In this document: piece by piece, positions 1 to 64,000 of the stretch | How positions within the stretch are numbered: position 1 is the stretch's first letter | Layout: each line of letters opens with the position of its first letter | Assembly: GCA_963726255.1 (NCBI GenBank) | Contig: CAVSBL010000002.1 | Span: 32,001-96,000 of the forward strand | Length of the DNA stretch: 64,000 bases | Direction of reading: 5' to 3' | From: Candidatus Bathyarchaeota archaeon | GTDB taxonomy: Archaea; Thermoproteota; Bathyarchaeia; 40CM-2-53-6 | Translations under genes and position numbers: made by a program | The notes under the pieces: model-generated | What the model saw: the letters and a program-made list of their open reading frames with translations, nothing else | Database searches by the model: none | Told to the model about the DNA's origin: nothing

Positions 1-228
1 CTTGAGCTCCAGGCATGCTGCGGAACGGCGTTTACTGTCAGGTTTCTTTCCCCATTCGTCGATGAAGAACACTATCCACTTTCCCGTTCTGATTCGCCGT
101 TTCTTAGCCCATCTCGTGAGTTGGTTGAATTCCCTGCGCCACATGTTCGGGCCGGTATATCCACCAATACGGATTATGTAAGCGACTTTGTAGCTCGGCG
201 CAACTTTGATGCTGAAATCAACCGCCAT
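1..228 (-). CDS. GyrI-like small-molecule-binding domain protein (runs off the window edge)
   Basis: Manual translation from ATG at 228: MAVDFSIKVAPSYKVAYIIRIGGYTGPNMWRREFNQLTRWAKKRRIRTGKWIVFFIDE..., resembling the GyrI-like pattern. Confidence 0.55.
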   Translation of the reverse strand, partial: MAVDFSIKVAPSYKVAYIIRIGGYTGPNMWRREFNQLTRWAKKRRIRTGKWIVFFIDEWGKKPDSKRRSAACLELK

Positions 229-623
229 TAAGGCTCACTTTGACGCTATCCATGAGTTCTATGTTCTCACTAATCTTGCTTTCGAGACGTTGATTTTTCA
301 TCGGTTGAAGTTGACCAGTCGCAGGGTGGCCATGGCCTGGTCACGTTGAGTTTCAAGGTCCACTTGACGCACTGTTGTCTTGTGTCTTGCGTATGGTCCC
401 GTCGATTGTAGTGCATTTGGCTCGGGTATTATTCGGATTGCAATTGTTTTCATAGTGAAGGCCAAGGAATCGATCATCTTCGCCCAGTTGGGGATTCTTT
501 CACTTAACATTCTATTCATCTCCGAAGCGATCGTTATCGGATCTCCAATTAAAGGGCAGGGCACGTTTCAGGATTACAATTTGCACTCACAAGATGTGAG
601 TTCTTCCGATGGCAAGAGTCGGT

Positions 624-956
624 TTAATCTAAGAAGTCCATCGGTGTACTGGGCCGTCGAGGTTCTGTGTCTAGGTATGTGATTAGATCCTGTATCTTCT
701 TGTAGGCCTCGAGGTATTCCATCCCCTTTCTCGTAATGCCATAGTACTGGCGCTGGTTAAGGTTCCCTTGCAAGGGTAATCCCAGGACGTGGATCCTGAT
801 CAATTCATATCGACTCAGAGTTTCAAGCATTGGCTTCATTCTATCGATGGGTAGTCCAGCGCCGTAGGAGAGCCTTGTAACTTGACAACCGTCTGGGTGG
901 CGTTTCAGGTACTCGAGAATATCGGCGTAGATATCTAGCCGAGAACGCTTCTTCAA
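624..956 (-). CDS. winged helix-turn-helix protein (ArnR1-like/HTH_45 type)
   Basis: KKRSRLDIYADIL...TRLSYGAGL...YGITRKGMEYL pattern. Confidence 0.8.
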   Translation of the reverse strand: MKKRSRLDIYADILEYLKRHPDGCQVTRLSYGAGLPIDRMKPMLETLSRYELIRIHVLGLPLQGNLNQRQYYGITRKGMEYLEAYKKIQDLITYLDTEPRRPSTPMDFLD

Positions 957-1120
957 GAACTCTCCTCAGCGATCCTCGAGGCTCCTTACAATCTTAAGTT
1001 GAATTATAGGTTGCGGCTGGGTGAGGTTGCATTGTTCTCTGGCCATTCCACTGCGATGCATGGCCAGGGGATTCTAACTGAGCGCTAAACGCACACGCTG
1101 GAAGAGGAGGTGCTTATTAA

Positions 1121-2074
<954 letters not shown>

Positions 2075-2137
2075 CGTTAGTGTTACCTAAGGTAACGCTT
2101 ATATGATGATTTTCCCCAACATATTACCTGAACGAAG

Positions 2138-2890
2138 ATGCGTCTAGAATTACTCCCATCATCCCGAAAACGCCGAGTCCTACCTAGGCACGTAGTGAAC
2201 TACACGGCGTTTCGTGAAGACTTTCGCATGCAAGAGGACGAGAGCGAACTTCACCTCCTAGAGAAATTCCACGCCGCGAGGGTTCTTTCCAAGAACGGAG
2301 ATGTTGATACCTTTGTCGAACCAGTTCTTTACGACTCCGAGAAACATTCGCACAGGTTCACCTCAGACCTGGTCGGAATTGAAGGCGCTATCTTAACGGC
2401 GGTTTTCTGTGAAACAAAGCAACCGAGCGAATCGCTGCTGAAGGATCTGGGGGTAGTAGATGAGGCGGAGAACTCAAAAGCCGTTGTCGTTTACCCGTCG
2501 AAAGTGAACTCTAACCAAATAAGTTCCTACTTCCCCGAGGCCGTTGACTCAGGCAAATTCGTAATCGAGCATCTCAATTGGCGGGACCGAGGGCTGGAGC
2601 GGGCTTTTCGAGAAGCACTGGAACTCATGGACTTGCTCTGCAACGAAACACGTGTGAAAATGCTTCTACCGCTGTTGGAGCATCCGCAGGGGAAGAAGAA
2701 TTTCAGGGAAGGAATAAACCCTAAGCTCATCTATGAAAATGTCCCCTTGCTTAGAGCACATAAACTCATAGACGAGCTATCGGATGACCTGTACGACCTT
2801 ACTCCGATTGGCAAAACGATCCTCGGCGAGTACCTGGCATTCGTCGAGAAGGTCAGGGATCTGCTCGAAAGAGCGGACAAAGAAGAATAG
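2138..2890 (+). CDS. hypothetical protein with C-terminal winged-helix domain
   Basis: 250-aa ORF; C-terminus NETRVKMLLPL...YDLTPIGKTIL resembles a wHTH. Confidence 0.6.
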   Translation: MRLELLPSSRKRRVLPRHVVNYTAFREDFRMQEDESELHLLEKFHAARVLSKNGDVDTFVEPVLYDSEKHSHRFTSDLVGIEGAILTAVFCETKQPSESLLKDLGVVDEAENSKAVVVYPSKVNSNQISSYFPEAVDSGKFVIEHLNWRDRGLERAFREALELMDLLCNETRVKMLLPLLEHPQGKKNFREGINPKLIYENVPLLRAHKLIDELSDDLYDLTPIGKTILGEYLAFVEKVRDLLERADKEE

Positions 2891-2916
2891 GCCTGGGGCT
2901 GAGAAAGACGGGTACA

Positions 2917-3396
2917 ATGGTTGAACGCCTAGACGCTTCCCGTGACTTTGGCGACGTTTTCGAGGTTGTCAAGAAATCTGCGGAGCATTCCCTGGGGCGT
3001 CGTAGAGCAGGCCTAATGCTGTATCTGGCTAAGCTGCCCAGGCACATTGGTGCGTTTCACACCATGGGGACAAACGGCATCGTCATGAATAGAACTATCC
3101 TCGACATGGTGACGCATGGCGCACGGTCACTTCGCGAAATCAATTCCTACGTGTATTCAATCCTGCTACACGAGTATTTGCATGCGCTCGGCTACGTGGA
3201 AGAACAGGACGTGCGAAAGCTGGTGTACGATGTCTCATTGCAAACATTCGGCCCAGAACACCCCGCCACCCAAATAGCCTCAAGAGGTCCAGGCGCCATG
3301 TTCCCCGAAATCTCACTTCATGATGCGCCAACAGAGACGCCTGACATTGAAGTAATTCCAGACCTCGAGAGAAGCAGCCAGCGGTACATCAGCTAG
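2917..3396 (+). CDS. zincin-like (HExxH) metallopeptidase-fold protein
   Basis: ILLHEYLHALG motif in a 159-aa ORF. Confidence 0.7.
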   Translation: MVERLDASRDFGDVFEVVKKSAEHSLGRRRAGLMLYLAKLPRHIGAFHTMGTNGIVMNRTILDMVTHGARSLREINSYVYSILLHEYLHALGYVEEQDVRKLVYDVSLQTFGPEHPATQIASRGPGAMFPEISLHDAPTETPDIEVIPDLERSSQRYIS

Positions 3397-5704
3397 CTAC
3401 CGTGTAAGATATTCGTCTATCCACAATTCTCTTCTTTGCTTCAGGCCAAAGCGTGAACGGCAGCAGACCGTACGATGAACGACCTAGGTGCGTGGTCCTG
3501 TCTGAGCCGCAATTGCTGCATTTCGGTGTGATTCCAAGGTCGGTGTGGTTGCAGACGCTGCAGGCTGAATAGTTCGCTGTATACGTCAAGAACTTGCAAC
3601 CATATTCAAACGCTCTCTCGGTGAGCTTCAAAAGAGCGGGCGCCGTGGAATCAGGGGAGATACAGACCACGCTGAGATGTCCGCCAGGCGTCGCTGATTG
3701 AAACCCCGATTCCATATCCAACCTGCTGTCGATAGTCATTTTCGTTGTCAAAGGAATGGTCGGCAAGTCGGTGTAGTACAAGAGGCCCCTAGATCCGTCT
3801 GCTACAATAACCGCCCTCCCATATTGCTCCATGTCCAATTCCGCGAGCCTACCCGCGGCTTCGTCCCCGGGCCGTTGTGAAACCAGAATGCGCAGCTCCG
3901 ATTCATCTGAGGCGGACTTTAGCAGGTTCGAAGCCTCTTGCAGGATTCTTAGGCCGAAATCAGCTGCCGCTTTGTCCCGTTCCATCCTGAGTCCGGTATG
4001 GGCGTCGACGGCTTCGTTCAGGCCAATAAATGAGAGATTGTAGGAAGAGTTCTTTTCGTAAAAGTAGGGTGAGGCGCCACCCTCCCCAGCCAAGAGAGGG
4101 AGCAGCGGTTGTTTCAGACGTTCGCTGACGAACTTTTTCTTGACTTTGAAACCTTCCACAGTTAACGCGACAGCCTCGCTAAGTAATGCTAGGAATTTTT
4201 CGTCGTTCTTCTTGGCCTCGTACGCTATTCGAGGAAGATTTATGAAAATAGTGTCCATGCTACCTGTTCTGATACAGTCCGCGTCCCAATGATTCGTCCA
4301 CTCATCGCCTAACCTAAGCCCCGTAGCCGAGTAACTGCTCTTTTCTTCGTCGCCAATTAGTTCGAAGAAGGGGATGCTGCGTTCTGCGGCCAGTTGGTGG
4401 GCTTTCTCAAGAATCAGTCTACCCTGCGCGTCACTCAGAGCCTTGCGCCTAACTTTTACTACAAGATGGGGCAAAACCGGCGGGCGTGACTGTGACATTT
4501 TCTGAAAAGCTTCGATTGTCGCACCGGCCAGCCGACTGCTTTCATCCGAGAAATCTGAATATTTGCCGGCGCTTTTGCCACCTGGACCGATCGCATTCTC
4601 CTGCGAAAGGAACGCTGGCATCGCCAAGTCAACTGAGACTGATATCCCTGCTAGAGGAGTGCTTGAGGGGATATCTTTCCGCAATGAAGTGAGGAAGTAG
4701 TAGATGCCGTTAGAAATGTCCTCCGCCGATCTTCCTTGGATGTATGGGGAGAGGAAAATGTTGAAGAATTCAAGCGTCTGCTCTCCTGAGACCTCGCCGG
4801 CCCCGAGTTCCAATACTTGGCGGACCAGTGCAAGCGCCGCTTCGAAAGTGTCGGGTGGTGATATTCCCGGGAGACTGTTCTTTAGGAAGTAACGGATGTC
4901 GTGAACAACTTCGTTTGGGGAAAGAATCCAGTTTTCCAAGTTAGCTATGTGAATCTCGCCCGAAAGGTGCGCATCCGCGAGTTTGTGAGGTAGGCAGTTG
5001 AGCAGAACATATTCCGAGAGAACCGACCTCGCCGACGAACGTTGAACGTAACCAGCGCTAAGCTGCTTCTCGCCCGCAGTTTTGATGAGTTGGGCCACAT
5101 CGTAAACTGGCATTCCAAGCCTTGTGAGCTTGTGGCGGTACTCCTCCAGTTTCTTCTCAATCAAAATCGCATTGACGAATTCGCGAATTAGCGGCGCAGT
5201 AAGGTAAGTCGTCTTTAATCTGACGAGCCTATCCTCAGCCTCGGCTGCTATCTCGTCTGCGATTTCTTGTGGGACGCCCGCTTCAACTACGAGTGACCTC
5301 GCGATCTTGTTCCTGTGGAATTCCTCTATTGCAAGCCTTGAAGATCTCACGTAGAGTTTGCCGCGCTTGACATTAACGTACTCGTCCAAGTCTCGAGCGA
5401 AGGATACGATCATTCGGCCGAGTTCAGTGACCTCGTACCGCTTTGTCTTCTTTTCAAGGGTCACTAGGCCTATGTCGGTTAGGCTTCGGAGATGATAGAC
5501 AAATTTGCCAGCGTCCCGCACAGGGTCAAGTTTGAGCTGGAACATTATTTCCGTATACTGGAGGGGGCCTTTGGTTGATAGAAGTCGTAAAATTTGTAGC
5601 CTTACGGGGGCAGACGCGGCGTCGAAAATGCCGGCGCCGACTCTCTCCGATGAACGAAGCAAGTGATTACCGCCTAGAAGATGGCTCGCAACCACCATAA
5701 GCAT
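3389..5704 (-). CDS. wHTH + ATP-cone + class III (anaerobic) ribonucleotide reductase-like fusion, catalytic residues apparently missing
   Basis: N-terminal ArsR-like HTH (RLQILRLL...AGKFVYHLRSL...YEVTELG); ATP cone (VRSSRLAIEEFHRNKIARSLVVEAG...LTAPLIREFVN); NrdD body (ADAHLSGEIHI, INLPRIA, IGLNEAV, GGHL, CSVC...CSNCGS). Confidence 0.85.
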   Translation of the reverse strand: MLMVVASHLLGGNHLLRSSERVGAGIFDAASAPVRLQILRLLSTKGPLQYTEIMFQLKLDPVRDAGKFVYHLRSLTDIGLVTLEKKTKRYEVTELGRMIVSFARDLDEYVNVKRGKLYVRSSRLAIEEFHRNKIARSLVVEAGVPQEIADEIAAEAEDRLVRLKTTYLTAPLIREFVNAILIEKKLEEYRHKLTRLGMPVYDVAQLIKTAGEKQLSAGYVQRSSARSVLSEYVLLNCLPHKLADAHLSGEIHIANLENWILSPNEVVHDIRYFLKNSLPGISPPDTFEAALALVRQVLELGAGEVSGEQTLEFFNIFLSPYIQGRSAEDISNGIYYFLTSLRKDIPSSTPLAGISVSVDLAMPAFLSQENAIGPGGKSAGKYSDFSDESSRLAGATIEAFQKMSQSRPPVLPHLVVKVRRKALSDAQGRLILEKAHQLAAERSIPFFELIGDEEKSSYSATGLRLGDEWTNHWDADCIRTGSMDTIFINLPRIAYEAKKNDEKFLALLSEAVALTVEGFKVKKKFVSERLKQPLLPLLAGEGGASPYFYEKNSSYNLSFIGLNEAVDAHTGLRMERDKAAADFGLRILQEASNLLKSASDESELRILVSQRPGDEAAGRLAELDMEQYGRAVIVADGSRGLLYYTDLPTIPLTTKMTIDSRLDMESGFQSATPGGHLSVVCISPDSTAPALLKLTERAFEYGCKFLTYTANYSACSVCNHTDLGITPKCSNCGSDRTTHLGRSSYGLLPFTLWPEAKKRIVDRRISYTVAS

Positions 5705-5855
5705 GCGCTGACGTTTAAAAAATTGTAGTTACCGCTATACCCCCATTATGGGGTTCAGAAATTCCCCATTCACAGCAATTGAGAATCTTTATTTTGGTTC
5801 GGCATGCGAGGAAGCGCCTCACAATGTAGGTGTTACGCGAGTGGATGAAGTGCGA

Positions 5856-6356
5856 ATGCGGGGAGCGGATTACAGTACCCTGGCGAAACTTGAAGAGGCC
5901 TTCGAACGAAAGGACCTTTCATTCTTCAAAACGTTCCTGCAAAACTCAAAGGGGCTCCCCCTCCTACTCCGAGTTCACGCAGTTTGCATGCTCGAGCACA
6001 TTGGAAACGAGGAAATGGTAGAGCCATTGTGCAAGGTCCTTGCGGAAGACCCTAGTCCCCTCACACGGCACGAAGCTGCGTTCACCCTTGGCCAGTTGGG
6101 TCACAGCTCAGCCGTGCCGGCATTGGTAGAGGCGATGCAACATGACGAGAGCCCAATCGTTCGACATGAGTCGGCCGTAGCACTGAGCTCCATAGGCGAC
6201 GATCGTGCAGTTCCTGATCTGAAGAAAGCAATCGAGGATAGCGATGAGGACGTCAGCAATTCAGCACTGATTGCTTTCGAGTATCTAGACTACTTACACC
6301 GAAGAAGAGAAAATGCTTCCGATAGGTTCGCGGTGAAACCGAAGATTAGGCTGTGA
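5856..6356 (+). CDS. HEAT/PBS-lyase repeat protein with two His-Glu motifs (DOHH-half-like)
   Basis: LTRHEAAFTLGQLG and IVRHESAVALSSIG repeats; in-frame ATG at 5856 preferred over the ORF-track start at 5748. Confidence 0.8.
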   Translation: MRGADYSTLAKLEEAFERKDLSFFKTFLQNSKGLPLLLRVHAVCMLEHIGNEEMVEPLCKVLAEDPSPLTRHEAAFTLGQLGHSSAVPALVEAMQHDESPIVRHESAVALSSIGDDRAVPDLKKAIEDSDEDVSNSALIAFEYLDYLHRRRENASDRFAVKPKIRL

Positions 6357-6392
6357 AGCCTTTTAGCTAGTGCCGCGTCCCTACTGGGCTTA

Positions 6393-6567
6393 GGGGCGGT
6401 GGTCCAGGCCACGAGTCTACCCATCGTGGGGACAACTTGGTCTAAGATAGCATCCACTTGCCTTAAAACCGGTCTCGGGACCTAAAAAATGCCGAACAGC
6501 GAGTACACCGGTGAGCGAGGGTTCAAAATGACCTCCCATGGTCAGGATATTCCCTCCCGCCCCACCA
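6393..6567 (+). tRNA. tRNA-Pro(CGG) with four introns: 15/16 (6408-6435), 25/26 (6449-6467), 37/38 (6480-6505), 59/60 (6528-6550); CCA encoded
   Basis: Removing the four inserts gives a 79-nt cloverleaf GGGGCGG TG GTCC AGCTTGGTCTA AGAT A CCGGT CTCGGGC ACCGG TGAGC GAGGG TTCAAAT CCCTC CCGCCCC ACCA; junctions form BHB/BHL motifs. Confidence 0.9.
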
Positions 6568-6624
6568 AACGATCCTTGCTCTTCACGCGAGCATTTTAGC
6601 GATATCGTATCGGTGTCAATTCGC

Positions 6625-7044
6625 CTACTTTCGTTCTAAAAGTTCTATCCAGATTCCATTTGGATCTTTGATGTACGCTTCTGTCCATCCGATTTCCGAT
6701 CCGATCGCATATGGTTCGACGACAACGTCGACGCCTCGTCGTTTCAGCTCTTTGACGGCACCTTCCAGATCTTGAACATCGAAGGCTATGTGGTCGAGGT
6801 CTTCACCGTTAACGTACGCCGAATTGAATGGGCTGTCTTCTTCGTAATGGTTGAGTTCTAGAACTTGTCCCGAGCTTGGGCTCTTGAGTGTAACCACACT
6901 GCCTTTGGTTGGTGTCATCTTCTGAAGAGGTTCCGCGATGATCATCCCTAGTACGTCCGTGTAGAACTTCAGTGATTCTTCCATGTTTTTCACTCGAATT
7001 CCGGTATAAGTGAAACGAAATCCAAAGGACATAGGCGATCGCAC
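6625..7044 (-). CDS. VOC/glyoxalase family protein
   Basis: TGIRVKNMEESLKFYTDVLGM, LELNHY, DHIAFDV, KDPNGIWIEL. Confidence 0.9.
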   Translation of the reverse strand: MRSPMSFGFRFTYTGIRVKNMEESLKFYTDVLGMIIAEPLQKMTPTKGSVVTLKSPSSGQVLELNHYEEDSPFNSAYVNGEDLDHIAFDVQDLEGAVKELKRRGVDVVVEPYAIGSEIGWTEAYIKDPNGIWIELLERK

Positions 7045-7318
7045 TCAATAGTTCATGGATATGCGTTAAAGGCTTAAGGCGATTGTTCTGGTGGGACCAG
7101 AAATCGTGTATTCAGAACACCTCAAAATGAAGCCAACTGGAATCAATTGGCTTGGTGCACCATGAAGCTCCCTCCCGCCCCACCATACCATTACGATGAT
7201 ACCAGTCCCGTTGCGATAAACTCAGCAATTTCTCTGCAGGAGTCATCCTCGATGATACAATCACGGTGAATAATGGTTTTGTTTCCGGAATGTCCGCGGT
7301 CATCAAACGGGATTTGGA

Positions 7319-8107
7319 TTGATGAAAGTACTGGTCGCCCTGCTGTTATTGTCGACGTTATCGTTCCCAATCGGTGTCAACGCTCTTGCGACGCCGCAGG
7401 CTCAGGTTCAGGAGCCTGCTTTGTTTCTCTCATCATTGAACGCAACGCGGCCTATGGGCTACTATGCTGGGAGTCTTGTGTCCTCCTTGAACCATGCAGG
7501 ATACAACGTTACATACCTGGCTGACGACGCCGTTACAATCAACCTTCTGTTGACTAGGATGAAGAATTACAGTGTCGTAGTCTGGCGCACGGACAGCTTC
7601 ACCCAGAAGAACGCAACATATTGGTATGTCGGCGAGAAACCCAGCGATGCGGCTGAACAGAGGTACGGTTCGGATTTTGCTGCGGGTCGGATAACAACTA
7701 GTACGGGCATGGTCGCAGTTAGTAAAGACTTCTTCACAAATCACTTCGGGCCTTATGCCCTGCAAGGGATCAAACTGCTGATCTTTGTGTCGAGTCATGG
7801 TAATGAATTAGCGCCGATTTTTCTTGCAGCAGGGGTGACGTCAGTAGTTTTCTCTAGCGGAGCCATCACACTTCAATTCGGCCTGGTGGATGACTTAACT
7901 GCCCAACTGGTCGGGTTCCTGACTCAGGGTGAGACTGTTTACAATGCCGTGTACGATACAATTTCTCCATTCAACCAGGGAGAAAACCTGAAAGACCCCC
8001 TCGATTCAACGTTCGGAATAATCTTCTGGTACCTCGGCGACGGTACCGCTACGATAGCGCCCACAATTCATTCAGTTCCTTCCGCACGACTTCCCAGGCT
8101 ACCCTGA
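7319..8107 (+). CDS. secreted hypothetical protein
   Basis: N-terminal signal peptide MKVLVALLLLSTLSF; 262 aa. Confidence 0.7.
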   Translation: MMKVLVALLLLSTLSFPIGVNALATPQAQVQEPALFLSSLNATRPMGYYAGSLVSSLNHAGYNVTYLADDAVTINLLLTRMKNYSVVVWRTDSFTQKNATYWYVGEKPSDAAEQRYGSDFAAGRITTSTGMVAVSKDFFTNHFGPYALQGIKLLIFVSSHGNELAPIFLAAGVTSVVFSSGAITLQFGLVDDLTAQLVGFLTQGETVYNAVYDTISPFNQGENLKDPLDSTFGIIFWYLGDGTATIAPTIHSVPSARLPRLP

Positions 8108-8232
8108 ATCATTCGTATTCGTATCGGGTTAGACTATTTCTAGTGGAGCGGAAGCTAACAGCATCCAAGCGCTGAACTTGCTACATGTCGAAAACTACCC
8201 ATTGCGACAGCATTGCCAAAGTCGGGCCCTGG

Positions 8233-8985
8233 TCACTTCTCGTATCCCGCATGCATGAATGTGTGCGGCGCGCCAAAGGATGGGATAAAGATGTCCTCAT
8301 ATCGAACATTAGAGAGGTACCGCCTGCTCGCACTTAATGCAGCATCTCTAAACCGCCGATTGTAAGCTAGCTCGACCGATGACCCGACGTATTGACTACA
8401 GCGTCCTCTGCATTTTTCCTTGATGTCAGCGTATAGTTGGTTAAGTGTCTTCAAATTGCTCTTAATTCCAAAAGGCTTCTCGGTAAGGTCGATTATGGTT
8501 GCATCAAACTCTTCGCTCGTGGAATAAAGAAACCTGAAGGCATCGCCTATCAAGATTCTAACCCTCCGGTCTCCGAAGGCTCGGCCTACGCCCTTGATGT
8601 ATTTCTTACAACACTCGACAAGCAGGGGGTCGATTTCGACGACAGTGACGTGCTCGATTGTCGGAGAGTCGAGTAGTGCTAGCAAGGTCTGTCCGCTACC
8701 GCCCCCAAGCACAAGGACTTCGGCGCAGCTATTTCTCTTGGCAGGGCCACAGAGGGCTTTGTTGAAGATTCGCGAATCATAGGCAGTATGCTGAACATTA
8801 CCGTCAAGAAACAACATTCTACCATAGGCATCGTTGTCGATTATGTCGATTTCTTGGTATTTTGACCGTCCTGAAAAGTAGAATTTCTTGGCATGGTATG
8901 CCAGATGTAATCCGGGGTAGGGTTCGTACACGATGTATTCAGATTTCGGAAAGCACACTTTGCGGCCGTTCGACATATGCGTCAT
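8233..8985 (-). CDS. speE: spermidine synthase-like aminopropyltransferase
   Basis: RSKYQEIDI, YGRMLFLDGNVQ, VLVLGGGSG, VVEIDP, IGDA, IIDLTE, IPSFG. Confidence 0.8.
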   Translation of the reverse strand: MTHMSNGRKVCFPKSEYIVYEPYPGLHLAYHAKKFYFSGRSKYQEIDIIDNDAYGRMLFLDGNVQHTAYDSRIFNKALCGPAKRNSCAEVLVLGGGSGQTLLALLDSPTIEHVTVVEIDPLLVECCKKYIKGVGRAFGDRRVRILIGDAFRFLYSTSEEFDATIIDLTEKPFGIKSNLKTLNQLYADIKEKCRGRCSQYVGSSVELAYNRRFRDAALSASRRYLSNVRYEDIFIPSFGAPHTFMHAGYEK

Positions 8986-9036
8986 GAGCTAGCTCAAGAA
9001 TAATGTATAATAGACCTCCGTAGCGCATTCGAACTA

Positions 9037-9822
9037 ATGCGCCGACCGCTCTACCGTCAACTTGTCTCTTACTACGAGCTCATCGAGGGTCGGGACTGGA
9101 AGAGCGAGGTCGGGCTCATCACTTCAATTCTGCGAGATCACGGTTCCAAATCCTTAGTCGACTTAGGATGTGGAACTGGATACCACGTGAGAGCGCTAAC
9201 GAAACTGGGCTTCGAGGCGACGGGAATTGACATCTCGAAAGAGAATATTCAATTCGCCAGAAGAAAAGCCGCTGAGGAGAAAATACACTCGCGCTTTGTC
9301 GTTGGTAGCTATTATGATTATCACCACCATGCGAGGTTTGACGCCGCTGTATGCCTGAACTGGTCTATCCCGGTCAGAAATGACGAGGTGAAACGCTTTC
9401 TTGATAACACGTACGCCCTGCTTCGACCTGGGGGGTTGTTGATTCTTGATTATGAAAGAGTATCGCAGATCGTATGGTCTGATGTCGGAAAGGCAATAGT
9501 ACAGTCATGGGAGCAGAAGAACCAGCTTATTGTAAGAGTCTCCCTTGGCAAGGTAGCCTCAAACGTGTTGTATTCAAGGGACGTTTACATTATCTACCCA
9601 AGGCTTCAGAAACTGATAGTGCCGAGCGAAAGGTCAAGGTACCAAGCCGATGAAAGAAATAGCCGTGTTCAGGTGTATGTCGATAGTTCATGTGTGCGTT
9701 TCTTCTCGATGTCAGAGATCAGAGACTTCGCACGCAGATCTGGGTTCAGGGTCATTAGCAATTTCGTTTTGCCGAGGAATGATTACAAGCGAAACTATGT
9801 TGTCCTAGAGAGGGTCAACTGA
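9037..9822 (+). CDS. class I SAM-dependent methyltransferase
   Basis: LVDLGCGTG, GIDIS, LRPGGLLILD. Confidence 0.9.
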   Translation: MRRPLYRQLVSYYELIEGRDWKSEVGLITSILRDHGSKSLVDLGCGTGYHVRALTKLGFEATGIDISKENIQFARRKAAEEKIHSRFVVGSYYDYHHHARFDAAVCLNWSIPVRNDEVKRFLDNTYALLRPGGLLILDYERVSQIVWSDVGKAIVQSWEQKNQLIVRVSLGKVASNVLYSRDVYIIYPRLQKLIVPSERSRYQADERNSRVQVYVDSSCVRFFSMSEIRDFARRSGFRVISNFVLPRNDYKRNYVVLERVN

Positions 9823-9891
9823 CCCACATGTTCCCCCGTTCGCGTTGTGAAGGCTTTGGTGTGACCCGATGATTGGACGATTTCCTTTAGC

Positions 9892-10569
9892 CTAATGAAG
9901 GCGTGTTCCGCACCGGTCGCAGAAGTTTGCGCCAGGCTGGTTGGGAGCGCCGCAGTTAGCGCAGGCGACCGGTCCAAAAGGCGTTGGTTGTGGGGAAGCT
10001 TGTGGGTAGTAGGGTTGTTGGACGCTGGGTTGGGGATAAGGTGATTGAGTTGGAGGCACGTACGGCTGACCTACCGGCGGCGGGACCGGCGGGCGCATCA
10101 CAGCATATCCGCCCGTTCGCCCGAAGAATGCCCGAACGTTTCCCGAATTCAAGTAGACTAGTATGATGAGGTAAAACACGATTGTGCACACTATGCTCGC
10201 AAGGCTCTCGTAAAGCCCACTTCCTTCCACGAAACCTACTGTGATAGTCATGATTCCAAAGATGATTCCTAAGATGATCCCGATGATTGCGCCGATCAGG
10301 GTGAGGGTCCAAGCCCAGCCCTTGCCAGTCCAAAGGCCGTAAGCCATTATGAAAGAAAATATCCCCAAGGCGATGACAACAAAATCCAGCAAGAACAACA
10401 GGGTTACGAGAGCCCCACCGATTAGGGCGCCAGCGAGGACTGCCAAGATGAGCAGTACCGCTCCGATAGTTATGTCTCCGAGACCGCTTAGGATTTGTAG
10501 TATGGTGAGAACGGCTACCCCCACAGGCCGTGGGGGACGGGTCATGTTGGCCGCGTACAACGGATTCAT
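9892..10569 (-). CDS. membrane protein with Pro/Gln-rich linker and C-terminal zinc ribbon
   Basis: RPVGVAVLTIL plus 4 hydrophobic segments, GLWTGKGWAW, CANCGAPN...FCDRCG. Confidence 0.85.
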   Translation of the reverse strand: MNPLYAANMTRPPRPVGVAVLTILQILSGLGDITIGAVLLILAVLAGALIGGALVTLLFLLDFVVIALGIFSFIMAYGLWTGKGWAWTLTLIGAIIGIILGIIFGIMTITVGFVEGSGLYESLASIVCTIVFYLIILVYLNSGNVRAFFGRTGGYAVMRPPVPPPVGQPYVPPTQSPYPQPSVQQPYYPQASPQPTPFGPVACANCGAPNQPGANFCDRCGTRLH

Positions 10570-10666
10570 CCTCCTGTCTCAATTGGACTGAAGGGTATTA
10601 TGAAACCTCCGGAAATGCGTTTCCGGCCTTAGCACGCCTACATAGTGCGAGGCTAATAACTTAGAT

Positions 10667-10814
10667 TGGTAGCGGGGGGTGGATGTTCGGGCTTTTCGCC
10701 TTTCGAACCACCGGTTGAGGAGTTTTTTCGACTCAATCTCAGGGTTTCTCGCCAGGATATGAGCCCTCCGCACGGGAAGGTTCTGCGGGTTAAACCTGGC
10801 TACCCCACCCCGCT
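10667..10814 (-). tRNA. initiator tRNA-Met(CAT) with four introns: 29/30 (10766-10782), 37/38 (10746-10757), 47/48 (10714-10735), 59/60 (10684-10701); CCA encoded
   Basis: Spliced 79-nt sequence AGCGGGG TG GGGT AGCCAGGTTTA ACCC G CAGGG CTCATAA CCCTG AGATC GGTGG TTCGAAT CCACC CCCCGCT ACCA; A1-U72 and three G-C pairs (29-31/39-41) mark an initiator; BHB/BHL at every junction. Confidence 0.92.
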
Positions 10815-10910
10815 AGCAGGAAACCAAAATCGGGTCGCGGTCTTTTAGGTTTACTTGTGGTTGTCTGACAGGTGTTGGTGTTGTGTTTTGATTGGTGACC
10901 TTCATTGTTT

Positions 10911-12206
10911 CTAGCTTGCTTGGGGGATTTCGTGCACTGAGCCGATGGGGCTTACCAAGATCAGGAGCACAGGGAGCAGGGAGATTAATCCGCCGATGAT
11001 GATGGTCTGCGTAATTCCAAACTCTGTACCGAAGATTCCTCCGATGAAAGCCCCAACTGGCAGCGCTCCCCAGACTATTGCACGCATGGTGGCGTTCATC
11101 CGGCCCTGAAGCCTGTCGGGCACAATCGCCTGACGAAGGCTGATCTGGGTGATATTGTAGATCGTTATTCCAACCCCAGAGACCATCCAGAGCGCCGCTA
11201 ACACTGGTACTGAGGGACCGTACATAGCAAGGGGGATTGCAAGGAGCCCGAAGCCGACAAGAGATAAGGCGGTGGCAAGGGTAGGAGCGAGCCCGAATCT
11301 CTGCCCGATCTTAGGCGCGATGATTGCACCAATCAAAGAACCCACGCTTCCGATTCCGAGTACGACGCCCGCCAATCCAGGGGACAGTCTCAACTCGTTG
11401 TACATGAAGAGAAAGAACACGGCTGAGAAGATGCTGCTTCCGAGATTCAAAGTTGTGGTCGTCGCTGCGAGGCTTCGGAGCCATGGATTGTGAAAGATTA
11501 CTTCAGCGCCTTCCCTGACCTCCCTAACGAAGTTGCGGTCTGCTTTTGAACTGTATGTGTTTTCAGTCTTCTTGATTGAGAAGATGGCTAGGGCGGCGAA
11601 CAACGTGGTGAGTGCGTCCGCTGTGATAGCTATGGCGGCTCCAGTGAGTTGTATGAGGAAACCGGCCAGCGCAGGGCCAGCGATCTGTGAGGTTGATTCG
11701 CTGGTTGTGAGCTTGGAGTTTCCTTCCACTAAATTCTCCCTATCAACCAGCGTTGGTAGATAGGACTGGTATGCGACTTCGAAAAACACAGTGGATATTC
11801 CCATAACCGCGGCAACGGCGAACAAATGGTAGAGGTTGAGTTTGCCTAGGAGGAACGCGATTGGAATTGTTCCAAGGGTGATGACCTGTACAATATTCGC
11901 CAGAACCATCATTGGGCGCCGCGGCCACCTGTCACCCATCACACCCACGAAGACCCCTAGAATCGGAAAGGCAAGGTAGCCCAAGGCGTTTAGAACTCCA
12001 ATATCGAAAGCTCCAGCCTTTAGAGCGAAAATGGCGATAGTCGGCAACGCCAAGTAGGTTATTTGACCTCCAAACCACTCGACAGTTTCGCCAACCCATA
12101 AACGCATGAAATCCCTATGGTGCCACAGCCGTCCTGACAAAGCAAACTTCAAACTAGCATCCTCTTCCATCCCCCAGGACGGTCGCTCTTTTGCCGTGAC
12201 GAACAC
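10911..12206 (-). CDS. MFS transporter
   Basis: DFMRLWVGETV, GVMGDRWPRR, PDRLQGRMNA; about 12 hydrophobic segments. Confidence 0.92.
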   Translation of the reverse strand: MFVTAKERPSWGMEEDASLKFALSGRLWHHRDFMRLWVGETVEWFGGQITYLALPTIAIFALKAGAFDIGVLNALGYLAFPILGVFVGVMGDRWPRRPMMVLANIVQVITLGTIPIAFLLGKLNLYHLFAVAAVMGISTVFFEVAYQSYLPTLVDRENLVEGNSKLTTSESTSQIAGPALAGFLIQLTGAAIAITADALTTLFAALAIFSIKKTENTYSSKADRNFVREVREGAEVIFHNPWLRSLAATTTTLNLGSSIFSAVFFLFMYNELRLSPGLAGVVLGIGSVGSLIGAIIAPKIGQRFGLAPTLATALSLVGFGLLAIPLAMYGPSVPVLAALWMVSGVGITIYNITQISLRQAIVPDRLQGRMNATMRAIVWGALPVGAFIGGIFGTEFGITQTIIIGGLISLLPVLLILVSPIGSVHEIPQAS

Positions 12207-12284
12207 GGCAGGCGACTTGGACTTGAGTAGTACCGAGTGAAAGTCAGCAAGTTCGCACTAGACACATAACATCCAATGCGTGTC

Positions 12285-13445
12285 CTAAGCGCTAATTCCC
12301 ACATTCTCTATTTTCTGCAGCTTAGAAGAACACTTCTCGAAATCAACAACCCATCCTTTCTCGTCGTCAAAGAGTTCTTCTGATATCGTCTGACCCTGTT
12401 TGCTTACAAAGTCAATTCTTACTGAAGAATATGAATTTAGGATGCCGGCTCTAGCCATCTGTGAGAAGAAGGCGAACATCTTCGGCAGTTGCGATTCCAA
12501 CATCCATGTTTGAACCATGAACGCGTTCCGGCGCAGAAGCTTGGCTACGCCTAATACGAAAAACATCTTAGGGACGATTGAGTAGAACCTGTCCAAATCC
12601 TCCTTGCTATTGAATTCAAGCATAACCTCATGATACGCAGAAACCTCCATGGGGTATGGATGAACTCTGAACTGGATCGGGTCAACTACCCCCAGAGCAG
12701 TCAGCTTCTCGTAATGATACTTCACACCTTGCGGTGTCATTCCCACCGTTTTCGCGATGTCGGCGAAGCTTGTGCGAGCATCCATTTCCAGCTGCCATAT
12801 TACCATTAGATCTGTCTTATCGACCTTCATCTCATAGCTCTGAGGGTCATCAATCGTAACGTCGTTACGTTCCTCACCGAGTGAAGCGCGCCAACCTTCC
12901 CAATCAAATTTCCATCGGCTTTCGGTTGAGTCATAGTAGTCGAAATCAGGGAAGTTGGGGACATAATCCCCTGTGTAGATCAGGCTGAAGGACCGGATTA
13001 ACTCGCTATCAGCAAGCTGTTGGACGTAAGACCTGAACTCTTTAAGGTATTTCACTGGGACGAGTTGAACCGAGATGTGGGTGAAGTTGCCTTCGCAGAA
13101 ACCCACTGAACGCCAAAGGTTAGGGGCCTTGAGTGCGGCAGTGACCTCATCCTCACGTCCCGGTGTAGCTGATGCTAGAATGACGACTCTAACCATGCCT
13201 AGTTTTGAGACCGGGGGGACAAGGGCAGCGACTTCCTGTGACTTAGCCTCTATCTTGGCAATTCTATGGTAGACCGAGGTAAACGGTATCCCTGTTCGGC
13301 GGGATACTTCGAGTAGATTCCTCGGACCATACTTCCACATAGCTGAGAAAATTCGTATGTTGGGTCCATCAAGGTGTCTAGCGATTTCCTTGTACTGCAT
13401 CTTCTTGAAGTGGTCGTAGAGACTGACCCACTCGGTTCTCAGCAA
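12285..13445 (-). CDS. Lrp/AsnC-family regulator with two HTH modules
   Basis: GPRNLLEVSRRTGIPFTSVYHRI and DKTDLMVIWQLEMDARTSFADIAKTVGMTPQGVKYH. Confidence 0.8.
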   Translation of the reverse strand: MLRTEWVSLYDHFKKMQYKEIARHLDGPNIRIFSAMWKYGPRNLLEVSRRTGIPFTSVYHRIAKIEAKSQEVAALVPPVSKLGMVRVVILASATPGREDEVTAALKAPNLWRSVGFCEGNFTHISVQLVPVKYLKEFRSYVQQLADSELIRSFSLIYTGDYVPNFPDFDYYDSTESRWKFDWEGWRASLGEERNDVTIDDPQSYEMKVDKTDLMVIWQLEMDARTSFADIAKTVGMTPQGVKYHYEKLTALGVVDPIQFRVHPYPMEVSAYHEVMLEFNSKEDLDRFYSIVPKMFFVLGVAKLLRRNAFMVQTWMLESQLPKMFAFFSQMARAGILNSYSSVRIDFVSKQGQTISEELFDDEKGWVVDFEKCSSKLQKIENVGISA

Positions 13446-13455
13446 CGTGATTCAA

Positions 13456-13713
13456 CTAGGCTTTGGCTAAGTATCGCTTAGGTGCTTGAGAGATGGCCAC
13501 AACTTCAAAAGGCGTATCTGGGGAAAACGCAGTGGCCGTCGATGTTCCTCGTTCACCGTGCAGCTCGTTTGTTACTCTGCCCATGATAACTCGTGAGACT
13601 TTCGAACCGAGTAGGTCTGTCAGAACGTTTTCCATTGCGCGGCAGTGGTCACACACTATGGTCATCTCGCTAAAGGCAGCGTCGTCGTCCTCCGGGATAA
13701 AAACCTCTACCAA
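13456..13713 (-). CDS. small hypothetical protein
   Basis: 85-aa ORF ending 10 nt before the Lrp-type gene on the same strand. Confidence 0.4.
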   Translation of the reverse strand: MVEVFIPEDDDAAFSEMTIVCDHCRAMENVLTDLLGSKVSRVIMGRVTNELHGERGTSTATAFSPDTPFEVVAISQAPKRYLAKA

Positions 13714-14526
13714 ACGCGTGGGTAATTTAGGTAAAAACCAAAGCTACCGCTAGGCGCCCCTTAGCACAATCATGTCTATGCCAAGCAGGCGAAACTCACG
13801 AAATAAGTTCGATTTCTACACAAACGAAACTATTTAGCCACCCGAGCGGCCGCCAGTATCATGACCCATCAATTCACCCCCAATAAATCACGCCTTACAA
13901 GGCGAGAGAATGATGCACGCATTGAAGATATTTAACTTCCGCAAATGAAGAACTTAGTTTTCCCTTTGCATTTGACAAAACCGCCTCCCATCTGCGGTAA
14001 CGCTTCTTACTAGGGTCATTTTGCACTGTTACGCCGCAGGAAAGCAGATTACGACCTTAAATCGCCGTCTTGGAGCGCCTCTAGCCACTTATCAACAGAA
14101 AGAAGCCTCACTTGTCCTTGTTGTTGCGATCTTGACATCATCTCGGCGAGAACCGCTAACTCATTCTCGAAGATATCAATTTGCCGAACCTCACGATAGT
14201 GTTCGTGGTCACCTCGAGTCCAGTTAGACAGCAGGATTCTTCGCTGCTGGAGCTGAGGGCGCATGCGATTCACGTCTAGATCATTCTCGGTCTAGGTGGC
14301 ATTCTGCGCGCCGCATCTCTTGCAGTGTCTTCCTGTCATTGCAAGCTTGATAGTCAGAGGTCAATGACGCTAATTGTTTGAAAAGCGTCCACAACTTTCG
14401 TGTTTACATTCTTCTGCGAAACTGAACAACCTGCCGTTCGGGTTTTGCTGTGAATGTCGACACCCCGAGGGCACCAGCGAAGTAAGCCTTATTCGTTGTT
14501 ATTCAAGCGGGTGTTGGTGATTGGAC

Positions 14527-14754
14527 ATGTCTTACTATTGCGTTCCGAAACCACCTTTGACTGCCACTTGCTATGTTCCCGCGCCGTGTCTTGTTCCTCA
14601 GCCGCCGGAGGTCTACTATCAACCCCCTCCACAAGGCTACGCGTACCAACCGCCGCCAGTAAACTACGTGTACCAACCGCCACCGGTGCCATACTCCGTC
14701 TTGCCTCCAGCGCAGTACTATTGGTATCAGCACCCCGCAGTCAGGGTGCAATAA
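14527..14754 (+). CDS. small Pro/Tyr/Gln-rich repeat peptide
   Basis: GGTGA RBS-like motif at 14516-14520, ATG at 14527, YQPPP x3 plus YQHP. Confidence 0.5.
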   Translation: MSYYCVPKPPLTATCYVPAPCLVPQPPEVYYQPPPQGYAYQPPPVNYVYQPPPVPYSVLPPAQYYWYQHPAVRVQ

Positions 14755-14891
14755 TCCCCTTTTTCCGCAGACGACCGGCTCAGGCAAATCTACAGCTCGG
14801 CGTCAGGGCGTGGGTGCCGTGCGCCCGGCGTTAATTTTTTCGTCGTGTGAATGATGATGCCTTCTCTGAAGTGTTCCTGTGCATTAGGTTC

Positions 14892-16237
14892 CTATGGGTC
14901 GTGCCAATTGCCGAAAGGAGAGCTATGGTCACGAGTTTTCTTTTCAAGTCCATAGCGGGAGAGCGGCTTAGTGAGATGTCTCTGCGCTTTCCTATCGGGA
15001 ACATAGAGACCTTCTTCCAATGCTCGGTCTCTGCGCGTCAACTTCTTCTTTGCAGATGGCGCTCGGAACGAACATCTTGAGCATCTGAAGCCCTGCGCTT
15101 TGCCAGCCGATTTCAAGTGTTTCTTACATTTTGGGCAAACTGGGTTCTCAATGCTAATCGATTCCCCCAACCGGTGGATCTGAAGTTTCTCCAAGTTCAA
15201 GACCAGCGGTAAGTCCCGCGTTTCTTCAAGCCACCAAATACTGTCACTTCGTCACCAGGGATCAGTCTCGCCACGATTTCTCGAAACCTGCCGGTCGGTT
15301 CGAAAGCGGCGCAGCGCAGACTCGACCCATTGTATCTGAGCGTGAAGAATACGTGGCCTCCCCTGATGCGTTCTGGTTTCTCCGCGACGACTCCTTTCAG
15401 AACAAGAGGCCTGAAGGGCCTTACTCGGGTGCTCAAGGGCGAAGCGTTAAGATGCGCATCTGTTCCATGATTAGTCCGAAATATCACCCATCGTTCGATT
15501 GGTTCCCCTATCCTCAGCATGCGGAACGCCTTCAGAAGGATGTGGGGATTCTCTCCCCGAATCCCGAGGAGGACAGGGTCCGGACCGTGTGGCGTAATGA
15601 GCGTTCGCCTATTGTCGAAATCGTAACTATTGAAAGTCCAGGGTGCGGTACGTCGGTCCATTCTCATTACGGATCTTTCTTCGACCCGCCTTCTTGTTCC
15701 CCAGTTCTTCCTCTCTCTATATGCGACAAGCTCATACGTGTGGTCATTCTCCAAACATTCTCCAACAGCGGACAAGGCGCCTACCAAACCCAATCGGGAA
15801 CCGTAAGCTAGCGCGGTTATTTTGCAGCGAGTGATTGTTTCTTGGGCTTCATGTTCACTTACGATATCTCTAAGAGCTTTCCGGGCCAGCCTCCTGACCA
15901 TGCCCGGAGGCTTCCCGTTTAGAAAGACAATCGCCGGGTCTGTCCCTGCGCTGCCAATCCGGCTGTTTGCCTCTACCTCTTCGATTGCCGCCTCCTGAAC
16001 GGTGCCGTAAAAGTTGGCTGGAATCTTGAGCCGCAAGGCTACTGCTGCATTTCCACGTGTCTTGTACGGAATGTTCGGGTTCAGCCTTATGATGTTGGGG
16101 TAGTCGATGAATTGGGCGCCCAGTTTACACAATTTTTCGACTAGCCGAGCTGCGATGTAGGTGGTGCAGCCGCCTGCCTTCGAGTCTGTATCATCAATTC
16201 CTATGTGCAGTTCGGTTCCGTTAACTTGTTGGCTCAT
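14892..16237 (-). CDS. tiaS: tRNA(Ile2) agmatinylcytidine synthase, split by an apparent 1-nt frameshift near 15200-15225
   Basis: HIGIDDTDS, GGCTTY, RLNPNIPYKTRGNAA, TPHGPDPVLLGIRGE, FRTNHGTDAHL in 15197-16237; NPVCPKC...SAGKAQGFRC...RHLTKP in 14892-15200. Confidence 0.9.
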
Positions 16238-17402
16238 GGAGCCTCAACTCGTTAACTCGCTTCCATCGACTTTCAGGATTACCGATTGCCGAGGGTTCCT
16301 GTACCATCGCTTCAACTGGAAGCGCGCCGGCCCTGAACCTCAGGGCTCTCGCCAGAATATTTCTGGCGGCGTTTACGTCTCGGTCAACTGTGAATCCACA
16401 CGATTGGCACTTGAGTTGTCGGTTCTCTTCGGGTTTCATTCTTGACCCACATATCGAACACTTCACTGAAGTACCCCTCGGATTCACATAGATGATTGGC
16501 ATGCCTTCCCACTTGGCTTTGTATTCGATTTGGCGCTGCAGTTCAAAGTAACTCCAGCTGTTCATCATCCCACGGTAGCTTCCTCCCTGCCAGTTACCTT
16601 TACGGTAAAGCTTCCTTATGCCTGTCAGCTTCTCCATGACGATGCCGAACTGCTTGCGTTTCGCGTCTAGGATAATCTGTTTTGAGGCGTGGTGGAGGAT
16701 CTGTTTCACCTTCTCGCGTTGCTTACGCCCGTACTTTCCAGTGACCCGTTGGCGTATGCGCAGGTCGTTTCGCCGCATATGCGAACGAATCTCACGGTAC
16801 ATCGCTTTAACTTCCGTTGCCTTAGCCAAATTCCGCCTTTTCACCTGCCCATCTGAGTCTGCCGTCGTCAAATTGTTGAGGTTTCGGTCGATGGCAATTA
16901 GGCCTCGCGGTTGAATTGGTTGAATTTCCTTCGCGTATGAGATGCTTAGCTCTTTGTTCGTCAATGTGACGGAACGAACTTGGATGCCCGGTTCAGAGAG
17001 GACGCGGAGCGTGTGTGCGTTCAACGGGATGGGTAACCGTTGCTTAGGTTTGAATGGCAGCAAGAGCATTCCTGGTTTCGCTCTAATTTTGAAACCATAA
17101 CAGGTTGTCAATTGCGGGCCTCGTGAATAAGGTTCCCTTGCTTCAGGATTCTTCTTTCTAGCCTTACGATAGTTCCGTAAGATGCCGGTGGCTTTGCTGA
17201 TTGCGCAGAGCTTGTAGTAGCTCATGATGTTGTAGGTTGCGAGTTGATGGTAGGTTTTCGTGGAGAGTGATTTGAGGCTGGTCACGTCCTCGGCAAGTCC
17301 AATCCGTACGCAGTCGTTGAGCATCTGAGGAAATTCATCAAGCATCCGTAGAATCTCGCAGCTGGGCGTGTAGTGTTGTTGAACTGATTTGACCGCCCGC
17401 AT
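16221..17402 (-). mobile_element. tnpB: IS200/IS605-family TnpB RNA-guided endonuclease (no adjacent tnpA; IS1341-like)
   Basis: RuvC I IAIDRN, RuvC II IVMEKL, IEYKAKWEG, TSVKCSICG...CQSCG zinc finger, RuvC III DRDVNAARNI. Confidence 0.93.
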
Positions 17403-17551
17403 AGCTTAACCTAAACTTTCATCCTCTTTTAGGCATGAGAGATAAGTGAAAAACAAGGACCCGACAAGTTAACAGAGCCTGCAGTTCCACAAGCAGAAAC
17501 CCAGTCGGTATTTCGCCTGTACCGACTCTTCTGGTGAGGTCGTTGGGTTGA

Positions 17552-17788
17552 TTAGGTTCCTTCTACGACGATCATTGTGAGCGTGGAGCGGACCTTGTCG
17601 AGTCTGCGTATCTTCCACGTAACAATCTCTTTCAGCTTGTCCATGGAATCGGCTTCGACTTTCGCAACAATGTCATATACGCCGTAGACGACGTATGATT
17701 CCTTCACGTTCCCTATCTTGCGCAGTTCTCCGGCTACTTCATCTTCAGATCCTATTTCCGCATTAATCAGGACGAAGGCAAGTGGCAT
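17552..17788 (-). CDS. stand-alone Lrp/AsnC ligand-binding (RAM) domain protein
   Basis: AFVLINAEIG...VYGVYDIVAKVEA...IRRLDKVRSTLTMIV. Confidence 0.92.
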   Translation of the reverse strand: MPLAFVLINAEIGSEDEVAGELRKIGNVKESYVVYGVYDIVAKVEADSMDKLKEIVTWKIRRLDKVRSTLTMIVVEGT

Positions 17789-17861
17789 TACGAAACCTCG
17801 TCGTAGCCTTGATGTTCAGAGTGTCGCTAAAAGCATTTGCCTAGCTCATTGCCGAGGCCAA

Positions 17862-18083
17862 TCAGGTTATGGCTATTTCTTTCGCCTTATTAGTCGGGAA
17901 AATCTTCGTGGCAGACCCGTTTTCGTCAAGAATGGCTACCGTATCAACCACCCAGTTGTCAGAGAGCGCACTTGACTCGATTGTTCGACGTATTTGCTCC
18001 ACCAACTTATCTGGTGGCAAGACGTCATGAGTGGAACCGAGAACTAGGGTGACAAGTGCGAACTTACCCGTAGCGTACACCAA
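17862..18083 (-). CDS. small hypothetical protein
   Basis: 73-aa ORF co-oriented with and upstream of the RAM-domain gene. Confidence 0.45.
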   Translation of the reverse strand: MVYATGKFALVTLVLGSTHDVLPPDKLVEQIRRTIESSALSDNWVVDTVAILDENGSATKIFPTNKAKEIAIT

Positions 18084-18292
18084 CTACAATAGGCTGTGAA
18101 ATCTGAATATATGGTTTGCCAAGTACGTCTTACGTCATGTCAACCCGCCTAAAAACTGCCGAGAAAGCGCTGAACTGCACTCAAAATCATTTCAACGTTG
18201 AGCTACTGCTCCAAAAACAAGTTGCCGTGTTGAATTCAACGGTTCAGCTCTGTAGCCCACAACTTTTACCGGACCGCTCGGATTAACCACCC

Positions 18293-19840
18293 GTGACAAG
18301 TTTGACTTTCCTAAGTTACCCGCTAACATCCTTGGAAACGATGATTCTAGACAAGAATTCAGAGTACCTAGGCGTGTCCACACTGCAACTAATGGAGAAT
18401 GCAGGCCGTTCCGTAGCGGATGAAATTACCGCCCGGTTTGGGACGGGCAGTTCCGTTGTGTTGTATGGTGGAACCGGTCGAAACGGGGGAGACGGAATGG
18501 TCGTTGCGCGCCATCTCGCGGGAAGAGGCTTTAACGTATCTTACAAGCTTGTAGGCAGCAGTGATGCAATCTCAGACCCAGCCGCAATTCTGAACTGGCG
18601 TGCCCTCAAATCGATGTACTCCACCGTCAAGGTCGAAGAGTATCATGACTCATCGTCATTATCCGAATCCGAATCGGATATAGTGGTTGATGCGCTTCTC
18701 GGGACTGGTGTTAAAGGGAAACTTCGCCAACCCATCCTCAAAGCAGTAGAGGCGGTCAACGGCTCTCGCGGTTACAAGGTCGCAGTGGATGTCCCCACAG
18801 GGATAGACTCGGATACAGGCGAGGTGTTGGGTGCAGCTGTTCGGGCAAATCTAACGGTAACCCTTCACGCGACGAAGAAGGGGTTTGCGAAAGCGAAAGA
18901 GTTCTGCGGCGAGATCAAAGTTGCGGACATCGGAATACCGCCAGAAGCCGCCGTCTTTGCCGGGCCTGGAGATGTGGAAGCTGCAGTTGTTCGAAGGCTT
19001 CCTGAGGCACACAAAGGCCAATTCGGCAGATTAATCGTAATTGGTGGCAGCGACGTTTTCACCGGGGCACCGACCTTCGTCGGCCTAGCCGCATATCGAA
19101 CTGGCACCGATTTAGTGTTCGTAGCCGCACCGGAAAGAACGGCGCAAGCAATCTCAGCAATCTCGCCGAACTTAATGACGATCAAGCTCCCTGGAACGAA
19201 CCTAGCGCCAACGCACATCCGCATTCTACGAGAACATTTGGAGAAGGCGACCGCTGTGGCCATTGGCCCTGGCCTGGGCTTGGATAAGCAGACGGTCTCT
19301 GCGGTTCGCAAAATCGTCCTACTGGTACGCCAGCTCAAGATACCGCTTCTCCTGGACGCTGACGCTTTGAAGGCACTCGGTGTCGTAAGAAAGAAGATAT
19401 TCGACAGTTCAACCGTTGTGACCCCGCATGCGGGCGAATTTCAAGCGATTTCCGGAAAGGCTCCATCTCGAGACATGAGTGTGCGGCCGCGCGAGGTGAA
19501 GGCCCTCGCTTCTAGTAGTGGCGCTGTTGTCCTTCTCAAGGGACATACCGACATCATCTCCGACGGAGAGAGGGTGAAGCTGAATGACACGGGCAACCCA
19601 GGCATGACTGTGGGCGGGACCGGTGACGTTCTGTCCGGAATAGTTTCGGGTTTGATGGCGCAGGGCGTCAGCGGTTTCAGGGCGGCTGTTGCGGGAGCTT
19701 TCGTGAACGGAGCAGCAGGCGACCTTGCCCAAGAACAATATGGCTATCACCTAACCCCAACCGATTTGATCGGCCACATCGCCAAAGTCTTGGACGACCC
19801 TATGTGCCACAAAGTTATTCATGACAAGAGGCTTCAGTAA
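18293..19840 (+). CDS. nnr: bifunctional NAD(P)HX epimerase/dehydratase
   Basis: LMENAG, GTGRNGGDG, VVDALLGTG, AVDVPTG, HKGQFG, IGPGLG, LDADAL, TPHAGEF, GGTGDVLSG. Confidence 0.95.
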   Translation: MTSLTFLSYPLTSLETMILDKNSEYLGVSTLQLMENAGRSVADEITARFGTGSSVVLYGGTGRNGGDGMVVARHLAGRGFNVSYKLVGSSDAISDPAAILNWRALKSMYSTVKVEEYHDSSSLSESESDIVVDALLGTGVKGKLRQPILKAVEAVNGSRGYKVAVDVPTGIDSDTGEVLGAAVRANLTVTLHATKKGFAKAKEFCGEIKVADIGIPPEAAVFAGPGDVEAAVVRRLPEAHKGQFGRLIVIGGSDVFTGAPTFVGLAAYRTGTDLVFVAAPERTAQAISAISPNLMTIKLPGTNLAPTHIRILREHLEKATAVAIGPGLGLDKQTVSAVRKIVLLVRQLKIPLLLDADALKALGVVRKKIFDSSTVVTPHAGEFQAISGKAPSRDMSVRPREVKALASSSGAVVLLKGHTDIISDGERVKLNDTGNPGMTVGGTGDVLSGIVSGLMAQGVSGFRAAVAGAFVNGAAGDLAQEQYGYHLTPTDLIGHIAKVLDDPMCHKVIHDKRLQ

Positions 19841-19920
19841 CAGCCGACCGAGAGCTAGCCTTTCGCCCCGGCACTGGCGGGCAGCGGAAGACGGAATTGA
19901 ACCGATGACCTTGCCCGGTT

Positions 19921-20160
19921 TTGTCTTTTCCATCTGCTTTAATTGCCCAGCCATCGGACCAGCATTCAGTGGTCCACGTGGATTGGAGGAAGATGAGGCC
20001 CGAGGAGAGGGTAAGGGTCACCCTAGAGATGGTGGACCTAGTAACTAGCATCGCTGCGGGCAGCGAGAGGGCCAAGAACCCTGGGATTACGGAGGATGCT
20101 CTAATTTCCCGTATGCGGCGCAGGTGTCAGCAAGGACGGAGATTCCCCTTAAGGCGATAA
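19921..20160 (+). CDS. small protein, putative antitoxin partner of the downstream nucleotidyltransferase
   Basis: WRKMRPEERVRVTLEM...NPGITED; stop codon abuts the next start; true start uncertain. Confidence 0.55.
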   Translation: MSFPSALIAQPSDQHSVVHVDWRKMRPEERVRVTLEMVDLVTSIAAGSERAKNPGITEDALISRMRRRCQQGRRFPLRR

Positions 20161-20709
20161 GTGTTGGAAACCTTTTCCGGCCTCGTCAGACGGGTCGCAA
20201 GGTCCCTCAACCGCAGTACATTGCAGTATATGTTCACAGGAGCAATAGCTTCAAGCTTCTATGGCCGCCCGCGAACGACACTCGATATTGACATCGTTGT
20301 CGCGGCCCAGCAAAAGGAGCTTGAAAGGCTCGCAAAATCGCTAAAGCAAGCCAGCCTAATAGTTAGCAAGAGAAAGCTCAAGATTGCATGGAACTCGGAT
20401 TATCGGATTGCCACTCTCGAAGACAAGAAGAGTCCATACACAGTCGACATCATATTCACTGACCAAGAACTGGACCGAATTGCAGGGCGCATCTCAGGCA
20501 TACCCACCTATTACGAAACCGCAGAATCACTCATACTTGCAAAGCTGAGAATGCTCAAGGTCACAATCCAACCCGAGAGGGCCGCAACCGATCGCCAGGA
20601 TATCATAGCGATGCTCAAGATTACCAAAATTGATCTGAAATCATTGCGAAAGAATGCGGAAAGAGAGACCACCGCCAGAATCTTGGACGACTTGATGAGG
20701 GAATCCTAG
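20161..20709 (+). CDS. nucleotidyltransferase-fold protein (DUF6036-like)
   Basis: YMFTGAIASSFYGRPRTTLDIDIVV, ESLILAKL, DRQDI. Confidence 0.8.
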   Translation: MLETFSGLVRRVARSLNRSTLQYMFTGAIASSFYGRPRTTLDIDIVVAAQQKELERLAKSLKQASLIVSKRKLKIAWNSDYRIATLEDKKSPYTVDIIFTDQELDRIAGRISGIPTYYETAESLILAKLRMLKVTIQPERAATDRQDIIAMLKITKIDLKSLRKNAERETTARILDDLMRES

Positions 20710-20755
20710 TGCATGGAAATAGCTGAGCGAGGCGCCGACGATTTCCGAGCCTAAA

Positions 20756-21250
20756 TTGTACGTTTTGCTAATGAGGCAGGACGACCCGGCCAAATGTACC
20801 GCGGCAAAGTTAGCTCGATTCAGGCTTGCAATCCCACTGCATCGGATACAGCAAATCCCGCGCAGGTCCTTGGTTTTGAACCCTTTCGCAAACCAACGCC
20901 TTCTGCCAGCGGACAAGATCCAAGCCGTACAGCATGGATTAGTGGCTATCGACTGCTCTTGGGAGAAAGTGCAAGGGGCATTCATGATCCGCTTGCCTGG
21001 TCTTGGTAGACGCCTTCCAACATTCCTTGCGGCCAACCCCGTCAACTACGCCAAGCCGCACAAGCTGTCGTCAGTCGAAGCGCTTGCAGCTGGGCTCTGC
21101 ATAATTGGTTTCAAAGAGAAAGCGAGTCAACTGCTATCGCTCTTCAAGTGGGGCCCAACCTTCTTGACACTGAACGCTCAGCCTCTCGAAGCTTATTCAG
21201 CGGCGAACAGCGAGGATGAGATGGCGAAAGCAGAGGCCGAGTTCTTCTGA
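20756..21250 (+). CDS. tsr3: 16S rRNA aminocarboxypropyltransferase (DUF367)
   Basis: QDDPAKCTAAKL, AIDCSW, RRLPTFLAANPVNY, LSSVEALAA, FKWGPTFLTLN. Confidence 0.93.
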   Translation: MYVLLMRQDDPAKCTAAKLARFRLAIPLHRIQQIPRRSLVLNPFANQRLLPADKIQAVQHGLVAIDCSWEKVQGAFMIRLPGLGRRLPTFLAANPVNYAKPHKLSSVEALAAGLCIIGFKEKASQLLSLFKWGPTFLTLNAQPLEAYSAANSEDEMAKAEAEFF

Positions 21251-21372
21251 GCATTACATCAAAAGTAAGTTACCAGAGCCAACTGACGACAAGTTTAGGA
21301 TATTAGAAAATCTAGCCGCCAAACGAAACGTAACAGCCAAAATCATCCAGCTAACTCAACAGAAAGCCATAA

Positions 21373-21765
21373 TTGAACGAAGGATCATCAAACTCAGTAG
21401 GGGTTCATTTGTTAACCGCCGACGATGTTTTTCGCCTTCATCCGAAGATTAGATGGGTGGCTCTGTCAACAGATCCTACTACCGTGGTTTTCTCTGAAAT
21501 GCGGCCGGGTGTGAAGAGTTACACGCCTAACTCAGAGGATAGAGCATTCATGGAAATGGGCCCCTTATTCATGACCGGTGTAGCGGAGCGGTTGACGCCT
21601 CAAGGCACGGCTGGAAAACTAGAGTGCGTCATTGCATGTTTCGAGAAAGACTGTGTTCTCATGGCTAAGGTGCCAGATGGCCACCTGGCTCTGTCAGTAG
21701 ACGCCCCCCACGCATTATCCGTATTTCAAGAAATAATGCCTCAAATCCGCAAACTAACAGCTTAA
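21373..21765 (+). CDS. hypothetical protein (possible roadblock/profilin-like fold)
   Basis: PKIRWVAL...EMRPGVKS...GKLECVIACFEK pattern. Confidence 0.55.
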   Translation: MNEGSSNSVGVHLLTADDVFRLHPKIRWVALSTDPTTVVFSEMRPGVKSYTPNSEDRAFMEMGPLFMTGVAERLTPQGTAGKLECVIACFEKDCVLMAKVPDGHLALSVDAPHALSVFQEIMPQIRKLTA

Positions 21766-21998
21766 CGACCCATTCTGTAGGACTACTACTGATACTTCAC
21801 TGAGCGAGTCCACTCCATATTCAACTGTGGATAATGGCAGATGCTGAAGCGGAGTACTTCTAGAGTGATTTGAATGCAACGGGACTCGCGCCTTCAAAGT
21901 GCGGTGACAATTATGCGCACAGAACCGGCGCATCTGTGACTTTCAGGACTTGAGCTGGGTAACACAATGGAATTCACTGACGTAGCCTTCAGCCCTGT

Positions 21999-22238
21999 AT
22001 GTTGAGAGCGTTACGAGGCGAATGGCAACTTAATCATAAATATGCCTTGGTGAGTTTTGTTTTGGTGGTTCATCAGAGCTTGAGTTCAAAATCCGAAGCC
22101 GACAGTTGCCCAGTCTGTTCCCGTCAGCGTGAGGCTCTGAGAAAACTCTGGACTCAAGTCGCCGATCGCGCTCGCCCAACTGTGTTCAATTGGCACTGCT
22201 CTATGTGTGGCCAGGAACGAGAGCTAGTCATTGACTAG
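21999..22238 (+). CDS. small zinc-ribbon protein
   Basis: CPVC...HCSMCG; true start probably downstream (about 22080). Confidence 0.5.
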   Translation: MLRALRGEWQLNHKYALVSFVLVVHQSLSSKSEADSCPVCSRQREALRKLWTQVADRARPTVFNWHCSMCGQERELVID

Positions 22239-22313
22239 AAGCGTGATCCTTCGAATGGGAGTGTGACATTGGATGACGGCCAATTGGCCGAGATACCCGA
22301 TTTGTATTAGCCT

Positions 22314-24350
22314 TCAGGGGCGGTGTTTTCTTCTTCGTGTCGAGATTGTGGCGACCGCCCAGATTAGCAGGGCTATGGGTATTAGTGCTCCTATTATGCC
22401 TGCGATAATCAGCCTCTGCGTTTGAACCCTCGGGGATTGGATGACTTTGAGGTTATATGCGTCCGTTGCGATTCCATGGTTTCCAAAGCGGTCGTTGGCG
22501 CTGAACGAGAAGGTTAGGTTTCCCTCCTCGGGTACAGAGAAATACATGTGCCAAGCGCGTCCGGTGTCGTTGTAGGCTAGCGGCAGCGTGAAGACGCTAC
22601 CCGTAGAGTTAGCGTAAGAACCAGTCACATTACCAAAACCGTTCGTCAGCGTCGTACCGTTAGGATACCTGACCGTTACGTTCAGGTCCAGATTGCTTAG
22701 GGCGCTCATGGTTGAATTATTAGATGGGAGCGTGAACCTGAAGCGTGCCGGGATCACGATCGATGTGGATGTGTAGTTTCCTCCGTTGCCGTACGAATCG
22801 TGCGTCGCCCAGGTGATATTGTAGGGGCCGAGGGTTGCATTCTGCACAATGTAAAGCGAACCAGACCACACTAGAGTCGTTGAATTGATACTGAGTTCCG
22901 GCCTCCAGGTCAGATTTCCATGAGAAATCAGCAAGGTAGCCGTTGAATTCATCGGCGTTCCGTCTGGGTAGTACATCGTGTTCGTGACGTTCAGGGATGT
23001 TGTTCGCTCGGTAGTTGGGGGGGTTTGGAGTTGGAAGGTTGGAGAGGCACGTTGAACTTGTATCGTGGACGCGTCTGAGCCTGAATTGCCCCAAAGGTCT
23101 TGAACATTGTAACTTAGAGTCCAATTGCCAAGTGACGCGTTGACTGGGATTGTGTAGCGTGCAGGCACAAGCGTGCCATTCGCCGAGGCTGGGAGAGTGA
23201 TTTTCTCACCATCGGTTCGGGTGACGATCACGCTGGCCTGAGTTACGTTTGCGGCGTTGGCTCCGGTATGATATTCTGCTGAAATTGCTACTGTGATTGT
23301 TTGGGTTCGTTGCAGAGTTGGTTCTGATTGGATGATGAGTTGGAGTTTAGCGGGAACGACGTTGAAGTCTGTTGAGGCAGCTGGGCGACCTTGCCCTGTA
23401 TTTCCGTAGGCGTCGGTGAGGGTTTCTGGGTCGACTTGGAAGCGGTATGTGGTTGTGGTGTTCGCTGAGGGCGGGGGCACCCATGTTGCTCGCCATTCGC
23501 CTGTTGTTGAGTTAACAAGTGTGAGTGGGACGCTGGATACTCTCTGGCTTGATGTGATGATGTCCGCGGTGGCGTTTAGGGCTGTTGCGGGGGAATGGTC
23601 GGGGTATGAGAGCTGGTACGTGGCGTTCACCTCAGCGGTCCTCTCAACCTGTTTAGCTGGCGGGCTGAGGGCTTGCACGCTGATTGTTGTAGGCCTAACT
23701 ATGAAGAAGGAGCTGGTTCTGTCGGTTTGGTGTGCATCGAAGGTCAGCCCGGACAGCGTCGCGTTGAGAGTTCCGGTCACTGCCGATGGTGAGAGTTTGA
23801 AGGTGTAGGAGAACTCTCCGTTCGCTTGAGTAGCAACGTTTGTGGGGAAACCGGAGACGGATCGGTTGCTGGATCTTATGTCTAGGATGAGTGAGGAATT
23901 TGAGGCGAAGCCTCCTCCCGCGATTGTGACGCTTTTGGTTCTCTCGTAGCTAAGCGAGTCTGTTCCTATGATTCCGAAGTGCACGACCGCCTCTCTTGTG
24001 TCGGATATCGCGGACTTTGACAAGCTAAGGACGTAAGTCCCCGGAGGGTCGCTCGGTGATATCGAAATCACTATCGGAGCCTGAGTGGTGCCATTTACAC
24101 CTTTGAACGGTGTGCTAACTGGGTGGGCGAGGATCTGCTTGGGATTTTGTAGCCAGAGAGAATAAGTGACATTCGTTTCGAGATTCTCGGCCGTAACCTT
24201 GATTGTTCCCCCGATTTGCCATATCGGATAGATGGCCTGATCAGTTGTGAGTGTCCCCGACGCGGCTTGGACCTGGTGACTGTTTGCAAGCAAGCAAGTA
24301 GCATAGACGAATGCAATAAGGCAGACTGAGGCAGCTCTCATTTTCTTCAT
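22314..24350 (-). CDS. secreted, C-terminally anchored multi-Ig-like surface protein
   Basis: Signal peptide; repeated YPDG/DxxGN beta-sandwich motifs; many NxS/T sequons; C-terminal TM helix plus basic tail. Confidence 0.8.
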   Translation of the reverse strand: MKKMRAASVCLIAFVYATCLLANSHQVQAASGTLTTDQAIYPIWQIGGTIKVTAENLETNVTYSLWLQNPKQILAHPVSTPFKGVNGTTQAPIVISISPSDPPGTYVLSLSKSAISDTREAVVHFGIIGTDSLSYERTKSVTIAGGGFASNSSLILDIRSSNRSVSGFPTNVATQANGEFSYTFKLSPSAVTGTLNATLSGLTFDAHQTDRTSSFFIVRPTTISVQALSPPAKQVERTAEVNATYQLSYPDHSPATALNATADIITSSQRVSSVPLTLVNSTTGEWRATWVPPPSANTTTTYRFQVDPETLTDAYGNTGQGRPAASTDFNVVPAKLQLIIQSEPTLQRTQTITVAISAEYHTGANAANVTQASVIVTRTDGEKITLPASANGTLVPARYTIPVNASLGNWTLSYNVQDLWGNSGSDASTIQVQRASPTFQLQTPPTTERTTSLNVTNTMYYPDGTPMNSTATLLISHGNLTWRPELSINSTTLVWSGSLYIVQNATLGPYNITWATHDSYGNGGNYTSTSIVIPARFRFTLPSNNSTMSALSNLDLNVTVRYPNGTTLTNGFGNVTGSYANSTGSVFTLPLAYNDTGRAWHMYFSVPEEGNLTFSFSANDRFGNHGIATDAYNLKVIQSPRVQTQRLIIAGIIGALIPIALLIWAVATISTRRRKHRP

Positions 24351-24429
24351 AGAGATGACAACGTGCCCGGAGCGGTGAAGGACTACTTATATTTGGCGTG
24401 ACCAATTCGAACCAAAGAGAACACCACGA

Positions 24430-25605
24430 ATGCCTTCTAGAGCGCCCTCTACCGATCCATTGGGCGAAATCGAGACGTTAACTCGCGAGATTGCTAGCCT
24501 TGAGACTCAATTTTCGAACCGTAAACTGAGTCGGGACCAATTTGAGTCGATGTCTGAGCAACTCAAGGAGCGAATCTCGAACGCAGAATCGATGGCATAT
24601 GGGATGGCGAAGGCAGACGAATCCATCGCGAAACGAATGAGGGCTCGAACCTACAGCGAGATAGGCGTCCAGCAGGTATGCAATCATTTCATTTACGGTT
24701 CCAAGAAATCGTTGGAGCCTGAGTTTGGCGTGGACCGTGTCCCACGATATTTACTCGAGATTGAAGGTGGACAGAGGCTGCCAGTTGACACCGCACTCCT
24801 CGAACGACTCGCCAACATTAGGCTGCTCACGGCTACGCTGTTCGAGAAGATGCCCTTCTGCCCAAAATGCGGCACCCCATCGAACGTGTATGCGCGGTTC
24901 AAATGCACCCAGTGTGCGTCCATCGATATCACGATTAACCGTATGATTGAGCACCTGGCTTGCGGAACCATTCACGAGGAGAGGGCGTTTCGGCTTGGTG
25001 AGAATTTGGTGTGCCCTTCCTGCAAGAAAGTTCTCCAGAAGCCTGACGAGCAACGTTTGATCGGCCTAGTTTGCGCCTGTAACAAGTGCGGGGCGCATTT
25101 TGAAGACCCGTCCCAGAGTTTCTTCTGCAGAAAATGCGACGTTGACTTCAACCTTACAAGCGGCCTCATAACAGACGTTTACACTTACAACATCAACGAA
25201 AAGGTACTCCCCGAGATTCGCTCTCACATCGGTATACCTGCGATTGCGAAATTGCTTCAGAGCAACGGATTCGAGTTAACCATACCCGGAATCATCGAGG
25301 GCGCAGGGAAGCAGGCCCAATTCTCAATCGTCGCGCAGAAAGGGCCGAAAGTCATTGTAATAGATGTCGGCACGAGCGATGCTGAGGTCGAAGTAGAGCC
25401 GGTCCTAGAACTCTACGTGAAACTTCTCGAAGCCAAACCGGACGTGGCAGTTTTCGGAGCCATACCACGATTGTCGGCCACAGCCCGAGACGTGGCATCA
25501 AAGCATGGTATCTCAGTTGCTGAAGGTTCAACGCCCGACGAGGTTGCCCGCAAGATTTTGGAAATTACTGAAGCGGATATGCCGTCCCCCAAGATGCGAA
25601 CATAG
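24430..25605 (+). CDS. TackOD1-like multi-Zn-ribbon protein with C-terminal restriction-endonuclease-like domain
   Basis: CPKCG...CTQC...MIEHLACG...CPSC...CNKCG...FCRKC; C-terminal alpha/beta domain. Confidence 0.7.
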   Translation: MPSRAPSTDPLGEIETLTREIASLETQFSNRKLSRDQFESMSEQLKERISNAESMAYGMAKADESIAKRMRARTYSEIGVQQVCNHFIYGSKKSLEPEFGVDRVPRYLLEIEGGQRLPVDTALLERLANIRLLTATLFEKMPFCPKCGTPSNVYARFKCTQCASIDITINRMIEHLACGTIHEERAFRLGENLVCPSCKKVLQKPDEQRLIGLVCACNKCGAHFEDPSQSFFCRKCDVDFNLTSGLITDVYTYNINEKVLPEIRSHIGIPAIAKLLQSNGFELTIPGIIEGAGKQAQFSIVAQKGPKVIVIDVGTSDAEVEVEPVLELYVKLLEAKPDVAVFGAIPRLSATARDVASKHGISVAEGSTPDEVARKILEITEADMPSPKMRT

Positions 25606-25619
25606 GAGCAAGCACACAG

Positions 25620-27116
25620 ATGGTAGCCACACCCGTTAGCGCTCAAAGGGCGGAGCTGCAAGGCTCGATTGGACACGTAGCATATGATGAGGGTTTTCCC
25701 AGCGGCGAAAGTCAGTACTGCCGCGTGGAATGTGAAGATGCGAAGCCCCCGCGTGGCATGTATGTACGCATAGCCGACCCGTCGGGGGAATCTTTCGTTG
25801 CGCGAATCATTGATGGGCCGTTCTTCACGAAGGGTTCGCGTTCAACCTTCTACAGCCTCGAGCTTGGCGCCATGATTGTTGAGGAGCGTAAGACCGCGCT
25901 CCGAAGCCGACCCCAACCAGGAAGCCCAGTTACGTTGCTCGACGCTAATGCTACCCAAGATTACTTGGGACTCGCAGGGGACCTTAGACTTGGCCAGCTG
26001 CTGGGACAACCTGACGTCGTAATTTCCTTAGACTCCGGAACGTTGGTCCGGCACGTAGGGATATTCGGTACAACGGGCAGTGGGAAATCTAACACGCTTC
26101 AAGTAATCGCCGAAGAGGCCAGAAAGGGCGGCCGTGCGATCGCATTGTTTGACATTGAAGGCGAGTTTGTGCGGATGAACGAACCGACCGAAGACCTTAT
26201 CCCGCTACTCGCGGAATTCGGCGAGAAACCGGGTTCCATCGAAGACCTTCACGTTTACGTTCCCGCACCCAATGGCAGCCTCAACCCCAAGGCGAAAAAA
26301 TTCGGAATTCCATTCCAAGACCTTGATTTGGAGATTTTCGCCGATGTTCTGGGATTAACACCATTCGAACGCGTCTATTTGCTCGATGTCGCACGAAAGG
26401 CCAAAGACATGTCCGGAAGCCTTCAAGCGTATGATTTGAGTAGTGTAATGAACACCCTTAGGAGGAGGATTGAGGGCCAGGTTGACAGGACATCCGTACC
26501 TGAGATGGTTGCTGAAGCCCACATGGGCTTATTCACGAAGCTTTCCGTGGCTCAACGCGCAGCCATAATTGATGCACCATATGAGAAAGTCACACCTGAA
26601 GCACTGTGCGTCCCTGGTAGAATATCGGTGATTGATGTAAGCGAGTCTTCGGATGTCCTTCGTAACCTTTGCGTAGCCCACTATCTCCGGGACATTTTCA
26701 GGTACAAGACGCACCACCCAGAATCATCACCCCTGATGCTTTTCGTCGAAGAGATTCATACTTTCATTAGCAAAGGGAAGAGCAGTAAGATGATCGCCAC
26801 AATCACTATGCTCACCGAGATGGCGCGGCAAGGGAGGAAGAGGGGGCTTGGGTTGGGCATTGTATCGCAGCAGCCAGCCCTGCTGCCGTCTGAGCTAATT
26901 GAGCTCTGTAATACACGCTTCATTCACAAACTAGGTTCAACACCGAACCTCCAAGCCTTGCGGCAATCGACGGGCAACGTGCCCGATTCGCTGTGGGCGC
27001 TCTTGCCGTCGCTGGGAAAGGGAGAGGTGTTGGTATCCTCGCCCAAATTCGAACAGGCGATCATGGCTAAGATCAGGCCTAACACATCGAAAAGATTGCG
27101 AACTGAATTTGGATGA
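25620..27116 (+). CDS. HerA-like (DUF87/DUF853) ATPase
   Basis: RHVGIFGTTGSGKSN, FDIEGEF, FVEEIHTF, ARQGRKRGLG...SQQP, LGKGE. Confidence 0.9.
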   Translation: MVATPVSAQRAELQGSIGHVAYDEGFPSGESQYCRVECEDAKPPRGMYVRIADPSGESFVARIIDGPFFTKGSRSTFYSLELGAMIVEERKTALRSRPQPGSPVTLLDANATQDYLGLAGDLRLGQLLGQPDVVISLDSGTLVRHVGIFGTTGSGKSNTLQVIAEEARKGGRAIALFDIEGEFVRMNEPTEDLIPLLAEFGEKPGSIEDLHVYVPAPNGSLNPKAKKFGIPFQDLDLEIFADVLGLTPFERVYLLDVARKAKDMSGSLQAYDLSSVMNTLRRRIEGQVDRTSVPEMVAEAHMGLFTKLSVAQRAAIIDAPYEKVTPEALCVPGRISVIDVSESSDVLRNLCVAHYLRDIFRYKTHHPESSPLMLFVEEIHTFISKGKSSKMIATITMLTEMARQGRKRGLGLGIVSQQPALLPSELIELCNTRFIHKLGSTPNLQALRQSTGNVPDSLWALLPSLGKGEVLVSSPKFEQAIMAKIRPNTSKRLRTEFG

Positions 27117-27141
27117 TGAGAATGAAAGAGTGTGAGATGGT

Positions 27142-27879
27142 TTGAGTACGGTTGCTAGAGCTAAGACTGGAATACCCGGCTTAGATGAGGCCTTAGAGGG
27201 AGGCCTCCTGAGGAACCACGTGTACTCGGTCATTGGACCCCCAGGCGCCGGAAAGACGATCATGGCGGCCCAATTCATCTTCAGAGGCGCAACCCAATAC
27301 GCCGAGAACGGTGTTTACGCTTCCCTGGAGGAGGCACCGCACTCAGTCGCTAACAGCGTGATGCCTTTCAACTGGAACCTCTTCGACCTGGAAAGCCAAG
27401 GAAAAATCGTGCTAGTCGACGCGGCACCGTTTCAAGAGCGTCCCGGCTCGGAATTGAAGATTCGAGGAGGCGTTCTAAGTTCTGAGGCTTTCGATTTAGA
27501 CGGCCTGCTGGGCGTGATCGCCCATGCGCGTAAGAGGGTAGCAGCAAAGAGGTGTGTAATCGACTCCTTGGACGCCATGGGCGGAGTTTACAGGACCGAA
27601 TTCGAGTTTCGATTCAAACTTCTCCAATTTTTCCGAGCGCTCTCCCAGCTCGAACTGACTACGCTCGTGCTGACTGATGCGCCAACGCCTACGGTCGAGA
27701 AGTTCGGCGTCGAATCCATACTTGCGAGCGGATGTTTCATTCTCCACAACTCCACCAAAGAAGCACCGTCCCAGACTATGGAGATTCAAAAGATTCGTGG
27801 CATTAAAACACCGAAGCGGGTTATGGCATACAGGATTACGCCAGACGGGTTCGAGGTTAGACCACAAGAATCCGTATAG
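27142..27879 (+). CDS. KaiC/RadA-like (RecA superfamily) ATPase
   Basis: KTGIPGLDEALEGG, GPPGAGKT, SLEE, VIDSL, IQKIRG. Confidence 0.92.
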   Translation: MSTVARAKTGIPGLDEALEGGLLRNHVYSVIGPPGAGKTIMAAQFIFRGATQYAENGVYASLEEAPHSVANSVMPFNWNLFDLESQGKIVLVDAAPFQERPGSELKIRGGVLSSEAFDLDGLLGVIAHARKRVAAKRCVIDSLDAMGGVYRTEFEFRFKLLQFFRALSQLELTTLVLTDAPTPTVEKFGVESILASGCFILHNSTKEAPSQTMEIQKIRGIKTPKRVMAYRITPDGFEVRPQESV

Positions 27880-27893
27880 GACGTGGGACGAAC

Positions 27894-28910
27894 ATGACTG
27901 TCGCGAGCCAGGTGAAAGAAGACGCGCCGACCGGAATATATGCCAACACGGAGGCGAGGAAGATACTCCAATATTTGCTTGGGCACACCCAGACCGCCTT
28001 AGAGCCAAGTTTCCTAGCAAACGATGAGCTAAGCTACGGGCTGGTGGATACGATTCTAGGGAACGTACAGCTGAATGTCTCTGACTTGCTAAACGAGATG
28101 GTTTCGGCTGGCGCGCTGACTTCTGAACTTGTTGATACGGCCCCATCATGCCCCGAATGTGGCTCAAAACAGCTGAGCACAAGGTACACTTGCCCCAAGT
28201 GCTCAGCATACGACATAAACCGCACCTACCTCTTCGAGCACTTAAAGTGCGGCAAGATGGGGAATGAAGACAGTTTCAAGAAGGGCGGCGAGATCATTTG
28301 TCCGAACTGCCAGACAGTGCTGCACAACTATGCTGTTGAATACCGCGCGCTTGGCGTCTGGTACGAATGCAATAAATGCGGGAATTCATTCAACACCCCA
28401 AACCACTTGCACTTTTGCAGGTTCAAGCACCATAAGTTTTCGCCGGACCGCGTAAATCTCGTTCCAATCTACAGGTACGACCTAAACAAGAAGGCGATTG
28501 AACAAATCCGGAAGGAAATCCTCGTCTACGCAGAGGCGATAACATTCTTCGAAAATCTTGGGCTGAACGTGAAAGCACCCCACAGCTTACCGGGAAAATC
28601 TGGCGAACCTCAGCCTTTCGATATCGTTCTGGTGTTGCGGAAGAAAGGTTGGAGAGGCGAAGAAAAGCTTGTTGCAGTCGATGCGATAGTTGGCAACTCA
28701 GCGGTGGGAAACGATGCGGTAAAGAGCTTCGCTGGAAAAGTCAAGGAGGCGAAACCCTCTGACAGCTACCTGATCGCTGTCCCAGGATTATCAGAAGAAG
28801 CCCGCACGGTCGCTAAGAATCTGAGAGTAGACTACTTTGAGAGCCCGACGCTGAGCGAAGCTATGCAGGCTTTTCAATCAAAGAGCATAATCAAAGATTA
28901 CGTAAGATAG
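27894..28910 (+). CDS. TackOD1-like multi-Zn-ribbon protein with C-terminal restriction-endonuclease-like domain
   Basis: CPECGS...CPKC...LFEHLKCG...CPNC...CNKCG; LPGKSGEPQPFDIV; paralogue of 24430-25605. Confidence 0.75.
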   Translation: MTVASQVKEDAPTGIYANTEARKILQYLLGHTQTALEPSFLANDELSYGLVDTILGNVQLNVSDLLNEMVSAGALTSELVDTAPSCPECGSKQLSTRYTCPKCSAYDINRTYLFEHLKCGKMGNEDSFKKGGEIICPNCQTVLHNYAVEYRALGVWYECNKCGNSFNTPNHLHFCRFKHHKFSPDRVNLVPIYRYDLNKKAIEQIRKEILVYAEAITFFENLGLNVKAPHSLPGKSGEPQPFDIVLVLRKKGWRGEEKLVAVDAIVGNSAVGNDAVKSFAGKVKEAKPSDSYLIAVPGLSEEARTVAKNLRVDYFESPTLSEAMQAFQSKSIIKDYVR

Positions 28911-28966
28911 CTTCCTGGCCGCACCGTTCTCGCACCCATTTACGGCAGGCAAAGCGAGCCAGGTGA

Positions 28967-29551
28967 TTAGCGAAGCCCTACGCCAAGAGCCTGAATACAA
29001 GAACTATAATCGGGACCATTCGCGGTGGAGTCAATCTTCCTTTCTTCCCGGTCAATCATGCTTCTAATTCTTGCAACATGCTCATTGAGGCTAAGGTTCG
29101 GGACATCTACGAATTCCAAACCCAGCGTATCGTATAGTCTGTTGGCAATGCGTTTTTCGAGCGTCGCGGCACCTCTTCCGAGAGTCTTTACCAAGAGTTC
29201 GGAGAATTCATCGATGTGTGCTGGTATCTCTTCTTTCGCGAGGGAAGAATGACGCGCTAGATAATCGTAAATTGCCACTTTTACCTTTCCGCCGAGTAGG
29301 TCAGTTATGACTGCGTCAATGCAGTCCAGGAGGAGTTGGTCAGGTTGTCTGCGTGCAGCACTGCCTTGTATCGGTTGCCCAGAACACTGGTTCTCTAGTC
29401 GGCGAGTATTCCTGGTGAATAGGTTGACTGACATATCGGGAATCGACACATAGATGTGCCGTAAGAGGTATATTAATGTTCCATGATAGCCGGGATTGAT
29501 GGTTCGGTATGACTCAGCATTTCCATCCAAAGAGCTACGTGCGTTGGCCAA
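28967..29551 (-). CDS. NitrOD5/DUF3227-like small helical domain protein
   Basis: LLDCIDAVITDLLG...IYDYL...EEIPAHIDEFSELL...GRGAATLEKRIANRLY; true start likely downstream of 29551. Confidence 0.6.
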   Translation of the reverse strand: MANARSSLDGNAESYRTINPGYHGTLIYLLRHIYVSIPDMSVNLFTRNTRRLENQCSGQPIQGSAARRQPDQLLLDCIDAVITDLLGGKVKVAIYDYLARHSSLAKEEIPAHIDEFSELLVKTLGRGAATLEKRIANRLYDTLGLEFVDVPNLSLNEHVARIRSMIDREERKIDSTANGPDYSSCIQALGVGLR

Positions 29552-29649
29552 GAATCTGAGCGGAGGCTTTGAATGAGGTACGCTGGTCCAAGTGACACAA
29601 TCTTTTCAACTAAACAGCATAATCAAAGATTACGTAGGTAAGCTCCCAA

Positions 29650-30111
29650 TTGCACCGATCCTTATCGAGCCGCAAAGGTGCTTCTGAAGTCATAGCCGCA
29701 TTGCTCTTGATATTAATAACAGTGGCTGCAGCAGTTCTCCTGTACGGCTATGTCTCGGGCCTTATGGGCGGTCTGCTAGGGGGCGCCGTTCAACAACCGT
29801 ACCTGGAACAGGTTACACTGGACTACTACGACTGGACAACCCTCTCCGCACTGAAACTCACCATCCGAAACGTGGGGGTGACGAAGTTGAATATCGTGGC
29901 AGCAGACTACTTCATTAATGGCCAGCTAATCGCGAGCCCGACTATAGCATGTGGAACATTCACTGCAAGCGCACTTATCCCGCAAGGTTCTTGCCTGGTA
30001 ACATTGACTAGCCCGTCTGGACTTATCAGCGGTGTTGCTTACAGCGTCAAAATTGCTACGAAAGAGGGTGCTATTTTTTCCTATTCTTGTATCGCAGGCC
30101 AAGCAGCCTAG
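29650..30111 (+). CDS. archaeal type IV pilin
   Basis: Class III signal RKG|ASEVIAALLLILITVAAA; IRNVG motif. Confidence 0.9.
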   Translation: MHRSLSSRKGASEVIAALLLILITVAAAVLLYGYVSGLMGGLLGGAVQQPYLEQVTLDYYDWTTLSALKLTIRNVGVTKLNIVAADYFINGQLIASPTIACGTFTASALIPQGSCLVTLTSPSGLISGVAYSVKIATKEGAIFSYSCIAGQAA

Positions 30112-30157
30112 GGCTTCGGCATAGGTATACGCGACCTCTATGAAACTACTCCCAAGC

Positions 30158-31423
30158 TCAACATGAATATCGTATCCATAGCCCAGGCGAAAGAGCCACG
30201 CCGCCGACGAAACTTGTATCCTTCGTATTATCCGTTAGTGACATGGAGCCCCAAAACATGACTGCCGCATCCGAGGGGAGGCCAGTATCACCCGTACTCA
30301 GTTGCAATAGAGTGACTCTGAATATTGCGTAGAAACTCTTACCCACCGCGATGGTTTGTGTTGAACCTATCGGATAGAACTGTCCCGGAGCTGCACCGTA
30401 GTACATCCCAATTAGGTATCCAGTGATGTGACTGGAACCGTACCAGGTTAGATCTAATGTTCCCCCGGCGACGGCATACGGTGTGTTCCCTGTGTTTGTA
30501 ATATTTACGTAAATATAGAGCGTCGTGTAGTTCCTCCCCGAGTAACCTGGATAAGAACTACAACTACCGGAGTTGCAGGCCGACACGAAAATTGTCTGAG
30601 TCACCCACGGGTTGACGAACCATAATACGCCCGAGTCCCCAACGTTGGGATAATTAATTCCTGTAAGTTTTTCGGCATAACTCGACCCAGCTGGATACGG
30701 TTGCGAGGACTCTGAGTGGCAATATCCTGCTTGCACGCTGCCTCCACTGCCTCCTGCCACTGGGCCAGGCTCATTTCTGCTGTCGTATCCTGGCGACGTT
30801 CCCTGATATGCGACCTTCACTGTTCCCACGGAAAACGCTGATTGACTTTGACCGCCGATTTGAATTTGGAACGGCCATTGAAATGAGAAAACGTTTCCTC
30901 CACTTGTAACGATGAGAATCGTGTTCTGGGAAGCGGAAGCACTTGGCAGATAGACGGTGTTCGGCAAATACAGGAGTACCGCATGATTTACCTCACCAGG
31001 GTTGAGGAACTGTGTTGATTGCTTAAACGCGGATGAAGTAGAAGTGGGAGTGGAGCTCGATGGGTTGAGTATGCAGAGGGTTGTGCAGCCTGACCCTGTG
31101 GAAGTTACGTAGATTCTTGCGATCTGAACTCCAACCCCTCCTAAGTTGCTCAAGCTCATATTGTACATGTTGCATCCCCCGCAACCGCTCCAGGATGGGT
31201 TAGCCTGTAGGCCTGGGGAGTTGGCTACAAGATTCTCTGACTGTGCTTGGTCCCGGCTTTGGGCCATTTTGTTGGCTGTTTGTTGGTATTGGTCGTATTG
31301 CTGCGAAACGAAAACCATCGTCCCAAGCGCCGTTAGTATGAGTGATAGTATTATCATCCCGCCAACGATGGTACTAACCGCACGGCGCCGGCTAAGTCTG
31401 AAGAGGAGAAGCCTAAACATCAT
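30158..31423 (-). CDS. large minor pilin/adhesin, paralogue 1
   Basis: RRRA|VSTIVGGMIIL class III signal; Ser/Gly/Cys-rich beta domains. Confidence 0.85.
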   Translation of the reverse strand: MMFRLLLFRLSRRRAVSTIVGGMIILSLILTALGTMVFVSQQYDQYQQTANKMAQSRDQAQSENLVANSPGLQANPSWSGCGGCNMYNMSLSNLGGVGVQIARIYVTSTGSGCTTLCILNPSSSTPTSTSSAFKQSTQFLNPGEVNHAVLLYLPNTVYLPSASASQNTILIVTSGGNVFSFQWPFQIQIGGQSQSAFSVGTVKVAYQGTSPGYDSRNEPGPVAGGSGGSVQAGYCHSESSQPYPAGSSYAEKLTGINYPNVGDSGVLWFVNPWVTQTIFVSACNSGSCSSYPGYSGRNYTTLYIYVNITNTGNTPYAVAGGTLDLTWYGSSHITGYLIGMYYGAAPGQFYPIGSTQTIAVGKSFYAIFRVTLLQLSTGDTGLPSDAAVMFWGSMSLTDNTKDTSFVGGVALSPGLWIRYSC

Positions 31424-31476
31424 GACGCCCTCCCTTCGCGAATGCCGATCGTAATATCCAAGCTATGCACAACTCC

Positions 31477-32823
31477 TCAGCATGAAGATGATGATGCTTC
31501 GTATCGGACCCAGAATCCAGAAAGAAGGACTGTGGCGGAAAAGTAACTTTGGTCTTCGGCATTGCCGGGATTGCTTCCAGACCCATTTGTGATTGACGCG
31601 TCGCCCCAGAGCATGACAGAACCTGACGGCATAGCACCTAGGGAGGAGGAGGGAGGGTTAGTTAGTTTCATGTAATTCATTTTGTATATTGCGTAGTAGT
31701 TCGTACTTGGTGTAATCCTTGGCGCGTTAGCGGCCCCTCCGAACGCGACGGCCGGGTAGAATGCTCCTTCGTAGTACACGCCAAGAAGCGTCCCGTCGAG
31801 GTGATTTGCACTGTACCAGCCTAGATCTATCGAACCCGCAGTAGGGGTATACGCTGTTTGCCCTGTGTTTATGATATTTACGTAGATATACATCTGTGTT
31901 TTCGCTGTTCTCCCTGAGTTAATTGTGGACCCCAGAACCCCCGCGTAAGAACTAACATACGTAACCCACGGGTTTACGAAGTACAATGTGTTACCGGTAA
32001 CGGTACCGGTAACGGTACCCCCAGTCATTCCCGTGAGTGCTTCCGCATAATTAGACGCAGCCGGGTAGTTCTGTAAGGGCTCTTTGTGACAATATGTTAG
32101 ACCGCCCGTTCTCGATGTGCCGGATATCCCAGGCTCATTTTTGCTATCGTAACCTCCCGATATTGATTGGTATGCGACTTTCATTATTCCTGAGGAGAAT
32201 GCTGATTGACTTTGACCGAAAACCTGAAGCGGAACGGGCCACTGAAATGAGAACACGTTCCCCCTACTTGTGGCGATGAGGATCGAGTTCTGGGGAAAGG
32301 CAGGGCTCGGGTCTGGCAGGGTAACGGCGAATGGCAACGCCAGCACCACAGCATGATTTACTTCGCCCGGGTTAAGGAAACGGTTTGCTTGGTTGAAGGC
32401 GTAGGGAGCGATTGTGCTGGTTGGGTTCAGTATGCAGGGTGCCGGGTTGGGGGATGAGCAACCTGACCCTGCGGGCCCTGTGGAATTTATGTAGATCCTT
32501 GCGACCTGAACTCCAACCCCACCTAAGTTGCTTAAGCTCATATTGTAGCAGTTGTATGTGGTCGTGCAACCGCTCCCCCAACCGGAAATAGTGGCAGAGG
32601 TTAGAATTGTCAGACCTGGGGAATTGATCACTAGTTTTTCTGAGAACTGTTGACTATCTTGTTGCCCCATCTTCTTGACCAATTGTTGGTATTGGTTGTA
32701 TTGCTGTGAAACGAAAACCGTCGTCCCAAGCGCCGTTAGTATAAGTGAGAGTACTATCAGCCCGCCAATCATCGTACTAACCGCGTGGCGTCGGCGAAAG
32801 CCCAAGATTAGGGGCCTAAGCAT
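31477..32823 (-). CDS. large minor pilin/adhesin, paralogue 2
   Basis: ATG at 32823 (MLRPLILGFRRRHA|VSTMIGG) matches the paralogues; the ORF-track start at 32958 overlaps the upstream gene. Confidence 0.85.
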   Translation of the reverse strand: MLRPLILGFRRRHAVSTMIGGLIVLSLILTALGTTVFVSQQYNQYQQLVKKMGQQDSQQFSEKLVINSPGLTILTSATISGWGSGCTTTYNCYNMSLSNLGGVGVQVARIYINSTGPAGSGCSSPNPAPCILNPTSTIAPYAFNQANRFLNPGEVNHAVVLALPFAVTLPDPSPAFPQNSILIATSRGNVFSFQWPVPLQVFGQSQSAFSSGIMKVAYQSISGGYDSKNEPGISGTSRTGGLTYCHKEPLQNYPAASNYAEALTGMTGGTVTGTVTGNTLYFVNPWVTYVSSYAGVLGSTINSGRTAKTQMYIYVNIINTGQTAYTPTAGSIDLGWYSANHLDGTLLGVYYEGAFYPAVAFGGAANAPRITPSTNYYAIYKMNYMKLTNPPSSSLGAMPSGSVMLWGDASITNGSGSNPGNAEDQSYFSATVLLSGFWVRYEASSSSC

Positions 32824-32866
32824 TCTGGTAGCCTCTTCGCTTTTGGTACTAATCGCTACTTTCAAG

Positions 32867-34186
32867 TTATGTGCACGGGCTTGTTGATGATGGTTCGTAT
32901 CGTATCCATAGTCCGGAACCAAGGATTGTGCCGGAAAAGTAACTTTGGTCTTCGGCATTACTGTTCAAGCCATTCGTGATTGACGCTGCACCCCAGAGCA
33001 TGGCTGACGGGGCTCCAGGCTGCACATCCCATGGGGTGTTTGTTAAGCCAAAGTATTTGATTAGGAATATTGCGTAGTAAAATGCACCAGGTGCAATAAA
33101 CGGCGGATTCGATGTAGGATAGAATGCGCCATTGTAGTAAACGCCGATTAGATAACCGTCAATGTGGTTGGACCCGTACCACATTAGGTCTATTGTTCCG
33201 GCGTCGGGGTTATAGGACGTGGTCCCTGTGTTTACCACAACCATGTAGATGTAGAGCGTTGTACTGCCCGCGAGCGCGCCGGTGCTAGTCACGATTGCCT
33301 TACTATTGCCCCCGGTGATCCATGGGTTTACGAACCACAGTACGCCCGAGTCCCCGGAGGGCAATCCAGGTATATTTGTGAGTTTTTCCGCGTAACCGGG
33401 ACCTGCCGGATATGGTTGCGAGGACTCTGTGTGGCAATATTTGGATCCGGTTCCCCCACTATTGCCTCCACTGCCTCCTGCCACTGGGCCAGGTTCATTC
33501 TTGCTATCGAATCCCGTTCCCGTGTATGCGATTTTCATATTTCCCTGGGAATATGCTGATTGACTTTGACCGAAAACCGAAGCCTGAAGCGGCCATTGAA
33601 ATGTGAACACGTTCCCCCTACTTGTTGCGATGAGGATCGTGTTCTGGGGAAAGGCAGGGTTCGGGTTTGGCAGGGCAACGCCGATAGGTAACGCGAGGAT
33701 CACCTGATGATTTACTTCGCCCGGGTTAAGGAAACGGTTTGCTTGGTTGAAGGCGTAGGGAGCGATTGTGCTGGTTGGGTTCAGTATGCAGGGTGCCGGG
33801 TTGGGGGATGAGCAACCTGACCCTGCGGGCCCTGTGGAATTTATGTAGATCCTCGTGACCTGAACTCCGACGGTTCCTAGGTTGCTTATGGTAGCATTGT
33901 AGCAGTTGTATTTGTTGACACCACTACCATCACACCCGCTCCCCCAACCGGAAATAGTCGAGTTTACAATTGTTAGGCCGGGGGATATGGCTACGAGGTT
34001 TTCTGACCATTGTTGATTACGGTATTGGGCCATTTTGTTGGCTGTTTGTTGGTATTGGTCGTATTGCTGCGAAACGAAAACCATCGTCCCAAGCGCCGTG
34101 AGCAGGAGGGTTAGAACTATCACCCCGCCGATTATCGTGCTAACCGCACGCCGACGCCGAAGCCTGAAGATGAGGGTCCCAGACAT
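32867..34186 (-). CDS. large minor pilin/adhesin, paralogue 3
   Basis: RRRRA|VSTIIGGVIVL class III signal; extensive identity to paralogues 1 and 2. Confidence 0.85.
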   Translation of the reverse strand: MSGTLIFRLRRRRAVSTIIGGVIVLTLLLTALGTMVFVSQQYDQYQQTANKMAQYRNQQWSENLVAISPGLTIVNSTISGWGSGCDGSGVNKYNCYNATISNLGTVGVQVTRIYINSTGPAGSGCSSPNPAPCILNPTSTIAPYAFNQANRFLNPGEVNHQVILALPIGVALPNPNPAFPQNTILIATSRGNVFTFQWPLQASVFGQSQSAYSQGNMKIAYTGTGFDSKNEPGPVAGGSGGNSGGTGSKYCHTESSQPYPAGPGYAEKLTNIPGLPSGDSGVLWFVNPWITGGNSKAIVTSTGALAGSTTLYIYMVVVNTGTTSYNPDAGTIDLMWYGSNHIDGYLIGVYYNGAFYPTSNPPFIAPGAFYYAIFLIKYFGLTNTPWDVQPGAPSAMLWGAASITNGLNSNAEDQSYFSGTILGSGLWIRYEPSSTSPCT

Positions 34187-34731
34187 TATGGCGCCCTCGC
34201 GGTGTACGCCACCTGGTTACCTCTCGCTGAGGCGACGACAATGTAGAAGATGTTCCCCGTAACCCAGGGGCAAGTATTTGGGGGACAGGCGCTGTTCGGC
34301 CAATTCAAGCTAAACTCACAGACTGACCCGACTCCCAGACTGGCGGAGGTTCCGGAAAAGGAGCACCATCCGTGGTTCGCTCCGGAAACAGGTGTGAGTG
34401 ATGTGCCGTTTACGTAGATGGCGCCAATGTTGATGTTTATGGGTCCGACGTTCCGGACGAAGACAAAGATTTGCTGGGGACTGGCCGTCCTGTTGAAGAA
34501 GACTTCTTCGATAACGAAATTCTCTTGGAGCGCCTGGCCGCGTTGGGCGAAGAAGACTTGTGTTCCTCCCGTGAACGCTCCATAGCTTGTGCCTGCCCAT
34601 GCGACTAAGATTGCTGCGAGAGAAAGTGTAATCGAAATCATTAGCATGTTTGCTATTACGGTGCTGACGCCGAGTCTACTTTTCCATCGCTTCATCCTTC
34701 TACGCCCTCCATACGAATAGAAAGAACGCAA
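34186..34731 (-). CDS. type IV minor pilin
   Basis: KSRLG|VSTVIANMLMI, VRNVG, VASARGN; start probably at MKRWKSR. Confidence 0.85.
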   Translation of the reverse strand: MRSFYSYGGRRRMKRWKSRLGVSTVIANMLMISITLSLAAILVAWAGTSYGAFTGGTQVFFAQRGQALQENFVIEEVFFNRTASPQQIFVFVRNVGPININIGAIYVNGTSLTPVSGANHGWCSFSGTSASLGVGSVCEFSLNWPNSACPPNTCPWVTGNIFYIVVASARGNQVAYTARAP

Positions 34732-35584
34732 GGAATGTGATAAGCAAAAGCAGCAGAGTGTGTTTGAGCCCTGCCCCCATCTTGGCTTCGCTCATTTTCC
34801 CGGCGATGAGCCCACCGAAAATTCCTTCAATTATCGTAGCGTGAAACAGGATGCTCTTCAGAAGTGCAATGTCGACTTTGCCTGCGCCACCGAATACGCT
34901 CCCACCCCCCCCAGCAGTTTGAAGCACTTGATTCTGCAGTTGTTGTATCTGTGTGAAGAATGTCTGAATCAGCAATATATCGGTGAAAAGGAATACTCCG
35001 AAGGCAATGTAAACCACGACTGCGTATGGCCGCATCTGCGCATACCTTTCCCGGTCGATTGACTGTAGTTCGCCGATGTGTCGGTTGACTTGTTCCATGA
35101 TTTCCTGCGTGTCGCCTCCTGAGCGTGCGACTTCAGTTATCAGGGTTGCAGTTCTCTGGGCTAGTTTCGTTCTCGCCCGGATGGCGAAGGCTCGAAATGC
35201 TTCTTCGAGGCTACTTCCCCACGATATTTGCGCCAAGAGACGCTTCAACTCAGGGGTCAGTGGGCCGTAGTCTCTGTCTGCGGACACTTCGATGGCTCTG
35301 GTCAGCGTTAGGCCAGTTCTTCCAGATTCTGCTATTTCGCGTAAGAGCCTAGGAATATTCTTGTCGATTCCACGCTGCCACCTCAAGTCCAGATACTCAA
35401 CAGCCGCTGGAGGAAACAGCGATATGATAAGGCCCACCACAATCAGCCGGTCCCATTGCAGCGGCAGGCTCAGGCGCATCACGAGTTGGCCTACGACAGC
35501 CGCTACGGTCATGGAGACACATATGGCGGCGGATACGGCCGCAACTATTCGCTTCTCATTAGGTTCGATTTTCGGCATTTTCAA
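34700..35584 (-). CDS. T4P/T2SS F-family membrane platform protein (TadC-like)
   Basis: IPRLLREIAESGRTG, DYGPLTPE, SGGD, GGLIAGKMSE...GLKH. Confidence 0.92.
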   Translation of the reverse strand: MKMPKIEPNEKRIVAAVSAAICVSMTVAAVVGQLVMRLSLPLQWDRLIVVGLIISLFPPAAVEYLDLRWQRGIDKNIPRLLREIAESGRTGLTLTRAIEVSADRDYGPLTPELKRLLAQISWGSSLEEAFRAFAIRARTKLAQRTATLITEVARSGGDTQEIMEQVNRHIGELQSIDRERYAQMRPYAVVVYIAFGVFLFTDILLIQTFFTQIQQLQNQVLQTAGGGGSVFGGAGKVDIALLKSILFHATIIEGIFGGLIAGKMSEAKMGAGLKHTLLLLLITFLAFFLFVWRA

Positions 35585-36501
35585 TCCTCCACAAGCATAG
35601 AATCCAGCATAACCAAAACGACACCAGCTGAAAGCGGGACAATTCCGTAAGTTACCAGCGACATCATTGTGGTAACTGAGAGACCTCCCAAGCCTCCGCC
35701 GATGAGTGCCATGACTGAGAACATTACGATGATAAGCAACGGAAATACGACCAACAATGTCACGTAGATATCCGCGAAGGTCGCGAGACTCTCAATCAGT
35801 TGCTTGGCGGCGACTCGTCGGAGGTCCATCATCATCCTGGTCGAGTCCTGAAGGTAACCCTTCATGTTCCCTCCAGAACGGATCGTTGCCACTAGCCCTT
35901 CGAGGACTTCAGCAAAGACGCTCGAAGGTGACCGCATCCTCTCAGCTTCTAGGGCTGTTATGATATCATCGCCCAGTATCTCTACGTCTCTAACCACCTC
36001 GTTAGCTTCGGAAGCAACTTCTGGCGTCGTACGAGAATCTTCGAGAAGCTTGAACATGCGTGCAGGCGGCATCCCTGCTGCTGCCAGAATTGACATGTGC
36101 GTCGTTACGTATGGTAGCTCAAGGTCCATTCTCCTCCGGCGGCTAGTTGCCAGCATGCTCGGAATACCATAGAGAACTCCGAAGACAAGAGCGCCTAAGA
36201 GAATGCTGACTCCAAACGCGAACAAAGCGGTCAAGATCACTGGCATGCCGAGAACGAGCGCGACGGCGATTGTAGCTGAAAGGCCCGCGGCAAACGACAC
36301 TGCCGACAACATTACCATTAGGCTGACGTAGGAGTGAAGGCCGATCTTCAAACCCGCCTTCTGGAGATTTAAACCGAGGTCGGAGAAATATGGAAGATAC
36401 TTCTGTACTCTAACCCCCAAGTATTGAAAAGCAAGTAACCAAGGCGCCTTGAAAGCAGAGAGAGTGCCGTCATGGGCTGCTTTCTTTGAAATCTTGGTCA
36501 T
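35581..36501 (-). CDS. T4P/T2SS F-family membrane platform protein (TadB/C-like)
   Basis: ELPYVTTHMSILAAAG, DVEILGDDIITAL, SPS, TIRSGG. Confidence 0.92.
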   Translation of the reverse strand: MTKISKKAAHDGTLSAFKAPWLLAFQYLGVRVQKYLPYFSDLGLNLQKAGLKIGLHSYVSLMVMLSAVSFAAGLSATIAVALVLGMPVILTALFAFGVSILLGALVFGVLYGIPSMLATSRRRRMDLELPYVTTHMSILAAAGMPPARMFKLLEDSRTTPEVASEANEVVRDVEILGDDIITALEAERMRSPSSVFAEVLEGLVATIRSGGNMKGYLQDSTRMMMDLRRVAAKQLIESLATFADIYVTLLVVFPLLIIVMFSVMALIGGGLGGLSVTTMMSLVTYGIVPLSAGVVLVMLDSMLVED

Positions 36502-38102
36502 GTTCCCTCACTCAGCAGGGATAACCTTGCCCGTTCGAATGTTTTCGCCGGATCAGCATAGTAGTCTCTGATGACCCCACCGACATCGTGATATCTGCGA
36601 ATGTTCTTCTTCACCATGTAATCCAAGACGGTTTTTCGCCTGAGGAGTTCTTCTCTCACTGTATCCGCCGCCGCTCCCGCCCTCTCCGCGAGTCTTTCAA
36701 TCGTTTGGCTTCGGCCAGAGTACGTGAACGAATCCGTTCGAGCATCCCATCTGTAAACATCGTTAAGGTCAATCTCACCAGAGCTCGGATCGATGCCGAG
36801 GACTTCAGTCAACTGAACCAATCTGCGCGCGGGTCTGCCGTTGATTTTCAGTCGTGATTGTACGCCGATCAGATGAAGCGTTGGCAGAAGAGTTCGTGGG
36901 ATATTCAGTGGTGCAGATTCGAGTCTTCGAATGGCCGCCCTGACCGAATCAGCGTGCAGGCTGGATAAGCCTCCGTGGCCGGTTGCCATCGCTTGAAACA
37001 GAGTGAATGCTTCCTCGCCCCTCACTTCGCCGACTATGACGTAGTCTGGGCGTTGGCGCATGGCTGCCTTCAATAGGTCGAATGTGGAAATTTCGGCGCT
37101 ACTTCCTATCGAACCGAATCCGACGCGTGCGATTGATGATATCCAGTTTTCGTGGGGAATGTTCATTTCAGGAGTGTCTTCAATCGTGATGACTTTGTCG
37201 TCAGGCATGATGAACATGGACACGCAGTTTAGTAGGGTGGTCTTTCCTGAAGCCGTGCCGCCCCCAATTAGGATGCAGGCTTTTTTCTCGATCGCATACC
37301 AGAAGTAAGCGCCGATCTCCGATGTCATGGTGTTGAAAGAGATCATATCAGTTATTGTCAGCGGGTCGGCCTTGAATCGTCTTATGGTGAAGCTGCTGCC
37401 ATGGCGCGTGACTTCTTTTGCGTAAGTTAGTTGGATTCTGCTTCCGTCGGGAAGCCCGCCGTCAACCATCGGCGAAGCGATTGAGACATGTTTGTTGCAG
37501 AGATAGGCTAGTTTGACAACAAAATTGTCCAGTTCTTTGGTGCTGTCGAATCTGATGTTTGTTGGAATTGACTCGTATTGGCGATGCCAAACGTAGAGGG
37601 GCACACCCGGTCCATCACAGCTTACGTCCTCAATCATATGGTCGCGCATTAGCGGCTCTATGCGGCCTAGGTTGACGAGATCTCTTGAGAGATAATACAT
37701 CAGCTTGTCGAGAGTCTCTGCGGCGATCTTCAGCTTGTAATCCTTAACAGTGGCCTCAACTCGTCCTCTCAGGAATTTCGCGGCTTCCTCTAACGACCCG
37801 ATTTTGCGAACGTCGACGTCAAGTTCTTCCACAAGGATGCTACGGATCTTGGAGTAGAGCGTCTTCTCCTCTTCGAGAAGGGTCGGTTCGATTACGTAGT
37901 AAAGCATGCCACCTGTCTTTGGCTCCTTAGCTATTGCCGCGTAAGCGTAAGGTTCGATTAGTAAGTAGACTTCCTTGAAACTGGACGGGACCTCGGCTGG
38001 CGAGACGACCGTAGGCTTTACAAGCGCTGCCTGTTGAGCAGGGGCGTGGGCCTTACCGTTGCGAGGTCTGCGCAGTGATTCTTTGAGGCCCATCGGAGAC
38101 AC
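36498..38102 (-). CDS. type IV pilus assembly ATPase (VirB11/ArlI-like)
   Basis: IEDVSCDG, LPDGSR, GGTASGKTT, TIEDTPE, RQRPDYVIVGEVRGEEA, AMATGH. Confidence 0.96.
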   Translation of the reverse strand: MSPMGLKESLRRPRNGKAHAPAQQAALVKPTVVSPAEVPSSFKEVYLLIEPYAYAAIAKEPKTGGMLYYVIEPTLLEEEKTLYSKIRSILVEELDVDVRKIGSLEEAAKFLRGRVEATVKDYKLKIAAETLDKLMYYLSRDLVNLGRIEPLMRDHMIEDVSCDGPGVPLYVWHRQYESIPTNIRFDSTKELDNFVVKLAYLCNKHVSIASPMVDGGLPDGSRIQLTYAKEVTRHGSSFTIRRFKADPLTITDMISFNTMTSEIGAYFWYAIEKKACILIGGGTASGKTTLLNCVSMFIMPDDKVITIEDTPEMNIPHENWISSIARVGFGSIGSSAEISTFDLLKAAMRQRPDYVIVGEVRGEEAFTLFQAMATGHGGLSSLHADSVRAAIRRLESAPLNIPRTLLPTLHLIGVQSRLKINGRPARRLVQLTEVLGIDPSSGEIDLNDVYRWDARTDSFTYSGRSQTIERLAERAGAAADTVREELLRRKTVLDYMVKKNIRRYHDVGGVIRDYYADPAKTFERARLSLLSEGT

Positions 38103-38116
38103 CGCTTGTTATAGAA

Positions 38117-38362
38117 TCACTTGGTGCGTGCTGTGGTTGCTACCTTTTGGTCAGCATATACAACAGGAGGCTGATACGGTAAACTTGTCCTTGCCTTGCG
38201 AATCGCATAGATTAGGAAGAACTCCTCTCCGGCATCTTGGAGCCTTAGAGTGACATCAGTCTCGCCCTCTATTCCAATGAGGTCCGCAATATCATTAGGA
38301 ATTCTGACGTAGATTGATTTATTCAGCCTAACCGGCCTAATCTTGAGCGCCAACCAAATCAA
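38117..38362 (-). CDS. AbrB-like DNA-binding protein
   Basis: VRLNKSIYVRIPNDIADLIGIEGETDVTL. Confidence 0.7.
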   Translation of the reverse strand: MIWLALKIRPVRLNKSIYVRIPNDIADLIGIEGETDVTLRLQDAGEEFFLIYAIRKARTSLPYQPPVVYADQKVATTARTK

Positions 38363-38756
38363 CTGGAAGGCTGGTTTAGCTTATGCTTTGGATATTCTTG
38401 GTGTCCTCTTAGCTGTGGCATAGTGGTGACAGAATTCTTTCAGTAGCCCGCTAAGTTCACTCTGACGGGAAGCTCAAGCGACTGTACCCAACACAGTAGG
38501 TCCTGCTATCGGAAGGGGCTCGTCTCTACGTTAAAGGGACGCTAATCGAATCTTCGCAATGACAATCGGTGCTATGTCAACTATACTTCTACTTCCTCGC
38601 CGATCTGTACGCCTTTCAATACTACACTGTTACCTGACGCGAACTCGCCGTCCTCGCCAAGTCTTGTTTACCAAAGATTAAGCAGAGGACTCCGCCATTA
38701 ATCACGCTAATGATAATTGAGAAAAGAAAGGAAGGGGAGGGGAGTTTGAATTGTGC

Positions 38757-39245
38757 TTAGCTGGTCTGTCCTGCTATTGCTGAGTAGGAGAAGACTCCGC
38801 CGTCTGGCAATACAATTTTAACTGGGTACGCTGCCCCGGCCGTGACATCTCCAGCGGCAGTGCCAGTTGCCGGCACTGTAAGGCTCACTGAGCACGCTCC
38901 TGATCCGGGCGCTAGAGTTGCAGTGCAGGCAGGAGCCGTGCCGCCAGTACCAGCCGTGACTAAGTTTCCGGCGACAAAAAACGAAGCTCCCAGAACGTTA
39001 AGCGAGGAAGAGCCAACGTTTTGGAGGTACAGAATAAGCTGAGTAGAAGTACCCCAATTATATGCCGCCATTATTAATTGATCTTTGGTTTGTTGTCCTC
39101 CGCTGCTGCCTAAGCTTCCCATTAATCCGATTGAGAACACGTAGAGCAACACGGCGGCTGCTACGGCGATGGCGATCAGGAGGAGCGCTGCTATAATGAC
39201 TGAAACTCCGCGCTTGCTGAATTGTTTGCCCATGATGGTCATCAT
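38757..39245 (-). CDS. archaeal type IV pilin (likely major pilin)
   Basis: KRG|VSVIIAALLLIAIAVAAA, LQNVG; strong GGAGGTGA RBS upstream and a pyrimidine tract downstream. Confidence 0.9.
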   Translation of the reverse strand: MMTIMGKQFSKRGVSVIIAALLLIAIAVAAAVLLYVFSIGLMGSLGSSGGQQTKDQLIMAAYNWGTSTQLILYLQNVGSSSLNVLGASFFVAGNLVTAGTGGTAPACTATLAPGSGACSVSLTVPATGTAAGDVTAGAAYPVKIVLPDGGVFSYSAIAGQTS

Positions 39246-39524
39246 TTCGATGTTTCACCTCCGCATCGCGTTGACGAGCTTAGCAAATGCTAAGCGGCCC
39301 GTAATGGTTGTGTTGTAACCGAGTTTACCTATCAGGGGTTACGTCATTCTATTCCGGCGTGGGGAGGCAAACTGTTACTGACATGGATTATCCACGCGAA
39401 ACAGCCGAGCCGATTTTTCCTCTTCGTAATCCGTTGGCCTTTTCACAGCGTTCTGAGAATCGAGTGAGGCAACGCCTACGCGGGTGTTTCGCGATTAGGA
39501 TACCATCGTTTCGGAGGAAGTCCT

Positions 39525-39785
39525 CTAGTCTCGTCGCGTGACCAAGAGGCCCAACGCCAGTCCCACGCAGAAGGTGACAAACATTAGCACAAAGAGCGAC
39601 TTGAGAAGCATCGTTGCGTCCATGGTCCAGTCTGAGGCCCCGTTAGTGTAAATATTCAGAACCACAAACTGACTGTGCAAAACAAACTTAGTCAGAGTTA
39701 GCGCGGTCAGCACTAGACCAGACATAATTCCTACGGATAAGGCTCCAACGATCCTGTTAAGTCTCAAGAAACTCAAGTGGCTCAA
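39525..39785 (-). CDS. small two-TM membrane protein
   Basis: Two hydrophobic segments in 86 aa. Confidence 0.5.
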   Translation of the reverse strand: MSHLSFLRLNRIVGALSVGIMSGLVLTALTLTKFVLHSQFVVLNIYTNGASDWTMDATMLLKSLFVLMFVTFCVGLALGLLVTRRD

Positions 39786-39972
39786 CCGAAGATTACGTCA
39801 CTGGTTTGCCTAATATGATTTTGCAAAACTTCTCCAAAACAACTTCCAGCCGAAGCCCACCAACCCCTCAACATCGGTTCCGCGACTGTAACCTGCTTTT
39901 GAGGGCCAGGGTTACATCACACTATTCACGAATGAACCGCCCACTAGCTAGTTCTGTGGAGAAACCACGCGA

Positions 39973-40239
39973 GTGGATTGGTGTAATATGGCGGCGCGCA
40001 ATTCAGCGAAAGAAAAAGTTCGGGAAGTACTGAAAGCATCACCAATCCCCATGGACGTTGAAAATGTTCGGTCGAGGGCAGGCCTAAAGAACTGGGAATC
40101 AACAAAATCGATCCTACTGGAGATGGTTCTTCAAGGTTCGATTCTCGGCCAAAAGACAACAAAGTCATGGATATTCTGGATCAACACGCCAGCCGCACTA
40201 GTCCAACACCCGAGGCGCGGGCGCCGCGGAGGAGGCTAA
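39973..40239 (+). CDS. small winged-helix protein
   Basis: KEKVREVLKASPIPMDVENVRSRAGLKNWESTKSILLEM...GQKTTKSWIFW. Confidence 0.65.
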   Translation: MDWCNMAARNSAKEKVREVLKASPIPMDVENVRSRAGLKNWESTKSILLEMVLQGSILGQKTTKSWIFWINTPAALVQHPRRGRRGGG

Positions 40240-40267
40240 TGACCGATGGCATTTCTCGCGAAGGCGT

Positions 40268-40936
40268 TTACAAACGTAGCAGGACCTCGATCACAGCAGC
40301 GGCTAGGAGGCCTATCAAGCTGATGAAAAGGATATTCAGATCTGCTCGCAGGAACCCCACTATCCGATTGCCGCCTATTCGATTCAACACTATCCTCAAT
40401 GGTTCGGCGACACACATCAAGACAAACAAGAATTCCAAGGGCGCATGTAGCCAGGAAGCCGCAAGCAAACGATTCAACATTGCCGGCCCTCCGACTTCCG
40501 AAACGAGCATCAGAGTTGCGCCGAGATTAAAGAAACCGATCAGGCCACCTGTCAACAATGAAAAGCCAGTCAGCAGAAGATTCCTAGTAGAGCCACGAAT
40601 TGGCGGAGTCCATCGAACTTTCGCAATTATCAAAGGGTACACGAAAGAGAGTACAACTGGAACGCAATTATTCGCAAAGACGAGTAACATGACCGCCACG
40701 CCACCTAACGCACTCGCACCACGGACTGGGGCAATAGCCCGCGCATTCAGTAAGAAGGTCATTTCTTCCCGAAACGTCAAGGATGAAGCGGTCAATAGTG
40801 CTCCGGCAAGCGAGCCGATGATGAAGGCCAGTGCAGTGGCTCCGAATGCTAGATCAATGAACTTCATTACCACACCTTCTGCTGGGGCGAGATTCATTTT
40901 CGGAGGGGGGTTCAGCAGGATTGGCGTTTGATCCAC
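40268..40936 (-). CDS. SpoIIM-like membrane protein
   Basis: VFANN, LHAPLEF, LLAAAVIEV motifs. Confidence 0.8.
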   Translation of the reverse strand: MDQTPILLNPPPKMNLAPAEGVVMKFIDLAFGATALAFIIGSLAGALLTASSLTFREEMTFLLNARAIAPVRGASALGGVAVMLLVFANNCVPVVLSFVYPLIIAKVRWTPPIRGSTRNLLLTGFSLLTGGLIGFFNLGATLMLVSEVGGPAMLNRLLAASWLHAPLEFLFVLMCVAEPLRIVLNRIGGNRIVGFLRADLNILFISLIGLLAAAVIEVLLRL

Positions 40937-41670
40937 TTCTCACCGCGGTAAACCTTCTATCCGTCATAGCCACCGCGGCTTTGGTGTTTTTGACTTCGAA
41001 GCCCTGCCGCGCCTCAAGCGTATCATACCTGCTTGCCATTCCGGCTGGGTTCGGTCTCATTACAATTGCCTTCCTAGTTCAAGTTCTTGAACCATTCCTT
41101 GTCTCAGGTTCACCAGTGCTTGGTCTACCCGTAACGGGCCTATCGTTGCTAATACAAACCTATGGTACACTATTCCTCGTATTCGCATACGCCCGACGAA
41201 CGAGGCTTCGCCTTCTCGGGGAATCAACGACCGCCGAACTCCTGACAGCCGTTCTAGTTACGTTGGCATTTTTCGGTTCAATATTCGCGACGCAAGCACT
41301 TGGGACGGCCCAAGCGGTTCCGATAGCAGCCGAGCTCTTTCTTAGGACCGTGATAATCGCGGCCACAATCTACCTTATGTACGAAACCCTACGGAACTGG
41401 AATCTAACCCATAGGGCATCGGAGGGCTTCGTCACCATCGGCTTCGCATTCTTCCTCGTCGAACAATTAGGTTTCACCTTAGCGCTGGGCTATCTAGGCT
41501 CAGTTGCAACATTTCTGGCATACGAAGGCAGAACTCTAGGACTTTTTGTACTCAACGCGGTACTCATAGTAGGCGTCAAGAAGGGAGACCTGGTTGTCGT
41601 GATGAAAAGGCTCGGCTTAGGCGCACCCGCCCACTCTCGGGCGGTATCCCTGACGCTGCAAAAACAATGA
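40921..41670 (+). CDS. seven-TM membrane protein (possible sensor)
   Basis: About 7 hydrophobic segments, no soluble domain. Confidence 0.7.
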   Translation: MAFDPLLTAVNLLSVIATAALVFLTSKPCRASSVSYLLAIPAGFGLITIAFLVQVLEPFLVSGSPVLGLPVTGLSLLIQTYGTLFLVFAYARRTRLRLLGESTTAELLTAVLVTLAFFGSIFATQALGTAQAVPIAAELFLRTVIIAATIYLMYETLRNWNLTHRASEGFVTIGFAFFLVEQLGFTLALGYLGSVATFLAYEGRTLGLFVLNAVLIVGVKKGDLVVVMKRLGLGAPAHSRAVSLTLQKQ

Positions 41671-41726
41671 GATTTATTGCGCATCGGTGGCCTGGAATTT
41701 CCCTAGGAGGTCCTATCGATTTAGGC

Positions 41727-41950
41727 CTAAACTTCTGGAAAGTAGCGTTTCATAATGCCGATTATCGCTTCATTCTGTCGCGGGTTGAGGGAGACTTGCA
41801 GGCCGTAGCTGGTTGGCTTTAGAACGATCAGCCCAGCGCGCACAAGCTCCCTAGCCATTTTCTCAACTCTCTTGAGGCCCCCTTTCCAAGCTCGCTCTCT
41901 TTGAACCCCTTCTTCAAGTTCTCGAGAGCTCTTGCAAACTGTGCACTCGT
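41727..41950 (-). pseudogene. frameshifted small wHTH-like gene fragment
   Basis: ENLKKGFKESELGKG / GLKRVEKMARELVRAGLIVLKPTSYGLQVSLNPRQNEAII...; frame break in the G-run near 41878-41882. Confidence 0.5.
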
Positions 41951-42090
41951 ATCAGAAATCAATTTACGCGCTACTCTGAGTAGGTTAGCTCCCTTACAGG
42001 AAGTGCGACAGGAACTGGGTGAATATTTTCTGACAAGGCATCTAGGAAACCTATTTATTGAACTAGTATGAAAGTTATACTTGTTGGACG

Positions 42091-42378
42091 TTGGAAGAAC
42101 CTGAGGTTGCAGTCGTAGGGACGAAAGGCCAAATCGTCATACCACGGCAAATGCGCACCAAGTTGAATATCCGACCAAAGACAAAGCTAGCAGTATACCG
42201 TAGCGGAAACAAGCTTGTACTTGCGAAACTATCAATTCCATCATTAGGCGAGGAACTCAAAGAATTATTCGGAGAGATTGACAGCCGCTACAAAAAGAGC
42301 CGGAGACCATCTGAAAAGGAGATACTAGAAGAGATTCAAGCATACAGAACGGAGAGGCGGCAATCAAAGGTCGCCTGA
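42091..42378 (+). CDS. AbrB/MazE-type antitoxin (VapB-like)
   Basis: VVGTKGQIVIPRQMRTKLNI. Confidence 0.88.
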   Translation: MEEPEVAVVGTKGQIVIPRQMRTKLNIRPKTKLAVYRSGNKLVLAKLSIPSLGEELKELFGEIDSRYKKSRRPSEKEILEEIQAYRTERRQSKVA

Positions 42379-42379
42379 G

Positions 42380-42799
42380 ATGGTAACGGTTGTTGTCGAC
42401 ACAAACGTCCTAATCTCCGCCCTTCTAGGCCATGGCAAACCCAGGCGTCTGGTTACCCGCCTCCTCGAAGAACACGGGCTGATCACCTCAAGGGAAATGA
42501 TGACCGAGCTTATCGATGTTCTTACGAGGGTGAAGTTCAGCGGAATCAAGAACCGTCACCTTAACCGGTTCCTGTCAATCCTTGCGAGCAAAGCGAAAGT
42601 TGTGAAAGTTCAGGAACACCTCAACGTTATCGCAGAAGATCCGGACGATAACATTATACTTAGCACCGCTCACGAAGGAAATGCAAACTATGTAGTCTCG
42701 GGAGACAAGCATCTGTTAAACTTGAAAGAGTTCAGAGGCATCAGAATAGTTACCGTTAAGGAAATGCTCGAACTGCTGGACAACAGCCACACTGCTTGA
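42380..42799 (+). CDS. PIN-domain toxin (VapC-like)
   Basis: VVVDTNVLISA, DPDDN, VVSGDKHLL. Confidence 0.92.
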   Translation: MVTVVVDTNVLISALLGHGKPRRLVTRLLEEHGLITSREMMTELIDVLTRVKFSGIKNRHLNRFLSILASKAKVVKVQEHLNVIAEDPDDNIILSTAHEGNANYVVSGDKHLLNLKEFRGIRIVTVKEMLELLDNSHTA

Positions 42800-42902
42800 T
42801 TACTAGAACTTTGCCGTGCGCAAATAACCCCTAGAAGTTACCATTCAACCTGCCGCAGAATCATTCACGATTTCGAAACAAGAACCCGATAGGCCTAGGC
42901 AA

Positions 42903-43439
42903 TCATCTTATGTAGAGATGAGTCCAGAAGTGTCCTGTTTTATGCTTGGCTTTTTCCGGGAAATTGAAAGTGTGATCTGCTGACAAAATTCTGGTACCTT
43001 CTTTCAGCTCCTTGCGCAGTTTCGGTTCAACCATGTCGTTGATTTTTTGGGAAAGGTAGGCGGTGACAACGGACGCTTCCGACAAATCCTGCCCAAAGAA
43101 ATCTGCGTTCACAATTCGGACTTTATCTTCCAACCTGTTCTTTCTGATCGCTCTTTTGCTTAGCCAGGCGAGAAGCTTGCTCCTTTCTATGCCCACCGCC
43201 CTTATTCCATATCTCTTGGCTGCAGCGATCACAACTCTTCCATCCCCGCTGCCCAAATCAAACAGCACATCGTCAGGCCTGATATCGGCCATTTTCAGCA
43301 TGTTGTCAATCGTTTCCTGCGGCAACGGAATGAAGACCGCTTCGTTCCTTGCAAGTAGGATGAGAAAATAAATCAGGAGTGCAGCGGCCAGCCCAGCGAT
43401 AACAGTCAGAGGTATGGGCAGCGCTTCGGTCAATTGCAT
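42903..43439 (-). CDS. membrane-anchored class I SAM methyltransferase (protein-lysine MTase-like)
   Basis: N-terminal TM helix; AVFIP, LFDLGSGDGRVVIAAAK, ASVVTAYL, ELKEGTRILS. Confidence 0.85.
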   Translation of the reverse strand: MQLTEALPIPLTVIAGLAAALLIYFLILLARNEAVFIPLPQETIDNMLKMADIRPDDVLFDLGSGDGRVVIAAAKRYGIRAVGIERSKLLAWLSKRAIRKNRLEDKVRIVNADFFGQDLSEASVVTAYLSQKINDMVEPKLRKELKEGTRILSADHTFNFPEKAKHKTGHFWTHLYIR

Positions 43440-43551
43440 CGTAACTCTCAGCGTTCTCTAAACGGATAAACGGATACTTGGGTTGTGATATCAGGGACTG
43501 GAAGCTTAACTAGGCTTTTGTTAGGTGACAAACGTTCCAATTCAGTGGGTC

Positions 43552-43846
43552 TGGACAGGTTGGTGCCAAACCTCCAGCTCGCGGCTGAATTGCCTATCAT
43601 TGAAGGGTGACAGCAGCTTCTTCTCCGGGGTACACCTATTTGGGTGGTCGGAGGACCAGATTTGGCGCGAAAATCACGAAAATTCGGTGAAACTGCGGCT
43701 TATGGGTCAAAGAACGAGAAATCACGGTCCTGCGGCGCCGGGGGCTCACAGAGTACGGGCCCTCCATCTATTTGGTGCTAATCAAAATGGGCCCAATATT
43801 CAACGGCACCTCCAAGACCATCAACTATTGTACTATCACTGCCTCC
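43552..43846 (+). pseudogene. internally deleted duplicate of the trmB-family gene and its upstream region
   Basis: Upstream similarity to 47799-47920 (shared TCATTGAAGGGTGACA); encodes VKEREITVLRRRGLTEYGPSIYLVLIKMGPIFNGTSKTINYCT versus VEEREIVALRRLGLTEYESRIYLVLIKMGQI...DASKSINYCT. Confidence 0.8.
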
Positions 43847-43890
43847 AATGAATGGGCGCAGGTGTAGCCCAGCCTTAGGAGCCGCGAAGC

Positions 43891-46800
43891 GTGGGCAAAC
43901 GATGCTTGGGCGAAAGCAAACGCCAGCTCAGAGCATCGATTCTGTCGGCATTACTCATTACGCTGATTCTCAGCGAAGTCCTCGTTGGGCTTCCAGTCTC
44001 TTTGCCTCTCGTTCACGCGCAGTCCTCAAGCGGTTCATCCACGATCGCCCCAACCAGTACGTGGGGGCCGCTCATGGGGACGTCAGGTGACGTTCAAATC
44101 GACATAGACCACGCTGGAATCGCGGTTTGCGTGGAAATCCCAAGGGAATTCCTACAAGGGGTCATATCAAATGATAACGACACAAGCTTCATCCAATCCG
44201 ACATTAGGAACGATTATTACTACTACAGCGTCATCGATGAGTCGAATCGTTGGACGTATGGATGGAGAGGGTTCCCCAGCGATGGGCCATGCTTCAAACC
44301 AAACTTCTCCCTGCGCGACCCCAACGCCCCATGGTGCGTAGAAATATGGAACTACTTGAACGGAACCTTTCGCACCTTCACCCCACCAAAGTTCATCAGA
44401 TTCCGTAACTTGAACGCGCCTTCAATCTCGGGTAGGTACAATTTCACCGTGTTCGTCGCAAACCAAACGAATACCCAAGGTTACCCTAACCTCTGTGACC
44501 CAGCCGTGAATCCAAGTGTGAATCCGCCCCCAAACTTCTGTTCATTCCCAGATTTCGTTCACGCCTGGAACACGACGCTTTTCGTTCCGGTCAGCATGCG
44601 GGACCGGCCTGCAAGTATAGCAGGCACAATCTGCGACAATTGGTTCAGCACCAGTATAACCTGCGGGGGCGACAACATCATCTTGGGAACTAAGGGTGTC
44701 GCCTACGCCAAAGACTTGGCTACCAACCAAATTGTGGGCAGAAGTTACGTGAATGAGACGACTGGGGAATTCAACATAACTGGGCTAGCGCCGAATACAC
44801 CGACCACACCTCATCAATACCAAATACTAGCGTCTGCCGGTTTCGACCCGACCTACGATACAGCTTATTCACTGACTGCCTATCCGTTGTCAATCACCGT
44901 CGGGGCAGGCGAAAACAGGGGGGGAATAGTGGTTGCGCTGGATAGGGCGCCGCAGGTGTGCGGCAGCATAGAATATGAGCTGAACGGTGCGTCGCCCCCC
45001 TCATACCATTCGCTCACAAGTCACCCATACCTACCGAAAAGCGGCCTCAACGTTCTGAATGTTACTGTTGAGGCGGTTGACTCACAACAACATGTATACC
45101 GCAACATCACCCTATCACAGAACACTGGCTCCGACGATTTTAAGCTCATCACGGGTTCAAACGTGACCTACGTGGGAACAGACCCTTATGGTACAGAATT
45201 CGCGGGCCTCCCGCCTGCTAGTCCCAGTAGCCCCTACGTTTTGAATTTGAACGTATGGATCACGGGCTACGTGCAAGTCTTTCCCAATGGATCCCCTGAA
45301 ACAGTCACGGTCACGGTTAGCAGTTCACCACAATCCGGCACCTCAACCCCTTGCGCCACACCCTTTCCGAACCCCATACCCATGCAAGTGGGAGGCGTAA
45401 TATCAGGAACAATTCAACTCTGGAACGGCTTCACGCCTGAAACTCCGAATCAAGCAGAAAGGTCACTTCCTCTCCCACTCCCGCCCACGGACGCACTTTT
45501 CGGCGGGAATATTCTGATTCAAGCCTACGATCACTCAGGAATCCTTCGGGCCGTCAACGTCATCAATGGAACCTACGCGAACGGGACAACTACTTACAGG
45601 GACAACTCGTCAATACCGTTCATTCTCTACGGGTTCAATGAATACTTCAATCACACATGGTCAGGGGTGTGGGATGAACATGATTACGGGCTTCCCCCCG
45701 ACTCGGGCTATTCGATTCGGGTATACGTTAGAGGCTATGAACTTCAGACAATTAGCCCGATTTCAGTCTTCCTGGGCGCGAATGCGACTGCAACGGTCAA
45801 AATGCTTAGGGGAGGAGCGTTTCAGGTCGGAGTCTTCTCCTACGATAACCGATTCGGAACAAGGGCAATACAGGCGCCCCTGATGTTCAAGTTTCTAAAT
45901 CTCTCCATCCCTGTGAGGGCGCGAACATATTTCTACGCCTCCGGGTTTACAGTTGGTTACGTGGAATGCATCATCAGGCTCGGGGTCCAGCAGCCAGATC
46001 GACTATGCCGAAAAATGGAACCAACAACTTTTACAATCCTCTTTGCAGGCCAAAATTGGAATCTCCACGAGCTCTGGTTCTCCGGCGACATACCCACTCA
46101 CGTAACGAACGACACGTACACAATCAAAGCATACACGCTGGGGTACGTATGGCAATACGGTCCCTCGCAATCTCAAAACTATCTCCTAGGTTTTTCACAG
46201 TTAGCCATACCGCTCCTTTTTGGGGATGAGTTAGATATCACAGGTCCAGTGTTCGTAGACGGCCGTATTCTGGGGTCTTTGCCTGAGAACGAATACGCGA
46301 TCGGGCAGGCGTTCGCCGGCTCTTTGATGGGTGCAATGCCAGCGAACTTGACTGAAGGAACACCCACTCTCTCGTTACCGATTTTCGGTTTCGGTGGTAT
46401 GACTAACAGTACAGGAAAGCTAGAAGGCAATGGTCACTTTTTCTACGTCGCCCCGGACGGGGGTCTACACTTCGATTATGGCCTTGACAATGCCACCTAC
46501 ACGGCGCAGGTGCCGGAGTTCGGTTTTGATTACCACTTCATGCAACCTTTCGCACCTTCGACAGTAACGTTCAGCGACCTGTTCCTTCAAACTGGTGTCG
46601 TGATGGATGATTTTGAAATGGCTAGGGTGGGTTTCGGCCAATTAGTTACGGGCGATACTTCCTCTTGCAGTGGATGCACTTTTGATGTCGCACCGTTGTC
46701 GTGGGTACAGGTGACTGCATCTAACTCGACGTTCCAGCGGACAGTTACAACACTGGACGGGCAGTTTGATGGTCCCGGGGCCCTATTTCTGCCAGCAGGC

Positions 46801-46941
46801 AATTACACTATCACGTATTCCCAAACGGCATACTATCTTTCCCAGACTCAGGTCTTACAAGTTCAATGGGGTGGCACTTATGTCTCCAGCCCACCCAGCG
46901 GTTCACTATGTCCAATCCTTCCGCCCGCGACTACCTGCTAA
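43891..46941 (+). CDS. large secreted multi-domain (Ig/carboxypeptidase-regulatory-like) surface protein
   Basis: Signal peptide ending in VHAQ; 1016 aa; beta-rich; GEFNITGL and LFLPAGNYTIT motifs. Confidence 0.8.
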   Translation: MGKRCLGESKRQLRASILSALLITLILSEVLVGLPVSLPLVHAQSSSGSSTIAPTSTWGPLMGTSGDVQIDIDHAGIAVCVEIPREFLQGVISNDNDTSFIQSDIRNDYYYYSVIDESNRWTYGWRGFPSDGPCFKPNFSLRDPNAPWCVEIWNYLNGTFRTFTPPKFIRFRNLNAPSISGRYNFTVFVANQTNTQGYPNLCDPAVNPSVNPPPNFCSFPDFVHAWNTTLFVPVSMRDRPASIAGTICDNWFSTSITCGGDNIILGTKGVAYAKDLATNQIVGRSYVNETTGEFNITGLAPNTPTTPHQYQILASAGFDPTYDTAYSLTAYPLSITVGAGENRGGIVVALDRAPQVCGSIEYELNGASPPSYHSLTSHPYLPKSGLNVLNVTVEAVDSQQHVYRNITLSQNTGSDDFKLITGSNVTYVGTDPYGTEFAGLPPASPSSPYVLNLNVWITGYVQVFPNGSPETVTVTVSSSPQSGTSTPCATPFPNPIPMQVGGVISGTIQLWNGFTPETPNQAERSLPLPLPPTDALFGGNILIQAYDHSGILRAVNVINGTYANGTTTYRDNSSIPFILYGFNEYFNHTWSGVWDEHDYGLPPDSGYSIRVYVRGYELQTISPISVFLGANATATVKMLRGGAFQVGVFSYDNRFGTRAIQAPLMFKFLNLSIPVRARTYFYASGFTVGYVECIIRLGVQQPDRLCRKMEPTTFTILFAGQNWNLHELWFSGDIPTHVTNDTYTIKAYTLGYVWQYGPSQSQNYLLGFSQLAIPLLFGDELDITGPVFVDGRILGSLPENEYAIGQAFAGSLMGAMPANLTEGTPTLSLPIFGFGGMTNSTGKLEGNGHFFYVAPDGGLHFDYGLDNATYTAQVPEFGFDYHFMQPFAPSTVTFSDLFLQTGVVMDDFEMARVGFGQLVTGDTSSCSGCTFDVAPLSWVQVTASNSTFQRTVTTLDGQFDGPGALFLPAGNYTITYSQTAYYLSQTQVLQVQWGGTYVSSPPSGSLCPILPPATTC

Positions 46942-47735
46942 CGCTTCAGAAGCAGAAAGATGCCGGCGAAAACCGGGTCTCCGAAAATCAGTGCAATCAC
47001 CACCCCGACAAGTATGAAGACAAGCATAGGCAAACCAGGGGTAACCCACACCCGGCTTGGCGAACCTATCTTTCGCAACGAATCATTGAACTTTGAGAGA
47101 ACCTCTTGTCTGTCAACATCAGCGTTGGAGTACATTTGAAGCGTTCGACGCGCCCCTTTCTCGTCCTCGACAACGTTCTCCATTGGGTAAAGGTAGAAAG
47201 TTGACTGCAAGTGCGTCGGTTGGGTTGGAAAGCCAGTCACGAAGGCCAACATTTTCTTCCACGCCGGTTCCTGTTCCAATCCGTCGAACATATGCGACTT
47301 GAGTCTCGTCCATAGGATCGTGTTCTTCGCCATCATCCATATGGCCACCGAAAATGAGCACAGGTAACCAGTAACTAAGGCGACGATAGGGAAGAAAGGG
47401 TGAACGAAACCGAGAACTGGGGGTATGATGCTCGGGGGAAGCGGCAGAGCCAAGCCGAGGCAGATTAATGCCTTCGCATCGGCTCCTCCAGACAAGCCGA
47501 AGAACACTAATCCAAAGGCGACCAGAATTGAGAGCGCTATTGAAATGGCAGCCAGTAGAAGTTGGGATGGGTCGAAGTAGATTCTGTAGGCGGTAAGTGC
47601 TGCGCCTACTGGGCCGTACAGCGCCCACACTTTGTCTGGCACCTCGCGTGTGCGCAGGTCATAGTATGATGCAATCGTTAGGCAGAGGAGGGTAAGGCTG
47701 ATCGGTATGTAATTCGAGGCCTGTAGCGGGTCCAC
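46938..47735 (-). CDS. pibD: A24 prepilin/preflagellin peptidase (PibD/FlaK)
   Basis: ASYYDLRTREVPD, GGADAKAL, VWVTPGLPMLVFI. Confidence 0.92.
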   Translation of the reverse strand: MDPLQASNYIPISLTLLCLTIASYYDLRTREVPDKVWALYGPVGAALTAYRIYFDPSQLLLAAISIALSILVAFGLVFFGLSGGADAKALICLGLALPLPPSIIPPVLGFVHPFFPIVALVTGYLCSFSVAIWMMAKNTILWTRLKSHMFDGLEQEPAWKKMLAFVTGFPTQPTHLQSTFYLYPMENVVEDEKGARRTLQMYSNADVDRQEVLSKFNDSLRKIGSPSRVWVTPGLPMLVFILVGVVIALIFGDPVFAGIFLLLKR

Positions 47736-47934
47736 CGATTGTTCCTCCGGCTCACGCCTGTCATTTTTGAGAGGGGTAGGTTAACTAGTTGGAAGTATTG
47801 GACAGGTTGATGACAAACCCCAGTCTTTCGGTGATTTGCATTTCATTGAAGGGTGACACCACTCACGGGGACTTATTTATGGGGCAATGGTGTGATTTTA
47901 CGCGAAAATACGGAGAACCAGGTGATTCGGTGCC

Positions 47935-48750
47935 TTGTCGGTCGAAGAACGCGAAATTGTTGCATTACGGCGCCTCGGGCTCACCGAATATGAATCCAGA
48001 ATATACCTGGTGCTGATTAAGATGGGCCAAATCAAGGCCAGTGAACTGAGTTTCTTCGGCCAAATTCCGAGGACGAAAACCTATGGTTCAATCAAAGAAC
48101 TAGAACGAAAAGGGCTACTTCATGTAATTCCCGGCAAGCCTGAGGCATACGCGCCCTCATCACCAAGCGAGGTTCTGATGCCGTTAGTTACCAAACTGAG
48201 CCGTGAGCTAACCGATGCCGAGGTTGTTGTCCAAGGCCTGGCGCTGGCATATGAATCAAGGAGATTTGTCAAACGCCAATCACCAAAAGAGTCTGAAGAA
48301 TTCTGGGAACTCGAGGGCAGGCCAGGTATAATCAACAAGATGAATCAGATATTTCGCGACGCGTCAAAGAGCATCAACTATTGTACAACAGCGGCAGGCT
48401 TGGTCCGAGCGTACAAGGCTCATTGTGAGATACTGGAGAAGGTCAAGAAAAAGGGGACCAACGTTCGAATCCTCTCCCCAGTAAACGCCGAGAGCACCGC
48501 CGTCGCTCAAGAAATGTCTGAGGTGCTTGAATTCAAGGTCTTGGACAAACCGTTTGGTGAGAATTTTGTCACTGTCGATGGTCACGAATTGGTTGTAATA
48601 GAAACAAAGCCAGATGATCTGCGAACTGACCAAGGTGCCGATAAGGCGGTTTGGAGTACAAACAGGCTTCTTGTTGAGCTACACGACCAACTCTTTGATA
48701 GAGTTTGGAACATGCTCCCGAGAGCAAAGCTTGCCAGACAGGTAGCTTGA
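47935..48750 (+). CDS. TrmB-family transcriptional regulator
   Basis: LRRLGLTEYESRIYLVL, IPRTKTYGSIKELERKGL, GTNVRIL. Confidence 0.93.
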   Translation: MSVEEREIVALRRLGLTEYESRIYLVLIKMGQIKASELSFFGQIPRTKTYGSIKELERKGLLHVIPGKPEAYAPSSPSEVLMPLVTKLSRELTDAEVVVQGLALAYESRRFVKRQSPKESEEFWELEGRPGIINKMNQIFRDASKSINYCTTAAGLVRAYKAHCEILEKVKKKGTNVRILSPVNAESTAVAQEMSEVLEFKVLDKPFGENFVTVDGHELVVIETKPDDLRTDQGADKAVWSTNRLLVELHDQLFDRVWNMLPRAKLARQVA

Positions 48751-48820
48751 AGCGGTTCATCGCGGCTGTTGGATTACGGTTTATGTTTTGAGATGAACTC
48801 AACGGTTTTGCGACGATTTT

Positions 48821-49579
48821 CTAGATAACAATCTCTTTGGAGTAGACTTCAATTCCTTTCGCAGTAATCGCGTAAGGTCTAGGTTGGCGGTCGATCTGTG
48901 TTTCTCGCATCTTCTCTATTTGGATAACTCGCTCCATGCCGCGCCGCTCCTTGCCTGCAATAAGTGTTTGCATTAGAATGACCCCATGAACCAAGTACTC
49001 CTCAATCTGAAGGTTACGCCCCCTTATTCCCACTCGCTGCAATTCCGATGAGAGGATGCAGGTAGCACCTGTTTCCGAAAGCGCCTCAACTAGGTCCAAC
49101 AAGACCTTCCTTCTCTCCGATTCCTTGGGATACTGAAACATCAGCAGCGAGACGGGGTCAACAACTATCCTAGTAGCTCCAATGGTTTTGGCGCTGTTCC
49201 GAATCACTTCTATGAGGCTGATCAGTGAGAAATCTTGTTTACCAATTGTCAGGTTCCCGATCTTGATTTCCCCAGGGATCGACCTTATCGGGGAAGCGTC
49301 TACGAACGCAAATTCTCCACGTTTCTCTGCGTCGGCGAAGTCCCAGCCGAATTGACTCATCTCCCTATCGTAATGGTTCCTGTCCTCCTCCATGCTAACG
49401 AAGAGGCCTTTTTCACCATACTTGCTTATTCCGGTTGCAAGAAACTGCGAGCACGCGATCGTTTTCCCTGATCCTGGTTCTCCCAACACAAGGAGGATGC
49501 GGCCTTGAGGAATTCCTCCCCCGAGCATTTCATCAAGTCCTGGGATGCCGGTGGGTGTGCGGGCGACCGTTTTCTTCAA
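48821..49579 (-). CDS. KaiC-like ATPase
   Basis: PTGIPGLDEMLGGGIP, GEPGSGKT, SMEE, RIVVDPV, EEYLVHGVI, IEKMRET. Confidence 0.93.
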   Translation of the reverse strand: MKKTVARTPTGIPGLDEMLGGGIPQGRILLVLGEPGSGKTIACSQFLATGISKYGEKGLFVSMEEDRNHYDREMSQFGWDFADAEKRGEFAFVDASPIRSIPGEIKIGNLTIGKQDFSLISLIEVIRNSAKTIGATRIVVDPVSLLMFQYPKESERRKVLLDLVEALSETGATCILSSELQRVGIRGRNLQIEEYLVHGVILMQTLIAGKERRGMERVIQIEKMRETQIDRQPRPYAITAKGIEVYSKEIVI

Positions 49580-49647
49580 ACTATTTCCCTTCAGTCAATA
49601 CAAGCGCGATGAATAAATGATTTCGCTACCACCATTGGGCTTAGGAA

Positions 49648-50604
49648 TCAACGAGAGAAGGGGTCGACTAACGTCCCGTCGTCACCGATATCGTATCTTA
49701 TCCAAGACATCAAATGCTTCGTGCCGATCATTCGAAGTACCCTCAACTCCCTGGCGTTCCCTTCGGGTGTCTCATCGATCTTCATCTCGATGACCCCATC
49801 TACGATGTCCTGGGCTGAGGCAATTATGGCCTGGTGAAATGCCCTACGATTCATCGTCACCAAGGACAAAGCTCCGGCTTGTCTCGTGCGTGCGACAAAC
49901 ACTCGGAGGAATTCGACCGCAGAGCGAACTCCACGATTTCTTATGAGCGTGTTGAACGAGTCTAATACCAACATGGATATTTTGCGTTTGGTCATAATGT
50001 CTGAGATTGTGACACTGATTTCTGAAAGATTTTCTGCGTTAGGCGTGTAGTCTTCGTTGCTTTCAAGTCCAACCGCCTTGGAGTAGCAGTCTATGAGGAT
50101 GAGGGGTGACCAGTCCAATTTGTCTTTTGAAATGTATGGCCCGACTAATTGCCTTATGTTGTCTGGGAAGTTGTCTAAGGTGACGTAAAGTACCGATTTT
50201 TGTGCTGCAATTTGACGGCCTACAAAGTAGCCGAGCATGTGTTCATGCCCTGCACCTGGGTCGGCTAAGATTAGTATATTGCCTACATTTGGCATGCCTG
50301 AGGGCAAGGCTTTGTCCAGGACTGGAATTCCTGTCGGTGACCTTGAGATCTCAGCTGAGACACTAGCTTCGGCCTCGGTCGTCTCACCGAGGATAAGCTG
50401 CTTTGAGATCGCATCCTGAATCTCCTTGTTCCTATCCTGTACGAACGTGTACACTTCGTCCTTCTTCAGTATCCCAAGTTCGACTAAGTCTACAATTTCC
50501 TTCTGGGCCTCGGCAGGCGTGCATCTGATTCTCTTCGCAAGTCCTTCCGCTGTCTCAGCCAACTCGGAATTGTTATTGAACAGTGTCAGAATGTCTGCTT
50601 TCAC
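49648..50604 (-). CDS. HTH + KaiC-like ATPase with degenerate Walker A
   Basis: N-terminal HTH (AETAEGLAKRI...DLVELGIL), PTGIPVLD, ADPGAGHE (no GKT), LIDCYS, VDGVIEM; the frame is open upstream to about 50652. Confidence 0.85.
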   Translation of the reverse strand: MKADILTLFNNNSELAETAEGLAKRIRCTPAEAQKEIVDLVELGILKKDEVYTFVQDRNKEIQDAISKQLILGETTEAEASVSAEISRSPTGIPVLDKALPSGMPNVGNILILADPGAGHEHMLGYFVGRQIAAQKSVLYVTLDNFPDNIRQLVGPYISKDKLDWSPLILIDCYSKAVGLESNEDYTPNAENLSEISVTISDIMTKRKISMLVLDSFNTLIRNRGVRSAVEFLRVFVARTRQAGALSLVTMNRRAFHQAIIASAQDIVDGVIEMKIDETPEGNARELRVLRMIGTKHLMSWIRYDIGDDGTLVDPFSR

Positions 50605-51042
50605 ATCGGTATCAAGGAGTAGCTCGAAGAGTTTCGTGGAACGTTTCGTCAGGGGTTAGCCCTTCTAGGCCGAATAAGAGAGAAGCGTTGGAGACCCGAT
50701 TTTAACCTCATGGCGTCGGTTTGCACGTTCAACGCTAAACGCTGCTTACCTCAGCATCTGTTATGAGAAGTCTATGCGTAGAGCATGTGAAATCTAATTG
50801 CATGTTGAGTTGTGCGTTCTAGCTCTCGAAAGGTAAGCTCCAAGCATGCAGCGACCCGAACAGGCAGGAAACCTTAGCCATGAGTCATAGGGCGAAACAT
50901 GAGTACTGTAACTAGGCTATCGGGTTGGAGCAAATACATCTCCACACACCCAACTCACAGCGACACAAGCGATATGAAACGACATGAAACACGAATAAGC
51001 CCTCGGCTTTATCTGGTTCAGGGCACCCACTTTCGGAGTAAG

Positions 51043-51705
51043 CTATGGATTCCTTCTCTTGTGCAGGACATCGTCGAGGGCTTCAACGAGGTGGTGAGAC
51101 GGTCTTTCGTCTCTTGAATAGTTGAACGTGGTCCTGCCCATCTCCTGTTCAATCTGGTGAAGGATCATCCTAGTAGTCTTCTCACCAGCTAATACGGTAA
51201 GGCGGTCGAGGATTGATTTCACAAGTTCTCGGTAAGTTGATGCGGCCAGGTCCGATTCTGTTCTTGGAGTTATCGGTTTTGTCGAAGCTGGTTCAGCCGT
51301 TTTGGGTACTTCGTTTCCTGATGTGTCGGGTGCGCCGCGAATCGTGTAGGTTATGATTAACTCAGGCATTATTGGCTCAGTTGTTAGCGGCTCGGCGGTC
51401 GGCGTTTTTGTTGGCTTTGTGATATCATTCCCATTATTCCGTTCGAAGCTTCGCCATGACCGGCCGAGGGCGGCGCCGGTTAGCGGTCGCATGGATTTGA
51501 TTCGTAGATAGTCCGAGTTATGTGATAGTTGCGGGTATTCACGGTAGAAGATTCGCATGTTATCTTGGTAGGTTCCTTTCGTGTCTAAGTGCGTCTCAAA
51601 ATCGATTAGGTCCTCGCTGAGTCCGACGAATCGCGCTCTCTCACGTATTTTATTCCTAAACAGTTCGCACAGTCCGGGGTTTGCTTCGAAAGTGTCACGT
51701 ATCAT
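51043..51705 (-). CDS. hypothetical protein, possibly C-terminally truncated
   Basis: 220-aa ORF with Pro/Thr-rich linkers. Confidence 0.5.
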   Translation of the reverse strand: MIRDTFEANPGLCELFRNKIRERARFVGLSEDLIDFETHLDTKGTYQDNMRIFYREYPQLSHNSDYLRIKSMRPLTGAALGRSWRSFERNNGNDITKPTKTPTAEPLTTEPIMPELIITYTIRGAPDTSGNEVPKTAEPASTKPITPRTESDLAASTYRELVKSILDRLTVLAGEKTTRMILHQIEQEMGRTTFNYSRDERPSHHLVEALDDVLHKRRNP

Positions 51706-52026
51706 GTGGCAAACCTTGTTCTATACTGGCTGGTGACCGGTAAGTGGTCAAACAGTTTGCGGCCGTTTGGCGCAGCTAACCTCAGAAGCCAGCGAGGCCG
51801 CCATATAGGAATACGCACCAATATTCAGGTAATTCTGCGGCCAATAACCAAGAATGCTAGCGCGAACCTGCTTCAGCAACTATCAAGGGTTGCAGAATGT
51901 CAGAATACAAAAAAAGCGCGTTCGGGTTCACAAGTGGCTAGATGAAGAATCGTTTCATCGACTTCCCGTGCGGGAACCGTTTCTATAAGCCCTAACTTTT
52001 TTAGCTCGGGCGTATTGGCGATAAAC

Positions 52027-52506
52027 CTACATGTCCTGAACGCCGTTCTTGGTTGCATCTGCAAAGTCAGAGAACGAGAACTGCGTTCCGCCGGAAAAGT
52101 TCGAGCCGAGTTTACGGTAGAATCGTGTTAGTATGTTTTTTTCTATCGCCACGGCGGCCGGTCCAAAGGTTTCTTGCATGCATTCGTGAAAATCGTCCAA
52201 CCTTTCAGGTATGTCTTCCCTGTCCAGTGCTCGCCTATTCGCCAAGTATGCGTACCATGCATTCTTGACGCGGTGCCCTAGCAAGTCAGCGAAGCTTTCA
52301 TCAATAGACTCCATCAGCAGCTCGTCCCTACGCACAGGAGCCAAAGCCGCACTCGCGTAATCCCCCGTAGAATCCGGTCGGTCTTGCACAGCTAACCACG
52401 CCATCAAGACTCTCTGCGGCGCATATAGCGGAATGTGGAAAGATTCCATTGGAAGGCATGAAAGTGGAACATTTCCTACCGCCACGCATAACGAACTGTT
52501 CCACAA
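52027..52506 (-). CDS. NitrOD5/DUF3227-like protein
   Basis: LLMESIDESFADLLG...REDIPERLDDF...FGPAAVAIEKNILTRFYRKLG; paralogue of 28967-29551; start probably near 52404. Confidence 0.6.
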   Translation of the reverse strand: MWNSSLCVAVGNVPLSCLPMESFHIPLYAPQRVLMAWLAVQDRPDSTGDYASAALAPVRRDELLMESIDESFADLLGHRVKNAWYAYLANRRALDREDIPERLDDFHECMQETFGPAAVAIEKNILTRFYRKLGSNFSGGTQFSFSDFADATKNGVQDM

Positions 52507-52896
52507 GCATCAGACTAGCATGTTTCGACCTTCAGCCAACCACCCAATCTCGAAAATCGCAATCTGATACGCTCAGGTCGGCAGCCGCTGAAGATCAGCA
52601 TTTCGCCACTAGCCGTCGGGACGAGTAACACGTTTCCCCACAATCCTACAACACAAATTGAACCACACACCCACGCCCGCGCGGGAAGCCGCCCCAGAAA
52701 AATGGTGCCTAACATATGCTATACACCCACAGCAGGCGAGAATCGCGAAATCGCCCCCAAACGGCTCACCCTGCTTTTCTCGTGCCAGTTTCGTTTTCTT
52801 GAAACCGCTGGACCTCTCTAGCCTTACTGGCCCCTCGCATCCCCTCGATTCCGCGTCGTGTGAAAGCGGGTGTGGGGTTTTGAACCCATGAGGCGC

Positions 52897-53118
52897 CTAT
52901 AGAAGTTTCAGTAACTCATTCTTCGTGAGCTTGGTCTGGCTCAATATATCCATAAGGGTTGACTTGTTGACTTCTTCGTGTATCGGAACAACTGTACGTC
53001 TTCCGTCGGGATGTCGCATGAATACGTGACTCCCTTTCTGTCTGAGCGGGACAAACCCGACTTTGCTTAGGGCTTTTATGATTTCATTGCCGGAGAGAAT
53101 GGGGAGTTTTTCAGACAA
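52897..53118 (-). CDS. hicA: HicA toxin
   Basis: LSKVGF...RQKGSHVFMRHPDGRRTVVPIH. Confidence 0.93.
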   Translation of the reverse strand: MSEKLPILSGNEIIKALSKVGFVPLRQKGSHVFMRHPDGRRTVVPIHEEVNKSTLMDILSQTKLTKNELLKLL

Positions 53119-53335
53119 CTATTGGAATCAGCTTGCCGCCTTCTTTCTTGGCTTCAGCCTCGTACTCTTCGAGCACCAGCTCGATCGCTTCCTTGATGTT
53201 GGATAAGGCCTCCTGCTCTGTCTTACCTTGACTGATGGCCTCAGGTAATTCCACACATCTCACAGCATAGTGCCCAGAATCCTTGTCCTTCAGAAGGCGA
53301 ACTGTAAACGTCCTTTCAGCCATGGTCAGTTTCAC
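53111..53335 (-). CDS. hicB: HicB antitoxin
   Basis: CVELPEAISQGKTEQEALSNIKEAIEL. Confidence 0.93.
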   Translation of the reverse strand: MKLTMAERTFTVRLLKDKDSGHYAVRCVELPEAISQGKTEQEALSNIKEAIELVLEEYEAEAKKEGGKLIPIVV

Positions 53336-53554
53336 ACTGAGTGCGATAACGCAATGTTGCGTATTAGGCTTCGTTTCAGCGCCGGTGGTAGGATTTGAAC
53401 TCGCAGCCTTACAGAAAAGCCCTCAGCATCTTCTCCACCGGCCTTAGGGGCGAGTAACATGTCTTCCCCATAAAACTACACCACATATGGAAACACTCGA
53501 CCGATATGCCACGGCTTGCCGTGTGGGTTCCACGCCAAGAGGAGCACTAGCGAG

Positions 53555-53989
53555 TTACACGGCATGTATCGTTAGCTTGCGGCGGCCATGCTCAACTCTG
53601 CGTAGCCGAATCAGTTCCTTATCGAATGTTACGAACTCTGGAACAGAAGGGTTGACAAAGTTCGCCAAAATTAACGCGTCCCTGCCGCCGAGTCCATATC
53701 TTTCTGCGAACTTTAAGCCAGTCTTGGTCGTGTCCTTAGTCTGATTTAGGAATAGGACATGGTTGTCGTCGAGCATCTCCGTGAGGACTTCCGCAGCATC
53801 ATCTGATGCCCATTTCATCTTGAAAACCAGGGTATGGTAAGTTTCATGCACGACTGCTGGATTCAACGCAACTCTACGAGAGGCCAATGAACTTACTTTG
53901 CTATGCTGAGGGTGCTCTCGGTCAATATACGCGACCAGAACGTTTGAGTCTACCGCCAGATGTTTTTGATCTCTGTCGGCGTGGGCCAT
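53555..53989 (-). CDS. vapC: PIN-domain toxin (VapC)
   Basis: AVDSNVLVAY, VVHE, GGRDALILA, VTFDKEL. Confidence 0.9.
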   Translation of the reverse strand: MAHADRDQKHLAVDSNVLVAYIDREHPQHSKVSSLASRRVALNPAVVHETYHTLVFKMKWASDDAAEVLTEMLDDNHVLFLNQTKDTTKTGLKFAERYGLGGRDALILANFVNPSVPEFVTFDKELIRLRRVEHGRRKLTIHAV

Positions 53990-54219
53990 TCTGGTCTACC
54001 GGTTCTTTTAGGTGTTAATCCGCAAAGCTGCTTCCAGGTTCTCTTACCCTTGCGAACAGGTTTGATCACTATACCCTCTTCTTGCCTCTCAACCCTAACA
54101 ATAGTTCCTTCTTCAAGCCCGGCGCCTTCCCTGACATCCTCGGGAATGAGTACTCTGCCACGTTGATCGACAACAGTCTGAGTCATACATATTCCCACTG
54201 AATAAGTGGGAAACACCAT
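53950..54219 (-). CDS. AbrB/MazE-type antitoxin
   Basis: MTQTVVDQRGRVLIPEDVREGAGLEEG; start probably ATG at 54186. Confidence 0.88.
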   Translation of the reverse strand: MVFPTYSVGICMTQTVVDQRGRVLIPEDVREGAGLEEGTIVRVERQEEGIVIKPVRKGKRTWKQLCGLTPKRTGRPEWPTPTEIKNIWR

Positions 54220-54359
54220 AAAGGTTTTCCCATCAAGAACCCATTGATCAATGGTGGTGGATTGAGGAAATATGGCTTCACTCTACAGAAAGATGCGGCA
54301 ACCCCTCAAACATTTGATTGGGAAGAGGCGTTATCATCGAAGGGTCCCCATAGAGGAAC

Positions 54360-54802
54360 TTGAAGAGAAGATTGAGCGAAGATAAGGAACGTTACTACGT
54401 CGGTAGCAACGTTTTCTTTTACGCCAAGATAATGGACCGAGAGTACGGCCCTTCCTGTGCCGAGGTCATCAAGAGCATACATGGGTGTAGAATTCTTGCT
54501 GCAACGTCTACTCTTGTCGCATTAGAGGTTGCCAATGCGCTTCGAAAATTCGGACTGAGCAGGGAGGTCAGGCATACAGTTGATTCGATCTTTTCGCTCA
54601 GAATGCAAGTTGCAACCTTTGAACAATCCGACCTCAGGAACGCGATGAATACTTTCCACAAGTACCTGATAAGTCCTTACGACTGCGCCCATCCAGTCAT
54701 GATGAAGCGCATAGGGCGCAGGTCATAATCTCCGCCGATAAAGATTTTGACAAGGTCGCAGAAATCAAGCGGAGAGATCCCAGATTCTTCATAGATGATT
54801 AA
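54360..54802 (+). pseudogene. degenerate, frameshifted PIN-domain toxin
   Basis: YVGSNVFFYA (catalytic D appears replaced by G), ISPYDCAH, then a frame change near 54715-54720 to QVIISADKDFDKVAEIKRRDP. Confidence 0.75.
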
Positions 54803-54915
54803 CAATACGACCCAACTTGGTCGGCCCGCCTAGAAAATGGAGTTCTCCACCGCCATTAGGGATGAGTAACATGTCTTGCTCCTAAACTGGCGACACCCCC
54901 CCTTAGGGGAACAAA

Positions 54916-55224
54916 TGGGTCGACGTGTTGGCCGTAACCCACCTTCTGTTTTAGGCGACATTCATCTAGTCGGGATACCCGCGCCTCAGGCGGTTTTCAC
55001 GGGCGCCTATTATCCCTTTCACAGCGTGTGTAGGCATTTCACCCTTACCGCCAGCCTCCTCAACGCAAGCGCATCATAGTCGTCGGCTGGTGGAGGTTTT
55101 TTTCTGCGCCTTAACCCAACCTCTCGGCTGGCACTTCACAGTGCCACGCTTCCGCCATGTGGGTGGAGTTTCCTCAAGCCCAATACGCATAGGGCCCGGA
55201 GTCGCTCACCAACTCGCCAACCCA
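54916..55224 (-). ncRNA. rnpB: archaeal RNase P RNA
   Basis: On the minus strand, GAGGAAACTCCACCC (CR-I) and AAACAGAAGGTGGGTTA (CR-V) form P4; terminal P1 TGGGTTGGCG/CGTCGACCCA. Confidence 0.92.
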
Positions 55225-55295
55225 CTAATGCCCACCCGTCTGCAATACAGAAATGTTTCGCAATTGGGTGCGTGTGAAAAATTCACTTAAATAAG

Positions 55296-55943
55296 GTGTC
55301 AAATCAATCGAGTTCAACCTTGGACTTCGGTCGTTACGGTTACGGGAGGCAGGGCAGTCTCTTTTCCTCGCCTACGATTGTCCTGATACTCGTGAACGTT
55401 CTCGTTTTCATAGTAATGTTGATCAGCGGGGACGCGGGAGATTGTTCGTCCTCCACCTGTCAGTTTCTAGCGCAGGAGAACTATCTTGTGTTGGCGGGCT
55501 TCTATTGGCAGTTGTTCACTTCAATGTTTGTTCACTTTGGCTTCACCCACATAATCTTCAATATGTTTGCATTGTACTATTTCGGGCGGCTTAACGAAAC
55601 CGCATTCACGGCTCCGAAATTTCTAACAATTTACTTGGCATCCGGGTTACTCGGTAGCGTCATGTCACTGGTCTTGTTGCCGGCTGCAACGGTTTCCGGA
55701 GGCGCTTCGGGGGCCATCTTCGGTCTCGTAGGTTCATACGTGGCTGTTGCAAGGAGGGCGCAACACATGGGTGTCGCTTTGATTTACGCAGTTATACTGT
55801 TCGTTCAAAGTAGCCTGTTGCCAGGTGTGAACATCTTCGCACACCTGTTCGGTCTAATCGGGGGCCTCGTACTCGGCTTGGTCCTCTCAGTTGGGCATGA
55901 GCCGTCAGGCTACAATGTCAGTTACAGTTACCCTACCTCTTAG
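55296..55943 (+). CDS. rhomboid intramembrane serine protease
   Basis: WQLFTSMFVH, HIIFNM, GASGAIFG, AHLFGLIGG. Confidence 0.95.
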   Translation: MSNQSSSTLDFGRYGYGRQGSLFSSPTIVLILVNVLVFIVMLISGDAGDCSSSTCQFLAQENYLVLAGFYWQLFTSMFVHFGFTHIIFNMFALYYFGRLNETAFTAPKFLTIYLASGLLGSVMSLVLLPAATVSGGASGAIFGLVGSYVAVARRAQHMGVALIYAVILFVQSSLLPGVNIFAHLFGLIGGLVLGLVLSVGHEPSGYNVSYSYPTS

Positions 55944-55951
55944 TGGCAGCT

Positions 55952-57610
55952 TCACTTCAGCATCGGCATCTTGATTTTTTTGTCTCTTGCCACCTTGATT
56001 GCCGCATCGTATCCCGCGTCAGCATGCCTCACTACGCCTATACCAGGGTCTGTTGTGAGGACACGCTCAGCCCGCTTCTCAATTTCCTTAGTTCCATCCA
56101 GGACGAGACACATGCCTGCGTGGATGCTGTAGCCGATGCCGACGCCGCCGCCGTGGTGGACGGAAACCCAGGTTGCGCCCGCAACTGCGTTAAGCAACGC
56201 GTTCAGTATGGGCCAGTCAGCAATCGCATCCGACCCGTCCTTCATGTTCTCCGTTTCCCTTCTGGGGGATGCGACGCTACCAGTATCCAAATGGTCTCGC
56301 CCAACCCAGATCGGGCCGGATAGTTTTCCCGCGGCAACCATGTCGTTGACGATCTTGCCAAACTTTGCTCGCTCGCCATACCCCAACCAGCAGACCCTTG
56401 CTGGTAGCCCTTGGAATTTCACTTGGCTACGCGCCTTATCGATCCACCTTACAAGCTCCTTGTTGTAGCCGAACTCTCTCTTCAGCATCTCATCGATGGT
56501 GAAGATATCCTCCTTATCGCCTACCAGAGAAGTCCAACGGAAGGGGCCTCGACCTTCACAGAACATGGGGCGAATGTATTCGGGCACGAATCCTGAAAAG
56601 GCAAACGCTTCCTTGAAACCGGCGTCATAGGCTTGCTGCCTTATGTTGTTGCCATACTCGAAAGTAATGGCGCCCCGCCGCATCATCTCAAGCATTGCTT
56701 TCACATGCACCATCATGCTTTCTTTGGCGCGCCTGACGTACTCTCGAGGGTCGGCCTTCCGAAGTTCATCAGCTTCCTTCACGCTCAGCCCCGCCGGGTA
56801 GTATCCGTTCAGTGGGTCATGGGCGGAAGTCTGATCTGTTACAATGTCAGGGATGACGCCCCGCTTAACTAATTCAGGATGGATCTCCGACGCGTTACCG
56901 AGGAGTCCAACACTCAGACTCTTCTTTGAGTCCTTCGCAGTCTTCACGATCTGTATTGCTTCATCTATATCGTCAGTCCACTTCTCTAGGAATCCATGCT
57001 TGAGCCGCCTATCAATTGCGGCTTTGTTCACTTCGACAACTAAAGCGATGCCATCGTTCATAGTCACGGCTAAGGGCTGCGCGCCACCCATCTCTCCAAG
57101 TCCCGCAGTGAGGACGAAGCGTCCTTCGAGGGTTCTGTTGAAATGGTTCCTAGCGACCGAGGATAATGTTTCGTAAGTGCCCTGGAGGATTCCTTGCGTT
57201 CCTATGTACGCCCAAGAGCCGGCGGTCATCTGCCCATACATTATCAGGCCCTTCTGCTCCAACTCGTAGAAGTAGTCCCAAGTAGCCCACTTCGGCACGA
57301 GCATTGCATTGGATATTAGGACGCGCGGAGCCCACTCATGTGTTTCAAAAACTGCGACTGGCTTCCCGCTCTGAATCAACAACGTTTCATTCGGTTCAAG
57401 CGCCTGAAGCGTTTGAGTAATCTTCTCAAAGCACTCCCAGGAGCGTGCGGCTCGGCCAGTTCCACCGTAGACGATAAGGTTGTCAGGGTCCTTGGCAACT
57501 TCTGGGTCGAGAACATTATGTAACATTCTGTAGGCGCCCTCTATCTGCCAATTCCTGCAGTGCAGTTTCGTCCCCGCAACGGCCGCAACCGACGGCTTCA
57601 GCTTCAACAA
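55952..57610 (-). CDS. hutU: urocanate hydratase
   Basis: [54 protein letters not shown]. Confidence 0.98.
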
Positions 57611-57660
57611 ATCTCGTCGCGTAGTACTGGTTTGTTAACCGATTTTAACTTTAGGCAATT

Positions 57661-58932
57661 TCAAGTGAGGCGGCCGTTCCGTGCAGCGATTTTGCCGTTC
57701 TTCACGGCGGTCTCTACCATGTTCAAACCGAGACGGTATGCGAGGAATCGAAAGTCAGGGGCGTTGAGAACCAAGATGTCTGCCTTCTTTCCGGGCTCGA
57801 TGCTTCCGATTTCGTTCGCTTTTCTGATTGAATGGGCTGCGTTTATTGTGGCCGCGGTGAGTGCTTCCGCTGGAGTCATTCTTAGTTTGTAGCAGGCGAG
57901 TGCGAGTAGCAGTTGATGGTTCTCAAGCCAACAGCTCGGGCTGAGGTCGCTTCCGAGGGCTACGGCAATTCCTTCAGAGATCATTCGCCGGGCGTCAGCA
58001 TACTTGTCCAACATGAGGGTTAACGGTGCGGCTGGCAAGAGTGTTGCTATGACGCCACTCTTCCTCATCTGAGTTAGGCCGGTTGCGGAAGCGTAGAGTA
58101 AGTGGTCGGCAGAGACTGCGCCGACCTCAGCTGCAAGTTCTGCGCCTCCGAGAGGATAGAACTCGTCTGCATGGATTCTCGGTAATAGTCCCGCCTCTCT
58201 CCCCGCCAATAGAATTCTTCGTGAGTCTTCCACTTCGAAAACGCCTTTTTCACAGAAAACGTCGCAGAAGGAGGCTAGCTGGTTTTTCGCGACCTCTGGT
58301 ATCCATTCTTCGCAGATTGCGGTGACGTATTCGTGAGTTTTTCCTTGGAATTCGGGTGGAACCGCATGCGCGCCCAAGAACGTAGGGATGAGATTGATCG
58401 GCCCTTCGCCGTCTAGCTGCTTGATGACCTCGAGCGACTTGATTTCATCATTCAGAGTTAGGCCGTAGCCGCTTTTGGCTTCGGCGGTTGTCGTTCCGTG
58501 CAGCAGTAGGTTGTTGCAACGCTCTCTGCAAATCCGTAACAGTTCGTTTTTTGATGCGGCGCGGGTATCGCGTACGGTTCTGAGGATTCCTCCTCCTCTT
58601 TGCAGGATCTCCATGTATCCTGCCCCCTTAATCTTCAACTCGAACTCTGTTTCGCGAGAGCCTGCGAAAACGAAGTGGGTGTGGGCGTCGACAAATCCTG
58701 GCGTGACAACTTTTCCGGTCGCGTCGATTCTTTCGGGAGCTGTATATTCGGATAGGAGTTCGTTTGATTTTCCTACTGAGACGATCTTTCCATTCAAGAT
58801 GGCTATGGAGCCGTCTTCAATGATGCCTAAATCTTCCATTTCCGGGCCGACGGCCGGTCGGTCCTGGTGCCCTTTTACGGTTATGAGTTGCTTCGCATGT
58901 TCGACTATAAGTTGGACTTCTTTTCTTGACAA
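57661..58932 (-). CDS. hutI: imidazolonepropionase
   Basis: PGFVDAHTH, EAKSGYGL, TFLGAH, DVFCE, HADE, SADHL. Confidence 0.97.
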   Translation of the reverse strand: MSRKEVQLIVEHAKQLITVKGHQDRPAVGPEMEDLGIIEDGSIAILNGKIVSVGKSNELLSEYTAPERIDATGKVVTPGFVDAHTHFVFAGSRETEFELKIKGAGYMEILQRGGGILRTVRDTRAASKNELLRICRERCNNLLLHGTTTAEAKSGYGLTLNDEIKSLEVIKQLDGEGPINLIPTFLGAHAVPPEFQGKTHEYVTAICEEWIPEVAKNQLASFCDVFCEKGVFEVEDSRRILLAGREAGLLPRIHADEFYPLGGAELAAEVGAVSADHLLYASATGLTQMRKSGVIATLLPAAPLTLMLDKYADARRMISEGIAVALGSDLSPSCWLENHQLLLALACYKLRMTPAEALTAATINAAHSIRKANEIGSIEPGKKADILVLNAPDFRFLAYRLGLNMVETAVKNGKIAARNGRLT

Positions 58933-59035
58933 AAGCCTACCACATTCTTCCTACGTGAGCTGGTGGGTGGGGCGTGTTGTTCTGCGTTGTGATTGATTAA
59001 ATTGGAACATATTCTCGATTCTTTAACATCGGCAT

Positions 59036-59046
59036 GCTTATATTAA
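59036..59046 (+). promoter_or_regulatory. putative TATA box of the rRNA operon
   Basis: CTTATATTAA about 300 nt upstream of the 16S gene in an AT-rich intergenic region. Confidence 0.5.
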
Positions 59047-59338
59047 CGCCGAAGGCCTACCTATAATTTGTCAACTCGTCCTTTCGATGGGTTGACTTCC
59101 CGCGATTACCCGGCGGCGGCGTCAACTTGACTTAGCAGGGCTAAAGCCCTTGGATGAAATGTTGACCTCCATTTGCGGGAACAGTAATGAAGGCCTAAAC
59201 AAACTTGGGTTCCTCACGGCTCCCATGGACGTTTAGGTCTAAGATTGGCTTGCAGTCATTCTGTCAAATTCCAGTCCGTTCAATTTCTTTAAACGGCTGT
59301 TTTCCAAAAAATCGTCCTAGCTAATCGGTCAGCTTGCC

Positions 59339-60887
<1,549 letters not shown>

Positions 60888-63120
60888 TAGTAAATTCGAA
60901 TGGACTGGAAGACAAATGAGTTGTGACTGCGAGCCAAGATGCGATAATGCAGCTTCCGAGCTAACATTCGGAAGCGAAGGGTATAGTGATCATTCACTCC
61001 GAAACGGATGATCATGATGAACACCGTGCATAGGCCTCAACGTTAGACGAGTGTGGGTTCCATAGTAAGTTCGGCATGATAAGCCACCTGAAGGATGGCT
61101 GGGCTTGGGCACTGAAGAAGGGCGTGGCAAGCTGCGATATGCTCCGGGTAGCCGCATGCAGGCTTCGATCCGGAGATACCCGAATAGGACTTCCAGCCGC
61201 GGGTGAAACCTGCGGCGCTCCGAAAAGGAGCGGGAACCTCCCGAACGGAAGCATCCAAGTAGGGAGAGGAACAGAAATCAATTGAGATTCCCCCAGTAGC
61301 GGCGAGCGAAAAGGGAACAGCTCAAACTGAACCTGCATGGGAAACTATGCGGGAATGTGGGGTTATAGGGCCCGACCGCGCCCTCGCTCGAGAAGTTGAA
61401 GTGGCCTGGAACGGCCCACCGTAGAGGGTGAAAGTCCCGTAAACATAACCGAGCAAGGTTTGGGTTGGTGTCCCTGAGTACTACGCCCCGGATTGGGCGT
61501 AGAAATTTGGGAGGAAGCAACTTCCAAAGCTAAACATGTCCCAAGACCGATAGCGCACTAGTACCGTGAGGGAAAGCTGAAAAGTACCCCGGAAGGGGGG
61601 CGAAAAGTGCCTGAAATCAGGTGGTAACAGTTGTGCACAGCCCGAAAGGGTAGATCCCCTCCGAAGGAAACCGCGGCAACGCGGCTGTACGCAAGAGGGG
61701 GGACCAGGGTTGTGCGTTCCGTTTTGTACCACGGGCCGGGGAGTTCATCTTCGTGGTGAGGCTAAGAGTGTGATGCTCGAAGCCGTAGGGAAACCAACAA
61801 GTTCGCAACGTCGCAAGACGCGAGGAACGAGATCTGAAAGGGTCTGAAATCACGGGGATGACACTAGAAACCGAGTGATCTAGCCTTGGGCAGGGCGAAG
61901 CCGGGCGAAAGCCCGGTGGAGGCCCGCATGGGTGATGACGTGCAAATCTCTCCGTTGACCTGGGGCTAGGAGTAAAAGGCCAATCTAACTCGGTGATAGC
62001 TAGTTCCCGCCGAAATATCTCTAAGGATAGTCTGGCCGGAGGTTGCCAGCGGGGTAGAGTACTGATTGAAAAACAAGGACTCGAAAGGGTCCACTTTTCG
62101 TTCAAACTCCGAATTCGCTGGCGCCGTAGAAGGCTGGAAACGGATGTGGGGGGTAAGCTCCCATGTCGCGAGGGGAACAACCCAGACTAGGGTTAAGGTC
62201 CCCAAATCCTGGCTAAGTGTAGAAATAGAAAGCGGTCCTCAACCACAGACAGCTGGAAGGTAGGCTTAGAAGCAGCCATCCTCCAAGCAGTGCGTAACAG
62301 CTGACCAGCCGAGGTTGGGGGCGCCGAAAACGAACGGGGCTAAGCCAGGTACCGTTACCCTAGAACACGATGCATAATCGTGTTGGTAGGCGGGCGTTGT
62401 GGCTGGGCGGAAGCTGGGTTTTGAGATCCAGTGGACCGGCCACAAGTGTAGATCCCGGTGGTAGTAACAGCCATAGAGGGGTGAGAATCCCCTCCGTCGA
62501 AGGGGCAAGGGTTCCCCGGCAATGCGTCGTCAGCCGGGGGTAAGTCGGCCCTAAGGCAACCCTTAACCGGATAAGCCGAAAGGGAAACCGGTTAAAATTC
62601 CGGTACCACGGAGGTACACGCGGCAACGCAAGTCCGCAATCTGACGCTTGGGGATAAGTTGAGTGGGGCCGTCGCCCCATTTAACCCGTCAAGGCCGGGA
62701 AGTACCATAATGGTGAGAACCGGCCGAAGCGGGAAATAGCCGCCCGTCTTAGGGTGGTTCAGCCGAGTCCTCGAGCCAATGAAAAGGAGCACGGAATGAA
62801 TCCTCCGTGACCGTACCTAAATCCGACACAGGTGCCCCTAGGTGAGAAGCCTTAGACGTATCGGGTGGAACTTAGGCGAGGGAACTCGGCAAATTAGCCC
62901 CGTAACTTCGGAAAAAGGGGTGCCTGACGTTTTGGCGCAAGCTGGAACGCCAGGTCGCAGTGACTCGGGAGAAGCGACTGTTTACTAAAAACATAGGGAA
63001 CCGCCAGCCCGAAAGGGTGTGAACGGTTCCTGAGTCCTGGCCAGTGGCGGTACCTGAAACTCGGGTTCAACCAAGCTAAGGGCCGCTAAACGCCGGGAGT
63101 AACTCTGACTCTCTTAAGGT

Positions 63121-63822
63121 AAACAGTGGTTTGCCTTAACCAAATCCGGCTATATGCTGGAAGGTCTGGCGAATGTCACACTACTCCAATCGAACCTCCA
63201 AGAAACATAAGCAACCTTGGACTACGGTTGAAGTGAAAAAGTGTTGACTGCAGATAATCAGCAGGAAAGGCTGGATCCGCGATGGGTCACGGGATTCGTC
63301 GACGGCGAAGGATGCTTCCATATCTCCATAAACAAGCAACCAAAGATGAGCATGGGATGGCAAGTATTACCAGAATTTCGAATAGTGCAACACAAACGTG
63401 ACGAAGCACTTCTCAAGGAACTTCAACGATTCTTCAAAGCTGGGAAAGTGGTTGTGAATCACGACCAGCGAAAAGAACTCAGAATACGAAAATTGAATGA
63501 ACTGACCAACGTGATTGCTCTCTTCGAAAAATATCCACTAAGGACCAAGAAAAGCGAAGATTTCGAAGTTTTCAGACAAGTCTTGCGCGCAATGAAGCAA
63601 CGCGAACATTTGACTCGTGAAGGACTCGACAGGATAGCTAACCTTTGCTGGAAGATGAATCGAAAAGTGAAGCCGCGGTATCTAGAATCCTCAGAGACTC
63701 TACGCCGGAAATCGCTGAAGTGCGATTAAGATATAGTCCGACCCCTGTAGCGATGCAGGGAGGTTTGCGATGTGCAAACCCGCCTACAATATTTCTGTTA
63801 GGTCACGGAAGTAACAGATGTG
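63121..63822 (+). mobile_element. group I intron (IB-like) at 23S position about 1931
   Basis: 5' exon ends in U with P1 TTAAGGT/GCCTTAA; P ATGCTGGAA, Q AATCAGCAGG (63256-63265), R TCAGAGACT (63691-63699), S AAGATATAGTCC (63728-63739); P3 CCGGC/GCCGG; terminal G at 63822; P10 TGGTT/AGCCA. Confidence 0.95.
63241..63729 (+). CDS. single-motif LAGLIDADG homing endonuclease
   Basis: WVTGFVDGEGCFHISI, FRIVQHKRD, KYPLRTKK...FEVF, HLTREGL. Confidence 0.93.
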   Translation: MLTADNQQERLDPRWVTGFVDGEGCFHISINKQPKMSMGWQVLPEFRIVQHKRDEALLKELQRFFKAGKVVVNHDQRKELRIRKLNELTNVIALFEKYPLRTKKSEDFEVFRQVLRAMKQREHLTREGLDRIANLCWKMNRKVKPRYLESSETLRRKSLKCD

Positions 63823-64000
63823 AGCCAAATGCCTTGTCGGGTAAGTTCCGACGTGCATGAATGGATCAACGACTTCTCCGCTGTCCCCGCCTAGGGCCCG
63901 GTGAACCCACAACCTGGACGAACAGTCCAAGGTCTTCCAGCGGGGCGAGAAGTCCCCGTGGAGTTTTACTGCAACCTGTCGCTGGGATGTGATTGCGGGT

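Follow-up and report, generated by a model that had tools for sequence, protein, structure and literature searches.

The gene at 3389 to 5662 on the minus strand of the window (the whole 64,000-nucleotide stretch of Bathyarchaeota DNA analysed, to whose positions all coordinates refer) encodes what the alignments indicate to be a non-catalytic paralogue of the class III ribonucleotide reductase (RNR) NrdD, with both active-site cysteines and the radical glycine replaced, and with a winged helix and an ATP-cone ahead of the former catalytic barrel. The function that we consider rather likely is that of an RNR-derived, ATP/dATP-sensing and autoregulated transcription factor for dNTP supply, similar in action to NrdR. 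The first-pass annotation had already proposed a repurposed, (d)NTP-sensing regulator, a reading that now gains support from synteny with RNR genes, from the constraint on the cone and the winged helix, and from a conserved box in the gene's own promoter. We infer that the protein binds DNA and nucleotides, and likewise which genes it targets and in which direction it regulates them.

Gene structure, domains and fold

The gene and the modules of its product are arranged as follows.

3389 to 5704, minus strand: longest open reading frame, 771 amino acids, ATG at 5704, stop codon at 3389-3391.
3389 to 5662, minus strand: probable coding sequence of the winged helix-turn-helix (wHTH)/ATP-cone/NrdD-like protein, TTG start at 5662, 757 amino acids.
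5669 to 5674, minus strand: GGCGGT, Shine-Dalgarno-like, 6 nucleotides 5' of the TTG start.
5402 to 5629, minus strand: winged helix-turn-helix, ArsR-like/DUF7347, residues 26-101, from a Pfam match.
5138 to 5353, minus strand: ATP-cone (PF03477), residues 118-189, the most conserved module.
5060 to 5137, minus strand: conserved cone-to-barrel linker YRHKLTRLGMPVYDV, residues 190-215, 81% pairwise identity.
3605 to 5044, minus strand: NrdD-type barrel of ten strands, residues 221-700, lacking the residues for radical chemistry, from Pfam, the AlphaFold2 model and Foldseek.

The start at 5704, as annotated in the first pass, is corrected here. Translation probably begins at the TTG at 5662, because alignments with homologues begin at residue 15 of the 771-residue frame, which corresponds to this TTG, and because the DNA ahead of it is conserved among loci and includes the Shine-Dalgarno-like site. 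In loci L017 and L018 the equivalent position reads GGAGGT.

The succession of winged helix, ATP-cone and NrdD-like barrel, initially recognised by eye, is recovered by Pfam, and the class III RNR fold by AlphaFold2 and Foldseek. The winged helix (residues 26-101) matches DUF7347 with 35.7 bits (cut-off 27.6), HTH_5 (ArsR) with 21.9 bits (cut-off 22) and HTH_20 with 22 bits (cut-off 27); the closest solved sequence is the ArsR protein 6j05, a weak match (E = 0.073). Residues 33-92 adopt a helices-plus-hairpin topology in the AlphaFold2 model. The ATP-cone scores 21.9 bits in the protein search and 26.7 bits in a six-frame search (cut-off 25.8), and that of a Nitrososphaerales relative reaches 34.7 bits. 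It is divergent, with VRSSR in place of the canonical KRDG, a variant that the active paralogues of the lineage also carry. Within the linker, R190, R195, G197 and P199 are invariant in the homologue alignment. The NRDD domain (PF13597) covers residues 221-766 with an E-value of 3.8e-65 and a score of 221 bits, compared with 488 bits for an active paralogue, and the score for the NCBIfam NrdD equivalog TIGR02487 (240.9 bits) is under the cut-off of 326.35. The AlphaFold2 model (pLDDT 88.7, pTM 0.79) resembles the solved class III RNRs 8p2s, 4u3e and 1hk8, with Foldseek E-values down to 5e-29 and TM-scores on the target of 0.72-0.77.

In one wetland metatranscriptome run, three contigs (95-99% alike) cover portions of the gene, among them 4854-5757. 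Since neither transcription nor its strand and ends can be read from contigs of an RNA library, no conclusion on expression is drawn from them.

Loss of the catalytic residues

Residue correspondences were established from sequence alignments with four active NrdD paralogues of the same archaeal class and with PDB sequences. The positions concerned are listed below.

4910 to 4912, minus strand: E265, aligned in place of the beta-A active-site cysteine of active paralogues.
4313 to 4321, minus strand: G462-L463-R464, the former finger loop, with Leu replacing the thiyl-radical Cys.
3464 to 3481, minus strand: R742-S-S-Y-G-L747, what is left of the glycyl-radical loop, Tyr replacing the radical Gly.
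3509 to 3562, minus strand: Zn ribbon CxxC...CxxC, with C715, C718, C729 and C732 all kept.

In these alignments three positions required for radical chemistry differ from those of active enzymes, as the initial by-eye comparison had claimed. The beta-A region, RPFC(L/Q)xHD in active NrdDs, reads P-N-E265-V-V-H-D, and position 265 is Glu in all 121 close homologues. The thiyl-radical cysteine of the NrdD finger loop is described as part of an MGCR or MCCR motif (10.1101/2022.04.23.489257); where the active NrdDs aligned here have Q/M-C-C-R, the protein has T-G-L463-R, and the 121 close homologues have Leu (117), Met (3) or Phe (1) and in no case Cys at position 463. The glycyl-radical region, SR(V/I)(T/V)GY in active NrdDs, reads G-R-S-S-Y745-G746-L; Gly at the adjacent position 746 is found in no more than 81 of 119 close homologues, and many relatives have a shortened loop or none. 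In none of the alignments does a Cys, or the radical Gly, fall on a catalytic position. T4 N311 aligns with S482.

Among 80 related loci, none of the wHTH copies has an RxxGY motif, and G-C-R is still kept at 9. The loss of the catalytic residues appears to be family-wide. The zinc site, likewise noted in the first pass as retained, is intact in 119 of the 121 homologue rows, the remaining two rows being gaps at this place, and its four cysteines are invariant in the alignment that shows the invariant linker residues.

Distribution and complement of RNR genes

The wHTH/cone/NrdD-like architecture is present in about 107 of the 151 Bathyarchaeia genomes sampled and in 103 of the 151 genomes of a phylum sample; since the compared genomes are related, these and all other counts over loci or genomes are not independent. 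The sources of diverged relatives call them Nitrososphaerales or Thaumarchaeota. Nitrososphaerales are aerobes.

In the source genome (98.5% complete) the gene is the single match to PF13597. Apart from it, the RNR searches find just a class II NrdJ (TIGR02504, 679.6 bits), which provides the genome with a separate active RNR. A second NrdD match was found neither in the source genome nor in any of the 11 family relatives sampled, and therefore a regulatory partnership with an active NrdD, the other function suggested in the first pass, is not the general role of the protein. No NrdG scores above the cut-off in the genome, with 41 bits as the best score for TIGR02495 (cut-off 131) and 27.5 bits for TIGR02491 (cut-off 126), which extends the earlier remark that no nrdG is encoded nearby to the genome as a whole. 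A glycyl-radical-enzyme activase from a different family (PFLE_PFLC type, TIGR02494, 359.7 bits), encoded elsewhere in the genome, is the sole activase found. Likewise, the genome has no match to NrdR (TIGR00244). The gene persists without the class III machinery.

Selective constraint

Compared with the nearest orthologue (L014), the gene has an overall dN/dS of 0.064, with 0.017 for the winged helix, 0.016 for cone and linker, and 0.070 for the barrel. Mean pairwise identity follows the same order, with 64% for the cone, 51% for the winged helix and 34-35% for the barrel. In the 19 genomes that encode both paralogues, the non-catalytic copy has a conserved cone (75.0%) and a less conserved barrel (48.4%), and the active copy the reverse (51.6% and 58.7%, respectively); the cone is better conserved in the non-catalytic than in the active copy in 168 of 171 genome pairs. 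Judged by these sequence comparisons, constraint has moved to the sensor module (cone) and the DNA module (winged helix).

Genomic neighbourhood

At 24 of the 66 informative Bathyarchaeia loci the gene is followed, on its own strand and within 3 kb, by an RNR gene, which is an active nrdD at 22 and nrdJ at 2 of them. In genomes G005, G011 and G017 the gene is directly upstream of nrdJ. In family f32, assigned to Nitrososphaerales by the sources, it is directly upstream of an ATP-cone RNR gene (nrdJ) at 17 of 18 informative loci, one of these 17 having been verified by Pfam. This synteny extends over two archaeal classes and involves RNR genes of class II as well as class III. Within the window itself it is not adjacent to an RNR gene, and its convergent downstream neighbour is the following.

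1148 to 2074, plus strand: pyrB (aspartate carbamoyltransferase), in conserved synteny.

By BLAST, pyrB is found at 41 of 81 loci, and pyrI is located beside pyrB in relatives. We regard this tie as conserved synteny, with a functional link possible. A HEAT-repeat gene was rejected as a conserved partner: direct BLAST finds it at 8 of 81 loci, all from close relatives, and the 48 of 81 loci obtained from clustering are an artefact, the cluster having taken in antisense reading frames from the gene's conserved 5' portion.

A conserved box in the promoter

A conserved element precedes the gene.

5713 to 5731, minus strand: promoter box TAACTACAATTTTTTAAAC, about 50 nucleotides upstream of the TTG, presumed BRE/TATA with an overlapping putative operator.

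The family consensus of the box, ACTnYAATTTTTTAAAC (17 nucleotides), recurs in 45 of 72 upstream regions, whereas the flanking sequence is not conserved. In other genomes, the sole match with at most one mismatch is situated before this gene (5 of 5), and no further copy of the 19-nucleotide box was found in the source genome with up to 3 mismatches. A position weight matrix of the box, whose information content is inflated since the pattern itself served to pick the sites that went into it, gives four hits of at least 12 bits in the source genome, the own promoter being the top hit and the third-best (13.4 bits) being located about 90 nucleotides upstream of the probable nrdJ start. With the same inflated matrix, similar boxes are found before nrdJ in G011 (21.3 bits) and G017 (19.6 bits), the score stays below 12 bits at 26 of 30 nrdJ promoters and 16 of 20 active nrdD promoters, and hits are obtained for 2 of 30 nrdJ (plus 2 hidden by the choice of start codon) and 4 of 20 active nrdD. 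Other reading frames score as high in 15 of 669 cases, several of which are mis-tagged family members.

An operator shared between the gene's own promoter and those of RNR genes was also sought by a blind 18-mer similarity test, which gave no signal at 22 loci: the mean best match to the gene's upstream region was 13.0 both for the RNR gene and for other reading frames, and the RNR gene ranked strictly top at 3 of 22 loci (4.6 expected). No similarity is seen by eye between the upstream regions of nrdJ and pyrB. The 17-nucleotide box could be just an unusually conserved core promoter.

Proposed mechanism

The gene would have originated as a duplicate of nrdD whose product lost its chemistry and gained a winged helix while retaining the allosteric ATP-cone and, perhaps, the pockets for effector and substrate. 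The NrdD-type barrel would, judging from homology, retain the dimer scaffold of RNR, and the N-terminal winged helices of the dimer would bind DNA. One binding site would be the 17-nucleotide box over the BRE/TATA of the own promoter, resulting in autoregulation; further sites would be located at promoters of RNR genes. The ATP-cone, possibly together with remnants of the nucleotide sites of the barrel, would read the balance of ATP and dATP, and the nucleotide state would alter conformation or oligomeric state and thereby switch DNA binding. ATP or dATP at the cone of a solved NrdD is reported to shift the oligomer equilibrium and the order of domains (PMC11226230); going by that report, the signal path from cone to oligomer would already have been in place in the parent enzyme.

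Alternative functions

Four other explanations were weighed. The strongest, which we nevertheless consider unlikely, is regulation of RNR at the protein level, with the protein acting as a non-catalytic subunit, a sequestering partner or a chaperone of NrdD or NrdJ and the winged helix serving protein contacts. Tight synteny with RNR catalytic genes would be expected of such a protein, as would the retained NrdD dimer scaffold fold, and a glutaredoxin-like gene is located between the gene and nrdD in 13 loci. However, the gene is linked to class III as well as class II enzymes, which are too different for a common heterodimer interface, and neither the source genome nor the 11 relatives sampled offer a second NrdD as partner. 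The winged helix is moreover strongly constrained and matches DNA-binding families, and the conserved, gene-specific promoter box also argues for a transcription factor.

Quite improbable is an enzyme with a new, non-radical nucleotide chemistry in the old pocket, involving for example E265, H268 and D269. None of these three residues varies among the 121 close homologues, and purifying selection acts on the barrel (dN/dS 0.07). However, in the wider family the position equivalent to E265 is occupied by Q, G, T or I, and H268 and D269 are inherited from active NrdDs. The finger loop plus a further stretch is deleted in the Nitrososphaerales clade, and the barrel is the least conserved part of the protein.

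That the protein still functions as a class III RNR, using unorthodox radical residues such as G746 as a radical glycine shifted by one position, is very hard to sustain. The fold and the Zn ribbon are kept and a glycyl-radical-enzyme activase exists elsewhere in the genome, but finger loop and beta-A both lack a Cys, G746 varies among close homologues and its loop is absent from many relatives, no NrdG was found in the genome, the score is under the NCBIfam NrdD cut-off, and relatives occur in the aerobic Nitrososphaerales.

A decaying pseudogene of a lost nrdD, as the lost catalytic residues and an orthologue split into four reading frames (L034) might suggest, is refuted by the evidence for selection and conservation: the frame of 771 codons is unbroken, the residue loss is common to homologues under strong purifying selection, and the architecture recurs throughout the class and the phylum sample.

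Comparison with known systems

The sensing transcription factor proposed here has its closest functional analogue in NrdR, the bacterial RNR repressor composed of a Zn ribbon and an ATP-cone. Both would join an ATP-cone to a DNA-binding module (predicted for the protein described here), both are linked to RNR genes and probably autoregulated, and a reading of ATP/dATP for RNR transcription is proposed here as well. NrdR is absent from this genome, a gap that the protein would fill. Homology between the two is limited to the cone, and TIGR00244 gives no match. NrdR binds DNA by its Zn ribbon, whereas the protein would use its N-terminal winged helix; NrdR is bacterial, whereas the protein is archaeal and includes a complete RNR barrel of 550 residues.

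With NrdD (P. copri 8p23, S. thermophilus 9d3x, T4 1h78, T. maritima 4coi) the protein shares the fold (Foldseek E-value 5e-29), the ATP-cone, the cone-barrel linker, the NLPR motif and the Zn ribbon, and in many relatives an active NrdD paralogue is encoded next door. In contrast to NrdD, it has an extra winged helix and is without the finger-loop Cys, the beta-A Cys, the radical Gly and an NrdG.

Transcription factors with enzyme folds include the ROK repressors (sugar kinases), MocR/GabR (aminotransferases), BirA and PyrR. The logic is the same, a helix-turn-helix combined with a former or current enzyme domain that senses a metabolite of the pathway, but the sensor here would be the enzyme's own allosteric domain. 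No RNR-derived transcription factor was found in the literature searched. The N-terminal domain is closest by sequence to ArsR/SmtB proteins (HTH_5, HTH_20, NF033788, PDB 6j05), with marginal scores, and accounts for just a tenth of the protein.

Implications

New in this analysis are the range of the family, its position upstream of RNR genes and the conserved box in its own promoter. NrdR is described as rare in archaea (PMC9110341), and by that account the control of archaeal RNR transcription is largely unknown. The family described here provides a candidate regulator of archaeal RNR that occurs very widely in Thermoproteota, among them the ammonia-oxidising archaea, which are abundant worldwide.

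We note that hundreds of genomes, some of them of aerobes, label the protein 'anaerobic ribonucleoside-triphosphate reductase', a label that would wrongly credit these genomes with a class III RNR in metabolic reconstructions.

In its widest form, to which we assign an even chance, the proposal is that of a phylum-wide archaeal master regulator, derived from RNR itself, that would repress or activate nrdD or nrdJ (depending on the lineage) together with its own gene according to the ATP, dATP and dNTP pools, and that would serve as the archaeal counterpart of NrdR from anaerobic Bathyarchaeia to aerobic ammonia oxidisers. If true, an enzyme would have come to regulate the pathway in which it once worked, its allosteric domain now serving as the sensor, and the family would represent the long-missing archaeal counterpart of NrdR.

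Domain architecture and loss of catalytic residues

The gene at window 3389..5704 (minus strand) is one uninterrupted frame of 771 codons. Its product, here called dead NrdD, combines a DUF7347 winged helix (residues 26-101, above the Pfam cut-off; matches of the N-terminus to ArsR-type HTH families are marginal), an ATP-cone (residues 118-189, scoring at or around the Pfam cut-off) and an NrdD barrel (residues 221-766, E = 3.8e-65). An AlphaFold2 model, built from an alignment of 65 sequences, is confident (pLDDT 88.7, pTM 0.79), and the structures it matches best are class III ribonucleotide reductases (RNRs) solved for P. copri, S. thermophilus, T. maritima and T4, with E values as low as 5e-29 and TM scores of 0.72-0.77 on the target. 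The three-part fusion noted in the first-pass annotation is confirmed. Translation probably begins at the TTG at 5662, since homologue alignments begin at residue 15, upstream ATG codons fall in unconserved DNA, and a GGCGGT/GGAGGT site stands before the TTG in relatives.

The protein was aligned with four active-looking NrdD paralogues of the same archaeal class and with PDB sequences. E265 occupies the place of the beta-A cysteine (RPFCxxHD), G462-L463 that of the finger-loop cysteine pair (Q/M-C-C-R), and Y745 that of the radical glycine of SR(V/I)(T/V)GY; S482 is the counterpart of T4 N311, and the Zn ribbon is intact. The missing residues, first noted by eye, are therefore confirmed, and their loss is conserved: among 121 close homologues (54-94% identity) position 463 is L in 117, M in 3 and F in 1, with no Cys at all, every one of the 121 has Glu at position 265, and G746 is kept in only 81 of 119. 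The CxxC...CxxC site was also correctly read as retained, with all four cysteines present in 119 of 121 rows and the remaining two gapped there. Across 80 related loci from species genomes the RxxGY motif is absent from every winged-helix copy, and many of these copies terminate shortly past the Zn ribbon. G-C-R is still kept on the finger loop at 9 of these loci, a pattern of sequence that suggests a stepwise loss of catalytic residues. The NCBIfam NrdD equivalog gives 240.9 bits (cut-off 326), and dead NrdD does not qualify as a catalytic NrdD.

Distribution of the family

At least 579 species genomes carry related loci, and almost all of these genomes bear the name Bathyarchaeia. In the class sample 144 of 151 genomes have a match with E no higher than 1e-10, 107 of the 151 with a strong full-length match including the winged helix (best E 1e-84 or better; counted from the table); matches of the other genomes are weaker and, among the matches listed, start behind the winged helix except for a short fragment in G117. 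The phylum sample contains 103 of 151 genomes with a match over winged helix and cone, unevenly by family (some 19/19, others 0/13). Clustered at 50%, the protein library includes 1884 related representatives; copies with a winged helix reach down to 27% identity. In one diverged clade the proteins are about 700 aa long and have the finger loop deleted; the sources name it Nitrososphaerales or Thaumarchaeota, and its annotations vary between anaerobic RNR, HTH protein and ArsR regulator. Some NrdD relatives have very long frames of 1150-1700 aa, which align in 2-4 stretches (representatives P0169, P0173, P0176, P0201, P0220 and others).

Selection and conservation

Relative to the nearest orthologue (L014, 85% identity) dN/dS is 0.064 overall; the winged helix (0.017) and cone plus linker (0.016) lie below the barrel (0.070). 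These values are approximate, as dS exceeds 1. The possibility that this copy is simply decaying is ruled out by the overall ratio together with family-wide conservation. Conservation over the 65 aligned sequences peaks in the cone (64% mean pairwise identity, with 36% of its columns conserved to 90% or more), followed by the winged helix (51%) and the barrel (34-35%). In 19 genomes holding both a dead and an active NrdD, this pattern is reversed between the paralogues: identity among active copies is 51.6% for the cone and 58.7% for the barrel, whereas dead copies show 75.0% (cone), 81.3% (linker) and 48.4% (barrel), the cone being better conserved in the dead copy in 168 of 171 genome pairs. 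The inversion therefore indicates that selection has moved to the allosteric domain and the presumed DNA-binding head, away from the catalytic barrel. One orthologue (L034:8028-10335, 89% identity) is broken into 4 ORFs in one genome assembly, by either a sequencing error or a genuine recent break.

Genomic context

The source genome (2.42 Mb, 98.5% complete) has dead NrdD as its sole PF13597 match. Its one class I/II large-subunit match is NrdJ, an adenosylcobalamin-dependent class II enzyme that has an ATP-cone and the active-site motif NPCGE (TIGR02504, 679.6 bits, cut-off 400) and provides a separate active RNR. The reported lack of a nearby nrdG extends to the whole genome, where neither an NrdG above cut-off nor an NrdR was found. 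A PFLE_PFLC-type glycyl-radical-enzyme activating protein (TIGR02494, 359.7 bits; L008:1147-2109, G000:C2 about 1511556-1512518) implies another glycyl-radical enzyme in this genome without active NrdD. A stand-alone ATP-cone (27.8 bits) lies in a 104-aa open frame at G000:C2:1191966-1192160 (+).

Features around the dead NrdD gene (window coordinates)
1148-2074, +, pyrB, convergent, downstream of the dead NrdD gene
2138-2890, +, ORF, kept in 12/81 loci
2917-3396, +, ORF, kept in 10/81 loci
5713-5731, -, box copy of the dead NrdD gene, from upstream-region comparison
5748-6356, +, divergent HEAT/PBS-lyase-repeat protein, 202 aa as called

The two ORFs between pyrB and the dead NrdD gene have no Pfam or NCBIfam match. 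At 41 of 81 loci pyrB is convergently downstream; relatives have pyrI next to pyrB, and pyrI likewise adjoins the homologous gene in a different family of the phylum (L014:12855-13322; L160:3696-4175). This neighbourhood may reflect either shared regulation or old synteny. The HEAT-repeat gene adjoins in only 8 of 81 loci and may start near 5856, because homologues align from residue 34-37. Successive repeats carry two His-Glu dipeptides with a spacing of 32 residues, which suggests a resemblance to the HE motifs that bind metal in deoxyhypusine hydroxylase. Clustering of antisense ORFs can produce a false conserved neighbour, as it did here. Long ORFs lie antisense to the conserved 5' part of the gene at many loci (window about 5400-5700; L017-L031), and ORF-based synteny counts call for caution in such conserved gene parts.

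The strongest new evidence is linkage to RNR genes. Among 66 informative Bathyarchaeia loci (at least 1.5 kb of downstream sequence), 24 have an RNR catalytic gene downstream on the same strand within 3 kb, namely 22 active-type NrdDs of two subtypes and 2 NrdJs. A glutaredoxin-like gene lies in between in 13 loci, and one locus has the order dead NrdD, active NrdD, SAM synthetase, CTP synthase. In another Bathyarchaeia family the gene is directly upstream of nrdJ in three genomes (G005, G011, G017) and separated from it by one ORF in two (G029, G053). Family f32 of the phylum sample, named Nitrososphaerales by the sources, has a homologue in 19/19 genomes; in 17 of 18 informative loci it is directly upstream of a same-strand gene whose product begins with an ATP-cone, and in one locus the two are divergent. 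One of these downstream genes was confirmed by Pfam as ATP-cone plus RNR large subunit, the rest were recognised from N-terminal sequence. Linkage to RNRs of two classes, and persistence without class III, argue for a regulatory rather than a subunit role. The NrdJ of G052 (L165, G052:C27; frame 1257-1276 aa) carries foreign sequence directly after the catalytic ...QCSAC that looks like an intein.

Promoter elements

Unaligned upstream regions share a box, ACTnYAATTTTTTAAAC, with sharp edges and unconserved flanks, 72-102 nt before codon 26; with up to 3 mismatches allowed, 45 of 72 loci have it. The copy at 5713-5731 is the sole match in the source genome at this threshold. For five other genomes the lone match at up to 1 mismatch always precedes the dead NrdD homologue; the reversed control pattern gives 0-3 matches per genome. 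A weight matrix built from box copies has only 4 matches of at least 12 bits in the source genome, and within the loci reaches this score for 50 of 81 dead NrdD genes versus 15 of 669 other ORFs. The box overlies the presumed BRE/TATA of the gene, where archaeal autorepressors usually have their operator.

The third-best matrix match in the source genome (13.4 bits) is located some 90 nt upstream of where nrdJ probably starts. Related elements precede nrdJ in G011 (21.3 bits), G017 (19.6), G005 (13.1) and G146 (10.1), and nrdD in G062 (17.3). Most RNR promoters score low, and a blind comparison of upstream regions of dead NrdD and RNR genes gave no signal. Target genes are supported mainly by synteny, the promoter evidence being weak. 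The longest nrdJ frame (G000:C2:1695752-1698511; entries L002, L099) is over-extended, the probable start being the TTG at C2:1695917 behind GAGGT. The DNA upstream of nrdJ contains a conserved region in two parts, a GTACA..TATAC box and, after it, TGTCGAAAACTATTAAA; this region is common to relatives of other genera including some with a different, cone-less NrdJ subtype. Intergenic DNA of f32, between the homologue and nrdJ or upstream of the homologue (L141-L158), contains a conserved inverted repeat with core CGATCATCG (arms up to 8 nt in L152) as well as several repeats that include TGATC; the element AGTCAyAAGTCTTATTTAC, also conserved, precedes the homologue. All three are candidate operators of this clade.

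A proposed nucleotide-sensing regulator

The best reading, which we consider reasonably probable, is an RNR-derived transcription regulator with proposed NrdR-like nucleotide sensing; synteny, conservation and the own-promoter box support the initial idea of an enzyme scaffold repurposed for this purpose. The RNR barrel would hold a dimer together, the winged helices would bind promoter DNA, and the ATP-cone would read ATP versus dATP and switch DNA binding. In the solved NrdD of P. copri, ATP or dATP bound at the cone alters the equilibrium of dimer and tetramer as well as the order of domains (PMC11226230), a precedent for the cone-to-oligomer signal path; NrdR (PMC9110341) is a precedent for the regulatory logic. 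A full-text literature search covering main texts gave no description of such a protein, nor is one mentioned in passages of the RNRdb paper, two RNR evolution papers and the P. copri paper. Dead NrdD represents a new, very widespread, RNR-derived family, with a proposed NrdR-like action yet outside the NrdR family.

Follow-up and report, generated by a model that had tools for sequence, protein, structure and literature searches.

Organization of the tRNA-Pro(CGG) Gene

The window, that is, the whole 64,000-nt stretch of DNA analysed here, taken from a Bathyarchaeia genome (G000), holds at 6393-6567 (+) a 175-nt tRNA-Pro(CGG) gene with an encoded 3' CCA, situated in the noncoding gap between the open reading frames 5748-6356 (+) and 6625-7044 (-). 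Five exons and four introns, all on the plus strand, alternate within it. Exon 1 (6393-6407, 15 nt) covers positions 1-15 of the tRNA, with the 5' strand of the acceptor stem, U8, the 5' strand of the D stem and A14. [quoted passage not shown] Exon 2 (6436-6448, 13 nt) comprises positions 16-25, including 17a, 20a and 20b, and provides the D loop, with G18 G19, and the 3' strand of the D stem. At 25/26, it gives way to intron 2 (6449-6467, 19 nt), with a central helix UAAG/CUUA (4/4) and an inner helix of 3 bp. Exon 3 (6468-6479, 12 nt; positions 26-37) carries the 5' strand of the anticodon stem, U33, the anticodon CGG (6476-6478) and G37, and ends at the canonical 37/38 site, where intron 3 (6480-6505, 26 nt), of the hBH type, has its central helix CUCG/CGAG (4/4) stacked on the anticodon stem. 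Exon 4 (6506-6527, 22 nt; positions 38-59) contains the 3' strand of the anticodon stem, the variable loop, the 5' strand of the T stem and most of the T loop, which is interrupted at 59/60 by intron 4 (6528-6550, 23 nt), of the hBHBh' type, with a central helix paired at 2/4 and flanked by the T stem and an inner helix, each of 5 bp. Finally, exon 5 (6551-6567, 17 nt) supplies positions 60-73 and CCA, with the 3' strands of the T and acceptor stems and the discriminator A73. Exons 1, 3 and 5 are invariant in 20/20 copies of the gene in the genus.

The introns sum to 96 nt and the exons, including the encoded CCA, to 79 nt. Every figure of the initial annotation was reproduced on the sequence, namely the span, its 175 nt, the lengths and positions of the four introns and the intronic share of 96/175 nt, and the anticodon CGG and the BHB helices that it had described were present. 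It had proposed splicing in silico as a check, and the exons, when joined in this way, gave a 79-nt cloverleaf ending in CCA, which ARAGORN identified as tRNA-Pro(cgg). Its acceptor stem has 7 bp, its anticodon and T stems have 5 bp each, and its D stem has three pairs and a C13.A22 mismatch (20/21 stem pairs overall); it carries U8, A14, G18 G19, U33 and a 7-nt T loop. Proline tRNAs are recognized by an NGG anticodon with G37 and by the discriminator A73; the anticodon CGG, G37 and A73 of the spliced molecule are indeed the features expected of a tRNA-Pro isoacceptor. A split or permuted tRNA gene was rejected, all five exons being collinear inside 175 nt.

Other RNA genes were observed in the window, including an RNase P RNA at 54923-55217 (-), a 16S rRNA gene at 59340-60887 (+) and, after a spacer of 179 nt, a 23S rRNA gene (+) that runs from 61067 to 64000, where it is cut by the end of the window.

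Splicing Motifs and Position of the Fourth Boundary

According to the accessible text of a recent preprint, the BHB geometry pairs the four exon bases located 5' of the 5' bulge with the four intron bases located 5' of the 3' bulge, and each of the two 3-nt bulges is cut after its second base (bioRxiv 10.64898/2026.10.13.758758). We called a BHB strict when its central helix was paired at 4/4 and an outer helix reached at least 3 bp. Introns 1-3 have strict motifs, the inner helix of intron 3 being nearly nil (one pair), and intron 4 has a relaxed one, with 2/4 pairs in the central helix, where U.U and A.G remain unpaired at its ends, and 5 bp in both outer helices. This weak central helix may make the fourth cut inefficient, or dependent on the 5-bp helices on either side of it.

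A single nested secondary structure accommodates the four motifs together with the three exon stems that are left uninterrupted, so that no fixed order of intron removal is needed. The minimum free energy fold of the precursor recovers most of this nested structure; at -63.1 kcal/mol (z = -1.97), it is modestly better than those of shuffled precursors, 6/200 of which fold equally well.

Regarding the exact bonds, introns 1, 3 and 4 have no alternative placement that yields the same mature sequence. A cut of intron 2 shifted one base to the right gives an identical mature RNA, and BHB geometry favours 25/26. As for the fourth boundary, the initial annotation had left room for a shift to 58/59. 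This shift found no support, as counting from the 5 bp of the inner helix puts both cuts at 59/60, and the orthologs devoid of intron 4 (L021, L022, and L027) have the contiguous T loop that a 59/60 junction yields. The fourth boundary is thus placed at 59/60, and not at 58/59, because the junctions are seen as contiguous DNA in relatives.

Conservation Within the Genus and Intron Polymorphism Among Families

A DNA search of 40 related genomes, 22 of which were other genomes of the genus, returned full-length matches, introns included, in 18 of these 22, with 77-98% identity over 160-196 nt, one genome having two copies. With that of G000, 20 copies of tRNA-Pro(CGG) were thus available from 19 genomes of the genus, all with four introns at the same places. 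The other four genus genomes (76-96% complete) gave no full-length match, and a search for the exon 1 pattern found nothing in three of them and a single match, with one mismatch, in the other. Strict searching independently solved 12 of the 20 copies, that of G000 included, each with four introns at the same positions; only these 12 pass the strict BHB filter unrelaxed, and the other eight share the layout by alignment. In the 12 solved copies, introns 1-4 measured 27-28, 18-25, 14-26 and 21-25 nt, respectively.

Among the genus copies, the mature tRNA varies only at positions 17 (exon 2) and 47 (exon 4). The structure of the pre-tRNA, composed of the BHB helices and the exon stems, was paired in 97.0% of the 960 cells of the 20-row alignment, and in 42.5-51.9% when the 3' partners were slid by 1-3 columns as a control. 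Four pairs had changed on both sides (13 cells), all of them in the inner helices of introns: one in intron 1, one in intron 2 and two in intron 4. The observed covariation score was reached by 0/500 shuffles. Exon stems were constant within the genus and uninformative on covariation there; across families, pair 50:64 of the T stem reads A-U in the genus, U-A in L021 and L022, and C-G in L023-L027. The central helix of intron 4 was paired at 3/4 in most relatives and at 4/4 in five of them; the weak 2/4 helix of G000 and its nearest relative is a local change.

Outside the genus, the gene was found with other sets of introns. L021 and L022, which belong to other genera of the same family, have the two D-arm introns only, without those at 37/38 and 59/60, and L023, L025 and L026, from other families, have 37/38 and 59/60 only, without either D-arm intron. 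Introns are located at 15/16, 37/38 and 59/60 in L024, which is devoid of the one at 25/26, and at 37/38 only in L027. Considered intron by intron, intron 1 is absent, with a contiguous junction, from L023 and L025-L027, intron 2 from L023-L027, intron 3 from L021 and L022, and intron 4 from L021, L022 and L027; each of the four proposed junctions is contiguous in the DNA of some relative. The Rfam tRNA model recognized L027, L025 and L026 with 47.8, 38.6 and 36.7 bits, respectively, for a cut-off of 29. Exons are conserved, introns vary except in their helices, and introns are present or absent among relatives. Four polymorphic positions at one locus, in one order, make gains and losses datable.

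Blind Search and Genome-Wide Fragmentation of tRNA Genes

Standard tools did not detect the gene: neither ARAGORN nor Rfam reported a tRNA in the unspliced 64-kb window, and the Rfam tRNA search of the whole genome gave 17 matches above the cut-off, tRNA-Pro(CGG) being absent even at E <= 1. ARAGORN in intron mode made 35 calls on the genome, many with implausible kilobase "introns"; the call at 5390-5530 (-) of the window was dropped, as by eye it looked like coding sequence. A blind search, run with no prior knowledge of the locus, enumerated BHB candidates and walked back from every CCA through the T arm, variable loop, anticodon arm, D arm and acceptor stem, jumps being permitted only at BHB candidates. 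It was anchored on the encoded CCA, so that genes without it would escape. It covered both strands of chromosome C2; in C1 and C3-C5 (60 kb), ARAGORN found no tRNA.

Strict BHB motifs occurred at about 0.002 (0.2%) of arbitrary start-length pairs, with 437,340 candidates for 2,363,725 positions and 90 lengths on C2. The blind search returned 30 loci on C2, 19 of them with at least 20/21 stem pairs, among which tRNA-Pro(CGG) appeared with exactly the four introns of the initial annotation. On C2 reversed without complementing, only two loci were obtained, with scores of 17 and 18, and neither of them reached 20. ARAGORN accepted 19/19 spliced products of the strict set with the expected anticodon. 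Relaxed BHB rules gave mostly spurious many-intron solutions, with long inserts and poor stems; ARAGORN accepted most of these too. At 32492-33050 of the window, only low-scoring false solutions were obtained, and Tandem Repeats Finder found no tandem repeats there.

The 19 genes solved strictly on C2 contain 38 introns. One of them has no intron, seven have one, six have two, one has three and four have four, in a set that is biased toward easy genes, the strict filter favouring well-formed motifs. When the initiator Met gene, solved by a relaxed scan of the window, is included, 42 introns are counted in 20 genes, 19 of which are interrupted and five of which have four introns. These five are Pro(CGG), Pro(GGG), Glu(CUC), Tyr(GUA) and initiator Met. 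The initiator-type Met(CAT) gene, at 10667-10814 (-) of the window, has an A1:U72 end, 21/21 stem pairs and introns at 29/30 (17 nt), 37/38 (12 nt), 47/48 (22 nt) and 59/60 (18 nt). Introns lie at 15/16, 20b/21, 30/31 and 45/46 in Pro(GGG) (G000:C2:979121-979301, -), at 10/11, 20b/21, 37/38 and 59/60 in Glu(CUC) (G000:C2:1095561-1095710, -), and at 30/31, 37/38, 53/54 and 59/60 in Tyr(GUA) (G000:C2:1445282-1445480, -), ARAGORN accepting the spliced product of each of these three.

At 17 other loci of 107-178 nt, the acceptor stem is paired at 7/7, U8 and CCA are present and the T arm is intact. All are interrupted, exceeding the length of a mature tRNA by 31-101 nt, mostly with two or three inserts, which would sum to about 40 more introns in a provisional count based on a solver and on reading of the sequence. 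This meet-in-the-middle solver gave plausible results for most of the 17, and ambiguous or seemingly wrong ones for the Ser genes, Arg(TCT) and Gly(CCC); nearly all of its variants pass ARAGORN, which thus cannot decide among them. That both tRNA genes of the window carry four introns at six distinct positions, as the initial annotation had stated, was borne out by Pro(CGG) and initiator Met(CAT). Its suggestion of genome-wide hyper-fragmentation was supported as well, with 19/20 solved genes interrupted and the 17 further genes all overlong, and the count of introns per gene that it had advised came to 42 introns in 20 genes.

U33 is near-universal in tRNA anticodon loops. Read by eye, G000:C2:2206499-2206623 (+) is probably a tRNA-Arg(UCU) gene interrupted once in the D arm and once, by 25 nt, at 38/39, where the BHB is perfect (central helix 4/4, inner helix 6 bp). 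It would carry C33 and was missed by the solver, which demands U33. Nearly all the tRNA genes listed on C2 encode their 3' CCA.

Eight 3' ends made of CCA and a T arm were left unmatched, with no 5' acceptor strand within 420 nt on C2 (124294, 1249168, 1891514, 134697, 928877, 1192712 and 2285771, +; 1774584, -). Three of these eight share one acceptor strand, and two are preceded by tRNA-like 5' parts, at distances of 0.98 kb and 2.36 kb. Such ends could reflect split genes, introns of very great length, or the duplication of 3' fragments by integrated elements. Two further 3' ends in the orphan list looked like false anchors.

By our own count, A is the first base of 27/38 strict introns, and a purine-rich pair stands at the end of most of them, which suggests preferred bulge nucleotides. 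Among the 38 strict introns, no pair had a normalised global alignment score above 0.29, the best pair being that of two Ala paralogs at 21/22; there is accordingly no sign of recent intron copying between genes.

Putative Promoter, Splicing Enzymes and Copy Number

A putative BRE/TATA-like promoter is located at 6355-6367 (+), with a T-rich core at 6360-6366, at about -33 to -27 relative to the mature 5' end and some 26 nt from it. In 20/20 genus copies, the box, at about -33 to -24, keeps its distance to the gene within surrounding sequence that diverges. Its putative reading as a BRE/TATA promoter follows the archaeal TATA consensus and spacing. Contigs of four RNA runs gave no match to 6300-6650 of the window.

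Two EndA paralogs, of 188 and 187 aa, were found in the genome, on C2 around 748,246-748,812 and 1,451,462-1,452,025, with both Pfam domains in each. The first matches TIGR00324 (endA equivalog) with 90.9 bits and aligns to the catalytic half of fused enzymes; its best solved relatives are the chains 3p1z_B (143 bits) and 3ajv_B (138 bits), both from the crenarchaeal enzyme that forms a heterotetramer. In the second, the alignment is to the N-terminal half of fused enzymes, the structural one, with weak matches to beta-subunit models. The genome is thus predicted to encode a two-subunit (alpha/beta) splicing endonuclease, with one catalytic-like and one structural-like subunit and a predicted (alpha-beta)2 assembly. 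The ligase RtcB is encoded as well (571 bits).

The gene is the only proline gene with a CGG anticodon that was found, GGG and UGG proline genes being present in the genome too. Two strings spanning spliced junctions of tRNA-Pro(CGG) had 0 occurrences in the five contigs, and we therefore consider that there is no intron-free copy.

Discussion

The 6393-6567 region is very probably a single functional tRNA-Pro(CGG) gene, with four BHB introns spliced by an alpha/beta endonuclease and RtcB. From a mechanistic point of view, the gene would be transcribed from its own TATA-type promoter into a precursor of about 175 nt, in which each intron would fold with adjacent exon sequence into a BHB motif. 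One nested structure could hold all four motifs, and intron removal would then require no fixed order. An endonuclease of the (alpha-beta)2 heterotetramer type would cut within each 3-nt bulge, and RtcB would join the five exons into a tRNA of the 76-nt class, its CCA being already encoded. We infer that transcription, cleavage at exactly these bonds and ligation take place in this way.

A decaying pseudogene, in which insertions have accumulated and which is neither expressed nor spliced, would account for the failure of standard tools to find the gene and for the degenerate BHB of intron 4 (2/4) in this genome. Such decay is nevertheless very improbable. The exons are invariant in 20 copies from 19 genomes, bar two loop positions, the changes seen in introns keep the helices, and the upstream box is conserved; moreover, this is the only CGG proline gene found, there is no intron-free copy, and the same construction is seen in nearly all the other tRNA genes of the genome. 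Free deletion can also make a cloverleaf from any genome, and relaxed BHB rules did give many spurious solutions, mostly accepted by ARAGORN. A chance resemblance has however almost no probability here: under strict rules, nothing on the reversed chromosome equalled the score of tRNA-Pro(CGG), the same solution was reached in independent genomes, intron-free junctions exist in other families, and slid-partner controls were only 42-52% paired. The comparison of orthologs effectively refutes it.

A functional gene with other boundaries (58/59, 26/27, or a T-loop insert that is kept) deserves consideration too, although we regard it as improbable. Moving the cut of intron 2 by one base to the right does not alter the mature RNA, the T loop would have 7 nt after a 58/59 cut as well, and intron 4 has a weak central helix in this genome. 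The inner helix of intron 4 nonetheless fixes 59/60, a register in which five relatives have 4/4 pairs, and orthologs without this intron show the T loop of a 59/60 junction; introns 1, 3 and 4 cannot be placed elsewhere and give the same mature sequence, and a retained 23-nt insert would destroy the T loop.

The extent of this fragmentation in the class was surveyed by counting matches to the standard tRNA model (E <= 1e-5) in 91 genomes at least 90% complete. All counts of this survey are underestimates, 47 candidates per genome having been scored with stricter filters, as illustrated by the 13 matches of G000, for 17 in the whole-genome search. On this underestimating scale, the eight genomes of the family of G000 had 7-14 matches each and none had 25 or more; the 18 genomes from other families of the order had 11-27, with two genomes at 25 or more, and the 65 genomes from other orders of the class had 15-46, with 53 genomes at 25 or more. 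We tentatively propose, while holding it somewhat doubtful, that this Bathyarchaeia family, and less so its order, constitutes a third independent hot-spot of tRNA fragmentation beside the Thermoproteales and Asgard families. Its load would perhaps equal or exceed the highest reported, at more than two introns per gene and about 80-100 per genome, with hardly any gene left uninterrupted, and the orphan 3' ends would perhaps be genes with five or more introns, kilobase introns or split genes.

Standard annotation recovers less than half of the tRNA genes of this organism. For a widespread soil and peat lineage, MAG quality metrics based on tRNA counts and inferences on codon decoding will thus be wrong, and the order will be penalised. 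This lineage also offers an independent replicate for the question of why tRNA introns accumulate in some archaea, as well as natural substrates for the tolerance of alpha/beta endonucleases, the central helix of intron 4 being paired at 2/4 here and at 4/4 in five relatives.

Comparison With Known Systems

Split and tri-split tRNA genes, as in Nanoarchaeum and Caldivirga, have BHB-like junctions that are processed by the same endonuclease. In contrast to these, the five exons described here are collinear in one 175-nt gene, and trans-splicing is not needed. Among the nuclear tRNAs of the red alga Cyanidioschyzon merolae, one is interrupted in its D stem, at 37/38 and within its T loop, with BHB-like motifs and no strict order of removal, but this organism is a eukaryote, its tRNA genes carry no more than three introns each, and some of them are permuted, according to the available text of the report (PMC3728597).

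Within archaea, tRNA genes were described with up to three introns, and the densest set, that of Pyrobaculum calidifontis, has 71 introns in 46 genes, i.e., 1.54 per gene, in the part available of the tRNAscan-SE 2.0 paper (PMC8450103). Thermoproteales such as Pyrobaculum and Thermofilum resemble the present genome by their short BHB introns in the D arm, the anticodon arm and the T loop, their motifs likewise include the relaxed hBH and HBh' types, and their endonuclease is of the two-subunit (alpha-beta)2 kind (PMC8450103, PMC4090602, accessible text of both). In that available part, however, their genes are given no more than three introns each (PMC8450103), for four here, the strict set with the initiator Met having 42 introns in 20 genes, in a lineage of Bathyarchaeia from soil or peat-type metagenomes.

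Our literature search found no report of tRNA introns in Bathyarchaeia, heavily interrupted tRNA genes having hitherto been known mainly from Thermoproteales and some Asgard archaea. In the literature found, archaeal tRNA genes with at least four introns appeared only in the accessible text of a 2026 Asgard preprint, and the supplementary per-gene tables of the Asgard papers may hold more. A preprint on wetland Asgard archaea mentions, in its accessible text, 228 introns in three genomes; in the focal Asgard families, about 2.2 intervening sequences per gene were reported, with up to five in one gene, and an annotator missing 30% of them (bioRxiv 10.64898/2026.10.13.758758). The words Bathyarchae and Thermoproteota are absent from the accessible text of this preprint (bioRxiv 10.64898/2026.10.13.758758). 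Four introns in one gene are thus not unprecedented, because up to five are reported there. As in the genome studied here, almost every tRNA gene of these Asgard archaea, as far as the accessible text goes, is interrupted, many of them at noncanonical positions, in a different phylum. The mechanism is therefore already known; what is new is the lineage, the intron density, and a locus at which all four intron positions are polymorphic among families.

Follow-up and report, generated by a model that had tools for sequence, protein, structure and literature searches.

Introduction

In the available text of two papers, published in 2014 (PMC4033280) and 2021 (PMC8450103), the archaeal maximum is given as three introns per tRNA gene. 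According to the same available text, the introns of Thermoproteales are removed by a splicing endonuclease of broad specificity, and many of the genes that carry them are overlooked by simple scanners. For Asgard archaea, the accessible part of a bioRxiv preprint of October 2026 (10.64898/2026.10.13.758758) reports 2.2 intervening sequences per gene and up to five, many of them missed by a standard annotator, with cross-gene intron families almost absent; PMC11291895, which we group with this Asgard comparison, describes in its available text most tRNA genes as interrupted and more than half as carrying several introns. In the red alga Cyanidioschyzon merolae, a eukaryote, up to three BHB introns per nuclear tRNA gene are located in the D-arm, at position 37/38 and in the T-loop, and RT-PCR indicated that the non-canonical introns leave before the 37/38 intron (PMC3728597, available text). 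Finally, the initiator tRNA-Met (iMet) gene of Thermofilum pendens is permuted and needs BHB processing (PMC4090602, available text).

Here we describe an iMet gene of an uncultured member of the Bathyarchaeia that appears to be interrupted by four introns. We consider, with a probability of about 0.92, that this is a functional gene, apparently the sole initiator tRNA gene of its genome, and that splicing by EndA and RtcB would yield a 76-nt tRNA. A preliminary description, made from the sequence alone, had referred to the multi-intron tRNAs of Thermoproteales; the organism is a Bathyarchaeia MAG. It had also proposed that four introns may exceed the described cases. This part stands insofar as the count of BHB introns per tRNA gene goes past the 'maximum of three' found in the available text of PMC4033280 and PMC8450103, but it has to be toned down, since the Asgard preprint reports five in its accessible part and three further tRNA genes of the same genome also contain four.

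The comparison with the known systems is instructive on several points. Thermoproteales such as Pyrobaculum calidifontis and T. pendens likewise have multi-intron tRNA genes, with three introns per gene as the maximum in the available sources against four in the Bathyarchaeia iMet gene; moreover, many of their introns fall into sequence families that several tRNA types have in common, whereas none of the 61 introns predicted in the Bathyarchaeia genome has a counterpart in another gene at ≥80% identity. The Asgard values in the accessible text (2.2 per gene, nearly no intron families) are matched by our partial census (2.2 per gene, no families), although Asgard archaea belong to another phylum and the source organism is a TACK-side member of the Bathyarchaeia. 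The order of intron removal described for C. merolae in the available text is the one that we would expect for the Bathyarchaeia iMet precursor, being established there by RT-PCR and only predicted here; that organism is, however, a eukaryote with at most three introns per gene, as against four. In both T. pendens and the Bathyarchaeia, as far as the available text of PMC4090602 goes, the gene for the essential initiator tRNA is rearranged or interrupted and depends on BHB processing, but the T. pendens gene is circularly permuted while the Bathyarchaeia gene is colinear.

Organization of the Initiator tRNA Gene

The window, i.e., the whole stretch of 64,000 nucleotides analyzed, carries the gene on its minus strand from position 10814 to position 10667. 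The unspliced gene measures 148 nt, and its exons lie in five pieces (pre-tRNA positions 1-32, 50-57, 70-79, 102-113, and 132-148) separated by inserts whose lengths are 17, 12, 22, and 18 nt and whose sites in the tRNA are 29/30, 37/38, 47/48, and 59/60. The features, all given in window coordinates, are the following:

10841..10848, minus strand: A-rich box CTAAAAGA (-34..-27, counted from the 5' end of the mature tRNA)
10783..10814, minus strand: exon 1, tRNA positions 1-29 (5' strand of the acceptor stem, D-arm, position 26, positions 27-29)
10766..10782, minus strand: predicted intron 1 (17 nt), inserted at 29/30, with a relaxed BHB
10758..10765, minus strand: exon 2, positions 30-37 (GG + CUCAUA), containing the CAU anticodon
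10746..10757, minus strand: predicted intron 2 (12 nt), inserted at 37/38, the canonical site, with a BHL-like motif
10736..10745, minus strand: exon 3, positions 38-47
10714..10735, minus strand: predicted intron 3 (22 nt), inserted at 47/48, with an hBHBh' motif
10702..10713, minus strand: exon 4, positions 48-59 (5' strand of the T-stem, UUCGAA)
10684..10701, minus strand: predicted intron 4 (18 nt), inserted into the T-loop at 59/60, with an hBHBh' motif
10667..10683, minus strand: exon 5, positions 60-72, followed by discriminator A73 at 10670 and by the CCA encoded in the genome (10667-10669)

In-silico joining of the exons results in a molecule of 79 nt, including the encoded CCA, that ARAGORN recognizes as tRNA-Met(CAT) with all stems paired; this call and a re-reading of the sequence bear out the minus-strand 79-nt initiator tRNA that the preliminary description had reconstructed by removing inserts of 17, 12, 22, and 18 nt. 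Archaeal initiator tRNAs are marked by an A1:U72 end pair and by three G:C pairs at 29-31:39-41. Both marks are found in the spliced product, a cloverleaf with CAU anticodon and the layout AGCGGGG...CCCCGCU, where the anticodon stem CAGGG/CCCUG provides G29-31:C39-41 and where U8, G18G19, and UUCGAAU are also present. A permuted or split gene was considered and ruled out, as the gene is colinear and complete. The sequence thus read supports an initiator tRNA-Met gene with four putative introns whose junctions are all of the BHB or BHL kind.

Initiator tRNA Genes of Relatives

A total of 31 distinct iMet loci (designated L, genomes being designated G) could be parsed from the source genome (G000) and from 26 of 40 sampled relatives, L025 and L027 being placed through semi-global alignment. 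None of these loci contains an uninterrupted iMet gene: 19 have four introns, seven have three, three have two, and two have one. Among relatives, the intervening sequences vary in number (1-4), in position (seven sites overall) and in sequence, and three distinct four-intron configurations occur across families. In L028-L030, an intron after position 4 of the acceptor stem forms a good BHB together with the 5' leader.

Identity of the exons to the mature sequence of the window reaches 76/76 in 21 loci, 75/76 in four, 72/76 in three, and 71/76 in two, and all 76 exon columns of alignment A1 are identical in L042. Exon 1 is unbroken in each of the 29 parsed loci that lack an acceptor- or D-arm intron, and its identity there is 100%; among 29 distinct loci, 26 have CCA directly after the discriminator. 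Exact absence at the predicted join is seen for all four introns, in at least four of the 31 loci in each case: intron 1 is missing from L017-L024, L026, and others; intron 2 from L016, L019, L022, and L026, with identical exons; intron 3, whose sequence varies between families, from the congeners G002 and G006 (L014, L015) and from L023/L024; and intron 4 from L020, L021, L023, and L024. In 14 four-intron sequences from congeners, 0/76 exon columns are variable compared with 39/74 intron columns, and within the genus the exons remain identical (76/76) as the identity of the introns to G000 drops to 0.70.

The same four-intron architecture is found in 12 other congener genomes, each assembled separately, and an independent pattern scan retrieved it from 14 public stretches. 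An assembly or binning artefact might be suspected in a MAG with 9.3% contamination, but this recurrence across assemblies effectively refutes it, and we regard its probability as negligible.

In 8 of the 22 congeners, no iMet copy was found. Five of these no-copy genomes (G017, G016, G010, G003, and G020) were searched for the 5' 15-mer and 3' 14-mer of iMet and for its anticodon arm in uninterrupted form (one mismatch), with 0/5 for each, and three weak BLAST leads (L114-L116), examined as missing congener copies, turned out not to be iMet. The conserved neighbor of the iMet gene, a methyltransferase (window 9037-9822), is present in only one of the five (G003), around which no iMet gene was found. 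For G017, G016, G010, and G020, it is plausible that the iMet gene is missing from the assembly.

Splice Junctions and Their Folding

At each of the four junctions, 3-nt bulges are predicted, with the cut after the second base, and the four helices of the preliminary description (CCGC/GCGG, CUCA/CGAG with one mismatch, UGAG/CUCA, and UUCG/CGAA) were all re-derived. The central helix of intron 1, CCGC:GCGG, has 4/4 pairs, with an inner helix of 2 bp and an exonic helix of 1 bp; it keeps its four pairs in 17/17 loci carrying this intron, and in 16 of these the score is matched by at most 0.5% of intron shuffles, the predicted probability of the helix being 0.18. In intron 2, the central helix CUCA/CGAG has 3/4 pairs (A.C mismatch), with an inner helix of 1 bp and an exonic helix of 4 bp provided by the anticodon stem. 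Its score is matched by 1-13% of intron shuffles, which makes it a weak motif, and for its central helix the predicted probability of pairing stays at 0.0 throughout splicing, even with the other three introns gone.

Introns 3 and 4 have more complete motifs. Intron 3 has an inner helix of 4 bp, an exonic helix of 2 bp and a central helix, UGAG:CUCA, that shows 4/4 pairs in 25/25 loci, of which 23 have an inner helix of at least 4 bp. Intron 4 combines a 4/4 central helix (UUCG:CGAA; 21/22 loci) with the 5-bp T-stem as exonic helix and an inner helix of 3 bp; its pairing probability is 0.86, and compensatory changes occur at two inner-helix pairs. The inner helices at 47/48 and 59/60 stay paired despite sequence differences from family to family, and the minimum-free-energy fold of the unspliced RNA includes the BHBs of both introns. 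Of the cells of alignment A1, 96.5% are paired, a share that drops to 41-49% with slid partners; four pairs are changed on both sides, a number reached by 62 of 500 shuffles, within-genus covariation being shallow.

If hBHBh' is defined by at least two Watson-Crick pairs in both flanking helices (footnote in the available part of PMC7714728), introns 3 (2 and 4 bp) and 4 (5 and 3 bp) belong to this class, whereas intron 1 (1 and 2 bp) and intron 2 (4 and 1 bp, central mismatch) do not; on their predicted pairing, the latter two are of the relaxed or BHL type. By the simpler definition of a BHB (3-nt bulges around a 4-bp helix), introns 1, 3, and 4 qualify, and intron 2 does so only in a relaxed form. 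The relaxed criterion taken alone allows 117 candidate 'introns' within the 148-nt stretch, the motifs of introns 1 and 2 having S=11. Because this criterion is so permissive, these two motifs would by themselves be weak evidence.

It could be asked whether only the inserts at 29/30, 47/48, and 59/60 are EndA introns, the one at 37/38 being removed through another recognition mode or at other cut sites. In addition to its imperfect central helix (3/4 pairs), the essential lack of an inner helix and a motif probability of 0.0, intron 2 is unusually conserved (2/12 columns variable among congeners, compared with 11/17, 11/22, and 15/23 for introns 1, 3, and 4), and in the minimum-free-energy fold its CCUGGC pairs over 6 bp with GCCAGG of the D-loop, which might act as a guide. 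Yet 37/38 is the canonical EndA site, the introns of 15-20 nt that relatives have there show good motifs, up to (4,5,2) or (3,5,5), and four relatives are without the insert at the exact 37/38 join. By a rough estimate, a 12-nt intron and a 76-nt tRNA would share a 6-bp match by chance with a probability of ~0.1, and in the available text of PMC4033280 and PMC5829648, cleavage of relaxed motifs is reported for (alpha-beta)2 enzymes of broad specificity. Separate handling of the 37/38 insert appears improbable to us, and we treat all four inserts as introns of the splicing endonuclease in what follows.

Detection of the Gene and Its Copy Number

The expectation that standard scanners would overlook the unspliced gene proved correct: ARAGORN calls no tRNA, and Rfam RF00005 has no match to the locus at its gathering threshold (29 bits), at E≤10 locally, or genome-wide. 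L023 and L024, orthologs whose single intron is at the canonical site, reach ~52 bits on the Rfam tRNA model. An intron-tolerant scan gave the iMet locus a score of 11.0, compared with a best score of -0.5 on the block-shuffled genome (1.2 Mb × 2 strands); the locus score is above chance.

The preliminary description had left to be established whether the genome has another iMet gene, and neither BLAST nor pattern searches found one in the source genome, a MAG of 5 contigs (98.5% complete, 9.3% contamination). When the locus was compared by BLAST with the genome that contains it, only chance matches of 17-19 nt came up; GGGCTCATAACCC has 0 occurrences in the genome and CCCCGCTACCA, from exon 5, has one. 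The other CAT tRNA resolved by the genome scan is of the elongator type (G1:C72, anticodon stem CCAGA/UCUGG). Because the scan resolved only ~27 of the ~46 tRNA genes that we assume this genome to have, it is chiefly BLAST and the pattern searches that speak for the absence of a second iMet gene. On these searches, the four-intron gene is apparently the only initiator tRNA-Met gene of the genome.

These data also bear on the reading of the locus as a decaying tRNA pseudogene with insertions, a working initiator tRNA being encoded elsewhere, for instance in an unassembled part of the genome. Such a part may exist in a 98.5%-complete MAG of 5 contigs, no RNA reads back expression of the locus, and standard models do not recognize it. 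Decay, however, is difficult to reconcile with invariant exon columns next to variable intron columns in the 14 congener sequences, with exons 76/76 identical in other families that have different introns, or with a BHB or BHL junction at every insert. Further, no other iMet-like sequence was found in the source genome, and in the congener G015 (100% complete, 3 contigs) the sole above-chance match is the four-intron gene. The pseudogene reading is disfavored, and we consider it very unlikely; a functional gene remains our preferred reading.

tRNA Introns in the Source Genome

Heavy interruption by introns is typical of the tRNA genes of this lineage. The tRNA genes for Lys(UUU), Pro(GGG), and Glu(CUC) of the source genome also have four predicted introns, 61 introns were predicted in 27 genes, and the census gives 2.2 per gene. 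This census is partial, a relaxed re-scan around 20 unresolved tRNA-like matches having given only parses at noise level. Introns shared across tRNA types, as expected for transposing introns of the Thermoproteales kind, were not found at ≥80% identity (0/61); at 70% identity, 15/61 have a counterpart in another gene compared with 4-8 in five shuffles.

Predicted Processing of the Precursor

Genes for a splicing endonuclease and an RNA ligase are present in the genome. Two EndA paralogs of 188 and 187 aa, each with PF01974 and PF02778, are 28% identical to one another; the longer one scores 90.9 bits on TIGR00324 (cut-off 59.6), and the shorter one falls below this cut-off and gives only weak matches, each under its cut-off, to beta-subunit models (31.7 bits, cut-off 157). 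RtcB is encoded as well (E=8.5e-172).

From these observations we infer transcription, cleavage sites, splicing order, and the subunit make-up of EndA as follows. A precursor of ~148 nt plus leader would be transcribed from the iMet gene, RNase P would remove the leader, and loss of the four intervening sequences would leave a 76-nt tRNA with genome-encoded CCA. The 3-nt BHB bulges at each junction would most likely be cut by the archaeal splicing endonuclease, probably an alpha/beta heterotetramer of the two EndA paralogs, and RtcB would ligate the exons. The full hBHBh' motifs of introns 3 and 4 should form already in the primary transcript. Intron 2 would probably be the last to leave, because its exonic helix, the anticodon stem, is split by intron 1 and rivaled by the central helix of intron 3. 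In the one metatranscriptome run found, which contained a fraction of 0.11 of the sampled words, 0 contigs fell on window positions 10300-11200, a result that has no bearing on expression either way.

Implications

On the predicted route, translation initiation would hinge on eight exact cuts and four ligations in one 148-nt transcript, and the uncultured, globally abundant Bathyarchaeia join the few lineages with massively interrupted tRNA genes. With at least four four-intron tRNA genes in one genome and iMet intron sites at seven positions, it is conceivable, at somewhat below even odds in our judgment, that tRNA introns have proliferated in the Bathyarchaeia of this order independently of Thermoproteales and Asgard archaea, which would make them a third hot spot, undescribed to date. 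The tRNA introns of Bathyarchaeia go unmentioned in the accessible text of the Asgard preprint and of the other papers searched; genes with four or five introns, iMet among them, may be listed in the supplements of the preprint and of PMC11291895. If the hot-spot proposal is true, the presence and absence of introns among congeners would form a natural time series of tRNA intron gain and loss, and the four introns of the sole initiator tRNA would have to be spliced out in a set order. Intron differences between congeners would offer dated material on how tRNA introns arrive.

Criteria of MAG quality include tRNA counts. Such counts would underrate these MAGs, because in the source genome, at 98.5% completeness, no more than 17 tRNA genes are recovered with the Rfam tRNA model, and automatic annotation would list no initiator tRNA for genomes of this kind.

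Surroundings of the Gene

No ORF of ≥70 aa overlaps the iMet locus, which is therefore intergenic. The same window also contains an RNase P RNA gene. Upstream of the iMet gene, the A-rich box CTAAAAGA is, from its sequence and distance, a possible TATA-like promoter element of the archaeal type. A-rich boxes resembling it are located at equal distance in L002-L005 and L010, and a TTATCTA-like box is located farther upstream of the gene in other congeners.

The initiator tRNA gene and its predicted spliced product

The initiator tRNA-Met (iMet) gene with four introns, located on the minus strand of the window (positions 10814 to 10667, 148 nt), is real and the interpretation given in the preliminary description is correct; mechanistically, it is an ordinary though extreme case of interruption by bulge-helix-bulge (BHB) introns. 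Excision in silico of the four inserts (17, 12, 22 and 18 nt) yields a 79-nt sequence that ARAGORN identifies as tRNA-Met(CAT), with 4/4 stems perfectly paired and the 3′ CCA encoded. The exons occupy pre-tRNA positions 1-32, 50-57, 70-79, 102-113 and 132-148, and the spliced product has the layout AGCGGGG / UG / GGGU-11 nt loop-ACCC / G / CAGGG-CUCAUAA-CCCUG / AGAUC / GGUGG-UUCGAAU-CCACC / CCCCGCU / A. It carries an A1:U72 pair and an anticodon stem closed by three G:C pairs, both of which are marks of archaeal initiator tRNAs. The spliced sequence, the insert sites (Sprinzl numbering) and the junction motifs, including the mismatch in intron 2, all agree with what had been described earlier.

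Predicted splice junctions of the iMet gene, each 3-nt bulge being cut behind its second base
Intron 1, 17 nt, site 29/30: central helix CCGC:GCGG; exonic helix 1 bp; inner helix 2 bp; BHB score 11
Intron 2, 12 nt, site 37/38: central helix CUCA:CGAG with an A.C mismatch; exonic helix is the anticodon stem; inner helix 1 bp; BHB score 11
Intron 3, 22 nt, site 47/48: central helix UGAG:CUCA; exonic helix 2 bp; inner helix 4 bp; BHB score 14
Intron 4, 18 nt, site 59/60: central helix UUCG:CGAA; exonic helix is the T-stem, 5 bp; inner helix 3 bp; BHB score 16

According to the hBHBh′ definition in a footnote of PMC7714728, introns 3 and 4 are of the hBHBh′ type, the other two being relaxed (BHL-type). 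The exonic helix of intron 2 has 4 bp before removal of intron 1 and 5 bp after it.

As had been anticipated, standard scanners miss the unspliced gene. ARAGORN reported zero tRNAs in the whole window and none in the 148-nt stretch, with its intron option on or off. The Rfam matches in the window are limited to rRNAs and RNase P RNA, and a threshold of E<=10 around the locus brought up no tRNA-like match; at the same threshold, none of the 32 genome-wide matches of the Rfam tRNA model fell at the iMet locus. We used an intron-tolerant scan, which takes the T-loop as its anchor, demands a paired acceptor stem and permits introns solely at BHB-like junctions. The four introns were its sole mismatch-free solution at the locus (score 11.0), and the top score in a block-shuffled genome (1.2 Mb on two strands) was -0.5. 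The relaxed BHB criterion by itself is permissive, returning 117 candidate introns within the 148-nt stretch, so that introns 1 and 2 draw little support from their motifs alone; the motifs of introns 3 and 4 are strong.

Conservation of exons and divergence of introns in relatives

Comparison with relatives gives the chief support for the gene. The locus was compared by BLAST with 40 sampled relatives, 22 of them congeneric, which returned full-length or partial copies, and the spliced sequence was aligned back to each locus by gap-tolerant spliced alignment. In this way 31 distinct iMet loci were parsed, from the genome of the window and 26 relatives. Exon identity to the mature iMet of the window was 76/76 in 21 loci, 75/76 in 4, 72/76 in 3 and 71/76 in 2. 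Four introns are present in 19 loci, three in 7, two in 3 and one in 2, and an uninterrupted iMet occurs in 0/31. The same four introns are found in 12/22 congeners, and two congeners (G002 and G006) lack the 47/48 intron only.

Other intron configurations of iMet loci (L-numbers) and of families (f-numbers)
L016: 29/30, 47/48 and 59/60
L020 and L021: 37/38 and 47/48
L022: 47/48 and 59/60
L023 and L024: 37/38 only
L026: 15/16, 47/48 and 59/60
Family f7 (L025:1396-1544 (+), L027:1396-1544 (+)): 4/5, about 21/22, 37/38 and 59/60; exons 76/76
Families f5 and f10 (L028:1475-1631 (+), L029, L030): 4/5, about 20-22, 37/38 and 47/48; exons 72/76

Across the order, this tRNA is thus interrupted at seven positions. 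The 4/5 intron in the acceptor stem has a good BHB with the central helix GUAG:CUAC (or CUGC, CUAU, CUGU); its central and exonic helices use the 5′ leader, the last bases of which take part in an exonic helix of 4-5 bp.

Each of the four inserts is absent precisely at its predicted join in at least 4 of the 31 loci, between identical or near-identical flanking exons. At the genus level (14 four-intron rows of alignment A1, in which the iMet loci were aligned), 0/76 exon columns vary, and introns 1 to 4 vary in 11/17, 2/12, 11/22 and 15/23 columns, respectively; among congeners, intron identity to the gene of the window falls to 0.70 with exons still at 76/76. Invariant exons with diverging introns mark a functional gene from which the inserts are excised.

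The junction motifs are retained as well. All four base pairs of the central helix are formed in 17/17 loci at 29/30, 25/25 at 47/48 and 21/22 at 59/60, and at these three sites the share of intron shuffles that matched the real score was 0-0.5% for most loci, with maxima at single loci of 4.5% (29/30) and 5.5% (59/60); for the 12-nt intron at 37/38 the corresponding range was 1-13%. The inner helices at 47/48 and 59/60 keep their pairing despite quite different sequences between families. In alignment A1, 96.5% of the cells assigned to pairs are paired, a share that drops to 41-49% once partners are shifted by 1-3 columns. Double-sided changes occur at 4 pairs, a number equalled by 62/500 shuffles, so that covariation within the genus is shallow.

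BLAST did not find iMet in 8/22 congeners (G003, G005, G008, G009, G010, G016, G017 and G020). The 5′ 15-mer, the 3′ 14-mer and the anticodon arm of iMet were all absent from the five of them that were checked, four of which also lack the methyltransferase gene that usually adjoins it; these assemblies may lack the region, or may carry the gene in another arrangement. The G013 metagenome-assembled genome (MAG) contains two four-intron copies on separate contigs (L009 and L042), with identical exons and differing introns; the bin (contamination 7%) could combine two strains, or the genome could carry the gene twice.

When one genome per prokaryote species was scanned for introns 1 and 2 set between the exons of the window, 14 stretches matched: 12 in Bathyarchaeia/Bathyarchaeota MAGs, one in an "archaeon" and one under a bacterial name. 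These matches place the gene in Bathyarchaeia and outside Thermoproteales. Thirteen of them duplicate loci already obtained by BLAST, and the fourteenth is L042, identical at all 76 exon columns of alignment A1. The MAG contig under a bacterial name (L040) carries a four-intron iMet identical to that of a congener (G022, L010), and is probably a mis-binned archaeal contig.

An apparently single initiator gene and its genomic setting

No other iMet gene was found in the genome of the window by BLAST or by pattern searches. Elsewhere in its own genome, the locus has no BLAST matches beyond chance ones of 17-19 nt, the uninterrupted anticodon arm has 0 occurrences, and the 3′ end CCCCGCTACCA occurs once, at the iMet locus. 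Since the tRNA scan is partial, this absence rests mainly on the sequence searches. The other CAT tRNA that the scan recovered (G000:C2:144266-144372 in the genome of the window, two predicted introns) has G1:C72 and a CCAGA/UCUGG stem, and is thus elongator-type.

The iMet gene lies in a 340-nt gap between genes for a zinc-ribbon protein and an MFS transporter, near the methyltransferase gene, which is often syntenic in congeners. An A-rich box at -34 to -27 may be its promoter. The window also contains a 16S-23S rRNA operon, the spacer of which (about 180 nt) holds no tRNA detectable by ARAGORN or Rfam:
59340-60887 (+), 16S rRNA
61067-64000 (+), 23S rRNA, running past the window end

Multiple predicted introns in other tRNA genes of the genome

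Although the genome is 98.5% complete, just 17 tRNA genes pass with the Rfam model. The intron-tolerant scan resolved 24 genes that score above the shuffled-control maximum and that ARAGORN recognizes once they are spliced in silico. Their predicted introns number 53 (2.2 per gene); about 15-19 expected genes fall outside this census. One gene has no predicted intron, six have one, eight have two, five have three and four have four; adding three lower-scoring Leu genes brings the census to 27 genes with 61 predicted introns. The four-intron state is therefore not unique to iMet even inside this genome, being shared by three further genes, each with four predicted BHB introns:
G000:C2:1440518-1440704 (-), tRNA-Lys(UUU)
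G000:C2:979124-979301 (-), tRNA-Pro(GGG)
G000:C2:1095564-1095710 (-), tRNA-Glu(CUC)

Intron calls were compared with relatives for these three genes and iMet. In 20 further congener loci of Lys(UUU), four introns are present in 11 and the first is absent in 9 (exons 72-74/74). Pro(GGG) has at least four introns in 17/17 congener loci and three in two genera of the same family, and Glu(CUC), among 19 congener loci, has the same four in 13, three in 4 and two in 2; the two-intron parse of one Glu locus (L135) is poor, with exon identity of 59/75. The exon joins are confirmed by relatives that have near-identical exons with 1-4 (Pro), 2-4 (Lys) and 2-4 (Glu) introns.

Cross-gene intron families comprise 0/61 predicted introns at >=80% identity and 15/61 at 70%, versus 4-8 in shuffles, a pattern that resembles the one reported for Asgard archaea and is unlike the intron families of Thermoproteales. 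Separately, a 27-kb stretch on the plus strand (about G000:C2:459500-486100) contains matches to tRNA T-arms and 3′ ends only, at 459576, 464947, 467519, 471313-471446 and 486055, one of which matches most of the Lys(UUU) gene, with its introns, at 87% identity. These could be further tRNA genes with introns, a cluster of paralogs or tRNA remnants of integrated elements.

Relation to described archaeal tRNA introns

Archaeal tRNA genes are said to have "a maximum of three introns" (2014 review, PMC4033280) or "up to three", Pyrobaculum calidifontis being richest with 71 introns in 46 genes (tRNAscan-SE 2.0 paper, PMC8450103). For Asgard archaea, multiple introns were reported in 2024 in more than half of tRNA genes (PMC11291895), and an October 2026 preprint reports 2.2 intervening sequences for each gene and as many as five in one (bioRxiv 10.64898/2026.10.13.758758). 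The earlier suggestion that four introns may exceed described cases thus holds against the three-intron maximum but not against the five of the Asgard preprint, which has overtaken any record claim. In the published texts searched, no archaeal tRNA with four introns was described; the wording "four introns" in PMC4090602 and PMC3728597 concerns other things. Literature searches on tRNA introns, initiator-tRNA introns and noncanonical introns in Bathyarchaeia gave nothing relevant. What appears to be new is the lineage, the predicted need for four splicing events to make the sole initiator tRNA, and the range of intron configurations in one invariant tRNA across the order.

Splicing enzymes and proposed order of excision

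The genome encodes RtcB and two proteins of the splicing endonuclease (EndA) family, which are 28% identical to each other and both contain the two Pfam endonuclease domains. One, of 188 aa, scores above the cut-off of the endA equivalog model (90.9 bits, cut-off 59.6); the 187-aa protein fails it and matches beta-subunit models weakly, all below threshold. This pair suggests an enzyme of the heterotetrameric (alpha-beta)2 type, which is reported to accept relaxed and non-canonical motifs (PMC4033280; PMC5829648). A full-length archaeal RNase P RNA was identified by Rfam in the window:
54923-55217 (-), RNase P RNA

In the minimum free energy (MFE) fold of the unspliced RNA (-55 kcal/mol, z = -2.2), the BHBs of introns 3 and 4 are already fully formed. 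In the primary transcript, the pairing probability of the central helix is 0.86 for intron 4, 0.64 for intron 3, 0.18 for intron 1 and 0.0 for intron 2, the last value being the same whichever other introns are removed. Intron 1 interrupts the anticodon stem, whose 3′ strand (42-43) is taken up by the central helix of intron 3. Introns 4, 3 and 1 would be excised first and intron 2, at the canonical site, last, because its exonic helix is split by intron 1 and occupied by the intron 3 helix. The order predicted here, with the canonical-site intron removed last, is the one that RT-PCR demonstrated in C. merolae for a tRNA with three introns (PMC3728597). Recognition of the 12-nt intron 2 with so weak a motif is the least secure step of the proposed mechanism. 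In the MFE fold, CCUGGC of this intron (window 10746-10757) pairs with GCCAGG of the D-loop (10795-10800), and the intron is nearly invariant within the genus; the complementarity could be an aid to folding or recognition, or chance.

Follow-up and report, generated by a model that had tools for sequence, protein, structure and literature searches.

A four-intron initiator tRNA gene conserved across a genus of Bathyarchaeia, and the possible order of its splicing

The initiator tRNA gene and its interruptions

The window (the whole stretch of 64,000 nucleotides that was analyzed) contains an initiator tRNA-Met(CAT) gene on the minus strand at positions 10814-10667, in which A1 lies at 10814, A73 at 10670, and an encoded CCA at 10669-10667. 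The gene is composed of five exons and four introns, and the span on which a preliminary description of this DNA had focused (10684-10790) extends, inside the gene, from A22 through the final base of the intron at 59/60. In silico excision of the four introns yielded a 79-nt product, which was called as tRNA-Met(CAT) by ARAGORN with all four stems intact. The spliced tRNA as drawn by the same program displays A1 paired to U72, G:C at all three pairs of 29-31:39-41, and CAU as the anticodon, a combination which we take to be the hallmark of archaeal initiator tRNA-Met and which is matched here. The other Met tRNA of the genome has a G1:C72 pair and is the elongator. When the unspliced locus was searched, nothing was called by ARAGORN (default, intron, and relaxed modes) or by Rfam (gathering thresholds, and E values up to 10). 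In addition, a genome-wide blastn search with the spliced tRNA detected neither a second initiator copy nor a partial repeat of the 3' half in this genome (2.42 Mb, 98.5% complete, 9.3% contamination), no other match exceeding 23 nt.

The introns were analyzed base by base using the definition of BHB (bulge-helix-bulge) motifs given in the methods text of a preprint (bioRxiv 10.64898/2026.10.13.758758), according to which the central helix is formed by four exon bases, those upstream of the 5' bulge, with four intron bases, those upstream of the 3' bulge, and a cut falls in each of the 3-nt bulges. Exon boundaries were taken from the ARAGORN product, and all features of the gene lie on the minus strand. 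Exon 1 (10783-10814, positions 1-29), whose D-loop carries 17a, 20a, and 20b as judged from the product and from relatives, is followed by the 17-nt intron A at 29/30 (10766-10782), an HBh'-type motif in which GCGG (10771-10768) pairs with C24-C27 (10788-10785) at 4/4 positions, with an outer helix of 1 bp (C23:G31) and an inner helix of 2 bp. Exon 2 (10758-10765, positions 30-37) is only 8 nt long and contains the CAU anticodon. The adjoining 12-nt intron B at 37/38 (10746-10757) is of the relaxed hBH/BHL type; its GAG pairs with C32-C34, giving a central helix of 3/4 with an A.C mismatch (relaxed class), and its outer helix is the anticodon stem, which is split by intron A and amounts to 4 bp in the precursor, two of them between exon bases only. 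Exon 3 (10736-10745, positions 38-47) leads to the 22-nt intron C at 47/48 (10714-10735), in which CUCA (10719-10716) pairs with U42-G45 (10741-10738) at 4/4 positions, flanked by an outer helix of C41:G49 and C40:G50 and an inner helix of 4 bp. Finally, exon 4 (10702-10713, positions 48-59) is separated from exon 5 (10667-10683, positions 60-73 plus CCA) by the 18-nt intron D at 59/60 (10684-10701), a full hBHBh' motif in which CGAA (10689-10686) pairs with U54-G57 (10707-10704) at 4/4 positions, the outer helix being the whole 5-bp T-stem and the inner helix having 3 bp.

At least one flanking helix (h or h') of at least 2 bp is present at each of the four sites. In a chance control with 5000 shuffles per intron, a 4/4 central helix arose in 41 shuffles of the 29/30 intron, 97 of the 47/48 intron, and 210 of the 59/60 intron, and a central helix of at least 3/4 in 509 shuffles of the 37/38 intron. 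Every base-level pairing that had been claimed for the four motifs was recovered under the published rule, including the occupation of C24-C27 by the 29/30 motif, which indeed also splits the anticodon stem.

The genes neighboring the initiator tRNA encode a zinc-ribbon protein, an MFS transporter, a methyltransferase, and an HTH protein, and no adjoining integrase gene was found among these neighbors. The idea that tRNA introns protect from integration, on which the preliminary description had drawn, is a hypothesis put forward for split genes (Randau and Soll, cited in PMC4033280). With it the lack of an adjoining integrase and of any longer tRNA match in the genome is compatible, though this does not amount to evidence in its favor. 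Elsewhere, the window is archaeal in its stable RNAs, with an RNase P RNA at 54923-55217 (minus strand) and a 16S-23S rRNA operon at 59340-60887 and 61067-64000 (plus strand). The metagenome runs matched to the stretch are labelled sediment, soil, and peat, and in contigs from the three DNA runs that were checked either the gene itself or the variants of relatives were present. One contig of a DNA run joins 10684 to 10785, which is probably the less interrupted gene of another organism.

Heavy interruption may not be confined to the initiator. The elongator tRNA-Met of the genome (G000:C2:144263-144372, outside the window) is apparently also multiply interrupted, as ARAGORN reports an 18-nt intron at 32/33 together with an over-long variable region. 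Over the whole genome, ARAGORN with introns allowed produced only 35 tRNA calls; an intron was placed in 31 of these, and seven of the called introns exceed 500 nt and are probably wrong. tRNAs are under-called by standard tools in this lineage.

Conservation of the gene in relatives

A survey of the genus detected the gene, by its 5' exon, in 15 of 23 genomes, the other eight being 76-96% complete. All four introns are present in 13 of these 15 genomes (14 distinct genes, with two copies in one genome), and the remaining two lack the 47/48 intron alone. Over the 16 genus genes, the exons are identical save for one mismatch in one gene, and CCA is encoded in all 16; the 60-nt upstream and downstream flanks share 61% identity, introns A, C, and D 71-78%, and intron B 95%. 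Among relatives at the family and order levels, alleles without each single intron were found, in which the break falls exactly at the predicted boundary; they support the assigned introns independently. Further intron positions occur at 15/16 and, as read by eye, at 71/72. The central helix is also maintained over distinct genes: it is 4/4 in 17 of 17 for A, 40 of 40 for C, and 38 of 40 for D, and 3/4 in 16 of 17 for B. Covariation is seen in the inner helices, of which C has 22 variants and D has 15, and the bulge bases are variable.

Several relatives show peculiarities of their own. In a sister genus of the same family (L099-L106), the 3' strand of the initiator's acceptor stem is interrupted at about 71/72 by an intron of roughly 30 nt, in which GGGG pairs with C66-C69, and the gene also has introns at 37/38 and 59/60 (read by eye). 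One genome with a full four-intron gene also holds a truncated second copy (L076, G012:C438:5955-5981), in which the initiator gene breaks off after its first 24-27 nt and gives way to unrelated sequence; a rearrangement or an insertion could have left it behind. In another genome of the same genus (G013), two slightly different four-intron copies (L013 and L070) lie on two contigs, which may be due to strain mixing in the bin or to a true duplication.

The failure of standard tRNA finders to detect the gene could be taken as a sign of a decaying pseudogene, or of an unexpressed locus, with motifs that are mere leftovers. Against such decay stand the absence of any other initiator tRNA gene from a genome that is 98.5% complete, the near-identity of the exons in the genus (one mismatch in 16 genes) next to flanks of 61% identity, and the covariation of the inner helices. 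Decay is therefore extremely improbable, and was rejected on the grounds that this is the sole initiator copy and that its exons are conserved between diverged flanks.

Splicing enzymes, motif overlap, and order of cutting

Two EndA paralogues of 188 and 187 aa (in open frames of 200 and 192 aa) are encoded at separate loci of the genome, and each matches both PF01974 and PF02778. The best solved match of the 188-aa protein, the predicted alpha subunit, is the catalytic chain of the Aeropyrum pernix enzyme (3p1z_B; E 8e-41, residues 9-187 of 188 aligned); it retains the catalytic His, at a position which is Ala in 3ajv_B, and its K41/K43 are aligned to K44/R46 of the Crenarchaea-specific loop. 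In the 187-aa protein, the putative beta subunit, a gap lies opposite the His segment of Methanocaldococcus jannaschii EndA, its best solved match. The ligase RtcB is also encoded (E 8.5e-172). No EndA of the epsilon2 type (ARMAN-type, a single three-unit polypeptide) was found in the genome, the sole hits being the two paralogues of about 188 aa. As read from these genes, the splicing endonuclease is predicted to be an alpha2beta2 enzyme with a specificity loop, in which one of the two subunits is catalytic. A relaxed-specificity endonuclease of either alpha2beta2 or epsilon2 type had been anticipated, and the search for EndA subunits and their specificity loop points to the former. In A. pernix, the Crenarchaea-specific loop and its K44 confer broad specificity, so that BHB and BHL motifs are cut at any position (PMC3241643), and heteromeric EndA is known to accept HBh' and hBH motifs (PMC4090602, PMC3241643).

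Whether the four motifs compete depends on how strictly they are drawn. In the full hBHBh' form, neighbors overlap, and only neighbors: G30 and G31 are common to A and B, C40 to B and C, and G49 and G50 to C and D. The 3' bulge of A holds G30 and its outer pair uses G31, both of which are needed by the outer helix of B. A single structure is consequently impossible in strict form for A+B, B+C, C+D, A+C+D, and all four together, whereas A+C, A+D, and B+D are compatible. When the motifs are reduced to their cores (central helices plus unpaired bulges), all four fit into one nested structure, whose modelled cost of 13.5 kcal/mol at 37 °C is about the sum of the single costs. Every central helix, bulge, and inner helix is contiguous in the primary transcript; only the outer helix of B is interrupted, by intron A, with two exon pairs left. 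Over 14 orthologues, the couplings between cores in the full precursor have medians of at most 0.6 kcal/mol, being near zero for A-C, A-D, B-D, and C-D, +0.3 for A-B (range -3.4 to +2.2), and +0.6 for B-C, with mixed signs.

Two of the three strict clashes (B-C and C-D) are due to the 2-bp outer helix C40-C41/G49-G50 of the 47/48 motif. In the fold model, this helix loses to the 5-bp T-stem, the strict motif having a probability of about 0.002 compared with about 0.47 for the core, and the 47/48 site most likely acts as an HBh' motif which would project like a variable arm. Thus, the earlier statement that the four motifs cannot all form at once holds for strict hBHBh' neighbors, which share nucleotides, and does not hold for cores and bulges, which are compatible in one nested fold. 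The same applies to the proposed competition of the 47/48 fold with the anticodon stem and the T-stem: C40 and G49/G50 are indeed shared, but the conflict depends on a 2-bp helix that is hardly ever occupied in the model. As modelled, competition between the motifs is real but marginal. The arrangement does not impose a nested obligatory order, in which one BHB is blocked until another intron has gone. Moreover, each of the four sites already counts by published criteria as an hBHBh', HBh', or relaxed substrate while the precursor is still complete, so that there is no need for the postulated refolding between every cut.

The relationship between context and motif formation was explored by computing what it costs to impose each core motif on every one of the 15 species that still bear an intron (the full precursor and 14 partly spliced forms) for the 14 orthologues, which are kin and not independent; a temperature of 30 °C was chosen because the runs matched to the stretch are labelled sediment, soil, and peat. 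The D core has a median cost of about 0.4 kcal/mol whatever the context. The median cost of the C core is 0.46 kcal/mol in the full precursor versus 2.7 kcal/mol without A and B (a rise of about 2.3), as U42 and G43 are then contested by the re-formed anticodon stem. For the A core, the median is 5.0 kcal/mol with B in place versus 5.9-6.5 kcal/mol without it. The B core, by comparison, costs 7.2 kcal/mol with A in place versus 4.4-5.0 kcal/mol after A has gone (a drop of about 2.3). The outer helix of B is just 2 bp in eight of the 17 genes with a 37/38 intron (15 of these 17 also have intron A), and becomes 5 bp after removal of A. In the nearest-neighbor model at 37 °C, the occupancy of A and B is at most 0.001 in every intermediate, even as the last intron left. 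Clearly, such a model under-describes protein-bound BHBs, and any order drawn from differences of 1-2.7 kcal/mol is weakly grounded.

These model costs suggest an order that would be preferred and not obligatory, with 59/60 and 47/48 removed early and then 29/30 before 37/38. In the proposed mechanism, the precursor would be cut by the alpha2beta2 EndA, whose Crenarchaea-type loop would tolerate relaxed motifs at non-canonical places, and the exons would be ligated by RtcB. D and C, which are predicted to be stable, independent, and cuttable in the primary fold, would come first; A would then be cut with B still in place, and B would be cut last, once the 5-bp anticodon stem that serves as its outer helix is whole again through the loss of A. 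At least one refolding would be implied, from a precursor fold with an open D-arm to a cloverleaf-like fold. As a whole, the reading that the gene at 10814-10667 (minus strand) is a functional single-copy initiator tRNA-Met gene with four BHB introns, spliced in this preferred order by an alpha2beta2 EndA, is somewhat favored.

A stricter scheme was put forward in the preliminary description, in which the four motifs are mutually exclusive, splicing is strictly stepwise, and refolding is obligatory between cuts. The strict-form conflicts described above (A-B, B-C, C-D, A+C+D, and all four), the need of the outer helix of B for G30 from the 3' bulge of A, and the distance of one nucleotide between the A and B motifs, on both of which a tetrameric enzyme could hardly sit at once, are in its favor. 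We nevertheless regard it as unlikely, given that A+C, A+D, and B+D are compatible even strictly and the four cores nest in one structure, that the 2-bp helix to which two of the three clashes are due is scarcely occupied in the model, that heteromeric EndA takes HBh' and hBH motifs as substrates (PMC4090602, PMC3241643), and that C and D occur together in 37 of the 40 distinct family genes with a 47/48 intron. At the other extreme, each intron might be recognized alone as a relaxed motif and removed in random order, the shared nucleotides having no kinetic effect. The near-zero or small couplings between cores, the insensitivity of D to its context, and the ability of the loop-bearing alpha2beta2 enzyme of A. 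pernix to cut BHB/BHL motifs at any position (PMC3241643) fit such independence, which is a possible but rather doubtful account, since the context effects of about 2.3 kcal/mol (on B after A has gone, and on C after A and B have gone) are consistent over the 14 orthologues, intron A physically splits the outer helix of B, and the multi-intron pre-tRNAs of Cyanidioschyzon merolae, whose motifs fold independently, are nonetheless spliced in order with 37/38 last (PMC3728597).

A more specific extension of the preferred order concerns intron B. Its loop CCUGGC (10751-10756, minus strand) is the exact complement of GCCAGG in the D-loop (G15-G19; 10795-10800, minus strand), and the two form a 6-bp helix enclosing the A motif in the minimum-energy fold at 37 °C, with a probability of at least 0.64 in 12 of the 14 orthologous precursors. 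Permutation of the loop raised the cost of the A motif in 144 of 150 cases (median 7.5 versus 5.1 kcal/mol) and lowered the cost of B itself in 119 of 150. This type of 37/38 intron is always accompanied by a 29/30 intron (16 of 16 genes). Intron B may accordingly be imagined as a built-in clamp, whose pairing with the D-loop would keep the D-arm open, free C24-C27 for the 29/30 helix, delay the 37/38 cut, and set the order of 29/30 before 37/38. The strong conservation of intron B in the 16 genus genes relative to the other introns and the flanks counts for this idea. On the other hand, both sides of the helix are invariant, which leaves no covariation to test, a 6-nt complement can arise by chance, a distant relative (L020) has a 29/30 intron without any 37/38 intron, and CCUGG is also found in the 37/38 intron of a sister genus, where it forms the central helix. 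The clamp is a tentative and rather unlikely idea. When other genes were searched for the 37/38 intron, a single unrelated exact match turned up, with no sign of an intron family.

Significance and comparison with known systems

In this organism, all protein synthesis would start on a tRNA from which four introns must be excised, with a ligation for each, and the gene offers a natural, conserved test substrate for a relaxed-specificity endonuclease whose target motifs are crowded and in part overlap. With it, the range of very heavily interrupted tRNA genes comes to include Bathyarchaeia, which are widespread in soils and sediments. As the gene is missed by standard annotation, such genomes would seem to have no initiator tRNA. 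With four introns there are 14 possible intermediates, and relatives provide natural three- and two-intron alleles, which makes the order easily testable.

Reviews up to 2021 gave three introns per tRNA gene as the archaeal maximum (PMC4033280, PMC8450103). Subsequently, soil Asgard archaea were described as having multiple non-canonical introns in more than half of their tRNA genes (2024, PMC11291895), and up to five introns in one tRNA gene were reported in a preprint of October 2026 (bioRxiv 10.64898/2026.10.13.758758). The idea of ordered removal, in which one intron has to be taken out before a neighboring BHB can form, has also been discussed (PMC8450103, PMC3728597). Ordered or nested removal of tRNA introns and up to five introns per gene are thus already in print, and the question of order is not new; the four-intron initiator tRNA conserved across a Bathyarchaeia genus is a new example of a known archaeal oddity. 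No archaeal tRNA gene with four introns was found in the main texts covered by our literature search, and supplements (Supplementary Data 4 of PMC11291895, and those of the 2026 preprint) may list some. The available text of that preprint makes no mention of nested introns, sequential removal, initiator tRNA, or Bathyarchaeota.

Regarding the enzyme, the predicted alpha subunit resembles A. pernix EndA (3P1Z, 3AJV) in its conserved catalytic His and in having Lys/Lys at the Lys/Arg positions of the loop; it differs in that its sequence is far from identical, and the putative beta subunit is more diverged. Among gene architectures, that of the soil and wetland Asgard archaea is similar, as most of their tRNA genes have several non-canonical BHB introns and many are missed by standard tools (PMC11291895); however, they belong to another phylum, and the available texts (PMC11291895, and the 2026 preprint) describe neither a splicing order nor overlapping motifs. 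The Thermoproteales (Pyrobaculum, Thermofilum, and Caldivirga) likewise have several non-canonical BHB introns per tRNA gene, some of them close or 'nested', and an alpha2beta2 EndA with the Crenarchaea-specific loop. In contrast to the maximum of three introns given in the reviews (PMC4033280, PMC8450103), four are present here, in a member of Bathyarchaeia from runs labelled sediment, soil, and peat; and unlike in their nested introns, no central helix or bulge is split by another intron, the outer helix of B being the only element interrupted. The closest parallel for the order itself is a three-intron tRNA of C. merolae, for which intermediates detected by RT-PCR revealed that the flanking introns are removed first, in either order, and the 37/38 intron last, the same order as modelled here (PMC3728597). 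That gene is a eukaryotic nuclear one with an endonuclease of unknown architecture and motifs that fold independently, and its order was measured, whereas the order proposed for the bathyarchaeal initiator tRNA comes from a fold model.
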